Assembly: GCA_041662745.1 (NCBI GenBank) | Contig: JBAZRV010000004.1 | Span: 6,315 to 70,314 of the forward strand | DNA: 64,000 bases | Source: Patescibacteria group bacterium | GTDB taxonomy: Bacteria; Patescibacteriota; Patescibacteriia; 2-01-FULL-39-33 | Direction of reading: 5' to 3' | Shown here: positions 1 to 64,000 of the stretch, one piece after another | Position numbering within the stretch: position 1 is the stretch's first letter | Layout of the letters: each line of letters begins with the position of its first letter | The notes under the pieces: generated by a model | Database searches by the model: none | The model's input: only the letters and a program-made list of their open reading frames with translations | What the model was told of the DNA's origin: nothing | Made by a program: the position numbers and the translations under genes

Positions 1-168
1 TGTTGTAATTTAATACAAATAGCATAAAATTATTATCAAAAAACTCTAATTTTAGATAAAATTTACATTTTCCTCAATAACTATCGATTTTCAGCTCTTG
101 ACAAAATTTTGACGATATGCTATAATTACCTATTAAAATAGTTCATTAAAGCAGTGTAAATTAATATG

Positions 169-292
169 AGGCGAGCGCTTTGCAGGCCATAAATAATGGT
201 TTTCAGAGCGCTCGCCTCATTCCGGGGCAAAAGCCGCCAGTCCGAGCGATTCGGGCAAGTCAGCAGTACCAATCAAGAAAGGAAGGTATGCC
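169..292 (+). promoter_or_regulatory. Conserved 5' leader hairpin of DGR target gene A (GAGGCGAGCGCTTT...AGAGCGCTCGCCTCATTCCGGGGCAA). A paralogous leader precedes gene B at 1227-1290. A candidate -10 CTATAATTACC lies at about 120.
   Basis: A 14-bp stem followed by the conserved single-stranded tail TCATTCCGRGRCAA is present upstream of both paralogs. The stem sequences differ but the structure is kept, which looks like compensatory change. Confidence 0.35.
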
Positions 293-1066
293 ATGGGTAA
301 TCCCACGGTGAGCCGTACCCTGTCGGTACACAAGGAACACGAAGTATTATTGAAACTGGAAGCCGCCGGCCTCGATGACGATCTGGCCCAAAAAGTCATT
401 GACTCCAAAGACAACGACTTGGCCATGAAAGTCATCCGGCTGATTCAGAACGGCGGATTCGAAGCGACCACGAGCCAGAAACGCGCCCGCGAAATCATGG
501 GCACGAACATGTTCGGCGTCGAGGAAGCTATCCTCCATTTCGGCGTCAATCCCAGCAAAGCGCAACTGGCCGCTCTCTCCGAGATTCCGTTCTCCGAGGC
601 GGTACTCGCTCAATGCAAAGACACGCACGTTTTGGTGGCAATCTTCCCGCTGTCCATCCTGGAGATCCGCGGCAAGGTAAAGCGCGGTCTGTTCTACAGC
701 TACGAGGACTCCTGGTATAACAAACAGTCGTTCGCGAAAGACCGCGGCGAAGTGGGTTGGCAACTCGTGCGCAAAACGCCGGTTGACAACTCAACGGCGA
801 AGAACTGGACGGAACAGCAAGCGTTGCTGGGCAAGGAAGACGAGACGCCGACCGCCCAGGTTCTGGCCTACACCATCATCGGGCATTTCCTGGCCACAGG
901 CGAACGGCTGTTCGAAAAGATCTACGTCCGTACGTCCACTGTGGTTTTGGTCGGCGGCCGCGTCCACCTCGGCTTCTTCGATGCTGCCGGCCTCGGGGTC
1001 TACGGCCGCTGGGCTGACGATCGCCATGGCGCTCTGGCCGTCTCCTCCGCCCGGAAGTCCAACTGA
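293..1066 (+). CDS. DGR target protein A, 257 aa, of unknown fold. Its C-terminal 38 codons are the variable repeat VR1a.
   Basis: Complete ORF whose 3' end (940-1054) aligns with TR1 (2522-2636). Every mismatch falls at a TR adenine. It is a paralog of the 1370-2149 ORF, sharing the REIMGTNMFGVEEA...GWQLVRKTPV core. Confidence 0.75.
   Translation: MGNPTVSRTLSVHKEHEVLLKLEAAGLDDDLAQKVIDSKDNDLAMKVIRLIQNGGFEATTSQKRAREIMGTNMFGVEEAILHFGVNPSKAQLAALSEIPFSEAVLAQCKDTHVLVAIFPLSILEIRGKVKRGLFYSYEDSWYNKQSFAKDRGEVGWQLVRKTPVDNSTAKNWTEQQALLGKEDETPTAQVLAYTIIGHFLATGERLFEKIYVRTSTVVLVGGRVHLGFFDAAGLGVYGRWADDRHGALAVSSARKSN
940..1054 (+). repeat. DGR variable repeat VR1a
   Basis: 115-bp near-copy of TR1. Differences occur only where TR1 has A, for example TR AAC vs VR GGC/CAC/TTC. 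The 3' GC-rich end GGCCGTCTCCTCCGCCCGG is identical in TR1 and both VRs, consistent with an IMH-like element. Confidence 0.8.
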
Positions 1067-1078
1067 ACCTTGAATCTT

Positions 1079-1140
1079 TGAGGGCTTGACCCTCTTGATT
1101 CCTTGAGCCTTCGGCGCGAATTTTTTTCGTCGCCGAAGGC
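1079..1140 (+). promoter_or_regulatory. Hairpin pair downstream of VR1a: GAGGG-CTTGA-CCCTC and GCCTTCGGCG...CGCCGAAGGC. It may be a DGR-associated stem-loop and/or a terminator. The same pair recurs at 2162-2222 after VR1b.
   Basis: Inverted repeats read directly from the sequence. The same structure occurs after both VR-bearing genes. Confidence 0.4.
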
Positions 1141-1369
1141 TCACTTCTTTCCTACTATAACCATTGATAGTTTAATAATATTAGTAATTGTCCCTTAAAA
1201 TAAATGTGATAAAAAAATAGATTGAAATGAGCGTTTTGGATGCCAAAGAATTTTGGTTTCTAAAACGCTCGTCTCATTCCGAGACAAGACGTAACAACGG
1301 GATCGTATTCCCATTTCTAGTCGCCCCAAACAAAAAAAACAAGGGGCTAACAGAAAAGGAGCACATACC

Positions 1370-2149
1370 ATGAAGTGGACAGAAATCCTTGCAGGAGAAT
1401 TGCATGCAGCCGAGCAACGCCTCAGGGTCGCCTTGGGCGACAAGGCCAGCGAAGTTGTCGAGAAAATCAACAGCGATGCCGCTTTTGCGGACTCGGTCGC
1501 CGCGCAAATCATTATGATGGCGGGCGAGGCTGACAAAAGTTCCACCAGCTTGAACCCGCAATGGTTGCGCGCCCGCGAAATCATGGGCACGAATATGTTC
1601 GGCGTCGAAGAAGCCATGAAGCATTTCGGCGTCAATCCCAGCAAAGCACAGCTCGCCGCTCTCGCCGAGATTCCCTTCTCGGAGGCAGTGCTCGAACAGT
1701 GCAAGAACACGCATGTCCTGGTTGCGGTCTTTCCGCTGTCGATTCTCGACATCCGGAGCAAGGCCAATGTCAAGAAGCTGTTCTACGACCAGTCGTGGTA
1801 CAATGGCGAGTCCTTCGCCAAAAGCCGCGGCAAGATCGGCTGGCAACTCGTGCGCAAAACGCCGGTTAGCAACTCAACGTCAAAGAATTGGAGCGAACAG
1901 CAAGCTCTGATCAGTCAAGACGATGAAACGCCGACCGCCCAGGTTCTGGCCTACACCATCATCGGGCATTTCCTGGCCACGGGTGAACGGCTGTTCGAAC
2001 GCATTTACGTCCGTACATCGTCTGTGGGTTCGGGCGGCAGCCGCGTCCCCCTCGGCGACTTCGCTGCTGCCGGCCTCCGGGTCTACGGCAGCTGGGATGA
2101 CCATCGCGATGGCGATCTGGCCGTCTCCTCCGCCCGGAAGTCCAACTGA
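1370..2149 (+). CDS. DGR target protein B, 259 aa, a tandem paralog of target A. Its C-terminal VR1b spans 2023-2137.
   Basis: The core is about 80% identical to ORF 293-1066, with a divergent N-terminal 65 aa. The 3' 115 bp match TR1 with about 16 substitutions, all at TR adenines. Confidence 0.75.
   Translation: MKWTEILAGELHAAEQRLRVALGDKASEVVEKINSDAAFADSVAAQIIMMAGEADKSSTSLNPQWLRAREIMGTNMFGVEEAMKHFGVNPSKAQLAALAEIPFSEAVLEQCKNTHVLVAVFPLSILDIRSKANVKKLFYDQSWYNGESFAKSRGKIGWQLVRKTPVSNSTSKNWSEQQALISQDDETPTAQVLAYTIIGHFLATGERLFERIYVRTSSVGSGGSRVPLGDFAAAGLRVYGSWDDHRDGDLAVSSARKSN
2023..2137 (+). repeat. DGR variable repeat VR1b
   Basis: Same structure as VR1a. All mismatches against TR1 are at A positions: AAC-AAC-AAC in TR1 becomes TAC-GGC-AGC. 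Confidence 0.8.
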
Positions 2150-2521
2150 ACCTTGAATCTTTGAGGGCTTGACCCTCTTGATTCCTTGAGCCTTCGGCGC
2201 GAATTTTTTCGCAATGCCGGAGGCTTATTTTCTTTTTAAACTATTTTTTGCTATAATTATTTTGTTCGCTAATGCAGGCGCGGTTACGGCTTCGCCTCGC
2301 GGACAGCTCATCTTTTTGAGACGTCACCAGAGTATCGCCGTCCACGGATTGCGATAGCGTGTGATAAAAAGATTGAGATGGAACTTCTTGCCCGCTCTTA
2401 GTGGAGGTGATCTTACGCTATCTGCTCCCGAATAAAATACAGGAGAGAAAGGACATAGGCCTGTTTTTTAATAGGCAGTAAACCTTAATTTCCAGTGATC
2501 CTGGCGAGAGCTGGCAAATAA

Positions 2522-2636
2522 TGTGGATTCGGACGGCAACCGCGTCAACCTCGGCAACTTCGATGCTACCGGCCTCAAGGTCAACAACAACTGGGATGAC
2601 AATCGCAATGGCGATCTGGCCGTCTCCTCCGCCCGG
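2522..2636 (+). repeat. DGR template repeat TR1, the 3' remnant of a third copy of the target gene. It is noncoding and asparagine(AAC)-rich in the target reading frame.
   Basis: Translates as DSDGNRVNLGNFDATGLKVNNNWDDNRNGDLAVSSAR, with AAC codons at every position that varies in VR1a and VR1b. The upstream gene body is degraded and no start codon remains. A hairpin AACACCCTCCTG-TTAC-AGGAGGGTGTT follows at 2659-2686. Confidence 0.8.
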
Positions 2637-2700
2637 CACTTCCATCTTTTCTTACTAAAACACCCTCCTGTTACAGGAGGGTGTTTCCATTTATTATGGC

Positions 2701-3348
2701 CTACAATTCCTTAGTTGACTTAATCCAGCCGCCGAGCATTCGGCCGACTTCATCGACATCCTGTTGCAATGTCACGTACTTATTAGCCGCTAAGGATTTA
2801 GTTTCTTTCATCAGCCGCAAGAATATCCTGAGGAAATTCAGCTTTAAGCTGGCTTTTTGCAAAACCGGCAGCTTGTCTGTTTTGGACAGCTGGCTGGCCA
2901 GCAATATGCTTTCCAAAATATCCAACAGGACATTTTCACAGCGCTGCCACAAAGTGTAGCGGTCTTGCTTAGCCACGCTTTTCCTGAGGATATAAAATTG
3001 CTTGTAGAGATCATAGATTTTTTTAAAGATCGGTATGTCAAAATCTTCCATATAATTATGAAAATTTATAAAGATATTTATAATGAGATGATTTCCCTGG
3101 AGAATTTGTTTTCCGCCTGGGATAAGTTCAAGATTGGCAATTTTTGCTGGAGTTGGATTTTCCTGATCAATGCTATAATAATTATTATATGCGATTAAAA
3201 CTAAACGCCCATCATCACCCCTTAATATTTTTAAAAGACCCAACTCTTGGTCAAGAATAATCTGACCTACAAGATTAAATTCAGTTATTTCGAATGATAC
3301 AAATTCATCCATATAATTATAATTAATACCTGTATTGAATATTACCAA
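2701..3348 (-). CDS. avd: Avd-like four-helix-bundle protein (23S rRNA IVS protein family) with an in-frame 99-aa N-terminal extension. The Avd module probably starts at the internal Met (2701-3051).
   Basis: The C-terminal 116 aa (IFKKIYDLYKQFYILRKS...DEVGRMLGGWIKS) resemble the four-helix-bundle/Avd family. It is paralogous to ORF 52348-52869 (NEIGRMLGGWRKR). It lies convergent with and immediately downstream of TR1. Confidence 0.6.
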   Translation of the reverse strand: MVIFNTGINYNYMDEFVSFEITEFNLVGQIILDQELGLLKILRGDDGRLVLIAYNNYYSIDQENPTPAKIANLELIPGGKQILQGNHLIINIFINFHNYMEDFDIPIFKKIYDLYKQFYILRKSVAKQDRYTLWQRCENVLLDILESILLASQLSKTDKLPVLQKASLKLNFLRIFLRLMKETKSLAANKYVTLQQDVDEVGRMLGGWIKSTKEL

Positions 3349-3460
3349 AAAATCGCCATTTAGGCGATTTTATTTAGCTAACAAAATAATATACATATAC
3401 TATTTGAGTCGCCCCACCATCATAGGACGGTGAGTCGGCTCCGATACTTAGTTCTACTAC

Positions 3461-3562
3461 CGGTGTGTTTACAAAAAAATTCGAACCGATTTCACCCCCA
3501 AAAATTGATGAGCGGGCGGATTTCCTCCCCCAACCCCTCCATCCGCCCGCCCTTTCGGATTT
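3461..3562. repeat. Inverted repeat IR-A, left arm of a perfect 102-bp pair. The right arm is 5069-5174.
   Basis: An exact reverse-complement match of about 102 bp (GGTGTGTTTACAAAAAAATTCGAACCGATTTCACCCCCAAAAATTGATGAGCGGGCGGATTTCC...) flanks the HTH and 378-aa genes. Confidence 0.85.
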
Positions 3563-3569
3563 GCGATTT

Positions 3570-4706
3570 TCAGTTTTTCTTTGGCGACAAATTCTTTTTT
3601 TCTAGCATTCTTACCACCTTAAAATCCGTAGTGATTATTGGAATATTACTTGGTATGACATCTAATATTTCTTGTGGTATCTGCTCAATATCTTTGTTGA
3701 TAACAACCGCTACAAAATCTTTCGGTGATATATTACCAATTACTCCCATATCACCCTCACTATTTTCTAATGGCCCTAGAGTATGATGTTTGTTTGGGAC
3801 TTTAAATAAAATTGATAAATCATCCCAAAAGTATTTTTTCATCTCACCGGTTTGTTCATAATCGCTTTTTACTAACTCTGGTGGATAGGTTGAAATCATG
3901 TTGGTTCCAAAAAGTAAATCCGCCATATTCCTAAAGGGGTCATCATATATTTCGAAATCCTCTTTATTTTTAGGCTCCCATCGGCTTCTCCAATTTTCCT
4001 TTTTCAAACGTTCAAATGCAAACTTAGCTAGAGGTGAACTAAAAAAATATGTCTTTATAGACTGATACACCTTATCAGTTGTTTCTTTTTTTCTTTCATC
4101 TCTTATTTCTGGCGTAACCAATAACCAGTCTTGAGCGTAATCTTCTTGTATCGTTTCAATCAAGATATTTGAAAATTCATCGCTGTTTACCATTTCGTCG
4201 TAACTTATGCTATCTAAATTAGCTCCATCGTGAACCCTTTTGTCTAAAAAGATCGACATTGCGCGAATCATCGATTTGCCAAGCTTTCCCCGCTCATGTT
4301 GTACTTCTGGACCATAGCCACCAATAGGAAAATTAACAGCATAACCCTCTTTTTGTAATCGAATTTTCCGATGGCTCAAAATTCCTTGCCCAAAATAACT
4401 TTTTAATTTATTTAAAAGTTCCTCTATTCGCACAATATCTTTTTCATTACGATCTTCAGGCGCTGCATTCAACATCTTAATTAGTCCTCCTACGAATCTA
4501 TAGCCACTGTGCTGAGCAACCTTCCTATCGGAAATTAATTGTTTAATTTCTTCAATTAATATTCTCTCATTTTCTTCTCTTTCATTATTATTTAAATCAG
4601 GACTTTCTCCGCTCATTAGCCCATCAAAACCCGCCTCATTTTCAGTTGGATACTCAAGGCCTTGAATAAAATCTTCTTCTTGTTTTGGTTGCTCGAGTTT
4701 TGGCAT
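3570..4706 (-). CDS. Hypothetical protein, 378 aa, acidic, with no recognisable motifs. It is cargo of the IR-A cassette.
   Basis: Complete ORF directly downstream of the HTH gene, with a 5-bp gap between them. It has no RT or nuclease signature I can recognise. Confidence 0.5.
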   Translation of the reverse strand: MPKLEQPKQEEDFIQGLEYPTENEAGFDGLMSGESPDLNNNEREENERILIEEIKQLISDRKVAQHSGYRFVGGLIKMLNAAPEDRNEKDIVRIEELLNKLKSYFGQGILSHRKIRLQKEGYAVNFPIGGYGPEVQHERGKLGKSMIRAMSIFLDKRVHDGANLDSISYDEMVNSDEFSNILIETIQEDYAQDWLLVTPEIRDERKKETTDKVYQSIKTYFFSSPLAKFAFERLKKENWRSRWEPKNKEDFEIYDDPFRNMADLLFGTNMISTYPPELVKSDYEQTGEMKKYFWDDLSILFKVPNKHHTLGPLENSEGDMGVIGNISPKDFVAVVINKDIEQIPQEILDVIPSNIPIITTDFKVVRMLEKKNLSPKKN

Positions 4707-4711
4707 ATTTG

Positions 4712-4924
4712 TTATTTTATTAAATCATCAACCGTAACCCCTAACCCTTTGGCAATTTTTGCCATAGTTTCAATCGTGGGATTGGGCGTAGCCCCCGATT
4801 CAATTTTAATTATTACATTATAAGCAATATCAGCCCTTTTCGAAAGTCCATCTTGAGAAATACCTAGTTTATCTCGGCATTTTTTAATATTCCTGGCTAT
4901 TGTTGGCAATTCACTTTGTTTCAT
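4712..4924 (-). CDS. XRE-family helix-turn-helix transcriptional regulator, 70 aa
   Basis: ARNIKKCRDKLGISQDGLSKRADIAYNVIIKIESG is a typical HTH_XRE (Cro/C1) motif. It sits upstream of and is co-oriented with the 378-aa ORF. Confidence 0.7.
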   Translation of the reverse strand: MKQSELPTIARNIKKCRDKLGISQDGLSKRADIAYNVIIKIESGATPNPTIETMAKIAKGLGVTVDDLIK

Positions 4925-5068
4925 AGTATAATTATACTAGTATAGTAGTTAAACAAGTTTTACTACTATAACTTTATCAAAATTCATGGATTTTATCAAT
5001 AATTTTTTTAAGCCCGCTTTTGGCCAAAATGAAGTTCGAGCCGATATTTTTTCCAGGTTCTTTGGCGG

Positions 5069-5174
5069 TTTTCAATCCGAAAGGGCGGGCGGATGGAGGG
5101 GTTGGGGGAGGAAATCCGCCCGCTCATCAATTTTTGGGGGTGAAATCGGTTCGAATTTTTTTGTAAACACACCG
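5069..5174. repeat. Inverted repeat IR-A, right arm
   Basis: Reverse complement of 3461-3562. It abuts and overlaps by 3 nt the left arm of IR-B. Confidence 0.85.
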
Positions 5175-5258
5175 CCAATCGGTATTTGCCCAATTTTCGG
5201 GCAGAAGTTTCAGAATTCGCCAACCAGTTTTGGCCTGAAATTCAAATTTTTTGGCTTC
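5172..5258. repeat. Inverted repeat IR-B, left arm of a perfect 87-bp pair. The right arm is 6683-6769.
   Basis: CCGCCAATCGGTATTTGCCCAATTTTCGGGCAGAAGTTTCAGAATTCGCC...GGCTTC matches the reverse complement exactly at 6683-6769. Confidence 0.85.
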
Positions 5259-5320
5259 TGATTCTTAAAGAATTGCCAAAAGCGGGCTTTAAAAAAATTA
5301 TTAGTTTTAATCTTAAATAT

Positions 5321-6823
5321 ATGAAGTACTTTATTTACGCTCGCAAGTCCACTGACAGCGAAGAACGGCAGATCTTAAGCATTGAATCCCAGATTGCTGA
5401 GTTGTATGAATTTGCCGCCAAAGAAAAACTGGAAATCGCCGCTTCGCTGTGCGAAGCGAAAACCGCCAAAGAACCTGGCCGAACTGTGTTCGGAGAAATG
5501 CTGGATCGGATTTGCGCCGGCGAAGCCGGAGGAATTTTGGCTTGGCACCCGGATCGGCTGGCTAGAAATTCAATTGACGGAGGCAAAATCATTTATCTTT
5601 TGGACACAGGCCAGATCAAAGACCTAAAGTTTCCCACATTTTGGTTTGACAGCACACCGCAAGGAAAATTCATGATGAACATTGCCTTTGGCCAAAGCAA
5701 GTATTACATCGACAATTTAAGCGAGAATATACGGCGAGGCCATCGGGCTAAACTAAGAAAAGGGATTTGGCCAGTCTTTGCCCCGCTTGGCTATCTAAAT
5801 AATCACAGGACCAAAGGCATAGAATTAGACAGGGAAAGGGCGCCTTTGGTCAAAAAATGCTTTGAGCTATACGCTACGGGCGAATATACCCTCAAAGCCC
5901 TAAGAGATGTAATCAGCCAAGCGGGGCTAAGAAGCTACCGAGGCAATGTTCTGGCCGTGGCCTGTGTCCAAAGAATGCTCAAGAACTCGATCTACTATGG
6001 CCTATTCAAATTTAACGACGAATTGCATGAGGGAACGCACGAGCCGATTATTTCCAAGAAACTTTTTGATGAAGCTCAACAAGTAATGAGTAATCGAGGC
6101 AAGAAGAAACGAAAGCGAAAACACGAATTTGCTTTTTCTGGATTAATGAAATGTGGGGTCTGCGATTGCCTCATAACGGCGGAAAAACAAAAAGGCCATA
6201 ATTACTATCGTTGCACCAAGAAAAAACAAACCTGCGACGAAAAATGTCTGCGCGAAGAATTACTTGTTGAACAGATGAAAGAGATAATTCAAAAAGTTTC
6301 TTTGCCTGACGATTGGGCAAAAAATATGCTCGCCGAGATTGAGTTGGAACGAGAACAAGCAAGAAAAGACGGCATGATTTTTGGGCAAAAACTGGAAGTG
6401 AGAAAAACAGAAATCGAGCAAACCATGGAACGACTGCTTGATTTGTTTATTGAAGGCAAGCATATCGAGCCAGAGGAATATCACGCTAAAAAACAAAAAC
6501 TTCTCATCGAGAAGTGTGAGCTTAATCAACAAATCAAGGATTTTGCCCAAAAAGGAAATAATTGGCTCGAACCCATGAAAGAAATGATTTTAGCCAGCAG
6601 CCAAGCCAAAATTCTATTGTCGCGAGGCGACAATTCGCAAATCCGAGCATTTCTAAAAAATATCGGCTCGAACTTCATTTTGGAAGCCAAAAAATTTGAA
6701 TTTCAGGCCAAAACTGGTTGGCGAATTCTGAAACTTCTGCCCGAAAATTGGGCAAATACCGATTGGCGGAGAGAGAGGGATTCGAACCCTCGGTACGCCC
6801 ATAATAGACGTACAACGGTTTAG
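5321..6823 (+). CDS. Large serine recombinase: resolvase/invertase catalytic domain, recombinase domain and zinc ribbon. The C-terminus is encoded within IR-B and the tRNA-Ser 3' end.
   Basis: N-terminal YARKSTDSEERQILSIESQ...HPDRLARN is a serine-recombinase catalytic motif. CGVCDC...YYRCTKKK is a Zn ribbon. The ORF reads through the IR-B right arm into the tRNA. Confidence 0.8.
   Translation: MKYFIYARKSTDSEERQILSIESQIAELYEFAAKEKLEIAASLCEAKTAKEPGRTVFGEMLDRICAGEAGGILAWHPDRLARNSIDGGKIIYLLDTGQIKDLKFPTFWFDSTPQGKFMMNIAFGQSKYYIDNLSENIRRGHRAKLRKGIWPVFAPLGYLNNHRTKGIELDRERAPLVKKCFELYATGEYTLKALRDVISQAGLRSYRGNVLAVACVQRMLKNSIYYGLFKFNDELHEGTHEPIISKKLFDEAQQVMSNRGKKKRKRKHEFAFSGLMKCGVCDCLITAEKQKGHNYYRCTKKKQTCDEKCLREELLVEQMKEIIQKVSLPDDWAKNMLAEIELEREQARKDGMIFGQKLEVRKTEIEQTMERLLDLFIEGKHIEPEEYHAKKQKLLIEKCELNQQIKDFAQKGNNWLEPMKEMILASSQAKILLSRGDNSQIRAFLKNIGSNFILEAKKFEFQAKTGWRILKLLPENWANTDWRRERDSNPRYAHNRRTTV
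6683..6769. repeat. Inverted repeat IR-B, right arm. It overlaps the 3' end of tRNA-Ser by 6 nt.
   Basis: Exact reverse complement of 5172-5258. Confidence 0.85.
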
Positions 6824-6858
6824 CAAACCGCCGCCTTCAGCCACTCGGCCATCTCTCC
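6764..6858 (-). tRNA. tRNA-Ser (anticodon GCU) with a long variable arm
   Basis: The reverse complement reads GGAGAGATGGCCGAGTGGCTGAAGGCGGCGGTTTGCTAAACCG...GGGTTCGAATCCCTCTCTCTCCGCCA. The anticodon loop is TT-GCT-AA, and CCA is encoded. Confidence 0.8.
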
Positions 6859-6917
6859 AAACAACACGACTTGCTTATTCTATCATAAAACCATACTTAT
6901 TGTAAAGCCCTCCCGAA

Positions 6918-7577
6918 CTACGCAGCTAAGACAAAACCGCTAATTTCAGCAAATCCTGCGGTTTTTAATGTGTCGGCGCATTCACGTAAGGTTGAGCCGG
7001 TAGTCAAAACATCATCAACTAAGATTATCCTTTTACCCCAGTTATCGCTTAAACAATCCAAATTGACTTGAAATGCCCCAATTACATTCTGCTCCCTGTT
7101 TTCTTGCGTCTGGCCGACTTGCGGCTTATGATAAACGACTCGCCGAAGCAAATCCGGACAAACCAATAAAGAAGAATTGGTAGCGGCTAAAGCCCTGGCG
7201 ATTACTTCCGCCTGATTGAACCCCCGCCAGAGATACCGACGGCGATGCAAAGGCACCGGGACCAAAACGGCCGGAAGATCATCTGTTTGTACTGATATTT
7301 TTTCTTTCTTTATTAACTGATGAACAGTGCGGGACAAGTCAAAGGCAAAATTATATTTTAAAGCGGCAATAATCCTGTCAATAAGCGGCTGTTCATAATC
7401 AAATAAAGCCTTAACCTTGATAAAATTAGCGCCAACAGGCAGAATCAATTGCCTTTCCCTGCTTGGCAATGTTGCTAAGCATTTTTCACACAGCCACTCA
7501 CCTTCCTGATGGCAATTCAAACAATAACGCGGGAACAGCAAGTCAACGATTTGCTCTTTAAAACCGCTTATTGCCAT
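6918..7577 (-). CDS. comFC: ComF family protein (ComFC, phosphoribosyltransferase-like)
   Basis: An N-terminal CxxC...CxxC zinc finger is followed by the PRTase signature ILVDDVLTTGST. Confidence 0.75.
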   Translation of the reverse strand: MAISGFKEQIVDLLFPRYCLNCHQEGEWLCEKCLATLPSRERQLILPVGANFIKVKALFDYEQPLIDRIIAALKYNFAFDLSRTVHQLIKKEKISVQTDDLPAVLVPVPLHRRRYLWRGFNQAEVIARALAATNSSLLVCPDLLRRVVYHKPQVGQTQENREQNVIGAFQVNLDCLSDNWGKRIILVDDVLTTGSTLRECADTLKTAGFAEISGFVLAA

Positions 7578-8137
7578 TTAGCTTGGTTTACCAACCATTC
7601 CGTGCCCGATTTGATGAAATTAAGCTGTAAATTACGATAATAAACATTAGGCGTAATGCCATCGCCGCTGGTCTGTGAAACTTGAGTTTTCACTACTACC
7701 GTCGCCGAGTCTGTTTTGACGCTTTGCAAATCGGCAGAAAGCGCCTTAACCGAGTAACCGGAAAAACCGGCAGCGCCGATAACCGGAGATTGAGCTAAAG
7801 ACGCCTTATACATTGTCGGGGTCATTAACGATTCCAAATCCTTGATATTCTTTTGCGGTTCATCAGTGGAATAACTGCCATAACGTTCGGCAAAAGACAT
7901 GGCTAACTGCTTTAGTCCGATAGGATATTGGTTTTCCTGCTCCAATCGCTCCGGTGGCGTAGCCGGCAGACCGAAGGCGGCGGCGTTACCGCTCGTTTCT
8001 ACCTGCGGCGTAGATCCGGGCTGTTGATTTACCGGCGTTTTTTGCGGTCTGAAGACTAACCACAAAACTATAATTAATGCTACCGCTATGGCAACAGCCA
8101 AAATAATTAACACTACTCGTCGTCGATCTTCAAACAT
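7568..8137 (-). CDS. Hypothetical single-pass membrane protein, 189 aa. It may be a VirB8-like T4SS component.
   Basis: An N-terminal TM helix is followed by a 150-aa extracytoplasmic domain. It sits inside the T4SS-like operon. There is no sequence-level proof of VirB8. Confidence 0.3.
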   Translation of the reverse strand: MFEDRRRVVLIILAVAIAVALIIVLWLVFRPQKTPVNQQPGSTPQVETSGNAAAFGLPATPPERLEQENQYPIGLKQLAMSFAERYGSYSTDEPQKNIKDLESLMTPTMYKASLAQSPVIGAAGFSGYSVKALSADLQSVKTDSATVVVKTQVSQTSGDGITPNVYYRNLQLNFIKSGTEWLVNQAKWQ

Positions 8138-8181
8138 ATGGAAAATTAGATTATTTTATCTATAATAATAATTGAATATCG

Positions 8182-10086
8182 CTAATTGTTCTGCGATAGC
8201 ATTGCCTCAGCAAATTCCTTCTTGGCCGCTTCAATTTCCAACAACTGCCGCGGATCGGAAGTAATCAACTGATCTTCAGAATATGAGGCCACCACTTTAA
8301 CGGCCACGTGTTTGGCGCCGGCAAAGAAAATACCTTCGCCCACCGCGCTTTCCAACAACAAATATTTTTCTCCTTCAGTCAATAAAAAGGTCTTTTGCAC
8401 CAAATCAATGGCCGCCGGAGACTGCTTAAGCAATAATTGAAGGGCGGAATTATTGACAATGGCCTGGCCATAAGGAGAGGTCAAAAAATCATTAACATCC
8501 TGAGTGATGGTCGTAACGCCCAAATAATATTTGCGGCAACGTTTGACCAGAGCAAAAATGAATTTGGCTGAATCTTCGCGCTGCATCAGCCACCAAGCTT
8601 CATCTACCACTAAAATCCTCTTTTTCATTTCGGAACGGACAATATTCCAAATATAATTGACAATAGTATAGATTGCCAGCGGCTTAAGCTCATCTTCCAA
8701 ATCACGGACGGAAAAAACCACCAGCTGATTATTTAATTGGACGTTTGTCGGATGATTAAGCAGGCCGGAAAAAGTGCCTTCAGTATATTTTTTAAGGCGC
8801 AAAACAATACTGCTGCCGCCCTCCATACCTTCCAAAATATCCTGAAAATCCTGCATGATAGGCGGTTCCACCGAACGCAAATCAGCATCGGGAGTGATGT
8901 CTTTCTTGGCATAAGTTTCCAACAATGCGCGATCAATAATGGAATCCTCCTCCGGCGTAACATCGCCGATCATTAATCGCACTAACCCCTTAACGGTAAT
9001 AACGGCATTGCGGATAATATCTGCCGGTTTGGCGTCTTCACCGATAGCCCGAGGCAAGTCAAAGGGATTGATTTTGCCCTCAGAATTAAGCGAAATATCG
9101 ATGTAAGTGCCGCCAACGGCTTCACACAGGTGATTATACTCCCGTTCCGGATCAATAATGATCACATCGGTTCCAAACATCATGCTGCGCAAAACTTCCA
9201 ATTTGATCGTATATGACTTGCCGGCGCCGGAAGTGGCAAACACCACGGAATTGGCATTCTGCAAGGAGAAACGATCAAACAGGATTAAACTGTTATTGTG
9301 GCGGTTAATGCCATACAAGATGCCGTGATCGGAAGTCAAATCCGAGGATACGAACGGAAAAGAAGACGCGGCCGGCGAAGAGTTTAGATTGATATAGACT
9401 TGAAGTTCATCATACGCCATGGGCAAGGTAGAATTAAATCCTTGCTCAGCCTGATAAAACACTCGGCGAGAAAAAATCAGAGTGCCGCCGAAAAAGTTCT
9501 CAATGCGTTCCGAAGTTTTGTCCAATTCCTCCAATGTCTTGGCATATAAAGTCACATACAAAGAAAATTGAAAAAAATGCTCAATACCTTGAGTCAGATC
9601 ATCGCGCAATTTCTCCATATCGCGCAAAGCGGTTTCAGACAAAGGATCGCGGGGCGCTCCCTTTTCCGCCGCGCCGATAATCGTCGCTTCCAACACGCCG
9701 ACTTTTTTCTTTAATTGCTTCAAAATGACCGCGGCTTTAACCGGAAAAAAATACATGGCCATGTCCGCCTCAATATCCATATTGATAATCGGCGCAAACC
9801 AGCCGACGGCGATATAGCGAGGATATTCAAAAACAAAAATCGTCCGAATATAAAGCTCGCCCAACCTGATATGATCGGAATTAACCTCCAAGGCGGCCGG
9901 AGCAATCAAATCCCGGACAGAAACGACGCCGCGCCGATAAATTCTCTCCTCCTCCAACACTTCGCGCGCCGTTTGCAACTCCTTAACTTCCGCTTGTTTC
10001 TTCTGCTGTTGCGTTGGCGGCGGCGGCGGAGCATAACCGACTGAAGCCGGGGTTGTTTGCTTATTGATATCTTCTGGAGTAAACAT
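8182..10086 (-). CDS. virB4: VirB4/TrbE-family T4SS ATPase, C-terminal ATPase portion of a split gene
   Basis: Walker A VFATSGAGKSYT and Walker B ILVVDEAWWL are present, at a size and arrangement typical of VirB4. Confidence 0.75.
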   Translation of the reverse strand: MFTPEDINKQTTPASVGYAPPPPPTQQQKKQAEVKELQTAREVLEEERIYRRGVVSVRDLIAPAALEVNSDHIRLGELYIRTIFVFEYPRYIAVGWFAPIINMDIEADMAMYFFPVKAAVILKQLKKKVGVLEATIIGAAEKGAPRDPLSETALRDMEKLRDDLTQGIEHFFQFSLYVTLYAKTLEELDKTSERIENFFGGTLIFSRRVFYQAEQGFNSTLPMAYDELQVYINLNSSPAASSFPFVSSDLTSDHGILYGINRHNNSLILFDRFSLQNANSVVFATSGAGKSYTIKLEVLRSMMFGTDVIIIDPEREYNHLCEAVGGTYIDISLNSEGKINPFDLPRAIGEDAKPADIIRNAVITVKGLVRLMIGDVTPEEDSIIDRALLETYAKKDITPDADLRSVEPPIMQDFQDILEGMEGGSSIVLRLKKYTEGTFSGLLNHPTNVQLNNQLVVFSVRDLEDELKPLAIYTIVNYIWNIVRSEMKKRILVVDEAWWLMQREDSAKFIFALVKRCRKYYLGVTTITQDVNDFLTSPYGQAIVNNSALQLLLKQSPAAIDLVQKTFLLTEGEKYLLLESAVGEGIFFAGAKHVAVKVVASYSEDQLITSDPRQLLEIEAAKKEFAEAMLSQNN

Positions 10087-10090
10087 AAAG

Positions 10091-10774
10091 TTAAACGAAA
10101 TCCTCGGTTCTTAATTTGTTAACATCGACCAATTTCTCACTGCGGGAAACCGTCGGATTATAAGTATTATAAAAAACCTCAATTAACGACTGGGTGTCTA
10201 AAACTTGGGCTCGCAAACCGATACTGGCCAAACCCGTTAAAACTTTATCCACGATAGTCAACAGTTCCCGCTGTCTTTGCATGAATTGTTTCTGTCCCAA
10301 AGATAGGATCTTGGTCGGCGACAGAACATCACCGCCCCTTTGCCAGAAGCTCCTGGTTTTTGAACGGAAGGGTTCATAAGGAACTACGACCAAAAAACGC
10401 TTTGTCATAATATTTCCCAATTCTACCAATTCGGTGACATATTGCCGATACTCGGCCATTTGCATCTTTAATAAGTCATTGGTCTGTTTGACCTCGGCGT
10501 CTTTCAAAAATTCCAAATACGATTCCAAATCCAATTGCCGTGACTGGATAATGATCTGCAATGGCATATCCAAAGAATTCAAGAAACTGACATAACCGGA
10601 AATAATGGCGTTCTGTTCATCCTCGGACTTAAGCGCGAAATTAATTGAAGACACCAAAATCACCGATCGCAAAGTGCCGTTTTTCATAACAATGGTATCA
10701 TCCCTGATCTCCGCTATCTGTAAATATTTCTGAGTTGAGGGAGTGGCTTTTGTGGCTTGCCGATTTTTAGCCAT
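10091..10774 (-). CDS. VirB4 N-terminal domain protein, the split partner of 8182-10086. The ORF track extends the start to 10873.
   Basis: LQIAEIRDDTIVMKNGTLRSVILVSSINFALKSEDEQNAIISGYVSFLNSL matches the conserved start of the VirB4 N-terminal domain. Its stop lies 4 bp upstream of the ATPase ORF. Confidence 0.55.
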   Translation of the reverse strand: MAKNRQATKATPSTQKYLQIAEIRDDTIVMKNGTLRSVILVSSINFALKSEDEQNAIISGYVSFLNSLDMPLQIIIQSRQLDLESYLEFLKDAEVKQTNDLLKMQMAEYRQYVTELVELGNIMTKRFLVVVPYEPFRSKTRSFWQRGGDVLSPTKILSLGQKQFMQRQRELLTIVDKVLTGLASIGLRAQVLDTQSLIEVFYNTYNPTVSRSEKLVDVNKLRTEDFV

Positions 10775-10820
10775 AAGATAAAATCTTCTATTTATGGTCC
10801 ATCGGTTGACGGACTTATTC

Positions 10821-11270
10821 TTAACTTTGATTATTGATCCCATTCTCCCCTTGGTACACGCCTCCGGTATCAATGACCAAGGCGATTTCTGACAAGCGGG
10901 ACTTGCTGACGGGTTGACGCGCCGCCATTCTAACTGCCGGCTTTTCTTCTTTAGGCTTGGCCAAATCAGCCCTTATTTCATCTAAGGTAAAAAATTTACG
11001 CCAAACCTTGAGTTTAGGATTCTTTAAAGTTTGAAAAAAGTTAAGCAAAAATAAATGAAAGGGTTGGCCGTTTATCTTGGCAAAAGCGATAATCAGGGTT
11101 AGAGCCAAAACCGCCAAGCCGGAAACGGCGAATAAAGAAAAATCAAATATCCTATAAAAAATCACGATGATCAATCCGCCGACAATAAGTTCAATGAACT
11201 GACGGACGGAAACCGGTCCGATAATCTTATCTTCAACATCCAAAAATTGTGGCACTACCACCTGTTGCAT
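10821..11270 (-). CDS. PrgI/VirB3-like small T4SS membrane protein
   Basis: QFLDVEDKIIGPVSVRQFIELIVGGLIIVIFY followed by two TM helices resembles the PrgI family. Confidence 0.5.
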   Translation of the reverse strand: MQQVVVPQFLDVEDKIIGPVSVRQFIELIVGGLIIVIFYRIFDFSLFAVSGLAVLALTLIIAFAKINGQPFHLFLLNFFQTLKNPKLKVWRKFFTLDEIRADLAKPKEEKPAVRMAARQPVSKSRLSEIALVIDTGGVYQGENGINNQS

Positions 11271-11272
11271 AA

Positions 11273-12685
11273 TTAGTAGCGTAAATTGCGATTAAGTTCC
11301 ATAACGGCATGGAATTCGTCAAGCGACAAGGTCGGCTTGCCGGCGGTTAAGCGTTCTTTGATTACCATTTCTATATCTTTGCCCTCAGCCATGGCCGCTT
11401 GCCCCAACAAACGATAAAACTTACTGACTTCATTTTTGTGCCAAGCCGCTATGCCCTCAATTTTCTTGCCAAAATATTCTTTCTCCAACAAGTCAATTTT
11501 TTCTTTAAGCTTGGCTGTTACGACCTTCGGATCGGGAGACAGGCGTCGAAAATCAATCAAGGTCATATTCTCCAACTCCTCAATCGGTCCCATTAGTTTT
11601 TTATTGAACTTTACATCGTCCAAATTCGGTCGGCTGGTCGGTCGTGGCAGAGCCAAATTGCCAGCCAAAGTTTCTTTCGTTGCAAACGGCTGAGGTTGCG
11701 GCAAAGGCAAATCCTTAACTACCTTAAGTTTAACATCTTGCGCGCTTGGGGGCAATTGTGTTTCTTTTTTTATCGTCTTAGACAGAGGCGTTAAACCGAT
11801 TTTTTTCTCTAAAATTTCAGAATCATCGCGCGGTTTGACCATCAAATCATCAGGTATCCGGATTACCGGCAAACCGTCTTCCATTTCTATGGTCAGGGCG
11901 GAACTGTTAGCTTGCGGCTTAGCGGTAACCGTCATGACCGCTTCGTTTTCCCCGTCTTCCGTCAAATCATCCGGTGATTCTCCGGAGGCGGGCGCGGGAC
12001 TAACCGGCCCTGCTGGTCCGGCGGCAACCGCTTTAATGATCTTTAACATCCGATCAGCATCGGCTTCCGAAAAATCCATTCCCCCGACTTTGCGGCTCTT
12101 CATCAAGTTCTCCTTGGTTTCCATTTCGTCTCGAACATCTTTTAGCCGAGCGATAATAATTGAGCCCAAACGCTTAACCATTACCTCGTCAGCGGCCGGG
12201 TAACCGAATGACAAAACAATAGAAGTGGCGGCTTCAGTATAATCAATAGTCCTCGGCGACGCCTTGACTGCTTGAGTGTATTTTTTAATTTCCTCTTCAT
12301 CCTCGCGGGAAAAAGTTATAACGGTGGAATTCTTTGGTTTATTTAACGCTTCAGGCTGAAACTTTCTATCAACATCCATTAAAGAAGGAGCGACTGGGGC
12401 CTTCCCGGCCGGCCGGCCGTAATATCCGACTTCATTCACTACCTCCCTAACGCCGTTAGCTACCTGATGCGCCAAAAAATCATTAAAACCGTAATCGATT
12501 TTTAGTTTGTCCGCCAGGACATCGGTCGTCACTTCGCCCAAAAAAATACTGACCACTAAAGACGTGGATTTAATGCCGAATTTTTCATCCAAAGCATCCA
12601 GCTTATCCAATATCTCGTCCGTGGATAACTTATCCTTGACTGTCGGCGGCAATGATTTAAGTTTATTTAAATATTCTTGAGGCAT
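11273..12685 (-). CDS. Hypothetical protein, 470 aa, in the T4SS-like operon
   Basis: Complete ORF with a proline-rich linker. No motifs recognised. Confidence 0.4.
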   Translation of the reverse strand: MPQEYLNKLKSLPPTVKDKLSTDEILDKLDALDEKFGIKSTSLVVSIFLGEVTTDVLADKLKIDYGFNDFLAHQVANGVREVVNEVGYYGRPAGKAPVAPSLMDVDRKFQPEALNKPKNSTVITFSREDEEEIKKYTQAVKASPRTIDYTEAATSIVLSFGYPAADEVMVKRLGSIIIARLKDVRDEMETKENLMKSRKVGGMDFSEADADRMLKIIKAVAAGPAGPVSPAPASGESPDDLTEDGENEAVMTVTAKPQANSSALTIEMEDGLPVIRIPDDLMVKPRDDSEILEKKIGLTPLSKTIKKETQLPPSAQDVKLKVVKDLPLPQPQPFATKETLAGNLALPRPTSRPNLDDVKFNKKLMGPIEELENMTLIDFRRLSPDPKVVTAKLKEKIDLLEKEYFGKKIEGIAAWHKNEVSKFYRLLGQAAMAEGKDIEMVIKERLTAGKPTLSLDEFHAVMELNRNLRY

Positions 12686-12692
12686 AATAATT

Positions 12693-13217
12693 TTAATTTC
12701 CTGCTAACTGTTGGCTCTTTAGGTATTCGTCCAACTCCTGCCGGCTAACGCCCAATTCTTCCAACAGCAGACGGCGCTCCAAGCCGGAAATAGTTGACCA
12801 ATCATACCTGCTTAACATATCGCTCCGACTATTAACCGATTCAACCGGAGCAGGTATAACCGATACTGCCGAATCATTCTCAATTTCTCTGGAAGTGTCA
12901 TTATCCGCAGTTAAAAAATCCTTGGATTGCAACCCCTCAATAAAGGCGTCAATATCGCCAAGATCATCCTGAAAATCCCTAAAACGATTTTTGGCTATTT
13001 CCAAAGCCAAACGCCGCTTAGTGCCATTACTTTGGATAACTGCCTTTTGTAATGCCAACCAAAATTCATTCAAATCAATATCACCCCAAATAACTTGGCC
13101 GATTAAATCCATAACCGCATAAATCTCAGAATCAGATAACTGAAAAGAGCCAAGCCAAGGATTTAACTGCTTTAACTCGTTAATTGTGCCCAGTTCATTT
13201 ACCTGTTGGGTAACCAT
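12693..13217 (-). CDS. Hypothetical protein, 174 aa
   Basis: Complete ORF within the operon. Confidence 0.4.
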   Translation of the reverse strand: MVTQQVNELGTINELKQLNPWLGSFQLSDSEIYAVMDLIGQVIWGDIDLNEFWLALQKAVIQSNGTKRRLALEIAKNRFRDFQDDLGDIDAFIEGLQSKDFLTADNDTSREIENDSAVSVIPAPVESVNSRSDMLSRYDWSTISGLERRLLLEELGVSRQELDEYLKSQQLAGN

Positions 13218-13220
13218 ATT

Positions 13221-16200
13221 TTATATTTCCTCCTCAAAATTTCCACCCTTTTTACCGCCTTTAATCGCCCGGGCCTTTTTGTCCCAATCGGTCGGCTTAA
13301 ATTTCGGACGGTCTTCGTTAATATCCACAAAATAATTCTCATTCTGCTTCAAAAAATCTTCAATCGCATCATTTATTTTCTTTCTTTCTCCTACCCTACC
13401 GCTAACCTGATCGCCTCTCAATTCCAGCTGTCTCTGCATCAACGTATTAATTTCATTTTGCGATGTTGGATCTCTTTTTGCTCGCAGACTTGCCAAATTT
13501 TTCTCTATTTGCTCATCTTCGGATCTTAATTTTTTAGCTTGATCAATCAAATCCTTATATCCGATTTTCACCGGATCATTCTCCGCTTCGTCAAGAATCC
13601 TTTGTTTAACTCCTTTTATCAACTCATTATTATTGCCTCTTGCGCCAATTACCCGCAAAGTATTAACATCCATGCCGCGCGCCACCGCTTTCTGATCAAC
13701 GTCTGACAAACTGCCCCACTTGATTTTTTCCGCGTCTTCTGCCTTAAGCGATCCGATAACATTTGATTTATTTTCCGCATTAACTCGGTCAGAAATACCC
13801 TCAAAAGAACCCTTGGACAACACATATTTTTTTATCATTTCCTCGGCATCCCTCAGATTCTTTGATGCTTGGTCAACAGCCTGCTGAGCGGCGCCCCTAT
13901 TCTCCTCAGTGGCATCATTTAATCCTTTTCTAGCATCCGCCAATTCAGAGTTCAATCGGCTAAAATCATAAGGATCAACGCTGCTGCCATTGCCAATAAT
14001 CGCTTCTTTAAGAGCATTATCAATTTTATCTTTATGCTCCTTACTGCGATCACCGAATTTTTCCTGCAGCTCCTTGGGCGAAGCCAGATCGCCAAAATCA
14101 CGCATAAAGTCTGCTGTCATGCCATCAACATGCATATTCTCCAAAACCTTATTGCGATTTTCGCTGAAATATTTACGAGCCTTTTCTTTTTGTTCCGGAT
14201 CGCTGCGATCATAGGCTTTGGCCACGTCATATTTCGTTGATAAATATTCTTTACGCGAATCTTCATCATAAATAACCTTACCGCTGGCATCAGTAATATT
14301 ATTGCCCTGCGCATCTTTTTTAGCAAAAGACATATGAGAAACTCCAGACCAAATATCCTTCTTGATCTCTGAAGACATGGCCTTGTCTAATTTAGATAAA
14401 TCACCGGCACCATGCTTCATTAAGAACTTAGCCAACGTATCGTCAAATCCTCCGGCACTATCTTTTTTACCGCCTAATGCTTCATTAAGATTAGTTAAGG
14501 TGGCTGAATCCATACTGCCCATGATCTTGTTTAAGTCAATCTTATCGGTCTTAAGATCCGACTCCAGTTTTTCAAGATTAATCTTGCCCTCCTTGGCGTA
14601 CATGGTATTCATGGCCAAATTGGGATTATATTTTCTCAGATTATCATCAAATTCCTTACCTAATTCTGTTCCGGTCAAAGCGGTGCGCGCCTGATTAATC
14701 AAATCAATATTATTACGCTTTTTACTTTCATCAATTTCATCATCCCTAATTAGACCCTTCTTCATCAAGGTTTGAGTAGCGGCAATTTTTTCATATTTAG
14801 TACCGCCGGAAGCCAAATTACGCAATTGATTCTCATTCTTCTTATCAATCTTAGCTCCTCCCGCCACCGCCCTGATGCTTTCATTAAATCTTTTGGTCGT
14901 ACCCGCTTCCAGAGACGCCATTTTGCCGCCTAAAGCTTCGCGCGCAAAGGGTATATTCTTGCCACCGGCTTGATAAAGTCCAGAATATAACCTTTGTCTA
15001 ACGCCTAATCTATCGTCAACGGCCGTGCCGATTGCTCCCGGAGCTTTTTTAGCTGCGGTTTTAGCCAAATTAAGGCCGCTGAAACGTTTGCCCTGCTTAG
15101 TCAAAAATTTCATGCCCGCACCGGCCCAGGAACTGCCGGCCGTGCCGAGTTTTTGACCGATAATGAGAGAGCCGACGAGCAAACCGATCAGCAAACCGAA
15201 GTTAATTATTTTTTCTACCGTACCCATTTTTGACAAGGCAAGAACAGTGGACTCATTACTGGCGCTACTGGCGCTTAGTCCGGCGGCCGCAGTCCCTTCT
15301 TGTTGTAATGCCGCACTGCCGCCGACGCCGGTAGTCTGTAAATCATAAGAAATCGTATCATCAAAACGCCCGTCATTCCCAAGGTCTTTAAGCGTAGTCA
15401 AAGAGACATAAATAAAAAACATCATAGCCGGGCCAACGATCAAATATTTTACCAAATCGCCAAGAACCTGGCCGGTATATTTGCTAGCGGCCGGAAAGGC
15501 CAAGCCAAAAAAATATAAAGGCGATAAGACCACCAAAAACAGCATATAAACTATGCGGTACATCAAAACGGCGGTAATGCAAAAGATTACGACCAAAGCG
15601 ACAAAAGTAAAAATAGTCGCAAACAGCATAGCCGCAACCAAGTTCCAAGTGCTGAACCCGGTGTCAGTCAGCTGGTCAGCTACGCCGTTCAAAGACATTA
15701 AATCAGGCAAACCTAAAGCGTTTAAAATCACGTTATAGCCGGTGCTTTGCGCCAGTGGCGCGGCAAAAGTCAACATCAGAATCTGCGAGGCGTCAATCAT
15801 TAAGCCGAAAAACATCTTAGAAAAGTTTATCAGTATCGCCGCCACCAGAATCTTAGGCATCATAGTGCGGAAATCATAATTTTTCTGATGTAAAATCGTA
15901 CCGACCGCCGAGACTAAAAGCAAAATAATGAAAAAATTATTACAAACATCCCTGATAACGGTCCAACCGATAGTAACCACTTTGTGATTGGTAAAATTAT
16001 TGAAAGTGGCAACAGCCAGCATGGCTTTAGTAACCAAAATCAAAATCCAACCCAAGCCGTAAGTCAAACCATAAAGTATCCAAGTCAACATGCGGGCGAT
16101 GACGTCAGAAAGAGTGGATTGAGCCTCTGTCCTTCTCCCTGCAGTTGCTTGCGTTACAGATTCGCCAGATTCAGGATTAACTAAATTACCATTCTCATCG

Positions 16201-16463
16201 GCGGGCATAGCCGTATCTTCGCCTTTCCCGGCAGGATTTACTAAATAATATTCGGGCGGATTACCAAACTGCCAGACTTGATATTCTATGTTTTCACTGT
16301 CAGTCAGTCGTATTCTTTTATCTGTTAATTGTCCTCCACTTGTTATATAACTATTAGTATATGCATAAGAATAATTAGCAGAAATGCCTAAAACTCCGCC
16401 ACCTACTAAGGCGGCTAACAATAAAGTTACAATTATTCTTTTGTACTTTTGATAAAACATCAC
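13221..16463 (-). CDS. VirB6/TrbL-like polytopic membrane protein, 1080 aa, with a long charged C-terminal extension
   Basis: A signal/TM segment, a secreted 100-aa region, a cluster of at least 6 TM helices, then about 600 aa rich in K, D and E that looks coiled-coil. Confidence 0.45.
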   Translation of the reverse strand: MMFYQKYKRIIVTLLLAALVGGGVLGISANYSYAYTNSYITSGGQLTDKRIRLTDSENIEYQVWQFGNPPEYYLVNPAGKGEDTAMPADENGNLVNPESGESVTQATAGRRTEAQSTLSDVIARMLTWILYGLTYGLGWILILVTKAMLAVATFNNFTNHKVVTIGWTVIRDVCNNFFIILLLVSAVGTILHQKNYDFRTMMPKILVAAILINFSKMFFGLMIDASQILMLTFAAPLAQSTGYNVILNALGLPDLMSLNGVADQLTDTGFSTWNLVAAMLFATIFTFVALVVIFCITAVLMYRIVYMLFLVVLSPLYFFGLAFPAASKYTGQVLGDLVKYLIVGPAMMFFIYVSLTTLKDLGNDGRFDDTISYDLQTTGVGGSAALQQEGTAAAGLSASSASNESTVLALSKMGTVEKIINFGLLIGLLVGSLIIGQKLGTAGSSWAGAGMKFLTKQGKRFSGLNLAKTAAKKAPGAIGTAVDDRLGVRQRLYSGLYQAGGKNIPFAREALGGKMASLEAGTTKRFNESIRAVAGGAKIDKKNENQLRNLASGGTKYEKIAATQTLMKKGLIRDDEIDESKKRNNIDLINQARTALTGTELGKEFDDNLRKYNPNLAMNTMYAKEGKINLEKLESDLKTDKIDLNKIMGSMDSATLTNLNEALGGKKDSAGGFDDTLAKFLMKHGAGDLSKLDKAMSSEIKKDIWSGVSHMSFAKKDAQGNNITDASGKVIYDEDSRKEYLSTKYDVAKAYDRSDPEQKEKARKYFSENRNKVLENMHVDGMTADFMRDFGDLASPKELQEKFGDRSKEHKDKIDNALKEAIIGNGSSVDPYDFSRLNSELADARKGLNDATEENRGAAQQAVDQASKNLRDAEEMIKKYVLSKGSFEGISDRVNAENKSNVIGSLKAEDAEKIKWGSLSDVDQKAVARGMDVNTLRVIGARGNNNELIKGVKQRILDEAENDPVKIGYKDLIDQAKKLRSEDEQIEKNLASLRAKRDPTSQNEINTLMQRQLELRGDQVSGRVGERKKINDAIEDFLKQNENYFVDINEDRPKFKPTDWDKKARAIKGGKKGGNFEEEI

Positions 16464-16490
16464 AAAAATCTAATGAATAAAATGGATAAG

Positions 16491-19400
16491 TTAGTATCCG
16501 CAGTTGCCATAACGGTTGCAGAGACGAAAATTCAAGGACGGCGAAACATTCACCTGGGCCGCCTTATAAGGACGGGACGCATCTTCTTCGGTATTCAAGA
16601 AAGTCGGCGACTGGTCTTCTCCTCCCGCATACAGGGTCACATCGTACAAGCTCGCCTCAATCGGACTGCCGGCTTGCGCTGAATTGGTTACCACTCTTAA
16701 AACCACTCGATCGCCGATTCCCACTTTATCAGCCGGACCATCACAACTTTGATTCTGACAAACCTTAAAATAAACATCGCCGTCCGCGCCACAGGCATCC
16801 AAATAAGCCTTCCAATCGCTCGGATCAGCGCCAAATAATTGTTGCAACCAAGTCGGCTGTGTCTTATAAATATTCAACTTGATCGGACTAACCACGGGAA
16901 TTGACGCGGCATCAGCCGGTTTGACCGCTGATGTTGCCGGACAACTATTTGAACCGGAACCGTAAGAATCCTTAAAACACGGCACTAAGCGGAAAATGTC
17001 GCCGTAACGCAATTGCTTATCACTCTCGGCGTCATTAGGCGCATAAACCAAATCAAGAAAATACTCAATGCTACTGCTAACGGCATAGCCGGCAAAAGTG
17101 CTGGCATCAGCATTAAAATTAAAATTGCCCTTGCTTTCGCCCCGCTCATCATTGTATTCCCCTTCTTCTCCGGTTCCGGGAGCTCCGCCGCAACCGCCAC
17201 CCACCGTGTTTATCGCCATAAACGCCTTCCAGTCATAACTGTCATGGGCCAGCGTAATCAGACTGCCTTGGCCCAAAGGACAATCAATATCATCATCCAA
17301 TGACTTGGTTTCCGGACAAACGCCATCAGCGTAATCAATGGGAGCAACATCGGCCACGACATTGCCACAATCATCCGGACTGTAATTATCAGTATTGGGA
17401 TCAATGGCTTGTTCGCCGATATCGCAATAACCGTCGCCTATCTCTCGACAGCGGCGCCAACCGCCGGTATAAGTGGCGCAACATGTTTTCTGAGTGGAAT
17501 CAGTGGGGTCAATATTAAGATTGACCTCGTTTTCCGGCAACCAATAACAAGTGGCCGAGCAACAGGGGTTGCCACTGGAGCATTGTTGGCCCAAAGCCGA
17601 GCTGTAACTGGCCGGTTTGCATTCGGCCAAAGCATCCTGCTGTTCCGCATCATAAGTATCCCGCCTTAAGACAATCAAATCCTTAATCGTTATGGAATTA
17701 ACCGAAGCCCAATTATCCCGTACCGTTAATTTAATCGGCACGTGGAAAGCAGCGGGATTGGAAGTTGATCTTACCGGTTCTTGGCAAGCGCCTTTGGTCA
17801 AGTCGTCATTGTATTCTTCAACTGTTTCCGTGGTGCCATCGCCCAAAGGCAAGATGCCGACTTTTGTCTCGCATTCCCGTAAATTCTTATTGGCTAAGCT
17901 GTCATAGTTATAAAAATGATACAGATTAAAAGCGTTAGAGGAAGTGGGGCGGCTAGCCAGAGACAAGCCGGCGTAAGATGATACGTTGCCATCGCCCCAA
18001 TCAATATCATAAGAACGAATAGGCACCTGATCCGGATCAATCTTGGAATTAAAGCTTACTTTAACCGCGCCGATACTGTTAACAATAGTGGGGTTGACCT
18101 GGGCTAAAGTGAATTCCGGCCTAACCAAGCAGAATGACAAATAAGTATTGGCGGGACGGGAGTTATTGGGACAATACAACGTCGGCAAACTCCAAACCGA
18201 GTTATTAGAGCTGATGGCGCCGGAAATATCAGTATAATGCCCTATCAAGGGATCGCTGGATTTATCCGCCTGCCATTGCCATAAACTGTAAGAACGCCCG
18301 AATAATTGCAACAAGTCCGGCTTGCTGACGGAGAAATTGTCAACATAGTATAGGGAATTATCTGATTTCTGACCGGCGCGCGCTTGGTAGGGTGGCGCAC
18401 TGCCGCCGGGGAATTCATAAAAAATCGGTTGATTACCGCCGGAGTCGGGACGAGTATCCCATTCATTGGGGTATTGGCCGTTTTCCGGCGCCACCGTAGA
18501 GCCGAAAGGTTTGTAATCGGTAGCGTAATTGTAGCCGACGGCCGCATAAATGCGGCGATAAATCAGCTTTTTATCCCTCAAAATGCCGATTGCTCCGAAA
18601 TTCCTATCATTGACGCAAAAATATTTATAATTAATCCGACAATCATTTATGGCAATAGAGGGGGTATCTTTGGCAAAACTATGAACTTGAAAATAATTAT
18701 TATCCGCTGATTCTCCGATGGGACGAGAGTTATAAGCAATCTCGCAGTTCAGGGCATTAGCCTGATTAAGATAAGCGGTGCGTTGTCTTCCCTCCAAGGA
18801 TATACCTTCAGCGCAATATAATTTGCGCGTCGGATCATCGGGATCGTTGACTCCCTGACCATTATCAATGCCAATAAAATTCTGGCATAAATTCAAGGGA
18901 TAAAAACCTAATAAAGCGCCATCAGCATCATAGAGGCGACGGCTTTCAGCCAAACAATAAGCGGAACTGTAGAAACAGCCATCAGAAAACAACTCGGCAT
19001 TGCTTGGCGTAACAATGCCCACACCGGAAGGAATAGCATCTCCGGAAATTGAACTGTCTTTAACGCAATCTTTGCCCAAATAATCCAAATATTGCGAACC
19101 GGACGATAAACGACTGGCCCAAGCTTTGTTCTCATTGCCGGAATTAACCACTTGAACCAACTTGTAGCAATACTCCACCACCTGTTTGCCGGCAAAATTA
19201 CCCACAACGGCTATACCGCCCATTTTATCGCCCATGCCGGCCGGCTTATTGAAATCCAAGAACTTGGCAAACCCCAGAACATCTCCGGTTACTGCGGGAT
19301 TGGGGTCGGTCAGATCCTTGCCGAACTCCGAATCTTCATCAGTAATAATCCTTAAGCCGAAAGTGGAAATTCCCAAGTCTACACCGGCCGCCTGGATAAG

Positions 19401-22400
19401 CATGCCAGCCAAATTGCCCAAAACTCCTCCGGAAGTGTCAAACTTCTTAGCGGTATGCCAAGGCAGTTCAACATGCAAGACAATATTAACCGGAACAAAA
19501 CTCAATAGCTGTCCGTAACCGGCGACAGCCACCGCCCCCCAACCGCCCCAAGAATCTTCATCAGCCAAGTTAAGCGAATTGGGAGCAAAAACTATGTCCA
19601 GCAAATTGCCCAGACTGCCGAAAATAGAATTGAAAAATTGACTAATGCCTGACCAAGTATTGGTCCAGAAACTGGAAGTTTGTCCTTCACAATCTTCAGT
19701 TGAACCCCTGCAACCTCCATAAAGGTCATTCAAAGATTGATTTTGCTGAGAAATCGTTTGCGCCACTCCGACTGCTCCGGCTGAAGCGCCGCTGTCAACA
19801 AACACTTTGGCGCATTTATTGGTGCCGGGATTAGAGCAGTGGACTGAGTCTTCACAATTCGCGATACCGCCGGTACAAGAACACGGCTCAGCCGTTGTCT
19901 CGCAAAAATAAGTATAATCGCTGATCGGCTTGGCGTACTTTTCGGCTAAGTCTGCAGTAATACAATTATTATTGGAAGAGAAAGCTTCTGTGGAGTTAAC
20001 GCAATTGGCAGTATTAACGACGCTCTGACAAGTGCTATTGGCATTGTCTTCCGGATTATCGCACGAGCAAGGCTTTAATCCTCCGCCAGATGAGTCATTA
20101 AGCGTGGCTAAAACGGAATATTCGCAAACCCTGCCACTGGGATTGCTTTGCACCCAGGATTGCACTTCCTCTTGAGCCGGAGTGGTCACGGAGCTTGTGT
20201 CCGAAACGGTAATTAACCCGTTGCCGGCCGGAACATAACAAATAGGCAAAGGAATGATGCCTAACGGTTTGGCGCAAACTAAATTCTTCCACATGCCGAC
20301 TGACAGGGCTCCGCCAAACAGGGTGTGACTGGCCGTATCGCCGATAGCGATAAAAATGCCGTCAAATTGGAATTTATAAATAAACGGATAACGGAAGAGC
20401 GGCGACCAAGTCGGACTGATTCTAAACGAGGTAGCTTTGGTTTGTTTGGCATTAGTGTCAAATTTCAACGCCTCCATGCCGGAATCATTCACGCCTTCGC
20501 CGAACAAGCCGAAATTACTCGTGTATTGCGACACGTCAAGAACCATAGTTCTCTTTTCCAAGCAATAATACAAAGGATAGCGCTCGCTGTAATAACCGGA
20601 AAAATCGCTTAAAGTCTCACCGCGAATGGAATCAACCGGCCACCATTGCAAACACTGCTGATTATTGGCCGGGTCCGGCGTCAAACAATAGCCGTATTGG
20701 CCATAAAAATAATTATTACCGTCATTATACTTGCAAGCCGGAGCATTCAGGCTGGGATAAACGCGACAAGTGCGATCAACATAGCCATTGGCGCTGGATT
20801 TAAGCAACGGCTTAAGATTGACGTTATCCCACAAGGTATAACCGCCGAGTTTGGAGTTATCTATGCCTTTGCTGCCGTCGGGATTCATATTGAATAAGGC
20901 GAGTTGCACTCCGGAAACATTGTCTCCCGTACGGAAATGCACTATTACCTGCCTCCAGGGCAAGCCGGTAGGAATCTGCATTATCTCGCCTTTGACCCAG
21001 TCGCCTTCATAAACCCCGCCATCAACAATGGCTAAGCCGGGACGCGGCTGACTCTTGGAATTAAGAAAGCGCAAACGCAATTCCGCATAAGGCAAGCGAC
21101 CGCCGGAACCCGGACCTTGTAAATCCTTGGTATGAACCCAGGCGGACAAAAAATATTCCTGATTGGGCAGTATATCAACCGACTCGGAAATAACGCCCCA
21201 ACCCGAATTAACTTTTAAATAACCTACGCCATCTTTGGCCTTGGCGCCGTCACGGCTGATATTGACATAGCTTGATTGCCAATTCCTGTAGACGATATCA
21301 GGATTGCCGCTGGCGCAATCAGAATTGCTGGCGCAATAATAAACGGCCAAACGCCAGCCCAACGGCTGAGTCGTAGCGCCGAAAGTCTCTTCAAAATTAC
21401 CATTAACCACATTAGACGACTGGCCGACTTGCGTCATGGCATCAAAAGAATAATAGCCAACGCGTGAAAAACCGGATTTATTGGCATCCAACGAGGGAGA
21501 ATAGTCATCGTTGCTAACAGCATCATTAGTCAGATAATTATTGCAAATACCGTTATCGCCCAAAGAATTGCAAGCGCTGACCTCCAAGCAAGAATCCTGA
21601 TCGCTGAAAAAATACGGAGCTAAAGTGGATGACTGCCCCTCTTCTTTCTTCTCAAAAGTAGAGCAAGTCAGCCAATTGGCGCAGGCGCGGTTGGGTTGCG
21701 ATTTCAAAATAACATTAGCGTCTTTGGGTTTGCCTTCAGCGGTCGCGGCTGTCGGCGGAACCGAGCGGGATAAACCGTTAATGCCTTGCGGATAATTATT
21801 ATCCCGAGTCAAACGGCTGGAAAAAGCCAACGAGGTGGTGGCGCTATTAATCAGATTGCTGTAATCAAGCTGACTGCGATCATTGAATAAAACACAGCCT
21901 TTATGATAATCAACTTGACCGTTGCAATCGCCGCCGCTAACCTTGGAATTCAAAATATAAGAAACGCTGGCCAAGCCCACTTTATCCCTGACTAAATCTA
22001 TCGGTGATCCGTCTTTGGTCTTGAAAGCCACGCGACAAGTCAATGATTTGGGGTTATCCACGGCTAAATAAAGATAATGGCCAAAATTATCGGAGAGATT
22101 ATTACTTACGTTTTGGACATCGCTGCAAATTATATCGCCGACTTGCAGATTGTCGGACAGGACATACAAAATATTTTTCTTAATAGACACATCTGCGCAG
22201 ACATCCTTGCCCTCACAGCGTTGCGGGATAAGATTGGACGCTAAATTTTCTAATGGATCAATATATTCGCTGCAACCGGATTGTTCGGCTGAACAGGACC
22301 CGACCCAGCCGCTGTAAGCCGGATCAGACGATTCTTGCAGAGTCACTGAGTTGATCGGGCCGAGCGGTTGCAATTTGTCCGTCGCCGCCTTATAGCTTAA

Positions 22401-25400
22401 GCCCAGCGTTTGCTGGTAAGTGGTAGGACAAGTCTCGGTGGTGCCGGATTTAACCCATTTATCCAAATTATTGGTATTATCAGCGGAAGTAAACTGGCAA
22501 ACCTTGCCGTGCGGATCCTTGAAGTAAGCCAAGGTGTTATTCCCGACCCACTCTTCGCACCATAAATTTTCGGCTGAGCATAGATCAGTGGAATAACGAT
22601 CCGGATCGTTTTTAATATAGATATCCCGATAACCGGTAATCTCATCCCATTTGTCTATCAAAGGCAAACCATAGCGAGTGCAACCCTTATCATTCTTGGC
22701 GCAGGCATATTTATCGTCATTGACCAAATAAACCAAGGTATCAGTTGCCACAAAAATATCATCATGATTAACGCTATTGGCGATATTAAACGATTGCGCC
22801 TGAGGCGCGCTGGAATTAAAGGTATCAATCAAGGCCTCGCAACCGGCCGCTTCGGGGCGACACAAGGAAGCAAAGGATCTTAAGTAAGCTGTTTTATTCT
22901 TACGATCCGAGTAACCGGCGCAACCCAGCATTTCTCCGACGGAGCAACGTCCGGACTGGGTATCCTGGCAAACACCCTCAGCTTTGGCCTTGCTGCCGTC
23001 AGGATCATCCAATTTATTGTCGCAAGAAAGCGGAGTGAACCAAGAATTTTCTATGGCGTAAACTTGGTTAGTGATTTCCTTAAGAATAACATTATCCAAA
23101 TAAACGATCTGGCCGTTGGGCATGGAAAATTCCAAGTAATTGCCGTCGCCCGGTTCCCAGGTTACGAATAACGGCCCCAGTTCATAACGCTTCCAGTCTG
23201 CCGTCAACTGCGTCCGCGGACTGATTAGATTTTCTCCGAATAAACGGCTGGCAGAAAAATAATTATTGCCGGCGGCGGCAGAGTTGTCATTCCAATTAAC
23301 ACCGCTCTTTTCGGCAAATCTGATATTGTCAAAATAATAAGAAGCATTGCCTTTAGCCCAGAATGACAGGGTATAGGCCTTGCCCTTGTTAATTGTTATC
23401 GGATAATGAATGGTGGAATTATCAACCTTATTAGATAAAGAATTACCGCCGGGGAAGGTTGACTCGGAAGAAATGAATAAGCCGTTTTTGCCGCCATTGG
23501 CATCCTCCCATAAATCCAAAGCGGTGCTGCTGGCGGTAAAATTAACCACGCTAATGGCATTTTTGACGTTATTACCCCGGTTGCCGGTGTAAGCGCGGCA
23601 GCCCTGAGCGGCGGCAGGACAAGTTTTTCCCTGTCCGGGGATAGCCATATAAATACATTCACTGCTATCATTCCACCAACCGCTATGGCTTTCGCAATTG
23701 GCCTTGGCCTCGGTAAACGAGGTTTCGGTCATGGTGCGGCGATACGGGTGGCAATTATCGGAAACGGAAACAGTGCGGGATAATAAACGATAATGAATAT
23801 TGCCGTTTACATCATACAATTCGCGGCAATCCGGGTTGCTAACCATATCATCCTTGGTACAGACGCCAAAATCATAACGATCGCGATCCGCACCGCGAGC
23901 GCTCGTTGGATCATTGCAAACGGCATTGCCCGAAGCGTTATAAGCCAAATTAACGCAAGGAGCGCTGCCATTGCCAACGCCGGCCGTTTCTGGGTCGCTG
24001 GCGATCTGTGATTTCTTTAAGCTGAACGCCACCAGCTGGTAACCGGTGATATCGGAACCCTCCCAAGTATAATAAGCGCCGTCATCAACCGATGGTTTCT
24101 GGCAGGCCTGGATTTGACTATAATATTCTTTCTGCTCCCCGCCCTGGCCGGCAACGTCAAGATTGGTGAATTCATCGCAACCGGCATAACTGGCAGAACA
24201 AGTCTTGAGTTTGTTGTCGGCGATGAACTGCCTGAAAGCTTGATTGATAAAACTGGTCTCTTCTTGATTGTATAACTGATAGCCGGCGCATTCCTTAGGA
24301 CAAGCATCAAAATCCTGCGCCACACCCGGTATTGACGGGTCACCATTAAGGGGGCGATATAATTCACAACCGACTTCTTGCGGCGTACAAACACCGGAAT
24401 ACAGGGCGCAATTGGCATTCTTATTCTTTAAGACGCCAGTTAGCTCCTGTTGATTTTGGGGCCATTGCAAGCCGGCAAGATCCGGATAAGCATCATAACA
24501 ACTAAAGTAACTGGGGGCCTTCTTAAGGTAAGCCACTTGTTCAATCGGCCGGGTTGAAGGATTATAATCGCTATAATTACTGGGATAAGTAGCATTAAAA
24601 GAAATCGCCTCAACCTTGGCATTATCAATAATCGCCTCCTGGCCGGCCGATCCGGTGGAGAACCACAATTCCAGTTTAGCGGCGTTATCCGGCGCCTTAA
24701 ATTTACAGAAAAACCGACTGGAAGTGGCAAAGGAAGTCGGAGTAAACTTCAAAGCCAATGTTTGCGGGACACTGCCATCCTTGTCTCTGGCCCAGTCGCA
24801 AGTCGCCGAAGAAGTGGCTACCTGCAAAACGGCTCCGGCCTTGGATTTGAATCTCAAAAAAGTCTCAATCGGAACTGCCTGGTCAACGGAAGCTTGATAA
24901 CCGTCAATAGCCAAAAAATAATATTGGCCGGGAGTAACTTGGATTGCCTTATTAACATTAGCGCTATCCAAACCACTTAAATAGCCGATCTTGGCTCTGG
25001 TGTTATCTGCCAAGGTCAGATTGCTCCAATCATATAAAGTGCCGTCAAAGCCGCCGTTAATGACAACATTACCGCCCAAATTTGATTTAGTGCGGATGAA
25101 TTGGCTGCAGCCGTCGCTTAAAGACGAGCAAGTCTGAGCATCACGATCAAAATACATTTCAGTTGCGCCCTCGCGCGAAGAAACAAGGACTGATACGGCG
25201 CCGACGCCGCAAGCAGTACTGATGGGATAAAATTCAAAATCATCAAGATATAAATCGGCGTAAACCCCGGCAGGATTGCGCGCCACCAAAATCACCCGTT
25301 CATTGTCGCCGGAATTAAAATTCAAATTAGCTTCGCGCCAACCGGAGGAACCGCTGGTCAATTGCAAATTATTCAATAAGGAAGGCCATAATGAGCTGTC

Positions 25401-28109
25401 TTGATCAAAAGACGTAAAGTCTTTGCTATCGGCCCGCACTTCCACATTAACATTGCCGTTAATAGACCCTTTATAATAAAATCTAACATTATAATTGGTG
25501 TTCTTCTCTACCGGTATAGCCGGCTCGTAACTGATCAGATCGGCCGGAGCATAAAGCGTCTTAATAAAAAGCGCGGCGGCGCCACTGTGTTTTTCGGTGG
25601 TAACGCGAAGATGGCGATTGTTGTTGTCAATAAACGCCAAAGTCCAAGAAGCGGCTTTCCAGCTTTCCTGGCTGTTAAGCAACGCTTCCAAACCGAGATT
25701 CGGCTTGTTTATCACTTCGGCAGTATAGACATCGGGGAATAATTTAGCGTCATTGCATAACCGCAATTGGCAAGACACGCCATTGTCCGGAACATTGCAG
25801 AAAGGATTCTGAGGGATATAACTGGCCTGATCTGCGGCTTCGGAATACTGGAAACTGCAATAATTGCCGCCGGTAGTCTGATGGAAAACGCAACCTTTGC
25901 CCGTGACATCCAATTTACACATGTCCGAGGAGCAGGGCGAAGCCAATCGCAAACGCGAATTGGCGCTGACTTGATGGCCGGCCTGCACCCACCAATCCTT
26001 ATCGCTTCTGTTGAAAGTTATTATTTGATTGATAGTCTCAGGCGGAGCAAGTTGCGTACCGCTGCCCAAATTAGTCCAAGTCTGACTGGACGGATTGTAA
26101 TTGATGGCATACCAACGACAACCGGCCACTTGCGCATTGCAATTTCTAAAATCCAAGGTATTGGTTAAATAAGAAGAGGCATTGCCGGCGCGCGAAGCGT
26201 AGGTCTGGCAGGAATTGACTCTGGCCGGACAAGTCTTCCCCAAATCCCAAACGCGACGCTCTTCATTGCAATAGCCATAAGCCAAGCAAGCGCCGTTCTC
26301 ATCCTCTTGCAGACATTGTTGCTCGTCGGAACAGTATTCCAAGCGGCCGATGGTTCCGCTTTGATCGTCTTTATTCAGATTAAGAGCGCCGTAACCTTGG
26401 CGGCGACAACTGGTTTCATACGCTTTCAGCGTCCAGTAAGGGTCAACCATCCCCTTAAAGTTATTGGTGGTGCAACCGTTTTTGCCTATGCCTTCATAAC
26501 AATTGATCAATTCGCCCAGAGTATATTCGCGATTACTGTTAGAATTCTTAATAAAATTAGCGGCTTCTTCCCAACCCACCGGTACGATGCGGTATTGGCG
26601 TAAAACCAAAATAGAACGGTAAGGAATGGCTGTCTGCAAGGAGTTGGACTGTTCTGATCGAGGAGAAAAAACCCGGTTCTTGATTTGATCAGGCAGATCA
26701 ATCACATAGGTTTTGCTTTTAACCGCTTGGGCCAAAGAATCATCCATGACGCAGTCCATTGGTCCGGGATTAGTTTTGGCTGAGTCATCGCAAGAAGAAA
26801 GCTCAACTATTAAATCAACCTTCCCGCCTTGCTGGCCCTGGCTGCCGGAAATGGCGTTATTTATTCTTTCTTCAGCCCCCTTAGTGCCTTCAGTAATTAT
26901 CGGACTGGCCGAAGGATTAAACAAAGCGGTCAAGGCGCCGGAAAGTATGCTGGAACCTTGACTGGCCAGAGAATTGGAACTACCGCCGGATGAACCGCCG
27001 GATGATGATTGCGTCAAAGAAAACAAGCCCTCTTTTAATAACCCTAACGATTCGGCTACGACCGTATCCATGAATTCAAACGGCACAGCCATAGCTGTTT
27101 CCGTCCAAGTAATAGCGTATTGCGAGTTGCCTTTTTTCAACATGGCATCAGCCATCATTTCATGAAGCATGGTGCCGGGAGTAAGGATTTTACCATTAAA
27201 GGTTGCCTTGCTCAGCCAACCCTGATTGGTGCTGGCTTCATAAGTTTTGGCTTTGATCTGCTGATTAACCGCCGCATCGCGCAAATCCAAAGCTAACAAT
27301 GAAGCGGTGATATCATTTTCTCCGGGGCGCAAGGCCAAGGTGTACTCTAAGGGAAAATTTAGATTAGTTACGGCCTCTTGCCAATTGGTCATGATTTCGG
27401 AAAAAGTACACCTGACACGGGGAGTCGTCTGGCCTAATTGAATATTAATCAATAGCCGTACCTGCAAATCAGGCTGGCAGATATCCACGCCGTAATGCTG
27501 GCTGAAGTTATCAATAAAATCACCCAAAGCCGAGTCGGCGGCATTAAGCAGATAGGCATTCCATCCTTCGGTAATATAGGCCGGCTTCTGACCCTTAAGC
27601 GCGGTAAAAGCGATCTTGGTGGCTTCACGCGTCACGCTTCTAAGCAAGGTATCCAAGGCTTTAGAGGCGGAACTACTCAGGGCGGATAAAAATTTCCTCC
27701 GCCTTTCATCGTTCTTCACTTTTCTAATTTCTGACTTCAAATCGGCTTCAATTTGGTCTCCCGTGCTGGCATCGGAAATATACTTATTACAAACGGTCTG
27801 AGCTTCAGTTAAAGCGCTAAGTTTGGCGCCGCATTCAAATGCCGTACAAGGTATGGCCAATGCTGCTGTTTTCAATTCTTGGCACATTGCTAAAGCTGTC
27901 TTGGCAGGAACACCGGCTTCCGCTTCAGCTTCCGCTTCAGCTAAATCTATTTTTGATTGAGCTAATTGTTCATCAAAAGCCGCCTGGGGATCAACTTGAG
28001 CTAAGACATTTAAAGGGTAAAGAATCCACAAGCAACAAAAAACTACTCCCAATAAAACCATCGGGCCATAAAATCTTACACGATTATACTTATTCAGATT
28101 TAAAAGCAT
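16491..28109 (-). CDS. Giant cysteine-rich secreted or surface protein, 3872 aa, probably an adhesin or effector of the T4SS-like system
   Basis: A single 11.6-kb ORF with an N-terminal signal/TM segment (MVLLGVVFCCLWILYPLNVLAQV). It has very many Cys residues and repeated lectin/CBM-like segments (NGNFEE...GW...). No stop codon occurs across 11.6 kb. Confidence 0.7.
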   Translation of the reverse strand: MLLNLNKYNRVRFYGPMVLLGVVFCCLWILYPLNVLAQVDPQAAFDEQLAQSKIDLAEAEAEAEAGVPAKTALAMCQELKTAALAIPCTAFECGAKLSALTEAQTVCNKYISDASTGDQIEADLKSEIRKVKNDERRRKFLSALSSSASKALDTLLRSVTREATKIAFTALKGQKPAYITEGWNAYLLNAADSALGDFIDNFSQHYGVDICQPDLQVRLLINIQLGQTTPRVRCTFSEIMTNWQEAVTNLNFPLEYTLALRPGENDITASLLALDLRDAAVNQQIKAKTYEASTNQGWLSKATFNGKILTPGTMLHEMMADAMLKKGNSQYAITWTETAMAVPFEFMDTVVAESLGLLKEGLFSLTQSSSGGSSGGSSNSLASQGSSILSGALTALFNPSASPIITEGTKGAEERINNAISGSQGQQGGKVDLIVELSSCDDSAKTNPGPMDCVMDDSLAQAVKSKTYVIDLPDQIKNRVFSPRSEQSNSLQTAIPYRSILVLRQYRIVPVGWEEAANFIKNSNSNREYTLGELINCYEGIGKNGCTTNNFKGMVDPYWTLKAYETSCRRQGYGALNLNKDDQSGTIGRLEYCSDEQQCLQEDENGACLAYGYCNEERRVWDLGKTCPARVNSCQTYASRAGNASSYLTNTLDFRNCNAQVAGCRWYAINYNPSSQTWTNLGSGTQLAPPETINQIITFNRSDKDWWVQAGHQVSANSRLRLASPCSSDMCKLDVTGKGCVFHQTTGGNYCSFQYSEAADQASYIPQNPFCNVPDNGVSCQLRLCNDAKLFPDVYTAEVINKPNLGLEALLNSQESWKAASWTLAFIDNNNRHLRVTTEKHSGAAALFIKTLYAPADLISYEPAIPVEKNTNYNVRFYYKGSINGNVNVEVRADSKDFTSFDQDSSLWPSLLNNLQLTSGSSGWREANLNFNSGDNERVILVARNPAGVYADLYLDDFEFYPISTACGVGAVSVLVSSREGATEMYFDRDAQTCSSLSDGCSQFIRTKSNLGGNVVINGGFDGTLYDWSNLTLADNTRAKIGYLSGLDSANVNKAIQVTPGQYYFLAIDGYQASVDQAVPIETFLRFKSKAGAVLQVATSSATCDWARDKDGSVPQTLALKFTPTSFATSSRFFCKFKAPDNAAKLELWFSTGSAGQEAIIDNAKVEAISFNATYPSNYSDYNPSTRPIEQVAYLKKAPSYFSCYDAYPDLAGLQWPQNQQELTGVLKNKNANCALYSGVCTPQEVGCELYRPLNGDPSIPGVAQDFDACPKECAGYQLYNQEETSFINQAFRQFIADNKLKTCSASYAGCDEFTNLDVAGQGGEQKEYYSQIQACQKPSVDDGAYYTWEGSDITGYQLVAFSLKKSQIASDPETAGVGNGSAPCVNLAYNASGNAVCNDPTSARGADRDRYDFGVCTKDDMVSNPDCRELYDVNGNIHYRLLSRTVSVSDNCHPYRRTMTETSFTEAKANCESHSGWWNDSSECIYMAIPGQGKTCPAAAQGCRAYTGNRGNNVKNAISVVNFTASSTALDLWEDANGGKNGLFISSESTFPGGNSLSNKVDNSTIHYPITINKGKAYTLSFWAKGNASYYFDNIRFAEKSGVNWNDNSAAAGNNYFSASRLFGENLISPRTQLTADWKRYELGPLFVTWEPGDGNYLEFSMPNGQIVYLDNVILKEITNQVYAIENSWFTPLSCDNKLDDPDGSKAKAEGVCQDTQSGRCSVGEMLGCAGYSDRKNKTAYLRSFASLCRPEAAGCEALIDTFNSSAPQAQSFNIANSVNHDDIFVATDTLVYLVNDDKYACAKNDKGCTRYGLPLIDKWDEITGYRDIYIKNDPDRYSTDLCSAENLWCEEWVGNNTLAYFKDPHGKVCQFTSADNTNNLDKWVKSGTTETCPTTYQQTLGLSYKAATDKLQPLGPINSVTLQESSDPAYSGWVGSCSAEQSGCSEYIDPLENLASNLIPQRCEGKDVCADVSIKKNILYVLSDNLQVGDIICSDVQNVSNNLSDNFGHYLYLAVDNPKSLTCRVAFKTKDGSPIDLVRDKVGLASVSYILNSKVSGGDCNGQVDYHKGCVLFNDRSQLDYSNLINSATTSLAFSSRLTRDNNYPQGINGLSRSVPPTAATAEGKPKDANVILKSQPNRACANWLTCSTFEKKEEGQSSTLAPYFFSDQDSCLEVSACNSLGDNGICNNYLTNDAVSNDDYSPSLDANKSGFSRVGYYSFDAMTQVGQSSNVVNGNFEETFGATTQPLGWRLAVYYCASNSDCASGNPDIVYRNWQSSYVNISRDGAKAKDGVGYLKVNSGWGVISESVDILPNQEYFLSAWVHTKDLQGPGSGGRLPYAELRLRFLNSKSQPRPGLAIVDGGVYEGDWVKGEIMQIPTGLPWRQVIVHFRTGDNVSGVQLALFNMNPDGSKGIDNSKLGGYTLWDNVNLKPLLKSSANGYVDRTCRVYPSLNAPACKYNDGNNYFYGQYGYCLTPDPANNQQCLQWWPVDSIRGETLSDFSGYYSERYPLYYCLEKRTMVLDVSQYTSNFGLFGEGVNDSGMEALKFDTNAKQTKATSFRISPTWSPLFRYPFIYKFQFDGIFIAIGDTASHTLFGGALSVGMWKNLVCAKPLGIIPLPICYVPAGNGLITVSDTSSVTTPAQEEVQSWVQSNPSGRVCEYSVLATLNDSSGGGLKPCSCDNPEDNANSTCQSVVNTANCVNSTEAFSSNNNCITADLAEKYAKPISDYTYFCETTAEPCSCTGGIANCEDSVHCSNPGTNKCAKVFVDSGASAGAVGVAQTISQQNQSLNDLYGGCRGSTEDCEGQTSSFWTNTWSGISQFFNSIFGSLGNLLDIVFAPNSLNLADEDSWGGWGAVAVAGYGQLLSFVPVNIVLHVELPWHTAKKFDTSGGVLGNLAGMLIQAAGVDLGISTFGLRIITDEDSEFGKDLTDPNPAVTGDVLGFAKFLDFNKPAGMGDKMGGIAVVGNFAGKQVVEYCYKLVQVVNSGNENKAWASRLSSGSQYLDYLGKDCVKDSSISGDAIPSGVGIVTPSNAELFSDGCFYSSAYCLAESRRLYDADGALLGFYPLNLCQNFIGIDNGQGVNDPDDPTRKLYCAEGISLEGRQRTAYLNQANALNCEIAYNSRPIGESADNNYFQVHSFAKDTPSIAINDCRINYKYFCVNDRNFGAIGILRDKKLIYRRIYAAVGYNYATDYKPFGSTVAPENGQYPNEWDTRPDSGGNQPIFYEFPGGSAPPYQARAGQKSDNSLYYVDNFSVSKPDLLQLFGRSYSLWQWQADKSSDPLIGHYTDISGAISSNNSVWSLPTLYCPNNSRPANTYLSFCLVRPEFTLAQVNPTIVNSIGAVKVSFNSKIDPDQVPIRSYDIDWGDGNVSSYAGLSLASRPTSSNAFNLYHFYNYDSLANKNLRECETKVGILPLGDGTTETVEEYNDDLTKGACQEPVRSTSNPAAFHVPIKLTVRDNWASVNSITIKDLIVLRRDTYDAEQQDALAECKPASYSSALGQQCSSGNPCCSATCYWLPENEVNLNIDPTDSTQKTCCATYTGGWRRCREIGDGYCDIGEQAIDPNTDNYSPDDCGNVVADVAPIDYADGVCPETKSLDDDIDCPLGQGSLITLAHDSYDWKAFMAINTVGGGCGGAPGTGEEGEYNDERGESKGNFNFNADASTFAGYAVSSSIEYFLDLVYAPNDAESDKQLRYGDIFRLVPCFKDSYGSGSNSCPATSAVKPADAASIPVVSPIKLNIYKTQPTWLQQLFGADPSDWKAYLDACGADGDVYFKVCQNQSCDGPADKVGIGDRVVLRVVTNSAQAGSPIEASLYDVTLYAGGEDQSPTFLNTEEDASRPYKAAQVNVSPSLNFRLCNRYGNCGY

Positions 28110-28116
28110 AATTATT

Positions 28117-29163
28117 TTAAGTTGAAGTTGCTGTTGAAGAAACTATGCGCTTTTCTAATTGGCTGATGAACACCTGTTTCAATTCATCATCGCCAATGGT
28201 GTCCAAAATAACGCTATCACCGCCGGATTTAATCAGGATCTGCCTGATTTGCGCGCCGGACAGCTGTTTAAAATCAGCCATAGTGGTAACGCCGAATGAC
28301 TCCAAATTAACATTGGCCCAACCGCTCGTAGCGGTAGCTAAAGCATCAACGGTCAAATCTGTTTGGTTAACTAAAGCATCATCAACGCCCAAATCTCCGC
28401 CAATGGCGTAAGAAGAAAAAACTGTCGGATCAATCAGGCCGTATTGCTGCAATTGTTGCGCCATAGTCGGATTATTCTGCAAATATTGAGCAAAAGTCTG
28501 CATTAATTCATCATCGGTGGTATCGGCCAGATCCTGATCGCTAATGCCGCTGCTTTTTAGCATCTGTCTGATAATATCCGGAGTCAAAGCCGAATAATTG
28601 TTGGTCTGGCCGGCAGTTGCCGTTAGGGGCGCCGAATCAGTGGAACCGGATGGCAAGACGCCGGTATCGGAAGGGCTGGCAGTAGAATCCATGGTAGGCA
28701 ATCCCGTACATTTTTGGCCTTGCGGACAGTTCGGATCAGTCCCCCTATCCACCTCAATTTTATCGTTAAGGCCGTCGGAATCGCTGTCTTTAAGATAGGG
28801 ACTGGTATGATAAACGCTTAATTCAAGATTATCAGCCAGGCCATCGGCGTCGGTATCGCGGGTCATCATGTCCCTTATTTGCGCTTGTTGCAAAGCTAAC
28901 CTCTCCGCGCGGGATTTATTACCGGCCTTAACTATATCTTGAAAAGGATTTTGGCTGGCGAAAAAAAACTGCCAAAAACCAAAAACAAGGGCCATTAACC
29001 CGATTGCCGCGATTAAAACTGTATGCATTTTTTCCTTGCCGGTAAGCGATTTACCTAAGCTTGAGTCATTGCCTGAAGCGGGGGTATCGCCCACTTCCAG
29101 ATTCTTCAAGTAATCAGCTTCTTTATCTTCACTTATCGGCCGGGGTTGTTCACTACCTTCCAT
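28117..29163 (-). CDS. Membrane-anchored protein with thrombospondin-type-3-like Ca-binding repeats, 348 aa
   Basis: A TM helix (LIAAIGLMALVFGFWQFFF) is followed by the DTDADGLAD and DSDSDGLND repeats. Confidence 0.45.
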   Translation of the reverse strand: MEGSEQPRPISEDKEADYLKNLEVGDTPASGNDSSLGKSLTGKEKMHTVLIAAIGLMALVFGFWQFFFASQNPFQDIVKAGNKSRAERLALQQAQIRDMMTRDTDADGLADNLELSVYHTSPYLKDSDSDGLNDKIEVDRGTDPNCPQGQKCTGLPTMDSTASPSDTGVLPSGSTDSAPLTATAGQTNNYSALTPDIIRQMLKSSGISDQDLADTTDDELMQTFAQYLQNNPTMAQQLQQYGLIDPTVFSSYAIGGDLGVDDALVNQTDLTVDALATATSGWANVNLESFGVTTMADFKQLSGAQIRQILIKSGGDSVILDTIGDDELKQVFISQLEKRIVSSTATST

Positions 29164-29318
29164 TAGAGGTGTGGATAAGTTATGTATTAATTATACCACA
29201 AAATCGTTTTCGTAAAAAGATTTATACTAGAACATTTAAAGAATGAATAAATCAAGGAAACGAAAAAACAACAATCACCCGTTTTGTTGCCTTACTGTTT
29301 GAGCATTATCTCGTTTGG

Positions 29319-30119
29319 TTATTTGATTGCTTCCGCCAATTCAAGCCAGTCATCAACGCTTAAATCTTGGGCGCGGATTTTCTCATCCAATCCCAGTCCG
29401 ATCAAAATTGAACGCACCTGCTTTTCCGGCAAAGGCAATCCCCCGGCTAAGTTATTCTTCATTTGTTTTCTTTTGGCGGCGAAACCGATGCGCGCCAAAC
29501 GAAAAACCTGTTTAGCTTGAGCCGGCGTTTGTCGCTTTAATTTTATCCGGACCACCGCCGAATCCACTGCCGGCACGGGCCAGAAACATCCGCGGCCGAC
29601 TTCAAACAATATTTGCGGTTCGCCAAAAAGCTGAGCCGATAAACTTAATAAAGACATTTCTCCCGGCTTGGCTATCAGCCTTTTCGCCACTTCTTTCTGC
29701 AACATCAGGATCATTTCCGTCGGCTTTGGCCCGGTTTCCAAAAATAACCTCAAAAATGCCGCCGTAATGGAGTATGGCAAATTGGCAACGATACGATAAG
29801 AAAAATCCGTAAATCCTTCAGCCGCCAAATTGACCCGCAGGATATCGCCGGCAATCAAATCAACTTGAGGAAAATTAGTTTTTATATAAGAAATAATCTT
29901 CTGATCTAACTCTACTGCGACCAGGTTGTCAGTGGCTTTGGCCAACTCTTCGGTCAGAACGCCCAAGCCCGGCCCAACCTCTAAAATTCTTTCTTTCGGC
30001 TTAATGGCGGCGGCGGCGATGATTTTTTTAACAATATTGGCATCAATTAAAAAATTCTGCCCCTTGGATTTGGACGGCTTGATATCATACTGCCGGCACA
30101 AAGATTTAACATCAATCAT
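29319..30119 (-). CDS. rsmA: 16S rRNA (adenine1518/1519-N6)-dimethyltransferase
   Basis: KGQNFLIDANIVKKI...ILEVGPGLGVLTEEL is a KsgA signature. The start is chosen at the internal Met abutting the MFS stop. Confidence 0.8.
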   Translation of the reverse strand: MIDVKSLCRQYDIKPSKSKGQNFLIDANIVKKIIAAAAIKPKERILEVGPGLGVLTEELAKATDNLVAVELDQKIISYIKTNFPQVDLIAGDILRVNLAAEGFTDFSYRIVANLPYSITAAFLRLFLETGPKPTEMILMLQKEVAKRLIAKPGEMSLLSLSAQLFGEPQILFEVGRGCFWPVPAVDSAVVRIKLKRQTPAQAKQVFRLARIGFAAKRKQMKNNLAGGLPLPEKQVRSILIGLGLDEKIRAQDLSVDDWLELAEAIK

Positions 30120-31303
30120 AAACGATAAAACAAATAGAATAAAGTAAACATCGCGCCGACAATAAACATCGTATTCCAGCCCGGCGCCACCAATTGCAGG
30201 GCCAGGAAACAAATAATCATGGCCGCTATCTTGCCTAAAACCAAAGTCATCTCAAAAAACACAATGGAGTTCATCACCGAACCGTCCCTGGCATCCTTAT
30301 AAACAAAAGCGGTAATCGGCACGGCCAAAGAATCCTTGGAGATGCGGGAAAAAACATCCAAAAGCAACACTCCCCAGGGCAAGCGCGTTACTAACTTAAG
30401 CAACCAGCTAAAAAAATAAAAGACGATGCCGTAGCCTAAAATTTGCTGGCGAGGACTTTTGTCCGTCCAACGGCCGATAAACAATAAAACAACCAAAGAA
30501 ATCAAAGTTGAAATCGCTGAGAAAATGCCAAGATTAAGATAGGTGCCGACTACCAAAAAAACAAAAATCGGCCAAATCGTCAAAATTATCCATTCCTCGC
30601 CAAAACCCAAATTAGCCCAAAGCCTAAGCCGGTTTTCTTTGGCAAAAATACGCTTAAAAGCTTCGCGATAGCTGAACGGCTTAGGATCAAACTTCTCCTT
30701 GGTAATCAGCATGGGGACATTAGAAACCAGGATGAGTATGGCGGTAACTACAAACAACACTTTAAAACCATAAAATTGCACGATCAAACCGCCAACTAAA
30801 GGAGAGATAACATAAACAATATTCAAAATAACGTACAAATTGCTGATTGCCCTGCCCTGTTCGCCGTCGGAAGAGAATTTGGCAAAATTGGAATGGTAAG
30901 ACGGCCAATAAAGCGCTTTAAAAATAATATAGGGTATGGTCGCCAGCCAAACCGCCGGCGCAAAACGATTGGCGGAAAACAACAAAAAATACATTAACAC
31001 GATGAAGGGCGTAGACAAAGCAATGGAATTTTCATAGCCGAAACGACGGGCAAATTTGGCGCCGAAAGGCACCAGGAAAAAGTACGGGATATAAACCAAG
31101 AGATAAAAAAAGATAATTAACTCTAATGTCTTCTGCAAGTTATGGGTCTGTGAGAAAAAAATATACAAAAATACCGGTTCAAAAATACTGACCATGCAAG
31201 CGGCGAAATCCAAAATAATGGAAGAAGCGTAAAGTTCCTTCACCTGGCGGGTCAACCGATGGGCAAAAAATGATGACAGGACGTTGAGCGGATTACGGCT
31301 CAT
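30116..31303 (-). CDS. MFS-type transporter
   Basis: About 12 predicted TM helices across 395 aa. Confidence 0.5.
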   Translation of the reverse strand: MSRNPLNVLSSFFAHRLTRQVKELYASSIILDFAACMVSIFEPVFLYIFFSQTHNLQKTLELIIFFYLLVYIPYFFLVPFGAKFARRFGYENSIALSTPFIVLMYFLLFSANRFAPAVWLATIPYIIFKALYWPSYHSNFAKFSSDGEQGRAISNLYVILNIVYVISPLVGGLIVQFYGFKVLFVVTAILILVSNVPMLITKEKFDPKPFSYREAFKRIFAKENRLRLWANLGFGEEWIILTIWPIFVFLVVGTYLNLGIFSAISTLISLVVLLFIGRWTDKSPRQQILGYGIVFYFFSWLLKLVTRLPWGVLLLDVFSRISKDSLAVPITAFVYKDARDGSVMNSIVFFEMTLVLGKIAAMIICFLALQLVAPGWNTMFIVGAMFTLFYLFYRL

Positions 31304-32307
31304 GATCTTCTGATTAGTTTATAAAAAAAATATAATAACGGATTGACAATCAAGTCATAAGCTCCGACATATTGAGTTAAAGGACGCTGAGGGGCGAAGC
31401 CGACTTTGAATCTGGTTACGCCGGGCCAACGGTCGGGATCGGCGCCGAAAAAATCATAATATTTGCAACCGCGATTCTGCGCTTCTTTGATCATTTCCCA
31501 TTGCAACAAATACGGCGCCATTTTTTCTCGGGCCTCATAAGCTGAAGCGCCGTGCAAGTAATAGCACCAATCGCCATAAAACGCCATAATGGCGGCGGCC
31601 ACGGCTTGGCCTTCGGCTCGAGCAAAAACTAATGTTATTTCCGGCCGTTCCAGCATTCTGCGATAATAATTTTCCGAGTGCGCGGCAATATTATCGCGTT
31701 TGGCCGTTTGTTTCATTAAGGCCATAAACTCGCCTAAGTCTTCCTGCGGTTTGGCGCCGGTTGCTATTTTTATGCCATGCTTCTGCGCCACTTTTATATT
31801 GTAACGCGTCTTGGGCTTCATGGCCTTAAGCAAATTCTCTGCGGCTTCGGTTAAATCCAAAACCAAAGTGCTGCGCGGCTGGACTTGTCCGCCAAACCTT
31901 AATTTATTAGCCGCCAAGACATCCGCCTCTTCCCAGGCCGGGTCCATTCTGATAAAAATCGCTTTTTCCGTTTCGGCTAATTCTTTCAAGCCCGATAAAA
32001 CATTGGCAAAAATTTGCGGCTTAAGGCCGGTCGTCTGTCCGACTGCTAAGCAAGCTTTAGCTTCTATTATCGGCCCCCGAGGCAGATAAAAATAATTAAA
32101 ACCGCCGGGCAATGGCTGGCGGACAACCAAAGCCACGGCCCTGATTTCAGTCCCGTCCATCCAGGCCAAACGCCAAATTTTTCGGCCGTAAGATTGTTGG
32201 AATTCTCCCCAACCCCAGGATTGCAATAAACCGCCGTCACCGGCGTTGGCTGAGACGAATTTTTCCCAAGAATTACGATTGAGATTGAAATTTTTTTCTA
32301 ATTTCAT
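31300..32307 (-). CDS. FemAB-family peptidoglycan interpeptide-bridge aminoacyltransferase
   Basis: The pattern resembles the FemAB family (WGWGEF...YFYLPRGP). Confidence 0.5.
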   Translation of the reverse strand: MKLEKNFNLNRNSWEKFVSANAGDGGLLQSWGWGEFQQSYGRKIWRLAWMDGTEIRAVALVVRQPLPGGFNYFYLPRGPIIEAKACLAVGQTTGLKPQIFANVLSGLKELAETEKAIFIRMDPAWEEADVLAANKLRFGGQVQPRSTLVLDLTEAAENLLKAMKPKTRYNIKVAQKHGIKIATGAKPQEDLGEFMALMKQTAKRDNIAAHSENYYRRMLERPEITLVFARAEGQAVAAAIMAFYGDWCYYLHGASAYEAREKMAPYLLQWEMIKEAQNRGCKYYDFFGADPDRWPGVTRFKVGFAPQRPLTQYVGAYDLIVNPLLYFFYKLIRRS

Positions 32308-32438
32308 TACTTATATAATAACATAAAAATTAAAAAGCTGCGAAACGCAGCCGAATATAAAATCATTTTGTCTTGACAAAGCGACTAAAAATGTTATATG
32401 ATGTTGTTTTGTCCCTAAATAACTGCTACCATATTAAT

Positions 32439-33803
32439 ATGTCTGATAAATTACCGCGAGTAGCGATCGTTGGACGGGCCAACGTCGGCAAATCAACTTT
32501 ATTTAATCGCCTGATTGAACAGAATAAGGCGTTAGTTTCTTCTATTGCCGGCACCACGCGCGACCGCAACATTGGCGTAGCCGAGTGGCGCGGTATCAAA
32601 TTCACCCTGGTTGACACCGGCGGCTTGGATGTGGATTTGATTGAGGGGGCGCCGGAAGAAATCGCGCTCGGTATCATTAAGCAGGCCCGACAAGCCATCA
32701 AAACCGCCAAGGTAATCGTCTTTGTCGTTGACTTAAAAACCGGCATCCTAACCTCGGACAGGGAATTAGCCAAAGCCCTGCTTCAACAGGGTCTGCGCTC
32801 AAAAATCCTGGTGGTCGGCAATAAGGCGGAAACAGCCCGCTACGAGAAACATTCAGCGGGTGTGGAAAAATTAGGCCTGGGCGAGCCATTATTTGTTTCT
32901 GCCGCTTCCGGTTCCGGCACCGGCGACCTGTTGGATGAAATTGTTAAAAAACTTCCGCCGCAAAAAATCGCCAAGCCGGATGAACGAAAACCGATCCGCG
33001 TCGCTTTATTGGGCAAACCCAATGTCGGCAAATCTTCTTTGCTCAATTCCATTTTGGGCGAAGAAAGAGTCATTGTCAGTCCTCTGCCCCACACTACCCG
33101 CGAAGCGCACGATACTGAATTTGAATACCATGATCACAAATTCGTCATCATTGACACTGCCGGATTGCGAAAAAAGGCCAGGGTAGAAGGCGGACTGGAA
33201 AGAAAATCGGTTGATAAATCGCTTAAAGCGCTGGCCGAATGCGATGTGGCCGTCCTGGTTACCGAAGCGGACAAAAAAATAGACGTGCAGGATAAAAAAA
33301 TAACCCAGGCCATCTTAGAGTCCGGCAAATCGGTGATTATCGTAGCCAATAAATGGGATCTGATCGGCGACAAGGACACGGCGACAATTGATAAATTCGT
33401 GGATTACTATCATTTGTCTTTTCCTTACCTGTGGTGGGCGCCCTTGATTTTCGTTTCCGCCAAAGAACACCTGCGCAGCAAAAAAATCTTGGATGTCATC
33501 CTGGAAATAATCGCCTCGCGCTCCGTGGAGATTTCCGATTCGCGCCTGGATAAATTTTTAAAATCCAAAATCAAACAACATCGGCCGAGCCGCGGCAAAG
33601 GATTGAAAAACCCCTACATCTACAGCATTCGCCAAAGCGGAGTCAACCCGCCGCGCTTTATTATCAATGTCAACGACCCGGCAACTCTGCACTTCTCTTA
33701 TTTGCGCTTCCTGCAAAATAACTTGCGCGACACCTTCAAAATCATCGGCACGCCGATTCAAATTGAAATGAGAAAGTGGCAGGGCGGCAAAATTAAAAGT
33801 TAA
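32439..33803 (+). CDS. der: GTPase Der (EngA) with two GTP-binding domains and a KH-like domain
   Basis: Two G1 motifs: GRANVGKST and GKPNVGKSS. Confidence 0.85.
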   Translation: MSDKLPRVAIVGRANVGKSTLFNRLIEQNKALVSSIAGTTRDRNIGVAEWRGIKFTLVDTGGLDVDLIEGAPEEIALGIIKQARQAIKTAKVIVFVVDLKTGILTSDRELAKALLQQGLRSKILVVGNKAETARYEKHSAGVEKLGLGEPLFVSAASGSGTGDLLDEIVKKLPPQKIAKPDERKPIRVALLGKPNVGKSSLLNSILGEERVIVSPLPHTTREAHDTEFEYHDHKFVIIDTAGLRKKARVEGGLERKSVDKSLKALAECDVAVLVTEADKKIDVQDKKITQAILESGKSVIIVANKWDLIGDKDTATIDKFVDYYHLSFPYLWWAPLIFVSAKEHLRSKKILDVILEIIASRSVEISDSRLDKFLKSKIKQHRPSRGKGLKNPYIYSIRQSGVNPPRFIINVNDPATLHFSYLRFLQNNLRDTFKIIGTPIQIEMRKWQGGKIKS

Positions 33804-33832
33804 TTGATGCTATCGCCTCTTACCAATTATTT

Positions 33833-34399
33833 ATGAAACTAATAGTCGGCCTGGGCAATCCCGGCAAAAAATACGAGTCTACCTGGCATAATCTGGGCTG
33901 GTTGGCTGTTGAAAATTTTCGACAGTTAACGGATCTGCCGAAACTGAAAAAATCAACCAAATTCCAAGCGGAAATCAGCGCCGGTGAGATCAATGGCGAA
34001 AAGGCCGTCTTGGCCCGGCCGCTGACCTACATGAATAATTCCGGAATCAGCGTGAGCGCTCTGGCCAAATTCTATAAAATAAAAATTGAAGACATTATCG
34101 TTATCCACGATGATAAAGACTTAGCTTTGGGCCGGTTGCGCTTATCGCAAGACTCTTCAGCCGGAGGCCATAACGGCGTCAAATCAATCATTGAACGCTT
34201 AGGCGGCCAGAAATTCTTGCGCGTCCGCTTAGGCGTCAAAACGCCGCTTCTGGACCGAGTTTCCACCGCCGATTATGTCTTGATGAAATGGGCTAAAGAT
34301 GAAAAAACGGCGGTTAAAGAACAAACAAAAAAAGCCGCGACTGCGACTCTAAGCATTCTTACCGACGGCTTAACCAAAGCGATGAATCAATATAATTAA
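33833..34399 (+). CDS. pth: Peptidyl-tRNA hydrolase
   Basis: MKLIVGLGNPGKKYESTWHNLGW. Confidence 0.85.
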   Translation: MKLIVGLGNPGKKYESTWHNLGWLAVENFRQLTDLPKLKKSTKFQAEISAGEINGEKAVLARPLTYMNNSGISVSALAKFYKIKIEDIIVIHDDKDLALGRLRLSQDSSAGGHNGVKSIIERLGGQKFLRVRLGVKTPLLDRVSTADYVLMKWAKDEKTAVKEQTKKAATATLSILTDGLTKAMNQYN

Positions 34400-34622
34400 A
34401 TGACGGCCATGATACTGTCTGCCAATAAGCGAGAATTATCAGGAGGGGGACAATAATCGCTAGTTAACAGACAGGATTATAACCGTCATTCGCTGTTTTG
34501 GGCCCAAATAACGGCCAACTGTTTTACGACCCCATCTTAACAAATAACTCCGAACCCGTCAAGGCTTTGGGGTAAAAATTAATAAGCCGTTATTTTTTTA
34601 ATTTTAACTTTCTTTATCAGCC

Positions 34623-35711
34623 ATGATTAACGCGCCCTATTTAATAGCTCTGTCACAAATAAGCTTCTTAGGCCCCTCGCGCCTAAAACGGCTGATTGAA
34701 TTCTTCCCCGATCTTAAGGACGCCTGGATCGCCAAATTCCCTGAACTTTTAGCCGCGGGATTTAACGAAAAGGAAGCGACGGATATAATTTTAAAACGCC
34801 AAGAAATAAATCCGGAACAGGAGCTAAAACAATTAGAACGGGCCGGCATTAAATTCATAACCTCTGCTGAGGCCAATTACCCAAGGCTTCTGAAGGAAAT
34901 TTATAATGCTCCGCCGCTGCTATACTATCGCGGTAATATTGAGTGCCTTGGCGCCTCTTGCTTGGGCGTGGTCGGCGCCAGAAAACATACGGCCTATGGC
35001 CAGCAAGCGACAGAAAAAATAGTCGCCGGCATTGCTCAGGCCGGAATCACGGTGATCTCCGGCTTAGCCTTGGGAATTGACGCTTTGGCGCATAAAATAA
35101 CTTTAGATCAAGGAGGACTGACAGCGGCCGTATTGGGATCGGATTTAAGCTGGGATAATATCGGACCTAAAGCCAACTTTCATTTAGCTGAAAAAATCTT
35201 GGCCTCCGCCGGCTGTTTGGTTTCGGAGTTTCCTTTGGGCGTCAGCGCCAACCGCACAACCTTTCCTCAACGCAACCGCCTGATTTCCGGCTTGTCTTCC
35301 GGCGTATTGGTTATTGAAGCGGGCGAAAGTTCCGGCTCGCTGATTACCGCCAATTACGCCTTGGAACAAAACCGCGACGTTTTTGCCGTGCCCGGAAGCA
35401 TCTTCAGTCCCTGTTCCGCGGGCACCAACAATCTAATCAAAAAGGGAGCCAAATCAATAACTGAACCCGCTGAAATAATTGAGGAGTACGGCTGGCAAAA
35501 ATTGCCTAAAATAACAGTAATCGCCCCGGAAAACAAACCGACTGAAGCGGAAAAAGAAATCCTGGAATACCTCTCGGCTGAACCGCTCCACCTTGACAAA
35601 ATCGTCCAAGTGTGTAATATTAGGGTTAATACTCTCTCATCCTTGCTTATGATAATGTCAATAAAAGGACTAGTGAAAGACCTTGGCGGGGGTAATTATA
35701 TCAGGATATAG
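34623..35711 (+). CDS. dprA: DNA processing protein DprA (Smf)
   Basis: Rossmann-like core GVVGARKHTAYG...GLALGIDALAHK. Confidence 0.8.
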   Translation: MINAPYLIALSQISFLGPSRLKRLIEFFPDLKDAWIAKFPELLAAGFNEKEATDIILKRQEINPEQELKQLERAGIKFITSAEANYPRLLKEIYNAPPLLYYRGNIECLGASCLGVVGARKHTAYGQQATEKIVAGIAQAGITVISGLALGIDALAHKITLDQGGLTAAVLGSDLSWDNIGPKANFHLAEKILASAGCLVSEFPLGVSANRTTFPQRNRLISGLSSGVLVIEAGESSGSLITANYALEQNRDVFAVPGSIFSPCSAGTNNLIKKGAKSITEPAEIIEEYGWQKLPKITVIAPENKPTEAEKEILEYLSAEPLHLDKIVQVCNIRVNTLSSLLMIMSIKGLVKDLGGGNYIRI

Positions 35712-35836
35712 GTTATGAATTCCGTAAAGCCGAAAATTAAAAAATTATTTTTAATGACTCCGGGCCTTAATGACTTTCTAAACTTATAATTTTTATCTTT
35801 TAACTTAATCAATCCGCGCCACCATTAATTTCTCTT

Positions 35837-38023
35837 ATGCCTCATAAACTTCTCATCGTTGAGTCCCCGGCCAAAGCCAAAACCATTGCCAAGTATCTGA
35901 ATAACGAATACACGGTCAAGGCCTCGGTCGGACACATTCGCGATCTGCCGAAATCAAATAAAAACGCCATTGATATCAAGGGCGGATTCGTGCCGCATTA
36001 CGAGGTTGTTCCCGGCAAAGAAAAAATTGTCAGCGAATTGAAAAGCTTGGCGCATAAAGCCGACGAAGTGGTATTGGCTACCGATCCGGACCGCGAAGGA
36101 GAAGCGATCGCCTGGCATATCAAGGAGGCTATCGGCTTAAAGCACCCCAAAAGAATCGTCTTTCATGAGATTACCAAAGAAGCCGTACAGGAAGCCATCA
36201 AGCACCCGCGCGAGATTGACGAGAACCTAAAAGAGGCGCAAGAGGCGCGCCGCGTCCTTGATCGCTTGTTCGGTTACGATCTCAGCGCCCTAATCTGGCA
36301 AAAAGTCCGCTACGGCTTATCCGCCGGCCGCGTGCAATCCCCGGCTCTGCGTATCCTAACGGAAAAAGAAAAAGAAATCCGCGCTTTCGTGCCGGAAACC
36401 TATTTTGTTTTGGAAGCTGATTTTGAAACGCCGCAAAATGACAAGCTAAAATTCAAATGCAGCGAACAGCCCAAAACAGCCGAGGACTCGGAAGACATCC
36501 TGGCTAAAGCCAAAAAAGCGGATTGGCAAGTCAAAGCCGTGGAAGAAAACGAGGCCACCCGCCGCGCCAAAGCGCCGTTTACCACCTCAACATTGCAACA
36601 ATCATCCTCTTCGCGCCTGGGCTATTCGCCCAGCCAGACCATGCGTTTGGCGCAGAAACTCTACGAAGCCGGCCATATTACTTACATGCGTACCGATTCC
36701 ACCACTTTGAGCGGCCAGGCCATGAAAGAAATCAATAGTTTTATTATAGAAAAATTCGGCAAGGAATACGCTAAACCGCAAAAATTCTTAGCTAAAAGCA
36801 AAAACGCGCAAGAAGCGCACGAGGCTGTCCGTCCGACGCATTTTTCGGTCACCGAAGCCGGACATACGCCGCAAGAGAAGCGACTCTATCAATTGATTTG
36901 GCAAAGGACTGTCGCCTGCCAAATGGCCGACGCCAAAACCCTGAAAACCAAAGCTATTGCCAGCGCTAAAAACGAAACGGAAATGCCGGAATTTGTCGCC
37001 GAAGGCAGCCGTATTACTTTTGCCGGCTGGCTGAAGGCCGATCCCAAGGCCCGAGGCGAAGAAGTGGAATTGCCCAAAATGACCGCCGGCGAAAAATTAA
37101 AGCTGTTGGATATCCTGGCCGAAGAAAAGCAAACCGAACCGCCGCATCGCTACACCGAGGCCGGCTTAGTCAAGGAATTGGAAAAACGCGGCATCGGCCG
37201 TCCTTCCACCTATGCCTCCATTATTGACACCGTTATCAAGCGCGGTTACGTCACCAAAGAGCAAAAATCGCTCAAGGTAACCGAGATCGGCGAACTGGTT
37301 GATGATTTTCTGGAAAAATATTTCGGCGATTATATCTCCGACACTTTTACCGCGGAAATGGAAAATCAACTGGATGAAATCGCCCGAGGCCAGGACACTT
37401 ACATCAAAACCTTGAAAGATTTTTACGGCCCCTTTACTGAAGCGGTCAAGAGCAAAAAGTCCATTCCCAAGATTACCGACTTAGGCGATGCGCCGGCCGA
37501 TATCAAATGCCCGGAATGCGGAGCAAAAATGAAAATCAAACTGGGACGCGGCGGCAAATTCTATTCCTGCGAACGGTTCCCCGATTGCCAGGGCGCCTTG
37601 ACTATGGAGGGAAAAGTATTGGAACCGCCCAAAGATACGGGTGAAATCTGCCCCAAATGCGGCAAAGGCAAACTGATTGAACGCGAAGGCAAATACGGCA
37701 AATTCATCGCTTGCTCCAATTATCCCAAATGCAAATTCATCAAAAAAGACGAGGCAGCCGAAGCGGAACGAATGAAGGCCGCCGATACCGGCGTGCAATG
37801 CCCGGAATGCAAAAAAGGCACGATGATAGAAAAACGCGGACGCTACGGAGTTTTCTACGGTTGCAGCAATTATCCCGACTGCAAAAACATCGTCAAAGCC
37901 AAGCCCACGGGCGAACTCTGCCCGCAATGCGGTAAACTGATGATGGCGGGAACCAAAACGATCCCCGAAAGGTGCTCGGACAAGAACTGCCCCAACCATA
38001 ATCCGCAAAAACTCAAAAAATAA
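35837..38023 (+). CDS. topA: DNA topoisomerase I with a C-terminal tandem Zn-ribbon
   Basis: A TOPRIM N-terminus (LLIVESPAKAKTI) and at least four C4 zinc ribbons at the C-terminus. Confidence 0.9.
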   Translation: MPHKLLIVESPAKAKTIAKYLNNEYTVKASVGHIRDLPKSNKNAIDIKGGFVPHYEVVPGKEKIVSELKSLAHKADEVVLATDPDREGEAIAWHIKEAIGLKHPKRIVFHEITKEAVQEAIKHPREIDENLKEAQEARRVLDRLFGYDLSALIWQKVRYGLSAGRVQSPALRILTEKEKEIRAFVPETYFVLEADFETPQNDKLKFKCSEQPKTAEDSEDILAKAKKADWQVKAVEENEATRRAKAPFTTSTLQQSSSSRLGYSPSQTMRLAQKLYEAGHITYMRTDSTTLSGQAMKEINSFIIEKFGKEYAKPQKFLAKSKNAQEAHEAVRPTHFSVTEAGHTPQEKRLYQLIWQRTVACQMADAKTLKTKAIASAKNETEMPEFVAEGSRITFAGWLKADPKARGEEVELPKMTAGEKLKLLDILAEEKQTEPPHRYTEAGLVKELEKRGIGRPSTYASIIDTVIKRGYVTKEQKSLKVTEIGELVDDFLEKYFGDYISDTFTAEMENQLDEIARGQDTYIKTLKDFYGPFTEAVKSKKSIPKITDLGDAPADIKCPECGAKMKIKLGRGGKFYSCERFPDCQGALTMEGKVLEPPKDTGEICPKCGKGKLIEREGKYGKFIACSNYPKCKFIKKDEAAEAERMKAADTGVQCPECKKGTMIEKRGRYGVFYGCSNYPDCKNIVKAKPTGELCPQCGKLMMAGTKTIPERCSDKNCPNHNPQKLKK

Positions 38024-38057
38024 TATTTGTTACGTAGCCTGCTACGTAGCAAGCAGA

Positions 38058-38083
38058 ATCCCGCCGGACGGCGGGATTTTTTA
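38058..38083 (+). terminator. Rho-independent terminator after topA
   Basis: ATCCCGCCGGACGGCGGGAT followed by TTTTTT. Confidence 0.7.
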
Positions 38084-38250
38084 AAAAAGACGCGCCAAAA
38101 TTTAAGGCGACTTTACCTAATTTATGGAATACGTACTATCATCACCTTGGGGATGACGATGAATAAAAGCTCATTTTAGGTGATTATTTACAATCGCCAA
38201 TACCCGTTAGACAGCCGACTATTTATTGTTTATAATAAGTCTACACCAAT

Positions 38251-39714
38251 ATGGCCATTCTTAATCCGCAAAAAGAGTTTGATAAACTGCTAAAAACCGT
38301 TCAAGAAAAACAAATCGGCGGGGATTTGGATATGTTAAAGCTGGCTTATGATTTCGCCTTTGAGGCCCATAAAGGACAAGTGCGCGCCTCCGGCAATCCT
38401 TACATTATCCATCCGCTGGCAACCGCCCAAAAATTAGCGGAGATGAATTTTGATTTGACGACGATTATTGCCGGCCTGCTTCATGACGTTCCCGAAGATA
38501 CCGAGGTGACGCTTTCAGAAATAGAAAAAAATTTCGGCCCGGAAGTCTCCCGATTGGTTGAGGGCATCACCAAATTGGGCAAACTCAAATACCGCGGCAT
38601 GGAACGCTACGCCGAGAATCTGCGCAAGATGTTCGTAGCCATGTCTGACGACATCAGGGTCATCCTGATCAAATTCGCCGATCGGTTGCATAACCTGAAG
38701 ACCTTGGACGCTCTGCCGCCGGACAAACGCTTCCGCATCGCCAAAGAAACCCTGGAAATTTACGCGCCGATTGCCGATCGCCTGGCGATCGGACAAATCA
38801 AAGGCGAATTGGAGGATCTGTCTTTCCCTTATGTTTATCCTGAAGACTACAAATGGATTACTGCGATCATTCCGCGCGAATACAAAATCAAAGAAAAATA
38901 CTTGCAAGAGGTCAAAGACAAGGTTAGGAAAAAATTAGCGGAAGAGGGCATCACGATTGATGAGATTTCCATTCAGGGCCGTACCAAGCATCTTTACTCG
39001 CTGTACAAGAAACTTTTACGGCCGCATATTAATCGCGACCTGTCCAAAATCTACGATCTGATCGCTTTGCGTTTGATTGTGCCGACAGTTACCGATTGTT
39101 ACAGCGCTTTGGGAGTCCTGCACAGCATTTACCGACCCATGCCCGGACGCATCAAGGATTACATCGCCAATCCCAAACCCAACGGCTACCAATCATTGCA
39201 CACCACCGTCTTCACTGATGACGGAGAAATCGTAGAATTCCAAATCCGCACCAGAAAAATGCACGAGCAGGCTGAATACGGAATCGCCGCTCACTGGAGT
39301 TACAAAGAAAGCGGGGGCAAAACCGCGAACACTAATTTAAAATGGCTGAACGAACTGGTGGAGTGGCAAAAAAAGGTCAAAGATAACGATCAATTCCTGC
39401 AAACCGTCAAACTGGATGTCTTTCAAAACCGCATTTTCGTTTTCACGCCTCACGGCGATGTCATTGATTTGCCGGAAGGCGCTACGCCGGTTGATTTTGC
39501 TTATCACGTCCACAGCTCCCTGGGCGACAAATGCGTCGGCGCCAGGGTCAATGACCAATTGGTCAGCTTGGGGCATCAGCTCAAATCCGGCGATATCGTA
39601 GAAATCATTACCGACAAAAACCGCAAAACCCCCAACGCCGACTGGATGGAAACAGTCAAGACCTCCATGGCCAAAGGCAAAATCAGGGCGGCCATCAATA
39701 AGCTAAAAAAATAA
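38251..39714 (+). CDS. rel: Bifunctional (p)ppGpp synthetase/hydrolase (HD + RelA/SpoT + TGS domains), short form
   Basis: An HD motif (HDVPED), synthetase domain and TGS domain are present. At 487 aa there is no room for the usual C-terminal regulatory domains (ACT/RRM). Confidence 0.8.
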   Translation: MAILNPQKEFDKLLKTVQEKQIGGDLDMLKLAYDFAFEAHKGQVRASGNPYIIHPLATAQKLAEMNFDLTTIIAGLLHDVPEDTEVTLSEIEKNFGPEVSRLVEGITKLGKLKYRGMERYAENLRKMFVAMSDDIRVILIKFADRLHNLKTLDALPPDKRFRIAKETLEIYAPIADRLAIGQIKGELEDLSFPYVYPEDYKWITAIIPREYKIKEKYLQEVKDKVRKKLAEEGITIDEISIQGRTKHLYSLYKKLLRPHINRDLSKIYDLIALRLIVPTVTDCYSALGVLHSIYRPMPGRIKDYIANPKPNGYQSLHTTVFTDDGEIVEFQIRTRKMHEQAEYGIAAHWSYKESGGKTANTNLKWLNELVEWQKKVKDNDQFLQTVKLDVFQNRIFVFTPHGDVIDLPEGATPVDFAYHVHSSLGDKCVGARVNDQLVSLGHQLKSGDIVEIITDKNRKTPNADWMETVKTSMAKGKIRAAINKLKK

Positions 39715-39766
39715 AAGACCGCGGAAGCGGCCTTTTATGATATTGAAATCTTTTATGCCATTAAAA

Positions 39767-40648
39767 TCAAGAGATCTTGTTGACCAAGCTGCGCAATTCT
39801 TCATTGGAAAAAAATTTAATGGTGATCTGGCCCACCCCGCCGTGGCGCCTAATCTCTACCTTGGTGCCCAAAGCCGAAGCCACATCTTCCTCCATTTGCT
39901 TTGCCTCCGGATCAAATGATATTTTGCGCAAATTCCTCTTGACGACAATCACCTTCGCCGCTCTTTCGGCTTCGCGCACGCTCATCTTGTTCTCCAATAT
40001 TCGCTGTAAGCCGTCAAATTGCTCGTCTTGAGGCAGGCCGGCCAAGGTGCGCGCATGCCCTTCGGACAAACGGCCGTCAACGATCGCTTCTTTGACTTCC
40101 GGTATCAGATTCAACAAACGCAAACTGTTAGCCACCGCTGAAGTGCTTTTGCCGACTTTTTTGGCCAACTCCACCCGGCTGAGATTAAATTCATCCTCTA
40201 ATTTCTTATAGGCCATGGCCACCTCCAACGAATTCAAATCTTCGCGTTGCAAGTTCTCAATCAAAGCCAGCTCCATTTTCTTCTGTTCGCTTACCTCCCT
40301 GATGATTGACGGCACGGTTTTTAATCCGGCCAGCTTGGCGGCTTTAAGGCGGCGTTCGCCGGCAATCAGTTCGTAATCATCGCCCTTCTTGGTTACGATC
40401 AACGGTTGGATGATACCATGTTCCCTGATGGACTCGGCTAAATCGTTTAAAGCATCAACATCAAAGCTTTGCCGCGGTTGATGCGGATTAGGCAGTATTT
40501 TCTCTACCAGCAACTGATTGATTCGCTCGTGGCTTTCAATCACCTCTTTAATTGTCGGATCAATCAAGCCGATGTTATTGTCGATCTTTTTGCCGGCGGG
40601 TATGAGCGAACCCAAGCCGCGGCCTAAGCCGGAAGGACGGGTGGACAT
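39767..40648 (-). CDS. parB: ParB/Spo0J partition protein
   Basis: GLGRGLGSLIP motif and an HTH. Confidence 0.85.
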   Translation of the reverse strand: MSTRPSGLGRGLGSLIPAGKKIDNNIGLIDPTIKEVIESHERINQLLVEKILPNPHQPRQSFDVDALNDLAESIREHGIIQPLIVTKKGDDYELIAGERRLKAAKLAGLKTVPSIIREVSEQKKMELALIENLQREDLNSLEVAMAYKKLEDEFNLSRVELAKKVGKSTSAVANSLRLLNLIPEVKEAIVDGRLSEGHARTLAGLPQDEQFDGLQRILENKMSVREAERAAKVIVVKRNLRKISFDPEAKQMEEDVASALGTKVEIRRHGGVGQITIKFFSNEELRSLVNKIS

Positions 40649-40654
40649 ATATAT

Positions 40655-40990
40655 TTTTATTTTATTTTATATTGTCATTCCCGCGTACCTTGCCTACCGA
40701 CAGGCAGGGGCGGGAATCCAGGTTTTCTTGTCGTCCTGATCGTAATGAGGGATCTAAAGTTAAATTCAAATTTATTTCTGATACCTTTCTCTATGAGAAA
40801 GGTATCTCCAAAGAGTCGCGAGCGAAGCATAAATCATGGCCTCTTGTCATTCTGAGCAAAGCGAAGAATCTCAGGTTTAAACTTTAGATCCTTCGTTTTC
40901 GCTCCCGCCTCGCTTCCGCTTCACTCGGGATGACGAAAAGGAAACTGAATCTAATTCTTGAATTCTCTGGTCGTTCCCGCATAAAGTCGC
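40655..40990. repeat. Cluster of MITE-like palindromic elements in the parB-parA spacer
   Basis: GTCATTCCCGCG...GGCGGGAATCCAGGTT at about 40676-40726. GTCATTCTGAGCAAAGCGAAGAATCTCAGGTTT at about 40826-40860. An inverted partner CCTTCGTTTTCGCTCCCGCCTCGCTTCCGCTTCACTCGGGATGAC at about 40883-40932. The family also has a copy at 51886-51925. Confidence 0.6.
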
Positions 40991-41037
40991 GCAAGATTTT
41001 GTTATGCTCGCACATTGGAAACAAATTTGAAACAACT

Positions 41038-41805
41038 TCAATTATTCTCGGTCAAATACACAAATTCGCGCGCCAAACGCTCGTAAGCCTTAGCGCCCTT
41101 GGACTTGGGATCATAGCTCAAGATGGTTTTGCCATGGCTCGGCGCCTCCGACAAACGCACGCTGCGCGGAATGACCGTACGGAAAATCTGGTTGGGAAAA
41201 TAATTGTACAGCTCGCTCAGCACATCATTGGCCAGTTTGAAACGGCTGTCATACATGGTTAGGACTACGCCTAAGATATCCAATTCCGGTTTGAGATTTT
41301 CGCGGATCAAGCCGATGGTATCAACCAATTGGCCCAATCCCTCCAAGGCAAAATATTCCGCCTGCACCGGAATCATCAATTTATCAGCGGCGGTCAAGCC
41401 GTTTAAGGTCAGAAGTCCCAAAGAAGGGGGGCAATCTATGATGATATAATCGTAGTTGTTTTTGACCTCCAATAGATTATCATACAAGCGGAATTCGCGG
41501 CGATCCAAATTGACAAACTCCACATTGGCGCCGGCCAGCGAGGTGGTGGAAGGAGCCAAATGATAATTATCATGGCCGGTCTCTACGGCCACATCGGAGA
41601 AAGAATACGGCCCGGTCAAAACTTCATACACGCCGCGGTCTAAATTTTTGGCCACGCCCAAATGCGAAGTGGCATTGGATTGAGGATCAAGATCAACCAA
41701 AAGCACGCGTTTGCCCAAATGGCTTAAAAACGCGGCTAAATTAACGGAGGTGGTGGTCTTTCCGACTCCGCCTTTTTGATTGACAACGGAAATTACTTGT
41801 CCCAT
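41038..41805 (-). CDS. parA: ParA/Soj partition ATPase
   Basis: NQKGGVGKTTT deviant Walker A motif. Confidence 0.85.
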   Translation of the reverse strand: MGQVISVVNQKGGVGKTTTSVNLAAFLSHLGKRVLLVDLDPQSNATSHLGVAKNLDRGVYEVLTGPYSFSDVAVETGHDNYHLAPSTTSLAGANVEFVNLDRREFRLYDNLLEVKNNYDYIIIDCPPSLGLLTLNGLTAADKLMIPVQAEYFALEGLGQLVDTIGLIRENLKPELDILGVVLTMYDSRFKLANDVLSELYNYFPNQIFRTVIPRSVRLSEAPSHGKTILSYDPKSKGAKAYERLAREFVYLTENN

Positions 41806-41890
41806 AACGGATTAATTATAACATAAAATTATCAACGAAGCAAAATCAAACAAAAATAAAAGCCAGCCTAACGCTGACGTTTCATTTCAG

Positions 41891-41962
<72 letters not shown>

Positions 41963-42425
41963 AAAACATGGCATATGGCTAATGGCATATAACTTATGGT
42001 TTAATTATTAACTATAAGCTATGTGCCATTTGCTATGCGCTATCTGTTGACTGGCTCGGTTGTGAACCAGCCAATATCAAGTATTATAAGGTATTTTGAG
42101 GAATTTGTCAAAGGCCGGTTTGAGGCCTCTTGGTCTAGGGGAAAATGCGACAAATGCGACAGTACTTTGGCACTTCCAATTTTATAATTCTGAAGGGTTA
42201 AATGAGACAAATGAGACACCTATAGTGTGTTTTGAAAATAGTATCAAAAGCACGTTTTATGTTTAATTTTAGATTAAAATTTGATGAGACAGCCCGATGA
42301 TGATTGTCTCATTTGCTAAATGCGATTTTTGCCAGCTCTTGACAGAATTTGAGCTTACATTTATGATTAAACATCTAGTTGTATTTGCGCTACTACCAAA
42401 TTATTTGTTATAATATAGTCAACCT

Positions 42426-42962
42426 ATGAATATTCCCCTAGTAAAATTAAAAGCAATCCTTTTGTACTTCGGGACATTTACTGAACAACGTTTTCTCGGC
42501 AAGGTAAAACTCATGAAGTTATTCTACTTCTTGGATTTTATGCATGTCAAAAAATTCGGTTCTCCGGTAACTTACGATAATTATATCAAACTAGAGCATG
42601 GGCCCATTCCCTCTGCAATAAAGAACATGGTAGACACTGCGGAGGATGATGTGGATAATTCAGTCTTGTCTGATACTATAAAAATTGAAATGGCTGACGG
42701 AGAAGGAATCCATAGAATTGTCGCTCTAAGAAAGTTCACTGAAAATGACAAAAAATATTTCACGCCGACAGAAATTAATATACTGGAAACCGTAGTAGAA
42801 AGATTTGGTAGCAAGAATACGAAGTTCATCGAAGACGCCTCTCACAATGAAGCCCCCTGGAAAGAGACTTCATTTATGGATTCAATTCCGTATTGGCTGG
42901 CTACGCATGATAATGACTGCCAGGTAAGCAGGGAGGAAATTGAGTTAATGTTGTCAATCTAG
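42426..42962 (+). CDS. Panacea-domain (DUF4065, SocA-like) protein, a putative antitoxin
   Basis: KLMKLFYFLDFMHVKKFGSPVTYDNYIKLEHGPIPS matches the DUF4065/Panacea core. Confidence 0.55.
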   Translation: MNIPLVKLKAILLYFGTFTEQRFLGKVKLMKLFYFLDFMHVKKFGSPVTYDNYIKLEHGPIPSAIKNMVDTAEDDVDNSVLSDTIKIEMADGEGIHRIVALRKFTENDKKYFTPTEINILETVVERFGSKNTKFIEDASHNEAPWKETSFMDSIPYWLATHDNDCQVSREEIELMLSI

Positions 42963-42966
42963 CCAT

Positions 42967-43359
42967 ATGGATGCTTTACTATTCGGCGATATATTTAGAT
43001 TTAGGGAGGAAGAATATGTCTACCTGGCTTCAGGCGACGGAGTCGATTTTGCGGCCAGAATCCTCAATACTTTTAATACCAACCAAATAGTGGAGTTGGA
43101 TAACCGAAAGGCAATGGGCCATGGCGCAAACAGGACTAATAGCAATCCGCTTTATTGCTATGTTATTTTGCAGACGGATGAATATAAGAATCAAGCAGCG
43201 CACTTCAAGGATAGCCAATATGATTCCGGCCGGCTAATGTTCGAAAAAACCGGTTCGTTATGCGCTGAAGACCAACAGGAAATCAAGAAGAAAATAATTG
43301 ATCCAGCCAGTCCGATCCCATTGGGTCTTAGAGATATAATTTTAAACATGGATATATAG
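42967..43359 (+). CDS. Hypothetical 130-aa protein, a candidate toxin partner of the Panacea-domain protein
   Basis: It starts 4 bp after the Panacea ORF stop and is co-oriented with it. No recognised domain. Confidence 0.4.
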   Translation: MDALLFGDIFRFREEEYVYLASGDGVDFAARILNTFNTNQIVELDNRKAMGHGANRTNSNPLYCYVILQTDEYKNQAAHFKDSQYDSGRLMFEKTGSLCAEDQQEIKKKIIDPASPIPLGLRDIILNMDI

Positions 43360-43458
43360 AAACAGATAAAAAAAGACATCCTGCGAGGGATGTTTTTTGA
43401 TTAATTGACCGATAGTTAGCCATCATATATAATTAAGCTATCACCATGAAAGAAACCC

Positions 43459-43674
43459 TTATGCAGATCCGTCTGCCTCGGGGGTTTTTTCTTTTTGGCC
43501 GATAAACAGGTAAATATAGGCGGCTTGGAATTTTTGGCTGAGCCAGCCGTGGAATTTTTTGTAATCAATGGCAAATCCCAGCTCCTGGGCGCTGCGGTAA
43601 AGGTTATTGCCGTCGATGTAAATGTTGATTTTGGACATGAGATTATGATATCGGGCTATAAACATGACAATCAA
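43459..43674 (-). pseudogene. N-terminal fragment of a NYN/LabA-like domain gene
   Basis: INIYIDGNNLYRSAQ...YIYLFIG aligns with the N-terminus of the full NYN protein at 50866-51402 (AFIDSNNLYQS...FLFIGF). The fragment breaks off after 71 aa. Confidence 0.5.
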
Positions 43675-43680
43675 ACTAAT

Positions 43681-45690
43681 TTATTTAACTTTAAATTCCC
43701 TAGCTTGTTCTTTTTCTGTCCTTTGCCATTTTTCAAATTCAACTGGAATACCATTTTCTCTCCAAAACTCAGCCCAATCTTTATACGCCTCAATTAGATA
43801 GGGAAATCTTCCAATTTTTCTTGCTGCACTCCTTGCATAACCATCGCTTAAATAAAAATCTCTAACCAACTTTTTTTGTGACGCCACGATTTCGCCAACA
43901 TCCACGGAGGATTCAATTGTCGGCGCCTCTTGGTCTAACACCTCCCATTCATCCCATCCCTCGCTTATCAATTCATCAAGTGTTTTATCAGTATCAATAA
44001 TTTCACCATTAGCATCATTATATTTTAATTTTGCAGTCCTTCCTAGAGCTGTTTCTGGGTATGGCGTTTCTGGGGCGACTCTTATATGATCAATTTCTAA
44101 AAATCTCTCTCTTTCTCCATCTCTTAATCCAAATCTTTCTGCAACTAAATCAGATAGCTCTGTTGCCGTATAAGTATTGGCATTTTCTCCCTCTTGTGAC
44201 GATTCAGCTTGTCTATCAAAAATAAATTCCACTGCCTGGCGGAGAAGTTCATAATCAGAAAAAAGCTGTTTTGGAATCTCCAGTTCTAACAATACTCTTG
44301 CCTTTTGCTCGAATAATTCGTCCTGGTTTTCTCTGCCCCAAACAAAATATCCTCTAGTAAACATTCCAAGGTCGCTTGATCGTTTTAATGACCAAACAGC
44401 ATTAGTATATTTTTTTATACCCTCCTGCATTAACTTCTCTCTATCAGCTTCTCCAGTCGGCCTTTTAAGGTTAACCACGTCAATGGGATTAAATGCTTCT
44501 ATTCCTATTCCAATTTTAGAACAACCAGATTTTTTCATAAGCTCCAAAACCTTCTCCGCTTTTCCGCTTACTATTTCCTTTTCGTCGAAAGCTCTTGCCA
44601 GACAAAACCAGTGCACCAATTCTTTATCCTCATCGCTGAATACGCCACTTTTAATCATTTTCAAGCATAGGTCTTCGACATGCTGAATATTTTCGTTAAA
44701 AGTCAAATCTGCAAAATATACAAAATTTGTCCTATATTCAGGATCATCATGATATTTCTTTATTTCAGTGACTATCGATTTCGGATCCCTATACTTTACT
44801 GGCGTTCTATACCTACCACTGCCAGTATCCTCGCCCCAAACCATGGGAGAACTGCAAAACTCACAATTACCTGGGCAACCGCGACAGGAAGAAATCTGAA
44901 TTTCACCTCTTATCTCCTTATGAGAAGGAAAACTACCAAATTGAGTACAGTCTACACTTGAAGGCACCTCCTTAACACCTTCAACCACCCCGTCATTATT
45001 TTTGACGGGAACAACGATCCTCCTATACGCTTCAGGCAATACTTCGAGTTCCTTGTTGGTCATCCTTTTTCTCGGTCTGAATTCATTTACGGCCCCATCC
45101 TCTCTATAAATAATTCCCTCAACTCCAGAAAAATCAGCTTGCCCTTCTTCAACTTTTTTCGCTAATTCTAAAATAGTTTCCTCACCCTCTCCAATAACAA
45201 AAAAATCGACTAAACTAATATTGTCTCCTAATTCTTTTTTCAATTCCTCTTCCCAGGCATTATATTTTTTACTTAAATAAACTTTATCTTTCATGGCAGA
45301 TATATGATAGCCGCCGATTACAATCTTTATTTCTGGATCAGCTTCTTTAATTTTTTTAGCGATCTGCAATGCGCGGTTAAACAGCGGAGTAATAGCACTA
45401 ATTCCAACCATCATACAATCTCCCTGCCTTTTAATGACTTCAGCAATATCTTCGTCAGTTATGTTTATGGGTTCTTCGCCCTCGGGAGTTCCGTCTAACG
45501 CAATCTCGATGTGTTTTCTTTTTACTGGCCTTTGATGAATTAGAGAAACATCAAAACCTCCTCGATCTTTCAAAAATCCTCCTAGTGTTTCTATGGCATA
45601 TGGAGGAGCCTGATTGCCCCTTTTTGCTGGTTCTGGTGTAAAATTCATGCCACCTATGGGCTCAATTAAAATAACTCTTGATTTTGGCAT
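43681..45690 (-). CDS. B12-binding-domain radical SAM protein with a 200-aa C-terminal extension
   Basis: An N-terminal B12-binding-like region is followed by CPGNCEFC (CxxxCxxC). The C-terminal 200 aa has no match I can recognise. Confidence 0.65.
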   Translation of the reverse strand: MPKSRVILIEPIGGMNFTPEPAKRGNQAPPYAIETLGGFLKDRGGFDVSLIHQRPVKRKHIEIALDGTPEGEEPINITDEDIAEVIKRQGDCMMVGISAITPLFNRALQIAKKIKEADPEIKIVIGGYHISAMKDKVYLSKKYNAWEEELKKELGDNISLVDFFVIGEGEETILELAKKVEEGQADFSGVEGIIYREDGAVNEFRPRKRMTNKELEVLPEAYRRIVVPVKNNDGVVEGVKEVPSSVDCTQFGSFPSHKEIRGEIQISSCRGCPGNCEFCSSPMVWGEDTGSGRYRTPVKYRDPKSIVTEIKKYHDDPEYRTNFVYFADLTFNENIQHVEDLCLKMIKSGVFSDEDKELVHWFCLARAFDEKEIVSGKAEKVLELMKKSGCSKIGIGIEAFNPIDVVNLKRPTGEADREKLMQEGIKKYTNAVWSLKRSSDLGMFTRGYFVWGRENQDELFEQKARVLLELEIPKQLFSDYELLRQAVEFIFDRQAESSQEGENANTYTATELSDLVAERFGLRDGERERFLEIDHIRVAPETPYPETALGRTAKLKYNDANGEIIDTDKTLDELISEGWDEWEVLDQEAPTIESSVDVGEIVASQKKLVRDFYLSDGYARSAARKIGRFPYLIEAYKDWAEFWRENGIPVEFEKWQRTEKEQAREFKVK

Positions 45691-45888
45691 ATGAGAAATT
45701 AACTATTATTTCCTATATTTTACTACCTTTTAAGTCCTATTGCAAACTTAAAACTTATCAACTCTTTACCTACTCCAACCATCCTGGACTCCTCAAGAGG
45801 GTTGCGTCATCAATGTCCATAGTAATAACCAAAAACTATAGACAACAACCAAAAATCAAGGGTTTCAAGTGATTTTCAAGGCGATTTA

Positions 45889-47151
45889 GTGCCACTTAAG
45901 TACTGCCTTTATGCCAGAAAATCGACCGAGGCCGATGACAAGCAAGTGTTATCCATCGAATCCCAAGTCAAAGAGATGCTGGCTCTGGCTAGCAAGGATT
46001 CCTTAGATGTAGTAGAAATCAAGCGGGAAGCCCACTCATCTAAGGATGTTGGCCAAAGGCCGATTTACAACGAAATGATTTCTGAAATCAGAGCGGGCAA
46101 GTTTAACGGCATTCTGACCTGGGCGCCGGATCGGCTCAGCCGCAATGCCGGAGATTTGGGCTCAGTTGTGGATTTGATGGATCAGAAACTACTTTTGGAA
46201 ATCAGGACGTATGGCCAGAAGTTCAGCAATAATCCCAATGAGAAATTCCTGTTAATGATTTTAGGCAGCCAAGCCAAGCTGGAAAATGACAATAAAGCGA
46301 TTAACATTAAAAGAGGACTCCGAACCAGGTGCGAAATGGGCTGGCGGCCGGGCGTGGCTCCGACCGGATACTTAAATGAAAAACACGCCGACAAAAAGTG
46401 CCAATCCCGATTAGATCCCAAGAGAGCTGTCATTATCAAAAATATGTTCGAGAAATCGGCTAATGATAATTGGAGTGGCCGAAAAATCTACAGATGGCTT
46501 CGCGAGATTGACTTTAGAACTAAGACCGGCAAGCGATTAGTTTTGGCCAATGTCTATCTGATTTTAAGAAATCCATATTACTACGGTGAATTTGAATTCC
46601 CGGTGGGTAGTGGTAATTGGTACAGTGGCAAACATACGCCGATTATCACTAAGGAACTATTCGACAAAACGCAATTAGCCCTTAACGACCACAATCTACC
46701 TAAGACCGAGAGCAAGGAATTCGCCTTCACTAAACTAATTAAATGCGGCTATTGCGGTTCGGGCATTTCGGCTGATGAGAAATTCAAGAAGCTTAAAAAC
46801 GGCGGCACTAACCGCCATGTCTATTATTTTTGCTCCAAGGCCAGAAATATAGATTGCAAAAATCAACCGATTAATGAAACCAACTTAATCACTGAACTGG
46901 CCGGCTTAATCGATCGGATCAGCTTGGATGAACTGGGCGTCCAGCAGAAAATTGAGGATGAATTCAAAAGATACAACAAATTCAGAATCAGCGTGCTGGG
47001 TAAAAAGAATGAGGAATGCAATAGCGAAGTGGACATCAAGAATTTCGTCAAATACCTACTTAAAGACGGCACGATTCTGGAAAAACGAGAATTGCTTGCT
47101 TGCCTTAAAAGCAGATTGATCCTAAAAGACAGGCAAATCAGTTTGGAATAA
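45889..47151 (+). CDS. Large serine recombinase, 420 aa
   Basis: YARKSTEADDKQVLSIESQ...APDRLSRN catalytic motif and a C-terminal CGYCG...YYFCSK Zn ribbon. Confidence 0.8.
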   Translation: MPLKYCLYARKSTEADDKQVLSIESQVKEMLALASKDSLDVVEIKREAHSSKDVGQRPIYNEMISEIRAGKFNGILTWAPDRLSRNAGDLGSVVDLMDQKLLLEIRTYGQKFSNNPNEKFLLMILGSQAKLENDNKAINIKRGLRTRCEMGWRPGVAPTGYLNEKHADKKCQSRLDPKRAVIIKNMFEKSANDNWSGRKIYRWLREIDFRTKTGKRLVLANVYLILRNPYYYGEFEFPVGSGNWYSGKHTPIITKELFDKTQLALNDHNLPKTESKEFAFTKLIKCGYCGSGISADEKFKKLKNGGTNRHVYYFCSKARNIDCKNQPINETNLITELAGLIDRISLDELGVQQKIEDEFKRYNKFRISVLGKKNEECNSEVDIKNFVKYLLKDGTILEKRELLACLKSRLILKDRQISLE

Positions 47152-47164
47152 ATCTAAAACTAAA

Positions 47165-47192
47165 AATACCGCGGAAAAACCGCGGTATTTTG
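47165..47192 (+). terminator. Rho-independent terminator after the recombinase gene
   Basis: AATACCGCGGAAAAACCGCGGTATTTT. Confidence 0.65.
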
Positions 47193-47241
47193 TGGCTAAA
47201 TCAGTGATACCTCTCGGTCATTTGACTTAGCATAAGCGTGT

Positions 47242-47314
47242 TGCGGGGGGCGGATTCGAACCGCCGACCTCTTGGTTATGAGCCAAGCGAGCTGCCGGAC
47301 TGCTCTACCCCGCG
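47242..47314 (-). tRNA. Initiator tRNA-fMet (CAU)
   Basis: The reverse complement reads CGCGGGGTAGAGCAG...GGCTCATAACCAAG...GGTTCGAATCCGCCCCCCGCA, with the C1:A72 mismatch typical of bacterial initiator tRNA. Confidence 0.8.
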
Positions 47315-47359
47315 ATAATATTTTATTTTCCCTCTCTCCTTAAAAAGATGAGACTGGTG

Positions 47360-47441
47360 TGCCCGAGGAGAGACTCGAACTCTCACATATTGCTATACAC
47401 GATTTTGAGTCGTGCGCGTCTACCAGTTCCGCCACTCGGGC
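47360..47441 (-). tRNA. tRNA-Leu (CAA)
   Basis: The reverse complement reads GCCCGAGTGGCGGAACTGGTAGACGCGCACGACTCAAAATCGTG, followed by a long variable arm and GAGAGTTCGAGTCTCTCCTCGGGCA. Confidence 0.8.
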
Positions 47442-47446
47442 CTGAG

Positions 47447-47685
47447 TTATAACAAACTTTTTAACCATTCTTTACCACAACCTGACTTTAAATATTTTTC
47501 TCTTTGTCTTGCATCTATTCTCGTACTATACTTTTCTGTTATAATCATTTTAAATGGTCGATAAAATCTTGTTGTCCTCTCTCGTCCATTATTGTGGCGA
47601 CTAAATCTGTCATCAAAATCAGAGGTTTGACCGACATAAATATAATTATGTTTTATACTTTGCAAGGCATAAACAGTATACTCCA
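47447..47685 (-). CDS. GIY-YIG nuclease-superfamily protein (YhbQ/UPF0213-like), about 79 aa from the internal Met
   Basis: MEYTVYALQSIKHNYIYVGQTSDFDDRFSRHNNG...REKYLKSGCGKEW. The ORF-track start at 47749 lies inside the tRNA-derived sequence. Confidence 0.6.
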
Positions 47686-47699
47686 TAAGAAAAATATTT

Positions 47700-47755
47700 A
47701 AAGTCGTGCGCGCCTGCCTGCCGGCAGGCAGGTCTACCAGTTCCGCCACTCGGGC
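47700..47755 (-). other. Duplicated 5' half of tRNA-Leu (pseudo-tRNA or att-like remnant) carrying a 19-nt palindromic insertion
   Basis: The reverse complement reads GCCCGAGTGGCGGAACTGGTAGAC[CTGCCTGCCGGCAGGCAGG]CGCGCACGACTT. Outside the insertion it is identical to tRNA-Leu positions 1-37, and it ends inside the anticodon loop. Confidence 0.7.
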
Positions 47756-47883
47756 AATTTAGACTTTATTTATTTTATACTATTTTTTGAAAATTGTCAA
47801 ATATTTCAGAGTTTGATATAATTAAAACATTGTAAATCTGCCTATTTGAGCCTATTGTCATTCAAATAGCAGACCAAAACCAT

Positions 47884-48369
47884 ATGTTTATAACCGTACA
47901 TGCGGCCGCTTCAGCCGTTATCGGCAAGGAAATCGCCAACCCCTTTATTGCCTTCATTATCAGTTTTATCCTGCATTTTATTTTTGATATCATCCCGCAC
48001 GGCGATCGCGATTACTGCAAAAGATTTTTCGGCCTGCAATTCAAGCGCCTGAACGAGGAAGAAAAATTCAAATCCATGGCCTTATACAGTTTGATTGATA
48101 CCGTGGTTCTGGTTTTTTTCTTGCTCTTTTTATTTAAGAACTTCACTTGGGCCAAGGACGACAGTGTTATCTGGGCGATTATCGGCGGCATTATTCCCGA
48201 TTTTATCGTAGCGCTTTATATGCTGACCAAGTCCCGCTGGCTCAAAGGCTTTTTCATTTTCCATCATGAAAACCATAGCTTGATCAAACGCGATTTTCCG
48301 CTTTACGCCGGCATGATTTTCCAAATCGTAATTCTTTTTGGCCTGATCTCCTTGCTTTACCTGCTGTAA
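47884..48369 (+). CDS. Membrane-bound metal-dependent hydrolase-like protein (DUF457-like)
   Basis: Four TM helices and the H...D..PH pattern. Confidence 0.35.
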   Translation: MFITVHAAASAVIGKEIANPFIAFIISFILHFIFDIIPHGDRDYCKRFFGLQFKRLNEEEKFKSMALYSLIDTVVLVFFLLFLFKNFTWAKDDSVIWAIIGGIIPDFIVALYMLTKSRWLKGFFIFHHENHSLIKRDFPLYAGMIFQIVILFGLISLLYLL

Positions 48370-49463
48370 CTTTCCAATAATTCCCTTGTTTGCCGCGCGC
48401 ATTTGTCCCAAGTGAATTCTTGGGATTTTTGTTTTCCTTTTTCCGCCAGTTGCCGTCTAAGGTTTTCGTCAGTAACCGCCTTTTTAATCGCTAAACCTAT
48501 CTCTTCTTCTTGCAGGGGATTCACATAAAGCACGGCTTCACCGCCGATTTCCGGCAAAGAACCGGCATTAGAGGTTACAACCGGCACGCCGCAGGCCAGC
48601 GCTTCCGCCACCGGCAAGCCGAACCCTTCATACAGGCTCGGAAAGACAAAAACCTCGGCGTGACTTAACAACTCGCGCTTTCTGGCTGCCGTAACATAGC
48701 CCAAGTACTTTATTGCTTCTTCTTGCAACTCGGCATTAGCTTGTCTTAATCCTTTGAATATCTCCTTATTCTTCCAGCCGTCTTTTCCGGCCAAGATTAA
48801 TTTAAAATCGCGCGCCGCCGGTTCTTCCTGTTTAAATTTTTTAAACGCTCCGATCAATCGGATCAGATTTTTTCGCGGTTCAATGGTACCCAAATATAAA
48901 ATATACTTCTCCTTGTTTTTTTGCCGATTTATTCCCCTGTCCGCCACACCCTCATAGATTACCTCGATCTTTTCCGGCGCAATGCCGAATAATTTGATAA
49001 TATCCTGTTTGGTGCTGTTAGAAACGGCGATAATTTTATCCGCTCGCCTTAACGATCGCGGCACCAGATAGCGCCGATCAAAGTTAATCAACCGATCGGG
49101 AAATAACTCCGGATAAAGATAAACTGCCAAATCATGGATTGTTACCACGGCTCGGCCGCCATAGCCCAAGGGAATGATATTGGCGGGAAACAGGCAAACG
49201 TCAAGCTTCTGCCGATTAATGAGCCGACCGACCGCCAATTGGGAATAAAAAAACGGCAAATAACGGCGATAACGCGACAAGGACAAATGCTTTATTTCAT
49301 AATCGCCCATTACTATCTCCGACGGCAACTTTTCACCTTCATTTAAAAACAGGACATAATGATTATGCCTGTCTTGGATTAATAAATTTTTAACCACTTG
49401 TCTGCCATACTCCCCGATTCCCGCCGAGGCGGCCAGAGTCCGGCAATCAATTCCGATTCTCAT
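48357..49463 (-). CDS. Glycosyltransferase family 4 (GT1 group)
   Basis: EGFGLPVAEALACGVPVV motif. Confidence 0.75.
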   Translation of the reverse strand: MRIGIDCRTLAASAGIGEYGRQVVKNLLIQDRHNHYVLFLNEGEKLPSEIVMGDYEIKHLSLSRYRRYLPFFYSQLAVGRLINRQKLDVCLFPANIIPLGYGGRAVVTIHDLAVYLYPELFPDRLINFDRRYLVPRSLRRADKIIAVSNSTKQDIIKLFGIAPEKIEVIYEGVADRGINRQKNKEKYILYLGTIEPRKNLIRLIGAFKKFKQEEPAARDFKLILAGKDGWKNKEIFKGLRQANAELQEEAIKYLGYVTAARKRELLSHAEVFVFPSLYEGFGLPVAEALACGVPVVTSNAGSLPEIGGEAVLYVNPLQEEEIGLAIKKAVTDENLRRQLAEKGKQKSQEFTWDKCARQTRELLESYSR

Positions 49464-49466
49464 AGG

Positions 49467-50729
49467 CTATTTGATTAGGCGTCGCAGTTTATCGGCATTC
49501 AAACCCGGTCCGATCAGGGCCAAATTGGCCCGATTAAAATCAAAAATATCCTTAGCCGTCTGTTGCACTTCCTTGGCTGATACCGCGAAAATCTTTTTTA
49601 ATTTCTGTTCCGGCGTCATCAACGGTTTATTCATCAGTTCTTGATTGACGTAAAACTGGGCAATAGACATGGAATCTTCCAAATCCAAAGCGGTTTTGCC
49701 GGCAATGAATTCTTTGGCCCGATTCAGTTCCTCGGCGGTCACGCCGCCAGCCAAAATATTTTTGATTTCCAAAATTATCGTTTCTAAGGCCAACTCCAGT
49801 CGCGCCTTATCCAAGCCCGCCTGAATCACCAAAGATCCGGCATCCTCATACAAATTAGGCCAAGAACGGATAAAATAGGCCAGGCCTTTTTGTTCCCGTA
49901 TATTGATAGACAAACGCGAACTCATGTTGCCTCCCAAAATAATCGCCAAAAGATTCAAAGCATAAACGCGCTTGTCATAAGTGGGAAAAGCGTTAAAACC
50001 CAAAGCCAACTGCACCTGTTCCGTTGCCTTGTTTTTGATTTTTATCCTGGGTTTCTGTTGTCTGACGACCGATCGCCTGATGGCTGATTTCTTGCCCTTG
50101 GGCAAAGAAAACTTAGCCGAGATATCCTTGATCTGCTTGTCGCTGAATTTTCCGGCCAAGCCGATAACGACATTGGCGCCGTTATAATAATTACGCTTGT
50201 AAGCCAGGAGTTTCTTCCTGTCCAACCCCTTGACCGTTTCCTTGCTGCCGGCGATCATGTGGCCCAATTGTCCGCCATCAAACATCAGTTCCTCCAGCAT
50301 TTCTTCCACATGCATCAAGGGATTGTCTTCATACATATTGATCTCTTCTGTAATCACGCCCTTTTCCTTTTCCAGCTCAACAGCATCAAATTTAGAGTTA
50401 ATAACCATGTCCGACAGCATGTCAATCGCCAGCGGCAAATGCCGAGCATCGGATTTGATATAATAGCCGGTCATATCCTTGCCGGTAAAAGCGTTGTATT
50501 CCGCGCCGATGCCGTCTAACTCTTTGGCTAAATCCAAGGTTGTCGGGCGTTTGTTCGTGCCCTTGAACATCATATGCTCAATAAAATGGGAACTGCCGTA
50601 AATTGACGGCGATTCCTGACGGCTACCCACCTTGAACAGGACCAATAAGCTGGCGGTCTGCGTATCATGAAGCGGAGCCGTAATCAACCTAATGCCGTTT
50701 TTTAAGGTTTGTTTTTTATACATAATCAT
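49467..50729 (-). CDS. M16-family zinc peptidase (insulinase-like)
   Basis: HFIEHMMFKGT, the inverted HxxEH zinc-binding motif. Confidence 0.75.
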   Translation of the reverse strand: MIMYKKQTLKNGIRLITAPLHDTQTASLLVLFKVGSRQESPSIYGSSHFIEHMMFKGTNKRPTTLDLAKELDGIGAEYNAFTGKDMTGYYIKSDARHLPLAIDMLSDMVINSKFDAVELEKEKGVITEEINMYEDNPLMHVEEMLEELMFDGGQLGHMIAGSKETVKGLDRKKLLAYKRNYYNGANVVIGLAGKFSDKQIKDISAKFSLPKGKKSAIRRSVVRQQKPRIKIKNKATEQVQLALGFNAFPTYDKRVYALNLLAIILGGNMSSRLSINIREQKGLAYFIRSWPNLYEDAGSLVIQAGLDKARLELALETIILEIKNILAGGVTAEELNRAKEFIAGKTALDLEDSMSIAQFYVNQELMNKPLMTPEQKLKKIFAVSAKEVQQTAKDIFDFNRANLALIGPGLNADKLRRLIK

Positions 50730-50865
50730 TATTTTTGTTAAATTTACAGGGCATTTTAATACTTTCGCTATTTTCCTATTGACAAATAATACGGATATGC
50801 TATAATTACGATAGAATCACGACGAGAAAGGTTCTCTAAGGGTTTCGTCCCGACGAGAGCCTTTT

Positions 50866-51402
50866 TCATTTGTGTTTATTTTTATACTCCAACTTACCTT
50901 TCAAAACATTCAAAAAAATCAAGATATTATTTGCCGGAGAACTTAAGCGATCCAAAAGACAAGAATAATTATTTTGATTCGGAATTAACACTCTCTTGAG
51001 TTTTGCGTTATTGATCAGATATTCTACCAAACAATAAAAATCACCATCACCGGAGACAATAATGGCCTTGTCATAATTAGAGTGTTCAATCATAGTATGC
51101 AATACCAATTCGGCATCTACATTACCCTTAACCGTACCATCGGCTAATTCCAGCGTCGGTTTAAACACGCAAATATAGCCATACTCCTGTAATTTTGTAT
51201 ACATCGCTTGATTGCCGGGTTTAAAGCCAATGAACAGGAAGGCCTTTTCAATGCCATATTTATCCTTAAGATAAACCCTGAATCTTCTATAATCAAGTTG
51301 CCAGCCGGAATAAATTTTCCGGTCTTTTTTATAAATGTCTTTTGACAAGCTTTGATATAAATTATTGCTGTCAATAAAAGCGTAATTTTTTTCTTGCGGC
51401 AT
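50866..51402 (-). CDS. NYN (LabA-like) domain protein
   Basis: YAFIDSNNLY...IIVSGDGDF, an NYN/PIN-like core. Confidence 0.55.
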   Translation of the reverse strand: MPQEKNYAFIDSNNLYQSLSKDIYKKDRKIYSGWQLDYRRFRVYLKDKYGIEKAFLFIGFKPGNQAMYTKLQEYGYICVFKPTLELADGTVKGNVDAELVLHTMIEHSNYDKAIIVSGDGDFYCLVEYLINNAKLKRVLIPNQNNYSCLLDRLSSPANNILIFLNVLKGKLEYKNKHK

Positions 51403-51422
51403 ATTATTTTATATAGATAATC

Positions 51423-52481
51423 TTAGCAAGTATAAGCCAAATTAGCAATTTTTCGTTGTAACTTATAGCTCTGGCCGTGACTCAATAAACCCAAATATGA
51501 ATTTATGGTCTCCAAACTATGGTTTCCTCTCACTCGCCTGAACATTCTTCTTTTACTCGTCGTCCGAAACACCCGATGGTCAAAAAAAGTCACCCAGCCA
51601 AGAAAGTCCAAACCGGAGTTCAGGGTTTTAATGAATAACTTATCAGGATGAAGCATCAGCTTCATTTTATCTCTCAAATATTCATCAATTATTGGAATAA
51701 TATTTTCCAAATATTCTTTATCGTCAGCCATAATCACGAAATCATCGGCATAACGGATATAATGCTTGACTTGCAATTTATGTTTGACGAATTGATCAAA
51801 CTTGTTCATGTAAATATTAACCAAGAGTTGTGAGGTCAGATTGCCTAATGGCAGACCCCTACCACCGCCATTATTCCCACTCTCCCTCTTGTCATTCCCG
51901 CGGAGACGGGAATCCAGGTTATCTTCAATATTATCAAAACTGTCAATTACTTCATCCAATAATCCTAAAATACTTTTATCCGGGATATACTCGGCCAGAA
52001 TCTCTTTCAATATCCTATGGTCAATATTGGCAAAAAATTTCCTGATGTCACCCTTCAAAATCCAGCAAGTGCGGGTATTATTTTTGCTGGCGGCATAAGC
52101 GAATTCCCTGAACCGAGCCAGGGCCTTGTGCGTGCCCTTGCCCAGTCGGCAAGAATAGGAATCGGCAATGAAAGTCCGATCAAAAAACGGATACAAAATC
52201 CGATAAATCGCATGGTGAACCAATCTATCGCGGACAGACGCCTTATGAATTTGCCGCGGTTTGGGATCGCAGATCTTAAAGGCCTGGTAGCCGCCGTGGC
52301 GATAAACACCGGTTGCCAAATACCGATGCAATGCGATAAGATTATCCATGAGGCGCAATTGGAATTCCTGCGCGTCTTTTCTGCCCCTTTTGCCCCTGAC
52401 AAATTCCTGCCAAGCCAATAATAAATTATCAAGACAAATAATATCTTCAAAAGTATGGCTCAATTTGATTTTCCCGTTCAT
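51423..52481 (-). CDS. Diversity-generating retroelement (DGR) reverse transcriptase. It contains an in-frame MITE-like insertion.
   Basis: YADD box (YIRYADDFVIM). Motif 4 is LGNLTSQ, the DGR-type I/LGxxxSQ rather than the group II QGxxxSP. SYSCRLGKGTHKAL motif. There is no room for intron domains V/VI. TR, avd and VR are adjacent. RBS AAAGGA precedes the ATG at 52481. Confidence 0.75.
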   Translation of the reverse strand: MNGKIKLSHTFEDIICLDNLLLAWQEFVRGKRGRKDAQEFQLRLMDNLIALHRYLATGVYRHGGYQAFKICDPKPRQIHKASVRDRLVHHAIYRILYPFFDRTFIADSYSCRLGKGTHKALARFREFAYAASKNNTRTCWILKGDIRKFFANIDHRILKEILAEYIPDKSILGLLDEVIDSFDNIEDNLDSRLRGNDKRESGNNGGGRGLPLGNLTSQLLVNIYMNKFDQFVKHKLQVKHYIRYADDFVIMADDKEYLENIIPIIDEYLRDKMKLMLHPDKLFIKTLNSGLDFLGWVTFFDHRVFRTTSKRRMFRRVRGNHSLETINSYLGLLSHGQSYKLQRKIANLAYTC

Positions 52482-52869
52482 AATAATTCCTTTAATTACC
52501 CCCCCCCCGACGGAAGATTTATCAATCATCAAAAAACTCGTTGAGACCTTTAAGCTCTGGCACGGCTATGTAAAGCATTTCCCCAAAACCTCCCGCTATT
52601 CGTTGGGCGGAAAAATAGACGGCCTGTTTTCTGATCTGATTGAATCGGCATACACCGCCGGCTATCTGCCCCAAACGGAAAAACTGCCGTTCATAGAAAA
52701 ATCCATCGACAAACTGAATTTGCTTAATTTTTTTATGCAAATCGCCTGGGAGCTGAAGGCGTTTGACAACAACAAATACAAAAATATTTCCTTATTGCTT
52801 AATGAAATCGGCCGAATGCTGGGCGGCTGGCGCAAACGGATAAAAAAAGAAACTTCCGCCCCAAAATAA
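52348..52869 (+). CDS. avd: Avd-like four-helix-bundle protein. The functional start is probably near 52515; no ATG is in frame there, so a non-canonical start or frameshift is possible.
   Basis: The C-terminal 115 aa (IKKLVETFKLWHGY...NEIGRMLGGWRKRIKK) resemble the four-helix-bundle/Avd family. It is located between the RT and TR2. Confidence 0.55.
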   Translation: MRRNWNSCASFLPLLPLTNSCQANNKLSRQIISSKVWLNLIFPFIIIPLITPPPTEDLSIIKKLVETFKLWHGYVKHFPKTSRYSLGGKIDGLFSDLIESAYTAGYLPQTEKLPFIEKSIDKLNLLNFFMQIAWELKAFDNNKYKNISLLLNEIGRMLGGWRKRIKKETSAPK

Positions 52870-52889
52870 CCGGGCGGAAGAATGGAGAG

Positions 52890-53020
52890 ATTTGCGGAAA
52901 CAAACGCGAAACGGTTGTCGCTATTGTAGAAATTGTCAGGCCTGCCATTGTTGGCATTAAGCCACGGCTCATCGTCATTACGTTTGACGTTGAACACATT
53001 CGGGTTGCCGTCCGAGTCGG
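52890..53020 (-). repeat. DGR template repeat TR2
   Basis: 131 bp, about 80% identical to 53352-53482. In the target frame it encodes NDDEPWLNANNGRPDNFYNSDNRFAFVSAN, rich in AAC codons. About 25 mismatches to the VR, all at TR adenines on the minus strand. Confidence 0.85.
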
Positions 53021-53342
53021 TTAAATGTCCAAAACGCCGCCAAAACCACCGCCCCTTGATCCGCCGGCTGACGGACTCTCGGGACTGAATCTTATCCGTG
53101 AGCTAAACTCACTTAGCGCCTTAGACCAAGTATCTTCATTTTTAGCAATTATAATTGATACTGGCAAAAGGCGTGCCCGTTGCCACTCCGCAAATTATAA
53201 TTGCAGAATTCGATCATCCGAAGCCGTAACCGCAGATATGTCAATCTACTATCCTAAATATATTTTAACAAACAAAAATAAAAATAAAAAGGAATTAAGG
53301 GTTTAAGGATTAAAGAATAACAATACTTAAGATTTTAAGGAT

Positions 53343-55238
53343 TTAAGTGTTACTTGCGGAAACAAACGCGAAACGGCTGACGCCATAGTAGAAACGGCCA
53401 GGCCCGCCACAGTAGGCACCAAGCCACGGCTCACCGCCACTACGCTCGACGTCGAACACACTCGGGTCGCCGCCCGAGCCGGAAATTGGTTCCATACCGA
53501 TTAAAATCCATTCGCCCAGCGGTTGGTCAGTATATTGTAAACGAAGCTGGGGGCCGGTTTCCGGCGGGCAGAATTCTAAGCCGAGTTTCTTGGCTTGTTC
53601 GTAAATATCCTTGAGCTTGGCGCCGCCTTTGAAACCCAAATCCGCAACAGCCAAGATAATTAACTTTTCTTTGGTTTCTTTTTTGGCCACGGCAAATTCC
53701 GGCTTGCCCATTATGTCTTTGGCCCAATCACTGGTCTGCCCGCCTTTTTTCTCTATGGCTTTAATGAAATCATCTTTGGTTTTTAGTCCGGTGCCCAGTT
53801 CAATGGTTTTCTGTTTGATTCGGCCCTCGGGGAATTCAGTGTAAATATGTTCCAGGTTTGAGGGCAATAGTTTGAAGATGTTGAGGAATAATTCGCCGAC
53901 ATAGACCTTAATGTCTTTTTCTTGTTTAAGCGCTTGCTCTAATTCCTGTTTGTTGTGGATAATCTGGCTCGGTTTGCAGTCAAAAATTACGAGCATGTCG
54001 GCATTCTTGTCCCGTTGACCCCGCAGTTCTTTGATGCGCGGATCTTTCTGGTAGCCAAAGCCCTCAATCGGCGAATTTATTTCGTAAAGGAAGATGAGAT
54101 CTTCTTTGTCTAATGACTTACCTTGCCGGATTTTCTTATCCAGAGCGGTTAAGCGGCTCATGTCCTGCGATTTCTTCTCGTAGCTCTCATGTCCGGGCAG
54201 AGTTCTGGCTTTATCTTGGGCGATATCCACTAAAGCCGGTTCAAGATTTTGTTCCGCATTAATACCCCCAATTTCAGCTATTTGATCATTCTGCATTCTG
54301 ATGGCGATGCGGGGAATCTTAGGTTGGCCTTGATCATTATTGCTGTAATACACATAAAAATCGCCTTCTTTTAATTGCGCCTGGGCCGTGCTTTCTCCGG
54401 CCGTGCACCAGCCCGTGCCGTGGCCTTGGAGTGACTGGCATAGTTTTTGGTAGTCGTCGCCTTGATCGTATTTGACCCATTGGCCCTGGATATTTTCCTT
54501 TTGCTCTTGGCTGGCGGGGGTAACTTTTTCAATGGCATAGGCGTAAAGCTTGGCGAAATTGGCGCCTTCCAGTATTTTGCCCAGTTCTGCATTGATTGGC
54601 GAAGACGCGTTATCCACACCATGCCGTTTATTGACAATATCCAAAACCAAAGCCAAGGCCTCGCGGTTAAGATCGGGAAAAACGCCCCGAGTGAATTGGC
54701 TGCGTTTTTTGAATTCGTGCTTCTGCTTATCAAATTCAGCCAGGCCAGTCACGGAACGAAGGGCAAAATACTTGAGCCAAGTCGGATACATGGCATCTTC
54801 CGACGACAGGTAATCAAACCAGTTGCTTAAGCCGGCCTCCTGGTCTTTGACCGCGGATTCCAAAATCTGCTCCTGCATTTCCCGGGTTACTTCAATATCG
54901 CCATGGCCTTGTTCGCGGGCGACGCGCTTGTCCAAATCAAAAAAATTACCCGGTAAATCGTCAATGGTTTTATGGCGCAAGGGAATGGCCGAATCTAGGA
55001 TTTTATTCTTAAGGTAATCCAACCTGAATTCCCTAAGATTTTGGCCCTTGAGATATTCCTCTTCCGGCGTAGAAAAAATTTCCTCCAAACGATCCAGGTA
55101 AGTGCCAAGTCGGCCTTCCGGAGTATTAGCGACTTTTTCGCCGACACGGATTTTTTTGCGCGCTGAAGCAGACGCCACTTCTGGAGTTTTTTGCAGATCT
55201 TCAAATTTATTATGGAGAAAACGTTCTGGGGAGGGCAT
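53343..55238 (-). CDS. DGR target protein, 631 aa, with a C-terminal C-type-lectin/FGE-like variable domain and no signal peptide
   Basis: Complete ORF. The last 45 codons are the VR. The C-terminal ...GxxRxxxGxSRFAFV pattern is typical of DGR CLec-fold targets. Confidence 0.7.
   Translation of the reverse strand: MPSPERFLHNKFEDLQKTPEVASASARKKIRVGEKVANTPEGRLGTYLDRLEEIFSTPEEEYLKGQNLREFRLDYLKNKILDSAIPLRHKTIDDLPGNFFDLDKRVAREQGHGDIEVTREMQEQILESAVKDQEAGLSNWFDYLSSEDAMYPTWLKYFALRSVTGLAEFDKQKHEFKKRSQFTRGVFPDLNREALALVLDIVNKRHGVDNASSPINAELGKILEGANFAKLYAYAIEKVTPASQEQKENIQGQWVKYDQGDDYQKLCQSLQGHGTGWCTAGESTAQAQLKEGDFYVYYSNNDQGQPKIPRIAIRMQNDQIAEIGGINAEQNLEPALVDIAQDKARTLPGHESYEKKSQDMSRLTALDKKIRQGKSLDKEDLIFLYEINSPIEGFGYQKDPRIKELRGQRDKNADMLVIFDCKPSQIIHNKQELEQALKQEKDIKVYVGELFLNIFKLLPSNLEHIYTEFPEGRIKQKTIELGTGLKTKDDFIKAIEKKGGQTSDWAKDIMGKPEFAVAKKETKEKLIILAVADLGFKGGAKLKDIYEQAKKLGLEFCPPETGPQLRLQYTDQPLGEWILIGMEPISGSGGDPSVFDVERSGGEPWLGAYCGGPGRFYYGVSRFAFVSASNT
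53352..53482 (-). repeat. DGR variable repeat VR2 at the 3' end of the 631-aa target gene
   Basis: Encodes SGGEPWLGAYCGGPGRFYYGVSRFAFVSAS. Every difference from TR2 is at an adenine-templated position. The 3' 23 nt (TTGCGGAAACAAACGCGAAACGG on the plus strand) are identical in TR and VR, consistent with an IMH. Confidence 0.85.
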
Positions 55239-55244
55239 ACGGAT

Positions 55245-56624
55245 TTAACTAATTTTCTCTTTAACCCACTCCTTCAACTCCTCTACTTTAATAAGTTCTT
55301 GCTTCATGGTGTCGCGGTTACGGACAGTAACAGTACCTTTTTCCAAAGTGTCAAAATCAACCGTAATGCAGTAAGGCGTGCCGATTTCATCCTGCCGGCG
55401 ATAGCGTTTGCCCACATTGCCGTTATCGTCAAACTCGCATTTGAATTCGCTTTTCAGGCTAGCAAAAATCTCCCGCGCCTTGGCCACCAATTCCGACTTA
55501 TTCTTAAGCAAGGGAAAAATCGCCACCTTAACCGGCGCGATCCTGGCCGGAAACTTCAACACCACGCGGACATCATCGCCTTCAAGTTTTTCTTCGGTAT
55601 AAGCGGCAGAGAGAGCTACGAGCACTGAGCGATCCAAACCGAAAGTCGGTTCCAAAACATGAGGCAAATATTTCCGGCCGGCCTGCTGATCAAAATATTC
55701 CAAATTAGTGCCGGAAAATTTCTGATGCTGACTCAAGTCAAAATCACCGCGATGCGCCAGCCCGAACAACTCGGCGAAACCAAAAGGAAAGTTATATTCA
55801 ATGTCCACGGTTTTGCGGGAGTAATGCGACAATTTCTCTTTGGGATGCTCGTAATGCTTCAAATCCTCTTTTTTGGCTCCCAGCTCAAGAGCAAATTCCT
55901 CCTGAGCCTTCAGCCACCCCTTGAACAACGGTTCCCATCTCTCTTCGGGAGAAATAAAATATTCTATTTCCATCTGCTCAAATTCGCGCACGCGAAAGAT
56001 AAAATTACGCGCCACAATCTCATTGCGAAAGGCCTTGCCTATTTGGCCGATGCCAAACGGCACCTTCACTCGGCAAGAATCAACCACATTCTTAAAGTCG
56101 GAAAAGATTGCGCCGGCCGTTTCCGGACGCAAGTAAACCGGCTCATCAATGCCGTTCATTTCCGTCTTAAACATCATATTGAAAAATCGGGCTTCGGTCC
56201 AATCTTTCTTGCCGCAATTGGGACAGTTGATCTTTTCTTGGATGACCTTGGTCATTTCCTCCAGCTTGCCCTCTAAATCCTCCCCCAGGACTTCGCTGAT
56301 TAAATTATCGGCCCGATAACGCATCTGGCAATTCTTGCAATCAACCATAGCGTCGTTAAAACCGCTCAAATGGCCGGACGCCTCCCAAAGCTTGGGGTGC
56401 AGCAGGATGGGCCCGTCAATACCCACCATATCCTCGCGTTCGGTAATAAATATTTTCCACCACAAAGCCTTAATGTTATTCTTAAGTTCCACGCCGTATG
56501 GCCCATAGGAGTAAGCGTTGGAAAAACCGCCGTAAATTTCGCACGCCGGAAAAATAAATCCCTTGCGCTTGCATAAAGACACGATTTTCTCCATTTTGTC
56601 GTTCTGTTGCTGTTTATTAGCCAT
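55245..56624 (-). CDS. glyQS: Glycine--tRNA ligase (alpha2 dimeric type)
   Basis: MEKIVSLCKRKGFIFPACEIYGG...YGPYGVELKNNIK matches the GlyQS N-terminus. The length fits. Confidence 0.8.
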   Translation of the reverse strand: MANKQQQNDKMEKIVSLCKRKGFIFPACEIYGGFSNAYSYGPYGVELKNNIKALWWKIFITEREDMVGIDGPILLHPKLWEASGHLSGFNDAMVDCKNCQMRYRADNLISEVLGEDLEGKLEEMTKVIQEKINCPNCGKKDWTEARFFNMMFKTEMNGIDEPVYLRPETAGAIFSDFKNVVDSCRVKVPFGIGQIGKAFRNEIVARNFIFRVREFEQMEIEYFISPEERWEPLFKGWLKAQEEFALELGAKKEDLKHYEHPKEKLSHYSRKTVDIEYNFPFGFAELFGLAHRGDFDLSQHQKFSGTNLEYFDQQAGRKYLPHVLEPTFGLDRSVLVALSAAYTEEKLEGDDVRVVLKFPARIAPVKVAIFPLLKNKSELVAKAREIFASLKSEFKCEFDDNGNVGKRYRRQDEIGTPYCITVDFDTLEKGTVTVRNRDTMKQELIKVEELKEWVKEKIS

Positions 56625-56724
56625 AAAAAAATTATTTCGTAACTTACCCTGTTAAATCGGGTAAAACCAAAGCGCTAATCGCGCCCCTTAACCTGGTAAA
56701 TCTTAACTAAAATCGCCGGTTTAG

Positions 56725-57330
56725 TCAAAAACCGGCTCGATCAGTTCCCCCGGCCACCCGGCCTCGCCGTTTCATAAGGTTATACTTGATCAACCACTCT
56801 ATTTTGCGGGTTATAATTTCATCATCAATCTTCGCCAAGATTGTCTGGCCTACCAAATCCACCGGTGCCTGATAAACCGCTTGAGCGGCCGGAATAAAAG
56901 TATAATTCAAAAAATACTTGGAACAATAAACCAACAAATAAGAGTTGCGCGGCATAAAACTGATGATTAATCCGACTCCTACCGCCGCCGTTACCGTCGC
57001 CAAAGCCGCCTCGCCGGCCAAGTGCCGCCAAAAAAAACTTTTCTTGCTAACCGGCTTCACGCGCCTGGTCTGCACCCAAACCGAGGGACGCGTTGGCAGA
57101 TGATTCTCCAATTCTTTGTCCAGATGCTGATGAAGGCCGGACAAAAACTCGGCCAAACGCTTGGGTTCGGCATACCATTCTTCACCGACTTTAAAAGCTT
57201 TGAGTTTGCCTTTTACCGCCAAATTCACCAAATACTGCCGGCGAACATTAAACTTTTTAGCGGCCTCCGACAGAGCCACTAATTCGGTCTGCAATGAATC
57301 AGTTAACTGTTGTTTTAATTCTTCAGTCAT
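56725..57330 (-). CDS. HTH (excisionase/MerR-like) DNA-binding protein with a C-terminal TM segment
   Basis: ELVALSEAAKKFNVRRQYLVNLAVKGKLKAFKVGEEWY looks like an HTH_17. A C-terminal hydrophobic helix follows. Confidence 0.4.
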   Translation of the reverse strand: MTEELKQQLTDSLQTELVALSEAAKKFNVRRQYLVNLAVKGKLKAFKVGEEWYAEPKRLAEFLSGLHQHLDKELENHLPTRPSVWVQTRRVKPVSKKSFFWRHLAGEAALATVTAAVGVGLIISFMPRNSYLLVYCSKYFLNYTFIPAAQAVYQAPVDLVGQTILAKIDDEIITRKIEWLIKYNLMKRRGRVAGGTDRAGF

Positions 57331-57407
57331 GGCTGTATTATAGCATAAACAATCCGACGCTGACAAAACAAAAAGCCGCCCGGCAAGGGACGGCTTAAAC
57401 ACAAAAA

Positions 57408-57950
57408 TTATTTGGTTGCTGTTTTTTGATCGCTGATGTATTTGCTGATAGCCTGAACCACGCGCGAATCCTTCTTCAGTTTTTCTGTTAAGAGAATCAT
57501 GTCGCGGTTGATAACCATGCGATCGGAGGGCCCGTGGATTTCATTGCCTAATTTTATCAGGGTTAACTCCTGTTGCGATTGATCGCTGGCAGCGGTGGCG
57601 CTCTGTTGGGTTTGTTGCAACGGCTTGGTAACAACCTGCAGATAATAAATATCGGTCAGGGTCAAAGTCTTTCTGCCGACGGCGGTAACTTTGCCGAAGT
57701 AAACTTGACCGTTGCCTAAGAAGACCGCTTGCCAATCGGCTGACGAGACATGAGCAATGGGATCGCCGCCTAAAAGCGAACCGCCCCAACGCATAACCGC
57801 CCCGACCGCCAGAACCGCGATAATCAAAACAATGAGAATGCTGATGATTGATTTCCAAACGCCTCTTTTTCTGCGTCCGGCCATCGGCATTTCTGAGGGC
57901 AGACCCGCCTCAGGCATATCATCCATAGAACGAAATTTTGCGTAAGCCAT
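57408..57950 (-). CDS. Hypothetical single-pass membrane protein
   Basis: Complete ORF with one N-terminal TM helix. Confidence 0.4.
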   Translation of the reverse strand: MAYAKFRSMDDMPEAGLPSEMPMAGRRKRGVWKSIISILIVLIIAVLAVGAVMRWGGSLLGGDPIAHVSSADWQAVFLGNGQVYFGKVTAVGRKTLTLTDIYYLQVVTKPLQQTQQSATAASDQSQQELTLIKLGNEIHGPSDRMVINRDMILLTEKLKKDSRVVQAISKYISDQKTATK

Positions 57951-58059
57951 GTTATTTTCTCCTCAATGCGGCAAAATGGAGCCGCTTTAATTATTTATTA
58001 TTTGATTAACTATAATCAGTATAGCAAAAATCTTAGCTCAATCAAACTTAAACCGAATG

Positions 58060-59097
58060 TTATTTGATTCTCCGATGCTCCAGGTAATCACCCAAGCCCA
58101 CGCCGATCGCCGTGGCTACCGGTACGGATAGTATGATACCCATTAATCCGCTTAATTTGAAGCCGATCATCATGACGATGATAGTAATGACCGGATTAAG
58201 TCCGATCGCCTTGCGCATGATTTGCGGAGTAATAAAATAATTTTCTGCCTGCTGGACAATGATAAATAAAATCAAAACCGCTAATCCTAGCCAAGGCGAC
58301 TGGGTAAAACCGATAAACACCGCCGGGACGCCGGCCATGAAGGGGCCGAGGTAAGGAATGATTTCGGTTAGGCCGGCGATAAGCGCCAACACCCAGGCAT
58401 ACTTTACCCCCAAAACCAATAATCCGACTAAAGACATGATAAAAATAATCAAACACAACAGAAGCTGGCCGCGCAACCATAAGCCGATCTTCTCCTGCAT
58501 GCGATCAATGAGATGATCAAAATAATCGCGGTGCTTGGCGGGCAAAAGATTTCGAGCCACTGTTTTCATTTGCCGATCATAAACCGCCAGATAGAAAGTC
58601 ATGACCAGTATCACCAATAAGGAAAAAATTCCGCCAATAAAAGAAACAAGTCCGCCGACTAAGTTTGTCGCCAACGAGGTCAAGCCGGCCTGCATGGCCG
58701 ATAAAGCGTCTTCAATATTCTGCTTCAAGCCGTGGCTTTGAGAAAATGACTCTACATTACTCCAGCCGGAAGAAATATTCTGCCAATAAGTCGGAAAATC
58801 ATCGGATAAATTTTTGATTTCCGAACTGATGGGATTAACCAACAACAAGAAGGCCATAAACACTGCCCATAATCCGATCAAATAAATTATCAGGATCCCC
58901 AAAGAGCGCGGGACTTTATTTTTGGCAAACCAATCAACCCAGGGCTTGATGGCGGAAGCCAAGATTAAAGAAACGAAAACCATTAATAGAATATCGCGGA
59001 TATAAAATAGCAAAAGCAATGCCAAACAGACGACCGCTATTTTTAATAATGTGGACAGTTTAAAATCAATGCTGATTTTTTTGTTGCTGACTGGCAT
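58060..59097 (-). CDS. AI-2E family transporter (UPF0118/PerM-like)
   Basis: Polytopic membrane protein with the AI-2E-like pattern. Confidence 0.55.
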   Translation of the reverse strand: MPVSNKKISIDFKLSTLLKIAVVCLALLLLFYIRDILLMVFVSLILASAIKPWVDWFAKNKVPRSLGILIIYLIGLWAVFMAFLLLVNPISSEIKNLSDDFPTYWQNISSGWSNVESFSQSHGLKQNIEDALSAMQAGLTSLATNLVGGLVSFIGGIFSLLVILVMTFYLAVYDRQMKTVARNLLPAKHRDYFDHLIDRMQEKIGLWLRGQLLLCLIIFIMSLVGLLVLGVKYAWVLALIAGLTEIIPYLGPFMAGVPAVFIGFTQSPWLGLAVLILFIIVQQAENYFITPQIMRKAIGLNPVITIIVMMIGFKLSGLMGIILSVPVATAIGVGLGDYLEHRRIK

Positions 59098-59171
59098 GGG
59101 CGGGGTTGTAATATCCCTTGAATATATTATACTATGAAAGTACCAAGAGTGCAAAATTAATTATTTTAAAT

Positions 59172-59621
59172 ATGTCGGTGATCATCAAAAATAAAGAAGG
59201 ATTGTTCGGCTATGAGATTATTGACACTTGGCGGGCCGGGGTTGTTTTATCCGGACCGGAAGTCAAGGCGGTAAAGTTAGGGCAAATCAGCTTAAGGGGC
59301 AGTTTTGTTCAAATTGACAATAAAAACGAAGTTTGGTTGGTCAACTGCCATATTAGCCCTTACAAGCCGGCCAAAGGGCACCAAACCGGCTATAATCCCG
59401 ATAAAAGACGGAAACTTCTCTTAAATAAGAAGGAAATTGCCTCAATTATAGGCAAAAAAGCCCAAAAGGGGTTGACAATTATCCCCATTTCAGTATATAC
59501 TTATAAAAGATTAATCAAGGTGGAAATCGGACTGGCCCGCAGCCGAACCAAGTTGGACAAGCGAGAAGTCATCAAGAAACGCGAGCAAGAACGGGAAATT
59601 AGCAGAACGTTAAAAAAATAA
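59172..59621 (+). CDS. smpB: SsrA-binding protein SmpB
   Basis: GYEIIDTWRAGVVLSGPEVKAVK...VNCHISPY. Confidence 0.85.
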   Translation: MSVIIKNKEGLFGYEIIDTWRAGVVLSGPEVKAVKLGQISLRGSFVQIDNKNEVWLVNCHISPYKPAKGHQTGYNPDKRRKLLLNKKEIASIIGKKAQKGLTIIPISVYTYKRLIKVEIGLARSRTKLDKREVIKKREQEREISRTLKK

Positions 59622-60130
59622 ACTAAGTCAAAAGACTTTAGATTTAATTTTGGGGATGTTTTGCTTTGATAGAGATAATGTTTTCCTATTAGCAAACCGA
59701 GCATGACGGCAAACTCGTTAATCCGCCGTCACAGGCAAAATGCCAAAAACATCTTAGCTAAGGTCCAATCTGCTTTTAGCAGCCTGGCTTTGGCTCCTGT
59801 TCTCGCTTAATATCGAGAACCATCGCCGCGCCCATTCCCGGTAAGCGCCAAGCGGTGTTATATTATCGGGATCGCCAATGGCGTCGCCAGAGCGCTTTTG
59901 GTCAAACTTTTCTGGACCGCTTAAGAATTTTTTGCCGCTTTTTCAGTTCTTAAGTCAAAATTTAAAACGGCTAAGTTTGTATCACTTTAGGGGATAATTT
60001 ATTTCTAGACAGGGGCTCATTACCCCTCATCTCCACATACACAGCATATGGCTTATGGCATATGGCTTATGACAGTTTCTTCTGCTATTTGCTATATGCT
60101 ATATGCTATGTGCTATAAGCTAACAATACC

Positions 60131-60700
60131 ATGCGTAAATCATTCAGAGGACACCATCAAAAACCGGAAGGCCCCAAAGAATTCCGCATCAACGAAAAAA
60201 TCTTTTCTCCGGAACTGATGATCATTGATGAAAACGGAGCCAATCTCGGAGCCATGAGCCGCGACCGAGCGCTTAGCGAAGCGCGCGAACGCGAACTTGA
60301 TTTGGTTGAAGTTTCACCCAAAGCCAATCCGCCCATAGCAAAATTCATGGACTATGGCAGTTTCAAGTATCAACGGGAAAAACAAGAACGAAAGGCTAAG
60401 GCCAAACAAAAAACCACCGAAACCAAAACGGTCAAGATTTCACCGCGCATCGGCCAGCACGATCTGGAAGTCAGAGCGTCACAAGCCGCCGGGTTCCTAA
60501 CCGCCGGCGACAAAGTCAAGATAGAACTGCAGCTTCGCGGCCGGGAAAACCAGCATACCGACTTAGCCAAAGAGAATATCCGCGAACTGATTGAAGCCAT
60601 CAAAATAAAACTGATTGGGGAAAAGGAAGATCGGCCGATCAAAATTGAATCCGATATCACCAAGCAGGGCGGACGATTATCCATGACGATTACCTTGTAA
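60131..60700 (+). CDS. infC: Translation initiation factor IF-3. The start codon is uncertain and may be non-AUG.
   Basis: KEFRINEKIFSPELMIIDENGANLGAMSRDRALSEARERELDLVEVSPKANPPIAKFMDYG. Confidence 0.85.
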   Translation: MRKSFRGHHQKPEGPKEFRINEKIFSPELMIIDENGANLGAMSRDRALSEARERELDLVEVSPKANPPIAKFMDYGSFKYQREKQERKAKAKQKTTETKTVKISPRIGQHDLEVRASQAAGFLTAGDKVKIELQLRGRENQHTDLAKENIRELIEAIKIKLIGEKEDRPIKIESDITKQGGRLSMTITL

Positions 60701-60797
60701 GGAATAACCAATAATCAAGCTACAATAATCAAATAATAAAAATTCAATTGGATATTTTTTTGGAAATTGAAAATTGGAAATTGAAAATTATTTTTAT

Positions 60798-60998
60798 ATG
60801 CCTAAAATCAAGAGCAAGCAATCTATCGCTAAAAGATTTAAGATCACCAAAAAGAAAAAGGTCATTAAGCGCTCTACCGGCCAGGATCATTTCAATGCCA
60901 GAGAAACCGGCAAGGCCAAGCGCGCCAAAAGATCAGACATCTCCCTAAAAGACAAACAGACAGCGGCGAACATCCGCCGACTTTTGCCGTATAATTAA
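60798..60998 (+). CDS. rpmI: 50S ribosomal protein L35
   Basis: MPKIKSKQSIAKRFKITKKKKVIKRSTG. Confidence 0.85.
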   Translation: MPKIKSKQSIAKRFKITKKKKVIKRSTGQDHFNARETGKAKRAKRSDISLKDKQTAANIRRLLPYN

Positions 60999-61110
60999 TT
61001 AATAACTAACAGTCCGCAAAGCCAAAGGCCTGAAAAGTCCAAAGTTTAAAAATATTATTTTCAACTTTCAACCTTACAGGCTTTAGAGGCTTTCAACTTT
61101 ATATTACCAT

Positions 61111-61455
61111 ATGCCTAGAGTAAAACGCGGCGTCATGCATGCCAAAAGACGAAAAAACCTATTAAAAACCACCAAGGGTTTTGAACGTGGCCGCAAAAAA
61201 TTAATCAAACTGGCCAAAACCGCCTCCCTTAAAGCCGGAGCTAACGCTTTGCGCGACAGACGCGCCAAGAAACGCACGACTCGCGCCCTCTGGCAAATCC
61301 AACTTAACGCGGCTGTCCGGGAACACGGCTTGTCTTATTCCAAATTCATCGCCGGCCTCAAGAAAGCCAAGATTGACCTGGATCGCAAGGTGCTGGCTCA
61401 ACTGGCCCAGAAAAAACCTAAGATTTTTGCCAAGATTGTAGAAAAAGTTAAATAA
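61111..61455 (+). CDS. rplT: 50S ribosomal protein L20
   Basis: MPRVKRGVMHAKRRKNLLKTTKGF. Confidence 0.9.
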   Translation: MPRVKRGVMHAKRRKNLLKTTKGFERGRKKLIKLAKTASLKAGANALRDRRAKKRTTRALWQIQLNAAVREHGLSYSKFIAGLKKAKIDLDRKVLAQLAQKKPKIFAKIVEKVK

Positions 61456-61463
61456 AAAAATAA

Positions 61464-61497
61464 GTCGCTCCGATATTGTATCGGGGCGATTTTTTTA
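61464..61497 (+). terminator. Rho-independent terminator after rplT
   Basis: GTCGCTCCGATATTGTATCGGGGCGAT followed by TTTTTTT. Confidence 0.7.
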
Positions 61498-61765
61498 TTT
61501 TACTGTTTTTGGACTAAACTAAGCCGAATAATATAAAATTATTATCTAATTTTAGACAAAAATATCCATCTTGACATTCCTCAAATAATACTATATAATA
61601 CCAGCACAACTTAAACCTTTCCCATTCCCTTTTACGGGGCTCTTAAGCGCAAAACGATTTATCTCGCGACTTAAGAAAAGGCAGATAACCACGATTCTTT
61701 AGGGATCCCGGGCTTGCCTTGGGATTTTTTTAAACGGCAAAATATTAATATAATTAATCCATACT

Positions 61766-62239
61766 ATGAACAATTACGAATTGCTCTACATCATCCCCAA
61801 CCAGTACACTGATGATGAGGCCGCCAAGATCAAAGCCAAAATAGATGACATGCTTAAGGGCTTTGGCGCCATTATCGGACTGGAAGAAAACTTAGGCAAG
61901 AAAAAATTAGCCTATCCCATCAACCGCGTTGCCCATGGCTATTATTTACTAAACGAGTTTGAACTGGAAGACGCCGCCAAAATCAAAGAAATTAACAATT
62001 TCCTGCGCTTGGACAAAGAAATCCTGCGCGCGCAAATCGTCAGCAAAAAAAAGCTGACTCCCAAAGAAATTGAAAAACAAAAAAAGCGCGAGCAAGCGGC
62101 GGAAGCCAGACGCGCCGCCGGCGAAAAAAACGAGGAAAAAGCCAAACCGGCAGAAGCCAAAAAAGAAAGCAAGAAGGTGGACATTAAGAATTTGGACGAA
62201 AAATTGGATGAGATTTTAAAAACCGACGATTTAGTGTAA
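61766..62239 (+). CDS. rpsF: 30S ribosomal protein S6 with a K/E-rich C-terminal tail
   Basis: MNNYELLYIIPNQYTDDEAAKI. Confidence 0.85.
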   Translation: MNNYELLYIIPNQYTDDEAAKIKAKIDDMLKGFGAIIGLEENLGKKKLAYPINRVAHGYYLLNEFELEDAAKIKEINNFLRLDKEILRAQIVSKKKLTPKEIEKQKKREQAAEARRAAGEKNEEKAKPAEAKKESKKVDIKNLDEKLDEILKTDDLV

Positions 62240-62359
62240 ACTTATACCAGTTGATTAGTGATTAGCAGTTAGTTAGTAGTTGAATTAAACTATCAACTGA
62301 TAACTGGCTGAATTAAACTATCAACTGACAACTATTTAACTAACAACTAACTAAATAGT

Positions 62360-62836
62360 ATGAACCTAAACAAAGCCATTATCATTGGCAATCTCACCGC
62401 CAATCCCGAAGTCAAAAAAACCGCTTCGGGCCAAACCATTGCCAATTTCTCCATCGCCACCAACCGCGTCTGGACCAACCAGCAAGGCGTCAAACAAGAG
62501 CAAGCTGAATTTCATTCTATTGTCGCTTTCGGGCGTCTGGCTGAAATCGTCGGCCAATACCTGGCCAAAGGCCGCTTATGCATGGTAGAGGGTCGCATCC
62601 AAACCCGCAACTGGGTGGATACCAACAACGTCAAGCATTGGAAAACGGAGATTGTCGCCGAAAACATCCAGCTGGGACCGCGCAGCGCCGCTTCCGCTAA
62701 CGGCAGTTACAACCAAGAGAGACCCGGCAATTCCGGCTATGACGCCGCTCCGGCTTACGAGGTTGAACAAGTAACCGCCGCTCCCGTTGCCAACGACAAT
62801 GAAGAAGAAATAAAAGTTGAAGACATTCCCTTCTAA
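62360..62836 (+). CDS. ssb: Single-stranded DNA-binding protein
   Basis: An OB fold (IIGNLTANPEVKKTASGQTIANFSIATN) and the C-terminal DIPF tail. Confidence 0.85.
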   Translation: MNLNKAIIIGNLTANPEVKKTASGQTIANFSIATNRVWTNQQGVKQEQAEFHSIVAFGRLAEIVGQYLAKGRLCMVEGRIQTRNWVDTNNVKHWKTEIVAENIQLGPRSAASANGSYNQERPGNSGYDAAPAYEVEQVTAAPVANDNEEEIKVEDIPF

Positions 62837-62927
62837 ATAAAAACAGACAAAAATTCTAAAATCCTTAAAGCTGAGGCCGTCATGATGCTATGAATCTTGG
62901 GCTTCGGACTTTACAGGTTATAACACT

Positions 62928-63170
62928 ATGATCCAAAATAAAAAAACCACCGGCGCCGCAACGCCGCAGAAGCGCTATTGCCATTTTTGCGTCCACAACG
63001 TCCGCGACATTGATTACAAAAACATCAATTTGTTGCGCCGTTTCATCTCTTCTTATTCCAAAATCGTACCGCGCAAAAGAAGCGGTGTCTGCGCTTTCCA
63101 TCAACGCAAGTTGGCTAACGCCATCAAACGCGCCAGAATCATGGCCTTGTTGCCATTTGTTACAAAATAA
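62928..63170 (+). CDS. rpsR: 30S ribosomal protein S18
   Basis: KKRYCHFCVHNVRDIDYKNINLLRRFIS. Confidence 0.85.
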   Translation: MIQNKKTTGAATPQKRYCHFCVHNVRDIDYKNINLLRRFISSYSKIVPRKRSGVCAFHQRKLANAIKRARIMALLPFVTK

Positions 63171-63236
63171 GTTAATTAGTTATTAGTTAGTAGTTTAACT
63201 ATCAACTAACAACTAAAAACTATCTACTGAACCCCT

Positions 63237-63806
63237 ATGTCAATTTCCACCTTAAACGATATTAAAAAAGGCGTGAGCGTTATTTATAATGGCGAGCCCT
63301 ATGTCGTCGTTGAAGCCAATTTCGTCAGAATGCAACAACGCAAACCGGTCATGCAAACCAAACTGCGCAACCTGCTTAACGGCAAGGTAGCCGAATACAG
63401 TTTCCATCAGGGCGAACGAGTTGATGAAGCCGATATGACCAGAAAAAAAGTAGATTATTTGTATAACGACGGCACCAGCTATTACTTCATGTCACAGGAC
63501 GATTTTGAACAATTCGCCTTGTCCGGGGACAGCCTGAGCGATAAAATCGGCTATTTGAAAGAGGGCGACAAAGTAGACGCCCTGTACTGGAACAACAATC
63601 CCGTGTCCGTTTCCCTGCCGCCCAAAGTTGAGTTCAAGGTTATTTCCGCTCCGGAAGGCGTCAAAGGCAACTCGGCTCAAGGCCGCGTCACCAAAACCGC
63701 CGAAATAGAAACCGGCCTCTCCGTCCAAGTCCCCTTATTCGTCAAAGAAGGCGACATAATCAGAATCAGCACCGATACCGGCGAATACGTGGAGCGAGTC
63801 AACTAA
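63237..63806 (+). CDS. efp: Elongation factor P
   Basis: KKGVSVIYNGEPYVVVEANFVRMQQRKPVMQTKLRNLLNGK. Confidence 0.85.
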   Translation: MSISTLNDIKKGVSVIYNGEPYVVVEANFVRMQQRKPVMQTKLRNLLNGKVAEYSFHQGERVDEADMTRKKVDYLYNDGTSYYFMSQDDFEQFALSGDSLSDKIGYLKEGDKVDALYWNNNPVSVSLPPKVEFKVISAPEGVKGNSAQGRVTKTAEIETGLSVQVPLFVKEGDIIRISTDTGEYVERVN

Positions 63807-63827
63807 TTTAAAAATACTTAAAAAAAC

Positions 63828-63857
63828 AACCCCGAGATAATCGGGGCTGTTTTTTTA
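63828..63857 (+). terminator. Rho-independent terminator after efp
   Basis: CCCCGAGATAATCGGGG followed by TTTTTTT. Confidence 0.7.
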
Positions 63858-63862
63858 TAACT

Positions 63863-64000
63863 TCATTCTTTCATCGCCGGTTCGTCTTCATAGCCGTCGT
63901 TACCGGCCGGCGGCGGGGCAATACCCGCCTGCTCAGCTTCCCTGAGCTTTTTCACTTCTTCCAAAATCTGCTTCCTGATTATGGCTATCAGCTTGGGATT
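63863..64000 (-). CDS. 3' end (45 codons) of a minus-strand gene that continues past the window edge. Product unknown.
   Basis: Open frame from the window edge to TGA at 63863-63865: ...IRKQILEEVKKLREAEQAGIAPPPAGNDGYEDEPAMKE*. Confidence 0.3.
   Translation of the reverse strand, partial: NPKLIAIIRKQILEEVKKLREAEQAGIAPPPAGNDGYEDEPAMKE

Follow-up and report, generated by a model that had tools for sequence, protein, structure and literature searches.

We found that a Panacea protein and the 130-aa protein encoded directly downstream of it, in the 64,000-nt stretch of Patescibacteria DNA analysed here (the window), probably form a type II PanA-PanT toxin-antitoxin cassette, in which the predicted toxin is a divergent protein of the MazF/CcdB fold. 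Judging from sequence comparison and structure models, we put the probability of this reading at about 0.65. Panacea antitoxins (PanA) paired with divergent MazF-like toxins have already been published (PMC8832971), so the cassette fits a published type of system. New here are the toxin family, which is apparently confined to Patescibacteria, a strictly monogamous relation between the two proteins and a reversed conservation pattern; otherwise this is an ordinary accessory-genome cassette of a kind already described. The 130-aa protein is called the partner below, and the features of the locus are collected in Table 1.

Table 1. Features of the Panacea locus and of the segment around it (positions are those of the window).
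Feature	Position	Strand	Remarks
tRNA-Met(cat)	41890..41962	-	Context; left limit of the low-G+C segment
Promoter candidate, sigma-70-like	42339..42367	+	TTGACA, 17-nt spacer, TATGAT; 58 nt 5' of the panA start codon
panA	42426..42962	+	178-aa standalone Panacea (DUF4065) protein, presumed antitoxin
Partner gene (PanT-like)	42967..43359	+	130 aa, presumed toxin, unannotated family
Hairpin ACATCC-TGCGAG-GGATGT	43376..43393	.	A-run/T-run on its flanks; 17 nt 3' of the partner stop codon
NYN-domain gene remnant	43459-43674	-	71 aa; PADLOC NYN 1.3e-05
B12-binding radical-SAM gene	43681-45690	-	669 aa
Large serine recombinase	45889..47151	+	Resolvase 1.4e-18, Recombinase 1.4e-13, Zn_ribbon_recom 2.8e-07
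tRNA-Met(cat), second and different gene	47240..47314	-	Context; right limit of the low-G+C segment
tRNA-Leu	47359-47441		Context

The two genes lie on the same strand, separated by 4 bases, and may be co-transcribed from the promoter candidate to the hairpin. The promoter candidate agrees with the consensus at 11 of 12 positions; it is a consensus match only, and promoter-like sites in the region were no more numerous than expected from shuffled sequence. The hairpin is followed on the + strand by the T-run TTTTTTG, and the same stem was reported on the - strand. We regard it as a candidate bidirectional intrinsic terminator, which would close the bicistronic unit. An Rfam search of the sequence returned tRNAs and no other RNA family.

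The upstream product had been described in the earlier note as a 178-aa DUF4065-like protein followed 4 bp later by a 130-aa protein with no recognisable domain, and HMM searches bore out both statements. PanA matched PF13274 (SocA_Panacea) over the full model (positions 1-113 of 113) with 70.4 bits (E 3.1e-19), against a gathering cut-off of 25.7 bits, and also matched PHROG 1281. PF13274 was present in all 120 PanA homologues among the matches listed, and 611 close homologues (60-71% identity) belonged to Patescibacteria wherever an organism was named. While the NCBI annotation of PanA is 149 aa long, the homologues are 178-182 aa and K7, L8, K9 and F15 are invariant, so the conserved start is that of the 178-aa form. 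The 'GPV' signature reported to be critical for neutralisation (PMC8832971) has its counterpart in G59-P60-I61, within L56-E57-H58-G59-P60-I61-P62. In an alignment of 52 PanA homologues, G59, P60 and P62 were invariant and I61 was nearly so.

The AF2 model of PanA (pLDDT 94.7, pTM 0.91) is one compact domain with both termini inside, built from nine helices and two hairpins, a beta-hairpin at residues 53-62 and another at 85-100; the Panacea domain has been described as compact, globular and largely helical, with a small beta element (alpha1-alpha7, beta1-beta2; PMC10440598). An HTH or any other added domain was absent from the model, and in this PanA is a standalone Panacea protein like those of PanA-PanT pairs. 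The sole notable fold match in the PDB was 7yk3_B (E 0.027), which belongs to the M. tuberculosis DarTG complex as its chain B, and a search of PDB sequences found no relative of PanA. Standalone Panacea has been found to neutralise directly (Ernits et al. 2023; PMC10440598), and such direct neutralisation was demonstrated experimentally for other standalone PanAs (PMC8832971, PMC10440598). In the mechanism that we propose, the 130-aa protein would arrest growth and PanA would bind it directly through the Panacea core and so neutralise it.

The partner itself matched nothing in Pfam, NCBIfam, PHROGs or PADLOC. It first looked like an orphan, as a k-mer-indexed search returned only the protein itself and one relative of 66% identity, located on a 599-bp contig (L004) beside the C-terminus of a Panacea gene. 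An exhaustive search with HMMER, covering 1.84 billion representatives, overturned this and found at least 262 clusters (50% identity) at E<=1e-3, and 140 at E<=1e-10. All members of the family are unannotated and consist of a single domain, with lengths of about 125-135 aa. Across 106 sequences they share the motifs FGD(V/I)F.Y.E.EYVFLA, YAA.IL, LYCFV.L.T..FK.R.AH and L...D...IK.EI; at single positions, conservation is complete for L68 and reaches 99% for G7, T70 and D102, and the family has a conserved polar set of its own (D8, T70, R/Q76, H79, D102, K107, K/R122). No Pfam, PADLOC, PHROGs or NCBIfam family was common to the 106 homologues, phrog_4622 being a possible exception with a weak match in five of them, and a search of PDB sequences with the family profile yielded no significant match.

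With no transmembrane-like stretch (maximum 19-residue hydropathy 0.87) and a pI of 4.8 against a family median of 5.7, the partner is a soluble, acidic protein and hence not a membrane toxin. We also considered pI as a means of telling an RNase from a protein-binding toxin and found it uninformative: B. subtilis EndoA computes to 5.1 and CcdB to 6.1. The acidity of the partner neither excludes nor supports an RNase.

Homologous pairs were found to co-occur elsewhere, and the pairing was strict. With the PF13274 match far above its threshold, neither of the two outcomes that the earlier note named as refuting its proposal (no DUF4065 match, or a 130-aa ORF not conserved beside Panacea genes) was thus obtained. 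We fetched 80 metagenome loci with the alignment of 52 close Panacea homologues. In 78/78 of those having downstream sequence, a partner-family ORF or its remnant lay directly 3' on the same strand; the two remaining contigs extend no further than the Panacea gene itself, stopping within it or where it ends. When the search was seeded with the partner, Panacea was immediately upstream in all seven distinct places. Two reference genomes, from Minisyncoccia and Candidatus Microgenomatus (L005, L006), carry the pair in the same arrangement; these two loci came from a single-protein query, and their count is no measure of how prevalent the cassette is among reference genomes. The commonest spacing between the genes is a 4-nt overlap and most others range from 0 to +9 nt, which is typical of translational coupling.

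The surroundings of the pair varied. It was found near ParE/Phd, PIN and NYN genes (L009), in a phage-like stretch with RecT and Mom (L011), near a serine recombinase (L134), a tyrosine integrase (L136) and glycolysis genes (L138), and between the ribosomal protein genes L3 and L4 of the S10 operon, beside HicB-like and DUF5678 genes (L139). There was no recurrent third gene, no flanking family being common to more than four of about 90 loci. IMG/VR viral contigs contained a single Panacea protein of 30% identity, and its downstream ORF was unrelated to the partner. The cassette thus behaves as an autonomous, mobile two-gene unit with a patchy distribution. All homologues bearing organism names come from Patescibacteria lineages except one labelled Nanoarchaeia, and the cassette is apparently confined to Patescibacteria.

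A strict 1:1 pairing, with no swapping of partners in about 90 loci, differs from the 'hyperpromiscuous' behaviour of Panacea and would also suit a non-toxic pair, that is, a conserved complex with a regulatory or structural cellular role in Patescibacteria. The identity of PanA, about 62% across Microgenomatus, Minisyncoccia, Saccharimonadales, Vogelbacteria and Giovannonibacteria, is in line with such a role, as is the partner's want of recognisable MazF catalytic motifs, and eight PanT candidates proved harmless in E. coli (PMC8832971). However, the pair behaves as a selfish mobile cassette does: its neighbours are unrelated across genomes, recombinase, integrase and TA genes lie next to it, and it even splits a ribosomal-protein operon. 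In addition, three copies of the partner have decayed beside an intact PanA, and toxins are the only proteins to which the partner is structurally related. We consider a non-toxic role very unlikely.

Substitution rates were compared only where synonymous divergence was unsaturated. Here dN/dS was 0.04-0.13 for Panacea and 0.05-0.26 for the partner, so both are real genes under purifying selection; partner dN was about 2-3 times Panacea dN. Panacea sequences from 79 complete pairs had a mean pairwise identity of 62%, the partner sequences one of 33%. Panacea was the more conserved protein in 100% of 3,062 comparisons, and the identities of the two proteins were correlated (r = 0.44). In many type II pairs the pattern is the opposite, which speaks against our reading. 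The much stronger conservation of Panacea suggests that PanA is constrained by something beyond its fast-evolving partner.

Three of the 78 partner genes were broken, two of them by an internal deletion with a frameshift and one by a TAA nonsense codon. The Panacea ORF beside each was intact and of full length. This fits a partner that is the harmful component of the pair; because the sampling favours intact Panacea genes, we take it as no more than a hint. The gene arrangement, the variable contexts and this occasional decay all agree with the earlier note's proposal of a candidate toxin-antitoxin pair.

The tighter constraint on PanA than on the partner would also fit a sensor-effector defence, with the highly conserved Panacea protein sensing a phage-derived or stress cue and the rapidly evolving partner, a protein of MazF/CcdB fold, being released or activated as the effector of abortive infection. 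Panacea has been proposed to be a sensor in proteins where other domains neutralise (PMC10440598), and some of the genomes have neighbours of TA or defence type, namely the ParE/Phd, PIN, NYN and HicB-like genes mentioned above. PADLOC models, on the other hand, matched neither PanA nor the partner. We judge this arrangement unlikely; it overlaps with the type II explanation and differs from it in biological role alone.

Another reading that we hold to be improbable takes the pair as a Patescibacteria-specific family of TA or defence type with skewed roles: PanA would be the slowly evolving core (a sensor, or an adaptor to a conserved host component), and the partner, of MazF/CcdB fold but without the catalytic apparatus of MazF, which it would have lost, would act on a new and fast-changing target. 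One candidate for this target would be a phage protein, another a protein from the organism on which these episymbionts live. The PanA subfamily would then have kept one partner family across the radiation, unlike other PanA lineages.

The Panacea-domain protein SocA, antitoxin of the Caulobacter type VI system SocAB, works as a proteolytic adaptor (PMC8832971) and has its domain in common with PanA. If PanA likewise handed the partner to ClpXP or another protease, an extra conserved surface, for example for contact with the host protease, would fit its unusual conservation relative to the partner. Several results speak against this. PanA scored 13.2 bits with the SocA equivalog NF047745 (NCBIfam), far below the cut-off of 190, and the partner has no detectable similarity to annotated families, SocB included. 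There is no sign of protease dependence, and in the published PanA pairs that were tested neutralisation required neither ClpXP nor Lon and the complexes could be pulled down (PMC8832971). A SocAB-like mechanism is in our view highly improbable.

In the type II reading, which we prefer, the partner is the toxin, and its predicted structure points in the same direction. AF2 produced a confident model (pLDDT 90.8, pTM 0.83) with three N-terminal strands, a helical hairpin at residues 35-59, four short strands and helices at 100-111 and 119-126. The top 50 Foldseek matches in the PDB were all MazF/CcdB, though the matches were weak (best E 0.018, probability 1.00, target-normalised TM 0.55-0.60). 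In BFVD, the top named matches were 'PemK-like' and 'Endoribonuclease'. On the basis of this model we think it quite likely that the partner has a MazF/CcdB-like fold; that superfamily is characterised by an SH3-like barrel together with a C-terminal helix. The predicted core resembles that of MazF/PemK/Kid (PF02452) and CcdB, the protein is of similar small size and its gene likewise lies in a TA operon context. The partner differs from these toxins in having extra helical elements and in being accompanied by a Panacea antitoxin, not by MazE, PemI or CcdA.

Sequence comparison gave a different picture. In hhalign, the partner family reached a probability of 0.6% against a profile of four sequences, confirmed as MazF by a PDB search, and of 0.2% against a 15-sequence MazF/PemK profile, in which 11 annotated plasmid PemK/MazF toxins had been added to these four. 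The Pfam PemK_toxin and CcdB models matched 0/106 family members. No MazF chain was found among the PDB sequences searched with the family profile, and none of its homologues turned up in about 0.83 Mb of fetched loci. The 'GD(I/V)F' strand and the 'L..eD...IK.eI' helix of the partner recall the 'GD(I/V)' strand and C-terminal helix of MazF, a visual likeness only, to which hhalign lends no statistical support.

The catalytic residues of MazF toxins are an Arg-Pro pair (R25-P26 in EndoA, R29-P30 in MazF) and a Thr (T48/T52). R25-P26 was invariant in our MazF alignment. The partner family has no counterpart of the MazF invariants R25-P26, G18, E20 and Q79, no conserved Arg-Pro and no GxEQ motif. 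Given the hhalign values, the missing Pfam PemK match and the absent Arg-Pro, we rejected a membership of the partner in PemK/MazF at the sequence level, and MazF activity cannot be transferred to it. T70 of the partner is no more than a candidate counterpart of the catalytic Thr of MazF. The target of the toxin is the weakest step of our explanation: an endoribonuclease with a different catalytic constellation is possible but doubtful, and a CcdB-style toxin that binds a protein target is unlikely.

The earlier note had called the toxin novel. This is true of the family, which is unannotated at the sequence level; the MazF/CcdB-like model and the published pairing of PanA with MazF-like toxins (PMC8832971) place the novelty in the toxin family and not in the kind of system. 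PanA-PanT systems were defined by Kurata et al. 2022 (PNAS), who found Panacea antitoxins together with 88 toxin clusters (PMC8832971). Toxin clusters T5, T6 and T25 were described there as MazF/PemK-like by HHpred or CDD, T5 with HHpred probabilities above 99%, and pairs from P. moraviensis and B. ruminantium were validated. Representatives of T6 and T25, which had no CDD match, were translation inhibitors that PanA neutralised by forming a complex with them (PMC8832971).

The cassette resembles these systems in having the Panacea gene first and the small toxin gene a few bases after it, and in its mobile, patchy genomic context. As with the partner, T6 and T25 lack a conserved-domain match, yet structure-level methods lead to the EndoA/PemK/MazF fold. 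The differences lie in the partner. Its helical hairpin is an insertion of about 25 residues, it has an additional C-terminal helix, and its probabilities of 0.2-0.6% against MazF/PemK profiles contrast with the values reported for T5. Neither PMC8832971, in the available parts of its text and supplements, nor PMC10440598 uses the word 'Patescibacteria', and our literature search found no paper joining 'Patescibacteria' with 'Panacea'.

If the partner is toxic, the PanA-PanT network gains an unannotated and very widespread toxin family, with the at least 262 clusters given above, alongside more than 600 clusters of the cognate PanA, and many 'hypothetical' genes of Patescibacteria gain a protein-family name. 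These bacteria have tiny genomes, whose mobile cassettes, whether selfish or defensive, are poorly catalogued. The one-to-one pairing also provides dozens of natural PanA-toxin sequence pairs, with the slower evolution of PanA as an unusual feature, and these could help to test direct neutralisation by Panacea against a role as sensor (PMC10440598). Should the partner instead act on a fast-changing target under a slowly evolving PanA, the pairs would constitute a natural co-evolution dataset on how Panacea recognises and controls a toxin.

The earlier note placed the pair inside a tRNA-bounded island next to a serine recombinase, and this stood in part. Between the two tRNA-Met genes the order is the pair, the NYN remnant, the radical-SAM gene and the recombinase. 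G+C is 0.37-0.40 over positions 42001-46000 against about 0.45-0.48 in the flanks. The segment therefore has a recombinase gene, a deviating G+C content and a tRNA gene at its border, as expected of an island. The recombinase, however, lies 2.5 kb from the pair, with the NYN remnant and the B12-binding radical-SAM gene in between, and the segment ends have no att-like direct repeats beyond the 43-nt 3' part common to the two tRNA-Met genes. These genes differ, and the shared 3' 43 nt (T-arm region) are 81% identical. A search through the neighbouring ParA gene found no island-free variant.

A public contig (L002) from an independent assembly of another sample corresponds to positions 41936 to 47294 of the window, running from the interior of one tRNA-Met gene to the interior of the other, and a contig carrying the neighbouring ParA gene (L154) stops at position 41935. 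The breaks at 41935/41936 and 47294 suggest branching of the assembly graph at the ends of the segment. A tRNA-bounded integrative island is plausible, and the cassette would then be cargo of a low-G+C, recombinase-bearing segment in a Patescibacteria chromosome. Under the type II explanation, loss, degradation or triggering of PanA would free the toxin, and the freed toxin would act either in addiction, making the mobile segment more stable, or in abortive phage infection.

As a side observation, an array of the motif AAATG[AC]GACA is present upstream of the pair. We considered it as a conserved operator of the cassette and rejected this, as it was absent 5' of PanA in 72 other loci examined; the array is thus not part of the module. 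The doubled motif had 41 scattered matches in viral contigs.

We found that copies of the motif AAATG[AC]GACA are clustered at 42137-42325, within the 460-bp spacer that separates tRNA-Met from panA, the gene of the Panacea protein. The two tandem doublets are 57 bp apart, and further copies are inverted or partial (see table). All exact matches to the motif in the 64-kb window (5 of 5) fall inside this spacer, upstream of panA. When 72 other loci were examined, none carried the motif upstream of PanA, which argues that the array is a property of the low-G+C segment and not of the cassette formed by panA and its partner gene. The motif copies could be binding sites for a regulator or a recombinase. 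At the left-hand margin of the low-G+C segment, an imperfect inverted repeat (41962-42049; 40-nt, 75% complementary, 8-nt spacer) made up of ATGGCATAT-like units directly adjoins the 5' end of tRNA-Met.

Motif copies upstream of panA and the small ORF at tRNA-Leu (window coordinates)
Feature	Position	Strand	Remark
AAATG[AC]GACA tandem doublet	42143-42161		preceded by AGGG
AAATG[AC]GACA tandem doublet	42200-42218		preceded by AGGG
AAATG[AC]GACA inverted copy	42305-42314		
AAATG[AC]GACA half copies	42284 and 42318		
GIY-YIG ORF	47447-47749	-	100-aa, between two tRNA-Leu(caa) 5'-end copies

The structural model of PanA (42426-42962; model m384967750fa4) gave a single notable fold match in the PDB, 7yk3_B (E 0.027, probability 0.97, TM 0.45-0.48), which is chain B of the DarTG toxin-antitoxin complex of M. 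tuberculosis. This modelled similarity hints that the Panacea fold is common to a solved antitoxin chain. The Panacea protein of the window also matches phrog_1281 (3.2e-18), and 5 of the 106 partner-family members in our alignment weakly matched phrog_4622, a PHROG of unknown function (best E 5e-4). Distant relatives of both the Panacea protein and its partner may be carried by phages.

Disrupted partner-family genes were found downstream of full-length Panacea ORFs at other loci. An internal deletion together with a frameshift has broken the gene in L018 (1236-1700) and in L067 (811-1120), and a TAA nonsense codon interrupts it in L063 (1793-2182).

Other genes are present inside the segment. 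A 71-aa ORF (43459-43674, - strand) matches NYN/LabA-like nucleases over their N-terminal part only (PADLOC NYN, 1.3e-05; Pfam, 0.018); it is probably a pseudogene that has been truncated. In public annotations, a 100-aa ORF without a family match is placed on the opposite strand instead. The low-G+C segment also holds a 669-aa B12-binding radical-SAM protein (43681-45690, - strand), whose C-terminal stretch of about 240 residues matches no family. Among the loci examined, such a gene lies beside the cassette in this element only.

Two copies of the tRNA-Leu(caa) 5' end are present, at 47402-47441 and 47696-47755; they share a 24-nt exact repeat and 23 nt more at 83% identity. The annotated N-terminus of the GIY-YIG ORF reads through the tRNA-like copy. 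The arrangement resembles a small GIY-YIG element that has inserted into a tRNA gene or next to one. GIY-YIG genes are likewise found near the cassette in two other loci, L009 and L027.

Further low-G+C patches were observed at 3001-5000 (G+C 0.34-0.35), near tRNA-Ser (6764-6858), and at 51001-52000 (0.37), against about 0.45-0.48 over most of the window. Both may be other acquired segments.

In a Candidatus Giovannonibacteria contig (JAUYMO010000020.1; L139, 2456-3765), the S10 ribosomal-protein operon is interrupted by a PanA-partner cassette, a striking location for TA-type cassettes to have inserted. The cassette lies there between the L3 and L4 genes, together with small DUF5678 and HicB-like genes.

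What the first reader, a model, noticed from the sequence alone, without database searches (positions are those of the whole stretch)
47360..47755. GIY-YIG nuclease gene between tRNA-Leu and a duplicated, insertion-bearing 5' half of the same tRNA
A perfect copy of tRNA-Leu(CAA) positions 1-37 lies 260 bp upstream of the intact tRNA on the same strand. The copy ends inside the anticodon loop and is interrupted by a 19-nt perfect palindrome, CTGCCTGCCGGCAGGCAGG. The only gene between the two copies is a YhbQ-like GIY-YIG nuclease. The annotated ORF start reads into the tRNA fragment. This looks like the footprint of a site-specific insertion into the tRNA anticodon loop, with the duplicated att half left behind. 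The cargo would be a mini-element whose only gene is a nuclease, or a homing-like event. Structure-specific GIY-YIG nucleases of the Slx1/YhbQ type are not classic homing enzymes, which makes this unusual.
Basis: seen in the sequence. Interest (0 to 1): 0.6.

Follow-up and report, generated by a model that had tools for sequence, protein, structure and literature searches.

The report
Nuclease mini-element inside a tRNA-Leu gene
A 314-bp selfish insert, carrying one tiny nuclease gene and a 20-bp palindrome, sits inside a tRNA-Leu gene and rebuilds the tRNA behind itself; the same design recurs next to many tRNA genes in many bacterial phyla and appears undescribed.

Summary
Minus strand, 5' to 3': promoter, tRNA-Leu(CAA) nt 1-23, a 20-bp perfect palindrome (PAL, CCTGCCTGCCGGCAGGCAGG), tRNA nt 24-34, 15-nt leader, 79-aa GIY-YIG ORF, 5-nt spacer, intact tRNA-Leu, tRNA-Met, terminator.

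It is an insertion. Two close relatives have the identical tRNA-Leu directly behind the identical promoter flank, with no fragment, palindrome or ORF. One strain-level contig also appears empty.

It is not a one-off. Among 80 loci found through the protein alone:
- 54 have a same-strand tRNA just downstream.
- At least 61 show a partial copy of that tRNA across the ORF.
- 47 carry PAL or a near copy.
- Twelve tRNA species are involved.

PAL insertion is an exact 20 bp with no target duplication in 20 of 21 testable cases, mostly at cloverleaf stem-loop junctions. PAL also occurs alone in at least 120 species genomes from many phyla.

The integrase/att reading is not supported. The best reading is a homing-like, free-standing Slx1/UPF0213-type nuclease cassette that uses tRNA genes as portable homology and compensates by partial target duplication. 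T4 SegB is the closest analogue. The cleavage step and PAL's origin are inferred, not shown.

The parts
47772..47800 (-). Sigma-70-type promoter TTGACA-17-TAAAAT (11 of 12). It is the native tRNA-Leu promoter and now sits just upstream of the displaced tRNA fragment.
   Evidence: The same flank directly precedes the intact tRNA-Leu in the empty-site relatives L209 and L212.
47733..47755 (-). Displaced resident 5' part of tRNA-Leu(CAA), nt 1-23. It is identical to the intact gene.
47713..47732 (-). PAL: the 20-bp perfect palindrome CCTGCCTGCCGGCAGGCAGG. It is inserted cleanly between tRNA nt 23 and 24, at the D-loop/D-stem junction.
   Evidence: The same 20-mer sits at the same kind of site in many homologous loci.
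47702..47712 (-). tRNA-Leu nt 24-34 (CGCGCACGACT). This is the end of the fragment, after U33 of the anticodon loop.
47687..47701 (-). 15-nt A/T-rich leader before the ATG.
47688..47705 (-). Left arm of an 18-nt perfect inverted repeat (GACTTTAAATATTTTTCT). It ends 1 nt before the start codon.
   Evidence: It is kept in L215 with one compensatory change, C-G to U-A. It is absent from the rest of the family.
47447..47686 (-). GIY-YIG nuclease ORF of 79 aa, catalytic domain only, Slx1/UPF0213 type. The coordinates include the stop codon.
   Evidence: Pfam hit. Y6, Y17, R27, H31 and E63 are conserved. Closest PDB sequences are 1ywl, 1zg2 and SLX1. dN/dS is 0.25 against L215.
47484..47501 (-). Right arm of the 18-nt inverted repeat, inside the codons for REKYLKS.
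47442..47446 (-). 5-nt spacer (CTCAG) between the stop codon and tRNA nt 1.
47359..47441 (-). Intact tRNA-Leu(CAA). Its first 34 nt are the copy that restores the gene.
   Evidence: 57.4 bits. It is 100% identical to the tRNA-Leu of L209 and L212.
47442..47755 (-). The 314-bp segment present in the window and absent from relatives. It equals the 20-bp PAL plus 294 bp. Its placement is ambiguous within the repeat.
   Evidence: Alignment A3.
47240..47314 (-). tRNA-Met(CAT), the next gene of the same transcription unit.
47163..47191 (-). Intrinsic terminator that closes the unit.

Best explanation
The segment 47442-47755 is a minimal selfish element. It is a free-standing gene for a single-domain Slx1/UPF0213-type GIY-YIG nuclease lodged inside the tRNA-Leu(CAA) gene.

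Shown:
- The element brings, or creates, a second copy of tRNA nt 1-34 directly after its ORF. A complete tRNA-Leu is therefore rebuilt downstream.
- The resident 5' part stays upstream with the native promoter, as a dead leader.

Inferred from layout:
- One strong tRNA promoter then transcribes leader, nuclease ORF, tRNA-Leu and tRNA-Met.
- RNase P cleavage at tRNA +1 would release the tRNAs.

Inferred, by analogy with T4 SegB and other free-standing homing endonucleases:
- The nuclease breaks tRNA-gene DNA at conserved or structured sites, namely the D-loop and T-loop junctions.
- The break is repaired from a filled copy, with the conserved tRNA sequence on both sides of the ORF acting as portable homology.
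- This would let the cassette move between alleles, between isoacceptor genes and between species.

The 20-bp palindrome is a constant part of the design. It always lies in the redundant tRNA copy, never in the working one. Most likely it marks or blocks the break site, kills the tRNA-likeness of the fragment, and interrupts the direct repeat that would otherwise delete the element. How the palindrome itself is written into DNA is not explained.
For: Insertion, not ancestral layout:
- L209 and L212 (neighbour protein 91% and 84% identical) have the identical 83-nt tRNA-Leu directly behind the same promoter flank. The window has 314 extra bp.
- L003 is 100% identical to the window over 2381 nt but starts with a 31-mer that exists only in an empty allele.

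General design, from 80 loci found through the protein alone:
- 54 have a same-strand tRNA within 400 nt downstream, about 15 more have one upstream, and only one has an opposite-strand tRNA.
- 49 are type A (5' fragment, ORF, tRNA), 10 are type B (tRNA, ORF, 3' fragment) and 3 are both.
- 47 have PAL or a near copy (up to 3 mismatches) within 300 nt.
- The tRNAs are Leu, Arg, Gly, Lys, Thr, Met, Gln, Phe, Asn, Ser, Tyr and Pro.

The nuclease is functional:
- Catalytic residues are conserved.
- dN/dS is 0.10-0.25 in four pairs.

Mobility:
- L159 and L164 have ORFs 90.5% identical at the nucleotide level, next to the same tRNA-Arg(CCT), with unrelated flanks.
- Tandem arrays hold diverged ORFs and foreign tRNA-Leu fragments (L143, L152, L004, L162).
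- ORF-less relics exist. L092 keeps the first 6 codons.

PAL:
- Insertion is an exact 20 bp with no target duplication in 20 of 21 cases. It clusters at the D-loop end, at nt 14-15, in the anticodon stem and at the T-stem/T-loop junction.

Operon signals: promoter and terminator.

Precedent: T4 SegB, a GIY-YIG homing enzyme sitting among tRNA genes, recognises the T-loop motif GGTTCRANTCC and cuts many tRNA genes, including its own genome's (PMC2330249).
Against: - No cleavage activity or target has been shown.
- The protein has no DNA-binding domain, unlike I-TevI and the Seg enzymes. Sequence-specific recognition of a long site by 79 aa is therefore doubtful.
- The intact tRNA next to the element is identical to the empty allele. 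Classical self-immunity through disruption of the target site does not apply.
- Presence/absence can also arise from precise loss between the direct repeats. L215, a more distant relative (neighbour protein 55% identical), has the element at the same locus. Loss in the L209 and L212 lineages is as possible as gain in the window's lineage.
- About 90% of genomic PAL copies lie near neither a tRNA nor a GIY gene. PAL is therefore not simply a part of this element.
Confidence: 0.65

Rival explanations
1. A circle of about 300 bp integrates and excises by ordinary homologous (Campbell-type) recombination. The circle consists of a tRNA 5' segment with PAL, plus the ORF, and it crosses over with the resident tRNA gene left of PAL. 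That places the PAL-bearing copy upstream and an intact tRNA downstream. The nuclease is cargo, or only a stimulator, rather than a site-specific homing enzyme.
For: - The duplicated segment starts exactly at tRNA nt 1 and flanks the ORF as a direct repeat.
- Precise empty sites exist.
- Tandem arrays exist.
- Head-to-tail junctions (ORF end joined to the PAL-bearing fragment) appear in two independent assemblies, L007 and L008.
- PAL is never found in the working tRNA, as expected if only crossovers left of PAL are viable.
Against: - The homology left of PAL is only 9-23 nt, which is very short for RecA.
- The L007 and L008 junctions could be low-k misassemblies across the 24-nt repeat.
- Type B loci need a mirror-image circle.
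- Strong purifying selection on the nuclease suggests it matters for the element's persistence.
Confidence: 0.15
2. The arrangement is a host-useful operon rather than a parasite. The small nuclease works on tRNA genes or tRNA transcripts (repair, gene conversion or processing), and the tRNA-like leader with its hairpin is a regulatory 5' UTR.
For: - Co-orientation and co-transcription with tRNAs are near-universal.
- The ORF is under purifying selection.
- A leader/CDS pairing that occludes the start region is kept with a compensatory change in L215.
- Dunin-Horkawicz et al. 2006 noted a fusion of a prokaryotic Slx1-like domain to a TrmH-type tRNA methyltransferase (PMC1564403).
Against: - The closest relatives, and apparently one identical strain, do without it.
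- Fragments decay and vary in length. Arrays and ORF-less relics look like repeated invasions.
- The leader/CDS pairing is confined to one subclade.
Confidence: 0.1
3. This is site-specific integration by a recombinase, with the tRNA half as a duplicated att site.
For: A large serine recombinase gene (45889-47151) lies 90 nt beyond tRNA-Met. tRNA genes are classic integration sites.
Against: - The recombinase lies outside the 314-bp insert, in a separate 5.3-kb island that relatives also lack.
- Serine recombinases leave no 34-bp direct repeat.
- The 5' rather than the 3' part of the tRNA is duplicated.
- Dozens of homologous loci have the same layout with no recombinase nearby.
Confidence: 0.03
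4. It is the remnant of a group I intron with a homing-endonuclease ORF in the tRNA anticodon loop.
For: Bacterial tRNA-Leu genes are known hosts of group I introns, and GIY-YIG ORFs are common intron passengers (PMC3984707, listed).
Against: - No ribozyme was found, even at E up to 1.
- Only 20 nt between the fragment and the tRNA are non-coding.
- The ORF is followed by a whole tRNA, not by a 3' exon.
- The fragment end varies from nt 9 to 65 across the family.
Confidence: 0.03
5. It is an assembly artefact, or a split/permuted tRNA.
For: Short repeats can mislead assemblers.
Against: - The layout is identical in three independent assemblies and occurs in more than 60 unrelated loci.
- No 3' half matches the fragment.
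- Fragments are of variable length, decayed and riddled with hairpin insertions.
Confidence: 0.01

Closest known systems
T4 SegB, a free-standing GIY-YIG homing endonuclease in the phage tRNA gene cluster (PMC2330249; also PMC13096335)
   Same: - It is a GIY-YIG nuclease gene sitting among co-oriented tRNA genes and is absent from close relatives.
- Its target is a universally conserved tRNA-gene motif (the T-loop GGTTCRANTCC), so many tRNA genes, including its own genome's, are cleavable.
- It spreads together with flanking tRNA sequence.
   Different: - SegB is phage-borne, about 220 aa, and has a C-terminal DNA-binding domain.
- It belongs to the HEase/UvrC branch.
- It lies between tRNA genes without a partial tRNA duplication and has no palindrome.
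- Here the gene is chromosomal, 79 aa, of the Slx1/UPF0213 branch, lies inside a tRNA gene with a compensating duplication, and always comes with a hairpin insertion.
Free-standing homing-endonuclease ORFs of fungal mitochondria that displace and duplicate part of the target gene. Examples are the cob and atp6 C-terminal duplications (PMC6279837) and the Allomyces atp6/ORF360 case (own knowledge)
   Same: The endonuclease ORF is inserted in a conserved gene. The gene stays functional because the element supplies a replacement segment. The displaced resident segment persists next to the ORF as a pseudogene piece.
   Different: Those targets are protein genes in organelles and the enzymes are multi-domain. 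They have no conserved palindrome. Here the target is a tRNA gene, in free-living and symbiotic bacteria of many phyla.
Prokaryotic Slx1-like / UPF0213 (YhbQ) minimal GIY-YIG proteins (PDB 1ywl, 1zg2; PMC1564403)
   Same: - Best sequence matches among solved structures.
- Single-domain minimal GIY-YIG.
- No conserved C-terminal Asn.
   Different: That family has been regarded as vertically inherited repair proteins, with selfish GIY-YIG members assigned to the UvrC+ lineage. The REKYLKSG clade studied here behaves as a mobile, tRNA-gene-resident element.
Integrase-borne genomic islands and prophages at tRNA genes (own knowledge: Williams 2002, Nucleic Acids Res)
   Same: A tRNA gene is used as the landing site, a partial tRNA repeat flanks the insert, and the tRNA is kept intact.
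   Different: Those encode a tyrosine or serine recombinase, duplicate the 3' part of the tRNA, and are kilobases long. Here there is no recombinase, usually a 5' duplication, and about 0.3 kb.
Small mobile palindromes: Rickettsia palindromic elements, yeast mitochondrial GC clusters, REP/RAYT (own knowledge)
   Same: PAL is a non-coding palindrome found inserted in intergenic DNA, in RNA-gene copies, and in frame inside protein genes.
   Different: - PAL is only 20 bp and is usually present once or twice per locus rather than as a high-copy family.
- It is identical across at least 10 phyla.
- It inserts without target duplication.
- Its only recurrent neighbour is a GIY-YIG gene.

Membership tests
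GIY-YIG superfamily, Slx1/UPF0213 (YhbQ-like) branch | GIY-YIG catalytic domain with conserved Tyr (GIY), Tyr (YIG), Arg, His and Glu | tested here: met
   Pfam PF01541, E = 4.7e-17, 62.5 bits against a cut-off of 22.6. R27, H31 and E63 are invariant and Y6 and Y17 nearly invariant in alignment A2.
GIY-YIG superfamily, Slx1/UPF0213 (YhbQ-like) branch | Minimal single-domain protein with no conserved C-terminal Asn (PMC1564403) | tested here: met
   The protein is 79 aa. After E63 only K67, S68 and G69 are invariant, with no Asn. The criterion is quoted.
GIY-YIG superfamily, Slx1/UPF0213 (YhbQ-like) branch | Closest solved relatives are UPF0213 proteins and SLX1, not I-TevI or UvrC | tested here: met
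   1ywl at 2.5e-8, 1zg2 at 6.4e-7 and SLX1 at 1.9e-6, against I-TevI at 1.3e-3. The NCBIfam group I intron endonuclease model scores far below its cut-off (20.8 against 56 bits).
Free-standing homing endonuclease gene | Optional presence, with a precise empty site in close relatives | tested here: met
   L209 and L212 are empty and the window has 314 extra bp. L003 shows an empty-allele 31-mer.
Free-standing homing endonuclease gene | Sits in or next to a conserved gene without destroying its function | tested here: met
   An intact tRNA-Leu is rebuilt downstream. The same holds in at least 61 of 80 homologous loci.
Free-standing homing endonuclease gene | The enzyme makes a site-specific double-strand break in the empty allele | not testable with these tools
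   This needs biochemistry or genetics. Only positional hints exist: PAL lies at D-loop and T-loop junctions.
Free-standing homing endonuclease gene | A separate DNA-binding domain gives a long recognition site, as in I-TevI and the Seg enzymes | tested here: not met
   The 79 aa are filled by the catalytic domain (residues 3-68 match Pfam positions 2-70 of 78).
Free-standing homing endonuclease gene | Horizontal spread with co-conversion of flanking markers | tested here: inconclusive
   L159 and L164 have 90.5% identical ORFs in unrelated flanks. Foreign tRNA-Leu fragments travel with the ORF in L004 and L143. No host-versus-element phylogeny was made.
Recombinase-mediated integrative element at a tRNA att site | A recombinase gene lies inside the element | tested here: not met
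   The insert holds one 79-aa ORF. The serine recombinase lies in a separate island.
Recombinase-mediated integrative element at a tRNA att site | The direct repeat equals the 3' part of the tRNA | tested here: not met
   The repeat is tRNA nt 1-34.
Group I intron with homing-endonuclease ORF | A ribozyme core lies between two exon halves | tested here: not met
   Rfam at E up to 1 finds only the two tRNAs. The ORF is followed by a complete tRNA.
Split or permuted tRNA | A matching 3' half is able to pair with the 5' half | tested here: not met
   There is no second 3' half in the window. Fragments vary in length and decay across the family.
REP/MITE-type repeat (considered for PAL) | Many copies per genome, species-specific sequence, and target-site duplication for MITEs | tested here: not met
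   The window's 64 kb hold one exact copy. Most 8-kb blocks hold a single site. The sequence is identical across phyla. There is no target duplication in 20 of 21 cases. Whole-genome copy number was not measured.

The most novel reading that the evidence does not exclude
The REKYLKSG clade of minimal Slx1-like GIY-YIG nucleases and the 20-bp palindrome CCTGCCTGCCGGCAGGCAGG together form a new kind of mobile system. A structure-specific nuclease lives inside tRNA genes and nicks DNA at stem-loop junctions (cloverleaf-forming tRNA genes and other hairpins). A 20-bp palindromic duplex with no coding capacity is then pasted, blunt and without target duplication, into such breaks in trans. PAL would be the smallest mobile DNA known. 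It would be spread across at least 10 bacterial phyla and would even be tolerated in frame in essential genes, as an LPAGRQ insert.
Probability: 0.25. Interest if true: 0.9.

Novelty: new variant of a known kind. Interest (0 to 1): 0.72.

Why it matters
- It would add bacterial chromosomal tRNA genes to the habitats of homing-type selfish genes, with a compact way of staying harmless through partial target duplication.
- It would show that the 'housekeeping' Slx1/UPF0213 branch of GIY-YIG nucleases contains mobile members, contrary to the usual view.
- It explains a class of mis-annotated ORFs that read into tRNA fragments, and contig breaks at tRNA genes in metagenome assemblies.
- It explains truncated pseudo-tRNAs in CPR and other genomes.
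- It exposes a 20-bp palindrome shared by many phyla whose way of spreading is unknown.
- Cultured carriers exist, for example Agriterribacter humi YJ03 and several Flavobacteriaceae for PAL, so the mechanism can be tested directly.

Tried and rejected
- **Integrase/att model.** Rejected because the recombinase lies in a separate island and the wrong tRNA half is repeated.
- **Group I intron.** Rejected by Rfam and by the anatomy.
- **Leader/CDS 18-nt inverted repeat as a family feature or as element termini.** It is present only in the window and L215 subclade, so I treat it as a lineage-specific mRNA structure.
- **A second protein near solitary palindromes.** All-against-all clustering of ORFs within 2 kb of 120 PAL sites gave no recurrent family except the GIY clade. 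A broader iterated GIY profile found a GIY gene in only 8 of 120 blocks.
- **Phage carriage.** Only 5 hits in viral contigs, all at or within about 1.6 kb of a contig end, which I read as likely host flanks.
- **Defence-system and phage-family libraries.** Nothing informative.
- **'Left of PAL is resident, right of PAL is imported'.** L133 fits, but the data set as a whole does not discriminate.
- **Literature.** Eight searches found no description of this layout or of the palindrome string. Subscription journals are not covered.
- **P0025 look-up.** It returned no DNA.
- **One script timed out** and was replaced.
Full report
**1. What is there**

On the minus strand, ARAGORN and Rfam find an intact tRNA-Leu(CAA) at 47441..47359 and a tRNA-Met at 47314..47240. 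Upstream on the same strand lie, in order:
- tRNA-Leu nt 1-23 (47755..47733)
- the 20-nt perfect palindrome CCTGCCTGCCGGCAGGCAGG, here called PAL (47732..47713)
- tRNA nt 24-34 (47712..47702)
- a 15-nt leader
- an ATG at 47686

The ORF from that ATG to the stop at 47447 encodes 79 aa that match Pfam GIY-YIG at E = 4.7e-17. Five nt later the intact tRNA starts.

The copy is nt 1-34, not 1-37, and the palindrome is 20 nt. The 100-aa database model (P0001) starts at a GTG inside the fragment. All homologues start at the internal ATG. Shuffles give no chance match to PAL.

A promoter, TTGACA-17-TAAAAT, lies just upstream of the fragment, and an intrinsic terminator follows tRNA-Met. The layout therefore reads as one unit: promoter, dead tRNA leader with hairpin, nuclease ORF, tRNA-Leu, tRNA-Met, terminator.

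**2. It is an insertion**

The divergently oriented neighbour gene (161 aa) served as an anchor.
- Relatives L209 (neighbour protein 91% identical, a 958-kb contig) and L212 (84%) carry the identical 83-nt tRNA-Leu directly behind the same promoter flank. They have no fragment, no PAL and no ORF.
- The window has 314 extra bp, which is PAL plus 294 bp.
- L003, from another sample, is identical to the window over 2381 nt except for its first base. Its first 31-mer joins tRNA nt 25-24 to the promoter flank, which is possible only in an empty allele. This rests on one k-mer and is suggestive only.
- A more distant relative, L215 (neighbour protein 55% identical, nuclease 71%), has the element at the same locus with the same internal layout.

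Either gain in the window's lineage or precise loss in the L209 and L212 lineages fits. Both mean the element is dispensable and unstable.

**3. It is one of a large family**

Homologues in unrelated genomes (L004, L006) showed the same architecture, with the same palindrome at the same place in their own tRNA-Leu copies.

A metagenome scan driven only by the protein motif EK[YF]LKSGxG gave at least 530 relatives, of which 80 were fetched. Among these 80:
- 54 have a same-strand tRNA within 400 nt downstream, mostly 0-30 nt.
- About 15 more have a same-strand tRNA upstream, and one has an opposite-strand tRNA.
- 47 have PAL (up to 3 mismatches) within 300 nt, typically 33-70 nt before the ORF.
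- 49 are type A (5' fragment, ORF, intact tRNA), 10 are type B (intact tRNA, ORF, 3' fragment running to the exact 3' end), 3 are both, and 12 show nothing, several of those being cut by contig ends.
- The tRNAs are Leu (all anticodons), Arg, Gly, Lys, Thr, Met, Gln, Phe, Asn, Ser, Tyr and Pro.

The fragment starts at tRNA nt 1 and ends anywhere between nt 9 and about nt 65. The anticodon loop is therefore not a fixed insertion point.

Loci without PAL carry other small palindromes (TCCGCCnnnGGCGGA, TGCGCCnnnGGCGCA) in the fragment.

ORF-less relics exist: L012, L038, L009, and L092, which keeps the first six codons. Tandem arrays also exist, with diverged ORFs and foreign tRNA-Leu fragments (L143, L152, L004, L162).

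L159 and L164 share 90.5% identical ORFs and the same tRNA-Arg(CCT) in unrelated flanks.

The ORF is under purifying selection, with dN/dS of 0.10-0.25 in four pairs.

**4. The palindrome**

Where a fragment can be compared with its intact tRNA, PAL is an exact 20-bp insertion with no gain or loss of target bases in 20 of 21 cases. It sits in five places:
- at the end of the D-loop (after A21), which is the most common site
- after nt 14-15
- after nt 9
- in the anticodon stem
- in type B loci, between the T-stem and the T-loop

It is always in the redundant copy, never in the working tRNA. Variants include one compensatory pair, G8-C13 to A8-T13, with both intermediates seen, and re-registered hairpins.

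These cover CPR groups, Bacteroidota (including cultured isolates and long-read assemblies), Omnitrophota, Planctomycetota, delta- and gammaproteobacteria, Nitrospirota, Chloroflexi, Verrucomicrobia and Elusimicrobia.
- Only 11 of 121 copies lie in tRNA-like sequence.
- Only 8 of 120 blocks hold a GIY gene.
- No other protein recurs nearby.

Solitary copies sit at the apex of other hairpins and in one of two local repeats; L120 shows a clean insertion. They also sit in frame as LPAGRQ inside FtsK-, GatB-, RmlB- and GT39-like genes. That needs 21 nt, so those are selected variants. Flanks show only a weak A^...^T preference. What writes this 20-mer remains unexplained.

**5. What the protein is**

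The closest solved sequences are the UPF0213 proteins EF2693 (1ywl) and BH0048 (1zg2), followed by SLX1. I-TevI is far weaker.

Dunin-Horkawicz et al. (PMC1564403) place such minimal prokaryotic proteins in the Slx1 cluster. They regard them as vertically inherited and derive the selfish GIY-YIG enzymes from the UvrC+ lineage. The clade studied here contradicts that generalisation.

**6. Mechanism**

Shown:
- The element is an insertion with a compensating partial duplication.
- The tRNA is intact.

Supported by the consensus signal scan and the gene layout, not by transcript data:
- The native promoter lies upstream of the fragment, and the layout reads as an operon.

Shown, continued:
- The design is family-wide.
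- PAL insertions are clean.
- The ORF is under selection.

Inferred:
- The nuclease breaks tRNA-gene DNA.
- The break is repaired from a filled copy, using the tRNA sequence on both sides of the ORF as homology.

T4 SegB is the precedent. It is a GIY-YIG enzyme among tRNA genes that recognises the T-loop motif GGTTCRANTCC and cuts many tRNA genes, including T4's own (PMC2330249). Fungal mitochondrial free-standing endonuclease ORFs show the same trick of partial target duplication (PMC6279837).

Weak points:
- The protein has no DNA-binding domain.
- The intact neighbouring tRNA is not protected.
- A Campbell-type minicircle route would give the same layout. The head-to-tail junctions in L007 and L008 may be real or may be low-k misassemblies.

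The 18-nt leader/CDS pairing that ends 1 nt before the start codon is kept in L215 with one compensatory change. It is absent elsewhere in the family. It is probably a lineage-specific translational brake.

**7. Novelty**

Eight literature searches found neither the layout nor the palindrome string. Coverage is limited to open-access papers and bioRxiv.

I file the finding as a new variant of a known kind: a free-standing homing-type nuclease gene with target duplication. The palindrome is a separate, unexplained and possibly new phenomenon.

Noticed in passing
window 41963-47239: A 5.3-kb island lies between two tRNA-Met genes. It holds a SocA/Panacea-like gene (42426-42962), a 130-aa ORF, a radical SAM/B12-binding gene (43681-45690, minus strand) and a large serine recombinase (45889-47151). 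Relative L209 lacks it; there the two tRNA-Met genes are 87 nt apart. It is a second insertion, independent of the GIY element.
   Followed up: partly
window 40670-40930: A cluster of short GC-rich hairpin repeats: GTCATTCCCGCG...GCGGGAATC, GTCATTCTGAGCAAAGCGAAGAATC and others. The first carries a degenerate PAL copy, CTTGCCTACCGACAGGCAGG, at its apex (40689-40708). Similar hairpins flank GIY loci elsewhere (L004, L006, L018).
   Followed up: partly
L021 5955; L114 3773; L029 2815; L052 2000; L080 5886: PAL lies in frame, read as LPAGRQ, inside long ORFs that look like FtsK, GatB, dTDP-glucose dehydratase and GT39-type glycosyltransferases. Removing exactly 20 nt would break the frame, so these are 21-nt variants kept by selection.
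   Followed up: partly
L120 1150-1600: An intergenic repeat unit of about 100 nt, not a tRNA, occurs twice, 226 nt apart, in an Omnitrophota MAG. One copy carries PAL as a clean 20-bp insertion.
   Followed up: yes
L224 1004-1260: In a relative of the window's organism, tRNA-Leu(CAA) is followed by about 115 nt of GC-rich hairpin DNA. After that comes a duplicate of the tRNA 3' end plus a terminator. There is no ORF, so it looks like a type B relic.
   Followed up: no
L023 4010-4225: A tRNA 5' half with PAL is followed by a complete tRNA-Met and then by the 3' half that matches the first 5' half (acceptor strands GTCAGGG / CCCTGAC).
   Followed up: no
L069 3861-4148: Here the GIY ORF and PAL lie directly after a long ORF whose end resembles a type I restriction-system subunit, not next to a tRNA. 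L190, L201 and L207 likewise have GIY ORFs flanked by other inverted repeats and no tRNA.
   Followed up: no
L094 (Agriterribacter humi YJ03, contig end): A cultured Chitinophagaceae isolate has the end of a GIY ORF followed by a tRNA-Arg(TCT) copy with PAL in its D-loop, exactly at a contig end. This is a possible experimental system.
   Followed up: no
L059, L112, L119: Three PAL loci carry a small 'four-helix-bundle / 23S rRNA intervening-sequence protein'-like ORF within 2 kb.
   Followed up: no

What the first reader, a model, noticed from the sequence alone, without database searches (positions are those of the whole stretch)
51423..55238. Complete diversity-generating retroelement: RT, Avd, TR and VR in a 631-aa lectin-fold target
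A 131-bp template repeat (52890-53020) and a variable repeat (53352-53482) differ at about 25 positions, and every one is an adenine in the TR. This is the hallmark of DGR mutagenic retrohoming. The adjacent reverse transcriptase carries the DGR-specific LGxxxSQ motif 4 and the YADD box. An Avd-like four-helix-bundle gene sits between the RT and the TR. The architecture is unusual. Avd is on the opposite strand to TR, RT and target, and is divergent from the RT. Its ORF has no in-frame ATG near the expected start. The target has no signal peptide, so its variable ligand-binding surface may act inside the cell, or it may be exported by the nearby secretion system.
Basis: partly seen in the sequence, partly recalled or inferred. 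Interest (0 to 1): 0.75.

Follow-up and report, generated by a model that had tools for sequence, protein, structure and literature searches.

The report
Complete DGR of a Patescibacterium
This is a real, complete diversity-generating retroelement of the layout already known to be standard in Candidate Phyla Radiation bacteria, but comparing it with about 150 relatives shows two features I found no description of: a structured RNA in front of the template, and a slippery repeat at the start of the accessory gene avd.

Summary
On the minus strand, TR (53022-52891) and VR (53484-53353) differ at 26 of 132 positions. All 26 are adenines in TR. The RT's closest solved relative is the Bordetella DGR RT. 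Avd passes Pfam's bAvd cut-off. The target's C-terminal 177 aa model as a C-type-lectin-like fold.

The architecture is not unusual. TR-(avd)-RT, called B3, accounts for 90% of published CPR DGRs, and CPR targets without signal peptides are already reported. No secretion system lies nearby.

Comparison with relatives added three things.
1. A ~235-nt structured RNA with its own extended -10 promoter sits directly 5' of TR. It has 71 base pairs, 59 with compensatory changes, and no Rfam match. A long-range helix clamps it to the sequence just 3' of TR.
2. The missing ATG of avd has an explanation. A poly-C or (CT)n repeat sits in the 5' end of 90% of these avd genes. Its length varies between otherwise identical contigs. 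The window's C10 puts avd one base out of frame with the upstream ATG.
3. A second, RT-less DGR lies at 293-3350.

Verdict: a new member of a known kind, with undescribed features that can be tested.

The parts
53343..55238 (-). Target gene, 631 aa. It belongs to a conserved Patescibacteria family with no Pfam or NCBIfam match.
   Evidence: ORF. More than 2697 homologues, all from Patescibacteria-type MAGs, with no Pfam domain. 447 GTDB species genomes encode a relative. No Pfam, NCBIfam or PDB sequence match.
53346..53876 (-). C-terminal domain of the target (residues 455-631), C-type-lectin-like. It carries the VR in its last ~45 residues.
53353..53484 (-). Variable repeat (VR)
   Evidence: 132 nt aligned to TR with 26 mismatches, all at TR adenines.
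53354..53376 (-). IMH-like 3' segment of VR, identical to TR (CCGTTTCGCGTTTGTTTCCGCAA). This is the 3' limit of mutagenesis.
   Evidence: Alignment. The equivalent ...CCGCAAG / ...CCGAAA(C/G) ends are conserved across loci.
53290..53342 (-). Tandem 8-nt repeats (ATCCTTAA, AATCTTAA, ATCCTTAA, ACCCTTAA) directly after the stop codon. Role unknown.
   Evidence: Family D2. In relatives the repeats follow the VR even when the TR module lies elsewhere or is inverted. Mean 4.7 CTT[TAG][GA] motifs per 96 nt against 0.9 in shuffles, with spacing peaked at 8 nt.
53263..53271 (-). Extended -10 promoter of the TR RNA (TGTTAAAAT)
   Evidence: TGnTA(T/A)A(A/C)T is aligned in all 30 loci, 6-10 nt before the first conserved RNA helix. 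The simple -35/-10 scan does not call it.
53027..53256 (-). Structured 5' domain of the TR RNA. Helices: P1 53242-53212, P2 53202-53193 with 53156-53147, P3 53185-53162, P4 53126-53115 with 53038-53027, P5 53111-53099, P6 53085-53051.
   Evidence: RNAalifold: 55 pairs, 47 with compensatory changes. The count of structure pairs: 91.6% of cells paired against 41-48% when partners are slid, and 0 of 500 shuffles reach the observed values. The window's own centroid fold recovers P2-P6, z = -3.07. Covariance model hit at 53148-53025, 91.8 bits. Coordinates. No Rfam match.
53126..53146 (-). A-rich linker plus the ACUUGG motif (five of its six positions invariant, the sixth at least 90% conserved). 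This is the 5' strand of the long-range helix and the candidate primer strand.
   Evidence: Alignment columns 187-197 pair with 507-517: 83.5% paired, 6 pairs with compensatory changes. A197-U507 and U199-A505 are invariant, and U200-A504 holds in 25 of 27 sequences.
52891..53022 (-). Template repeat (TR)
52880..52890 (-). Pyrimidine-rich tail directly 3' of TR. This is the 3' strand of the long-range helix. In the window it has one A.C mismatch.
52843..52879 (-). Hairpin (TTCCGCCC / GGGCGGAA) followed by a U-run. It looks like a terminator and may also be an Avd-binding stem-loop. It lies antisense to the 3' end of avd.
   Evidence: Conserved in all loci. All 6 pairs show compensatory changes (helix 9). 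The terminator scan does not call it because its loop is 10 nt. Handa et al. (preprint) place Avd-binding stem-loops just downstream of TR.
52465..52869 (+). avd. The conserved body starts at about 52510. The only in-frame canonical start is TTG 52465. ATA at 52483-52485 stands where L001 has ATG.
   Evidence: Pfam bAvd 6.9e-12, above its cut-off. NCBIfam DivGenRetAVD 68 bits, below its cut-off of 80. Gene callers call a 134-aa Avd on identical contigs. Start-codon comparison.
52499..52508 (+). Poly-C tract (C10) in the avd 5' end, read as poly-G upstream of the RT ATG. Candidate slippage switch.
   Evidence: It is the only C/G run of 7 or more in the 64-kb window. 104 of 116 related avd genes carry poly-C or (CT)n here. 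In the species of L005 the run is 7, 8 or 9, and at least 11 on one contig that ends inside it, between identical flanks.
51423..52481 (-). DGR reverse transcriptase, 352 aa from ATG 52481
   Evidence: Pfam RVT_1. Best PDB match is 8ub7_A at 1.6e-38, against 2e-18 to 5e-18 for retron-type and group II intron RTs. LGNLTSQ and YADD are aligned with 31 relatives.
51895..51912 (-). Palindrome inside a lineage-specific 18-aa insertion in the RT loop between motifs 3 and 4

Best explanation
This is a chromosomal diversity-generating retroelement of the CPR type: architecture B3 of Wu et al., and by its Patescibacteria origin probably RT clade 2 of Roux et al. (the RT phylogeny was not tested here).

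Shown.
- A TR/VR pair carries a pure adenine-mutagenesis signature.
- The RT is of the DGR type.
- An Avd gene is present.
- The VR is the last ~45 codons of a C-type-lectin-like domain of a conserved, apparently non-secreted Patescibacteria protein.
- In sister populations, the same gene family varies almost only in that stretch.

Inferred mechanism.
- A discrete ~415-nt RNA is made from its own extended -10 promoter on the minus strand.
- It consists of a ~235-nt multi-helix 5' domain, the 132-nt TR, a short pyrimidine tail and a hairpin with a U-run.
- The tail pairs with an A-rich linker inside the 5' domain, so TR is held as a closed loop.
- Helix P4 abuts the 5' end of TR. This is a plausible stop for cDNA synthesis.
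- The conserved ACUUGG motif lies opposite the last adenines of TR. This is a plausible cis-primer, in the way Sp A56 acts in the Bordetella phage.
- In effect, the functions of the Bordetella 'Sp' RNA, which lies 3' of TR, would sit 5' of TR here, because the 3' side is occupied by antisense avd.
- RT-Avd copies TR with misincorporation at A, and the cDNA replaces VR up to the IMH-like CCGCAA end.

Expression of avd appears to be gated by a slippery poly-C or (CT)n tract in its 5' end. In this genome the C10 tract leaves avd out of frame with the upstream ATG. The element has clearly worked in the past but is probably in a low or off state now.
For: TR/VR: 26 of 26 mismatches at TR adenines, 35 of 38 adenines at codon positions 1 or 2.

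RT: best solved relative is 8ub7_A at 1.6e-38, about 20 orders of magnitude better than retron-type or group II intron RTs. I take 8ub7-8ube to be the Bordetella bRT of the bRT-Avd-RNA structures, from the 328-aa length and my own knowledge. The RT carries LGNLTSQ and YADD.

Avd: Pfam bAvd above its cut-off.

Lectin fold.

Same module in relatives: about 40 of 80 species loci have the divergent avd/RT pair, and TR/VR pairs with nearly all mismatches at TR adenines were found in 35 loci.

Activity in the family: within 90%-identity clusters, variable residues are concentrated in the last 55 aa. The counts are 23 versus 6, 18 versus 1 and 16 versus 2.

RNA: conserved promoter. 71 pairs, 91.6% of cells paired, 59 pairs with compensatory changes, and both controls are far lower. 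The long-range helix has 6 covarying pairs. A sequence pattern drawn from the RNA alone retrieved at least 119 metagenome stretches, and about 100 of the 121 loci held show avd(-) then RT(+) at the expected distance, many with unrelated targets. The covariance model hits 38 of the 80 species loci, 37 of which have a detected Avd, RT or TR (the other is a hit cut off at a contig end); a few RT-bearing loci had no hit.

SSR.
Against: - No VR polymorphism is visible for this strain. Three other assemblies (ERZ27249449, SRR18595301, SRR6484324) are 100% identical across the element, and its 90% cluster has a single member.
- avd lacks an in-frame ATG.
- Avd scores below NCBIfam's cut-off, 68 against 80 bits.
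- The window's long-range helix has an A.C mismatch.
- The priming and stop roles are inferred from geometry alone. The ACUU/AANU pairing is invariant, so covariation neither supports nor refutes it.
- SSR gating is not simple. In the species of L009 and L215-L221, the tract is G9 in all six assemblies that span it (one further contig ends just before it), avd is 'off' by my rule, and the VRs still differ.
- Homopolymer lengths in assemblies can be wrong.
Confidence: 0.85

Rival explanations
1. The DGR is a decaying remnant. avd has lost its start codon for good, and the VR is a frozen record of past mutagenesis.
For: There is no in-frame ATG. The proximal ATG of L001 is ATA here, and the distal ATG is out of frame. 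The VR is identical in four assemblies. The linker/tail helix has a mismatch. The RT carries an extra 18-aa insertion. Wu et al. note that many DGRs in databases are inactivated.
Against: The RT ORF and all its motifs are intact. The avd body is open and 81-82% identical to relatives. An in-frame TTG exists and gene callers use it. The defect is a single C in a tract that demonstrably changes length in the sister species. More than half of all related avd genes are in the same 'off' configuration, which is not what one-way decay of individual copies predicts.
Confidence: 0.2
2. The SSR is not a switch. avd is translated constitutively, either from a non-ATG start such as TTG 52465 or ATA/ATT, or after RNA-polymerase or ribosome slippage on the tract. 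On this reading, the poly-purine tract serves the RT mRNA leader instead.
For: There is an in-frame TTG in the window. In the L215 species, avd is 'off' by my rule yet VRs differ between assemblies, and the RT ORF reads through the G-run there. The observed ON fraction of 43 in 104 is not far from the one third expected if frame were irrelevant (my arithmetic). Both repeat types are polypurine on the RT strand.
Against: An ATG with an open frame up to the tract is present upstream in nearly all loci. Only about 17% have a canonical start downstream of the tract. 31 of the 37 long C/G or CT/AG tracts in 705 kb of related loci lie at this one spot. Tract length differs between otherwise identical contigs.
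Confidence: 0.3
3. The conserved region 5' of TR is a leader or regulatory RNA, or a protein-binding DNA region, and is not part of the reverse-transcription machinery. The functional 'Sp' still lies 3' of TR, read through the hairpin into antisense avd.
For: Handa et al. (preprint) find stem-loops and up/downstream duplexes using only 40 nt upstream and 100 nt downstream of TR, in DGRs that include CPR ones. The hairpin after TR could be an Avd-binding stem-loop rather than a terminator.
Against: Compensatory changes show that selection acts on RNA pairing. The domain always keeps the same strand and distance relative to TR, whatever the target arrangement. Its linker pairs with the sequence immediately 3' of TR. 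A U-run follows the hairpin in all loci. The downstream sequence is constrained as avd coding sequence.
Confidence: 0.15
4. The TR/VR similarity is an ordinary partial gene duplication that diverged by chance.
For: None beyond the existence of a repeat.
Against: 26 of 26 differences fall at adenines of one copy, about 1e-14 by chance. The same pattern occurs in 35 related loci.
Confidence: 0.01

Closest known systems
CPR diversity-generating retroelements: architecture B3, TR-(avd)-RT, of Wu et al. 2018 (PMC5758913), and DGR clade 2 of Roux et al. 2021 (PMC8144416)
   Same: The gene order and strands are the same, with avd inverted and divergent from RT. The host is a Patescibacterium. The target has no transmembrane segment or known domain and ends in a C-terminal VR.
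   Different: Nothing architectural differs. This copy has avd out of frame with its ATG, an 18-aa insertion in the RT, and a 631-aa target of a family that those papers left uncategorised, as far as I could read them.
Bordetella phage BPP-1 DGR (mtd-avd-TR-Sp-brt) and its bRT-Avd-RNA complex (Handa et al., PMC6182149; preprint 10.1101/2023.10.23.563531)
   Same: Adenine-specific mutagenesis, an RT of the same clade, and Avd. The VR is at the C-terminus of a CLec-type fold. An IMH-like identical 3' end is present. [quoted passage not shown]
   Different: All BPP-1 genes are on one strand, and the essential structured RNA (Sp, 140 nt) lies 3' of TR. Here avd is antisense on the 3' side, and the large structured domain (~235 nt) lies 5' of TR with its own promoter. 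Rfam 15 gave no match here at E up to 10, including to any Weinberg RT motif such as RT-10 that it may hold. The partner of the tail lies about 110 nt upstream of TR in this window (about 170 alignment columns), outside the 40-nt window that the preprint surveyed. No GC-rich hairpin follows the VR in this window. Tandem 8-nt repeats follow it instead.
Treponema denticola TvpA and FGE-type CLec DGR targets
   Different: There is no detectable sequence similarity and no Pfam FGE-sulfatase or DUF1566 match. The N-terminal 450 residues form a distinct, highly conserved module (GTGWCTAGE, GDFYVYY, PRxAIRM, GFGYxxDPR) of unknown function.
Simple-sequence-repeat contingency loci (phase-variable genes of Neisseria, Campylobacter and Helicobacter)
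   Same: A homopolymer or dinucleotide tract sits in the 5' coding region. Both in-frame and out-of-frame alleles occur among assemblies. Tract length differs between otherwise identical sequences.
   Different: The gated gene is an accessory factor of a mutagenic retroelement, not a surface structure. The tract lies in the overlapping 5' ends of two divergent genes. Switching has not been observed within a population. I found no paper linking DGRs with phase variation.

Membership tests
Diversity-generating retroelement (DGR) | A TR/VR repeat pair whose differences fall at adenines of TR | tested here: met
   26 of 26 mismatches at TR adenines over 132 nt.
Diversity-generating retroelement (DGR) | A reverse transcriptase of the DGR clade (motif 4 [LI]GxxxSQ, YxDD), not a group II intron or retron RT | tested here: met
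   LGNLTSQ and YADD are present. The best PDB sequence match is 8ub7_A at 1.6e-38, against 2e-18 for a retron-type RT and 5e-18 for a group II intron RT. The group II model TIGR04416 scores 134.6 bits, far below its 300-bit cut-off. No full phylogeny was built.
Diversity-generating retroelement (DGR) | An accessory variability determinant (Avd) next to TR and RT | tested here: met
   Pfam bAvd PF22296 at 46.2 bits against a cut-off of 40. NCBIfam DivGenRetAVD at 68 bits is below its cut-off of 80.
Diversity-generating retroelement (DGR) | VR at the 3' end of a protein-coding target, ending in an IMH-like segment shared with TR | tested here: met
   VR is the last 44 codons of the 631-aa ORF. 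A 23-nt identical 3' segment is followed by divergence.
Diversity-generating retroelement (DGR) | A GC-rich inverted repeat downstream of IMH. Wu et al. find it in only 34% of DGRs, so it is not obligatory. | tested here: not met
   There is no GC-rich hairpin within 100 nt after the VR in the window. Several relatives have one.
Diversity-generating retroelement (DGR) | Ongoing mutagenic retrohoming, seen as VR polymorphism confined to TR-adenine sites | tested here: inconclusive
   For this strain, four assemblies are identical, and an A-to-N VR pattern found nothing in metagenome contigs. For sister clusters, variation is concentrated in the VR. Read-level data could not be examined.
CPR DGR architecture B3 (Wu et al. 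2018) | Order TR-(avd)-RT, with avd on the strand opposite to TR and RT | tested here: met
   Window coordinates. The same holds in all related loci. Definition.
C-type lectin fold DGR variable proteins | The variable residues lie on a CLec-fold domain | tested here: met
Rfam RNA families, including any of Weinberg et al.'s RT-1 to RT-19 motifs (RT-10 = BPP-1 Sp region) that Rfam 15 holds | A covariance-model match at or near the gathering score | tested here: not met
   No family matched in 52700-53500 even at E up to 10, apart from three chance-level hits.
SSR-mediated phase-variable gene | Repeat tract in the 5' coding region, tract length polymorphic between near-identical genomes, and expression switching with length | tested here: inconclusive
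   Tract present and location-specific. Length polymorphism of 7, 8 and 9 (at least 11 on one contig that ends in the tract) in the L005 species, but none in the L215 species or in 9 near-identical locus pairs. Expression cannot be tested here.

The most novel reading that the evidence does not exclude
CPR (B3-type) DGRs use a DGR RNA that is rearranged relative to the Bordetella paradigm. A ~235-nt structured domain 5' of TR would take over the priming, stop and protein-docking roles of the 3' Sp RNA. It has its own promoter, is absent from Rfam, and was not covered by the published 40-nt survey.

In addition, the whole mutagenesis machine would be placed under stochastic on/off control by a hypermutable poly-C or (CT)n tract in the overlapping 5' ends of avd and RT. 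That would be a mutator that is itself phase-variable.

The window's element would then be a phase-off copy, C10 instead of C9.
Probability: 0.35. Interest if true: 0.75.

Novelty: new member of a known kind. Interest (0 to 1): 0.5.

Why it matters
As a DGR it is ordinary for its phylum. DGRs are enriched in CPR bacteria and this layout is their norm.

What it adds is a clean, well-populated comparative set of about 150 loci. That set makes two open questions testable.
- How do DGRs with an inverted avd, which have no room for a 3' Sp RNA, prime and bound cDNA synthesis? The covarying 5' domain and its clamp onto the 3' end of TR give concrete nucleotides to mutate.
- Is hypermutation itself switched on and off? 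Half of the related avd genes are out of frame at a repeat tract that changes length between identical contigs.

The target family is also worth attention. It is a 600-650-aa protein present in at least 447 Patescibacteria species, with an invariant N-terminal module and a DGR-diversified lectin-like tip, and no export signal. This bears on the unresolved question of whether CPR DGR targets act inside the cell.

Tried and rejected
- Pfam, NCBIfam and PDB sequence searches of the target, as a single sequence and as an 80-sequence profile, gave nothing usable.
- Foldseek against the PDB with the full-length model was uninformative, best E 0.6. A domain-only model was needed.
- A scan of metagenome contigs with the VR written as TR with A replaced by N gave 0 hits, so there are no population variants of this strain in that collection.
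- Two viral-contig matches to the RNA pattern (L087, L088) have no RT or Avd and are probably chance.
A 123-position model of its 3' half was used instead.
- The sigma-70 and terminator scan did not call the promoter or the hairpin. Both rest on conservation across loci.
- Near-identical locus pairs among the fetched loci all had equal tract lengths. They are probably the same populations.
- I could not obtain Paul et al. 2017 (Nat Microbiol 2:17045), the main CPR DGR paper. It may describe some of these features.

Full report
OBSERVATION

The repeat finder gives a 129-nt direct repeat at 52892-53020 and 53354-53482, 82% identical. I read it on the minus strand, the strand of the 631-aa ORF 55238-53343, and extended it to 132 nt. 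The upstream copy on that strand, 53484-53353, is the end of the ORF and is the VR. The downstream copy, 53022-52891, is non-coding and is the TR.

TR has 38 adenines. 26 of them are replaced in VR (19 by G, 6 by T, 1 by C), and no other position differs. With adenines at 29% of positions, the chance of 26 out of 26 is about 1e-14. 35 of the 38 adenines are at codon positions 1 or 2. TR carries 4 AAC and 6 AAT codons, and 20 of 43 residues differ. The repeat ends in a 23-nt identical segment (CCGTTTCGCGTTTGTTTCCGCAA), after which the two copies diverge. This is the adenine-mutagenesis signature of a DGR, and it is not chance.

GENES

The RT is ORF 52532-51423. By alignment with relatives it most likely starts at ATG 52481 (MNGKIKLSHTFEDII). 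It matches Pfam RVT_1 at 4e-24 and carries LGNLTSQ and YADD. Its best match among solved structures is 8ub7_A, a 328-aa 'Reverse transcriptase' in entries 8ub7-8ube, at 1.6e-38. From its length and my own knowledge I take this to be the Bordetella bRT of the bRT-Avd-RNA structures. Retron-type and group II intron RTs follow at 2e-18 or worse. The NCBIfam group II model scores 134.6 bits against a 300-bit cut-off.

Avd lies on the + strand and ends at 52869. Pfam bAvd scores 46.2 bits against a cut-off of 40. NCBIfam DivGenRetAVD scores 68 bits, below its cut-off of 80.

The target has no Pfam, NCBIfam or PDB sequence match. It has no hydrophobic N-terminus or TM-like segment.

HOST AND SURROUNDINGS

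The window is cellular. It carries tmRNA, four tRNAs, glyS, infC, topA, dprA, der and parB. The target is 100% identical to MFA6228216.1 of a 'Patescibacteria group bacterium' MAG.

The immediate neighbours are glyS upstream and, downstream, an NYN-domain gene, an M16 peptidase and a GT4 glycosyltransferase. The only secretion-like gene is a VirB4/TraG-type ATPase at 8182-10086, beside a 3872-aa ORF. That is 43 kb away, in what looks like an island bounded by a serine recombinase and tRNA-Ser.

IS THE ARCHITECTURE UNUSUAL? NO.

Wu et al. 2018 define architecture B3 as TR-(avd)-RT, with avd on the reverse strand. They state that it accounts for 90% of their CPR set. Roux et al. 2021 describe a Patescibacteria-restricted DGR clade 2 whose targets typically lack transmembrane or other recognisable domains.

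I fetched 80 species-level loci encoding relatives of the target; 447 species genomes have one. About 40 of them carry avd and RT, always head to head. TR/VR pairs with nearly all mismatches at TR adenines were found in 35 loci. The TR-(avd)-RT block is constant. It lies after the target on the same strand, as here, or after it inverted, or before it inverted.

About half of the loci with full flanks have no DGR at all. The target family is therefore a conserved Patescibacteria protein that is optionally diversified.

TARGET

Seventeen to eighty homologues align over the full length at 45-71% identity. They share invariant motifs (GTGWCTAGE, GDFYVYY, PRxAIRM, FLYEI, GFGYxxDPR) and a hypervariable last ~50 residues.

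ACTIVITY

Within 90%-identity clusters of homologues from different samples, variable residues are concentrated in the last 55 aa. The counts are 23 versus 6 elsewhere, 18 versus 1, and 16 versus 2. So these elements are active in nature.

For the window's own strain I see no variation. The 90% cluster has one member. Three further assemblies from different runs are 100% identical over 2.9-7 kb, VR included. A VR pattern with N at every TR-adenine site found nothing in metagenome contigs. Consensus assemblies cannot show minority haplotypes, so current activity is undecided.

A STRUCTURED RNA 5' OF TR

The ~320 nt between VR and TR are conserved between the window and its closest relative, L001.

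Aligning the region upstream of TR from 30 loci shows an extended -10 box, TGnTATAAT-like, at 53271-53263 in the window. A ~235-nt conserved region follows it. This region keeps its strand and distance relative to TR in all three target arrangements.

RNAalifold on 28 sequences predicts 55 pairs, 47 with compensatory changes. On a full-length alignment of 27 sequences and 575 columns I counted 71 pairs in 9 helices.
- 91.6% of cells are paired, against 41-48% when partners are slid by 1-3 columns.
- 59 pairs have changes on both sides.
- 0 of 500 shuffles reach any observed measure.

The window's own centroid fold recovers P2-P6, with z = -3.07.

One helix is long-range. An A-rich linker (window 53141-53131, AAAUGAAGAUA) pairs with the pyrimidine-rich stretch immediately 3' of TR (52890-52880). 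Six of its pairs covary, for example AU in 17 and UA in 6 sequences, GC in 16 and AU in 4, and AU in 18 and GC in 5. The window has one A.C mismatch there.

Directly 3' of the linker comes the ACUUGG motif, five of whose six positions are invariant and the sixth at least 90% conserved. Its A, U and U lie opposite the invariant U and AA at the end of TR. Because these pairs never vary, they say nothing for or against the pairing. Helix P4, 12 bp, ends about 5 nt before TR.

After the tail comes a hairpin with a U-run, antisense to the avd stop codon. It is conserved everywhere, and all six of its pairs covary.

Rfam 15 has no match.

In about 100 of the 121 loci held, avd(-) and RT(+) follow at the expected distance. 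Many of these have no relative of this target. A covariance model of the 3' half of the domain hits the window at 91.8 bits and hits 38 of the 80 species loci. 37 of those have a detected Avd, RT or TR, and the other is a hit cut off at a contig end. A few RT-bearing loci had no hit.

Handa et al. (preprint 10.1101/2023.10.23.563531) show that in the Bordetella phage the RNA flanking TR, mainly the 140-nt Sp on the 3' side, wraps bRT-Avd, supplies the cis-primer and forms the stop duplex. Their survey of other DGRs, CPR ones included, used 40 nt upstream and 100 nt downstream of TR. That window would not contain the domain described here.

My reading is that in B3 elements, where antisense avd occupies the 3' side, these functions moved to a 5' domain. 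On this reading the linker/tail helix delivers the 3' end of TR to ACUUGG (the primer), and P4 marks the stop. The structure is shown. The roles are inferred.

WHY avd HAS NO ATG

In L001 the avd ATG and the RT ATG are back to back (CATTATG), and the product begins MIPLIPPPTEN. The window has ATA at that codon (52483-52485).

In L005 that codon is also ATA. L005 is a close relative of the host, with glyS 85%, NYN 84% and Avd 81% identical. There, an ATG 44 nt upstream of a C9 tract is in frame (MGQLDFGVHNNSFNYPPPTENLSIIKK). The window has the same ATG at 52455 at the same distance, but its tract is C10 (52499-52508). That places the ATG one base out of frame. The only in-frame canonical start is TTG 52465, which gene callers use on identical contigs to give a 134-aa product.

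This is general. Of 116 related avd genes, 104 have poly-C of 6-14 (51 genes, mostly 9-10) or (CT)n of 8-42 nt (53 genes) in their first ~20 codons.
- 43 have an upstream ATG in frame.
- 57 have ATGs only in another frame.
- Only about 17% have a canonical start after the tract.

The tract is the only C/G run of 7 or more in the 64-kb window. In 705 kb of related loci, 31 of 37 comparable tracts sit at this spot.

In the species of L005, seven assemblies with identical flanks have G9, G8, G8, G7, G7, G7, and at least 11 on one contig that ends inside the tract. Their VRs differ. This fits a slipped-strand contingency switch.

There are caveats.
- In the L009/L215 species, the tract is G9 in all six assemblies that span it (one further contig ends just before it), although the VRs differ and avd is 'off' by my rule. 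The RT ORF reads through the tract there.
- The ON fraction of 41% is not far from one third.
- Homopolymer calls and poly-G contig ends can be artefacts.

I found no paper connecting DGRs with phase variation.

OTHER FEATURES

Tandem 8-nt repeats follow the stop codon: (N)NNCTT(T/A)(G/A), four ATCCTTAA-like copies at 53342-53290. In relatives they follow the VR wherever the TR module lies. The mean is 4.7 motifs per 96 nt against 0.9 in shuffles, and the spacing peaks at 8 nt. Their role is unknown. They might belong to target-site recognition.

The RT has an 18-aa insertion (DSRLRGNDKRESGNN...) in the loop between motifs 3 and 4. It contains a palindrome at 51895-51912, unique in the window. 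L030 has a different insertion in the same loop.

A SECOND DGR

The covariance model found a second, weaker copy of the RNA at 2363-2519 on the + strand (35 bits, E 5e-5). It is followed by TR2 at 2522-2636, a hairpin, an avd on the minus strand (within ORF 2701-3348), and only the first ~25 codons of an RT (IYNEMISLENLFSAWDKFK, then unrelated sequence).

Two paralogous 257- and 259-aa genes upstream, 293-1066 and 1370-2149, end in VRs. VR2a at 940-1054 has 20 mismatches, 19 at TR adenines. VR2b at 2023-2137 has 16 of 16. This RT-less module may depend on the RT of the element under study.

VERDICT

The finding is a genuine, complete DGR and a typical member of the CPR B3 class.

Comparison shows that the class has an RNA domain and a repeat tract that I could not find described. 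It also suggests that this particular copy is one cytosine away from an in-frame avd. I could not read Paul et al. 2017, so these features may already be described there.

Noticed in passing
window 293-3350 (VR2a 940-1054, VR2b 2023-2137, RNA domain 2363-2519, TR2 2522-2636, avd2 about 2701-3063 on the minus strand, RT fragment about 3058-3140 on the plus strand): A second DGR module with two paralogous 257/259-aa targets. 19 of 20 and 16 of 16 TR/VR mismatches fall at TR adenines. It has its own diverged copy of the 5' RNA domain (35 bits) and an avd, but only the first ~25 codons of an RT. It may be served in trans by the RT at 51423-52481. There is no repeat tract at its avd/RT junction.
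   Followed up: partly
window 52499-52508; L005, L208-L214; 104 of 116 related loci: A poly-C or (CT)n tract in the overlapping 5' ends of avd and RT. More than half of related avd genes are out of frame with their only upstream ATG. Tract length is 7, 8 or 9 (at least 11 on one contig that ends in the tract) between identical flanks in one species, but constant in another.
   Followed up: yes
window 53290-53342; the 3' flanks of VR in L001-L082: Tandem 8-nt repeats (consensus NNNCTT[T/A][G/A]) start at the target's stop codon. They stay with the VR, not with the TR module. In many relatives a GC-rich hairpin follows them, but not in the window.
   Followed up: partly
window 51859-51930 (palindrome 51895-51912): An 18-aa in-frame insertion in the RT loop between motifs 3 and 4, encoding DSRLRGNDKRESGNN. 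From memory, this peptide resembles translations of a widespread palindromic repeat. It is the only copy in the window. L030 has an unrelated insertion in the same loop.
   Followed up: partly
L005 versus the window, and L001 versus the window: Similarities are discordant. L005 shares 85% glyS, 84% NYN and 81% Avd with the window, but only 47% of the target. L001 shares 71% of the target and 82% Avd, but only 48% glyS. This suggests that target-plus-DGR cassettes are exchanged between lineages or recombine at this locus.
   Followed up: no
window 5186-28109: A probable integrated element next to tRNA-Ser (6764-6858). It includes a serine recombinase (5186-6823), a VirB4/TraG-like ATPase (8182-10086), a 1080-aa ORF and a 3872-aa ORF with no Pfam match tested. 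This is the only 'secretion-like' system in the window, 43 kb from the DGR.
   Followed up: partly
window 45889-47441: A second large serine recombinase (45889-47151) lies next to tRNA-Met and tRNA-Leu (47240-47441), about 4 kb from the DGR-flanking genes.
   Followed up: no
L021 and L042: Two target loci in which no TR, RT or Avd was detected still show the 8-nt repeats, the extended -10 box and the start of the RNA domain after the stop codon. They may be decayed or rearranged DGRs.
   Followed up: no
L009 and L049; L221/L222: Some relatives carry two tandem full-length copies of the target gene with identical 210-nt 3' ends, and two copies of the RNA domain.
   Followed up: no
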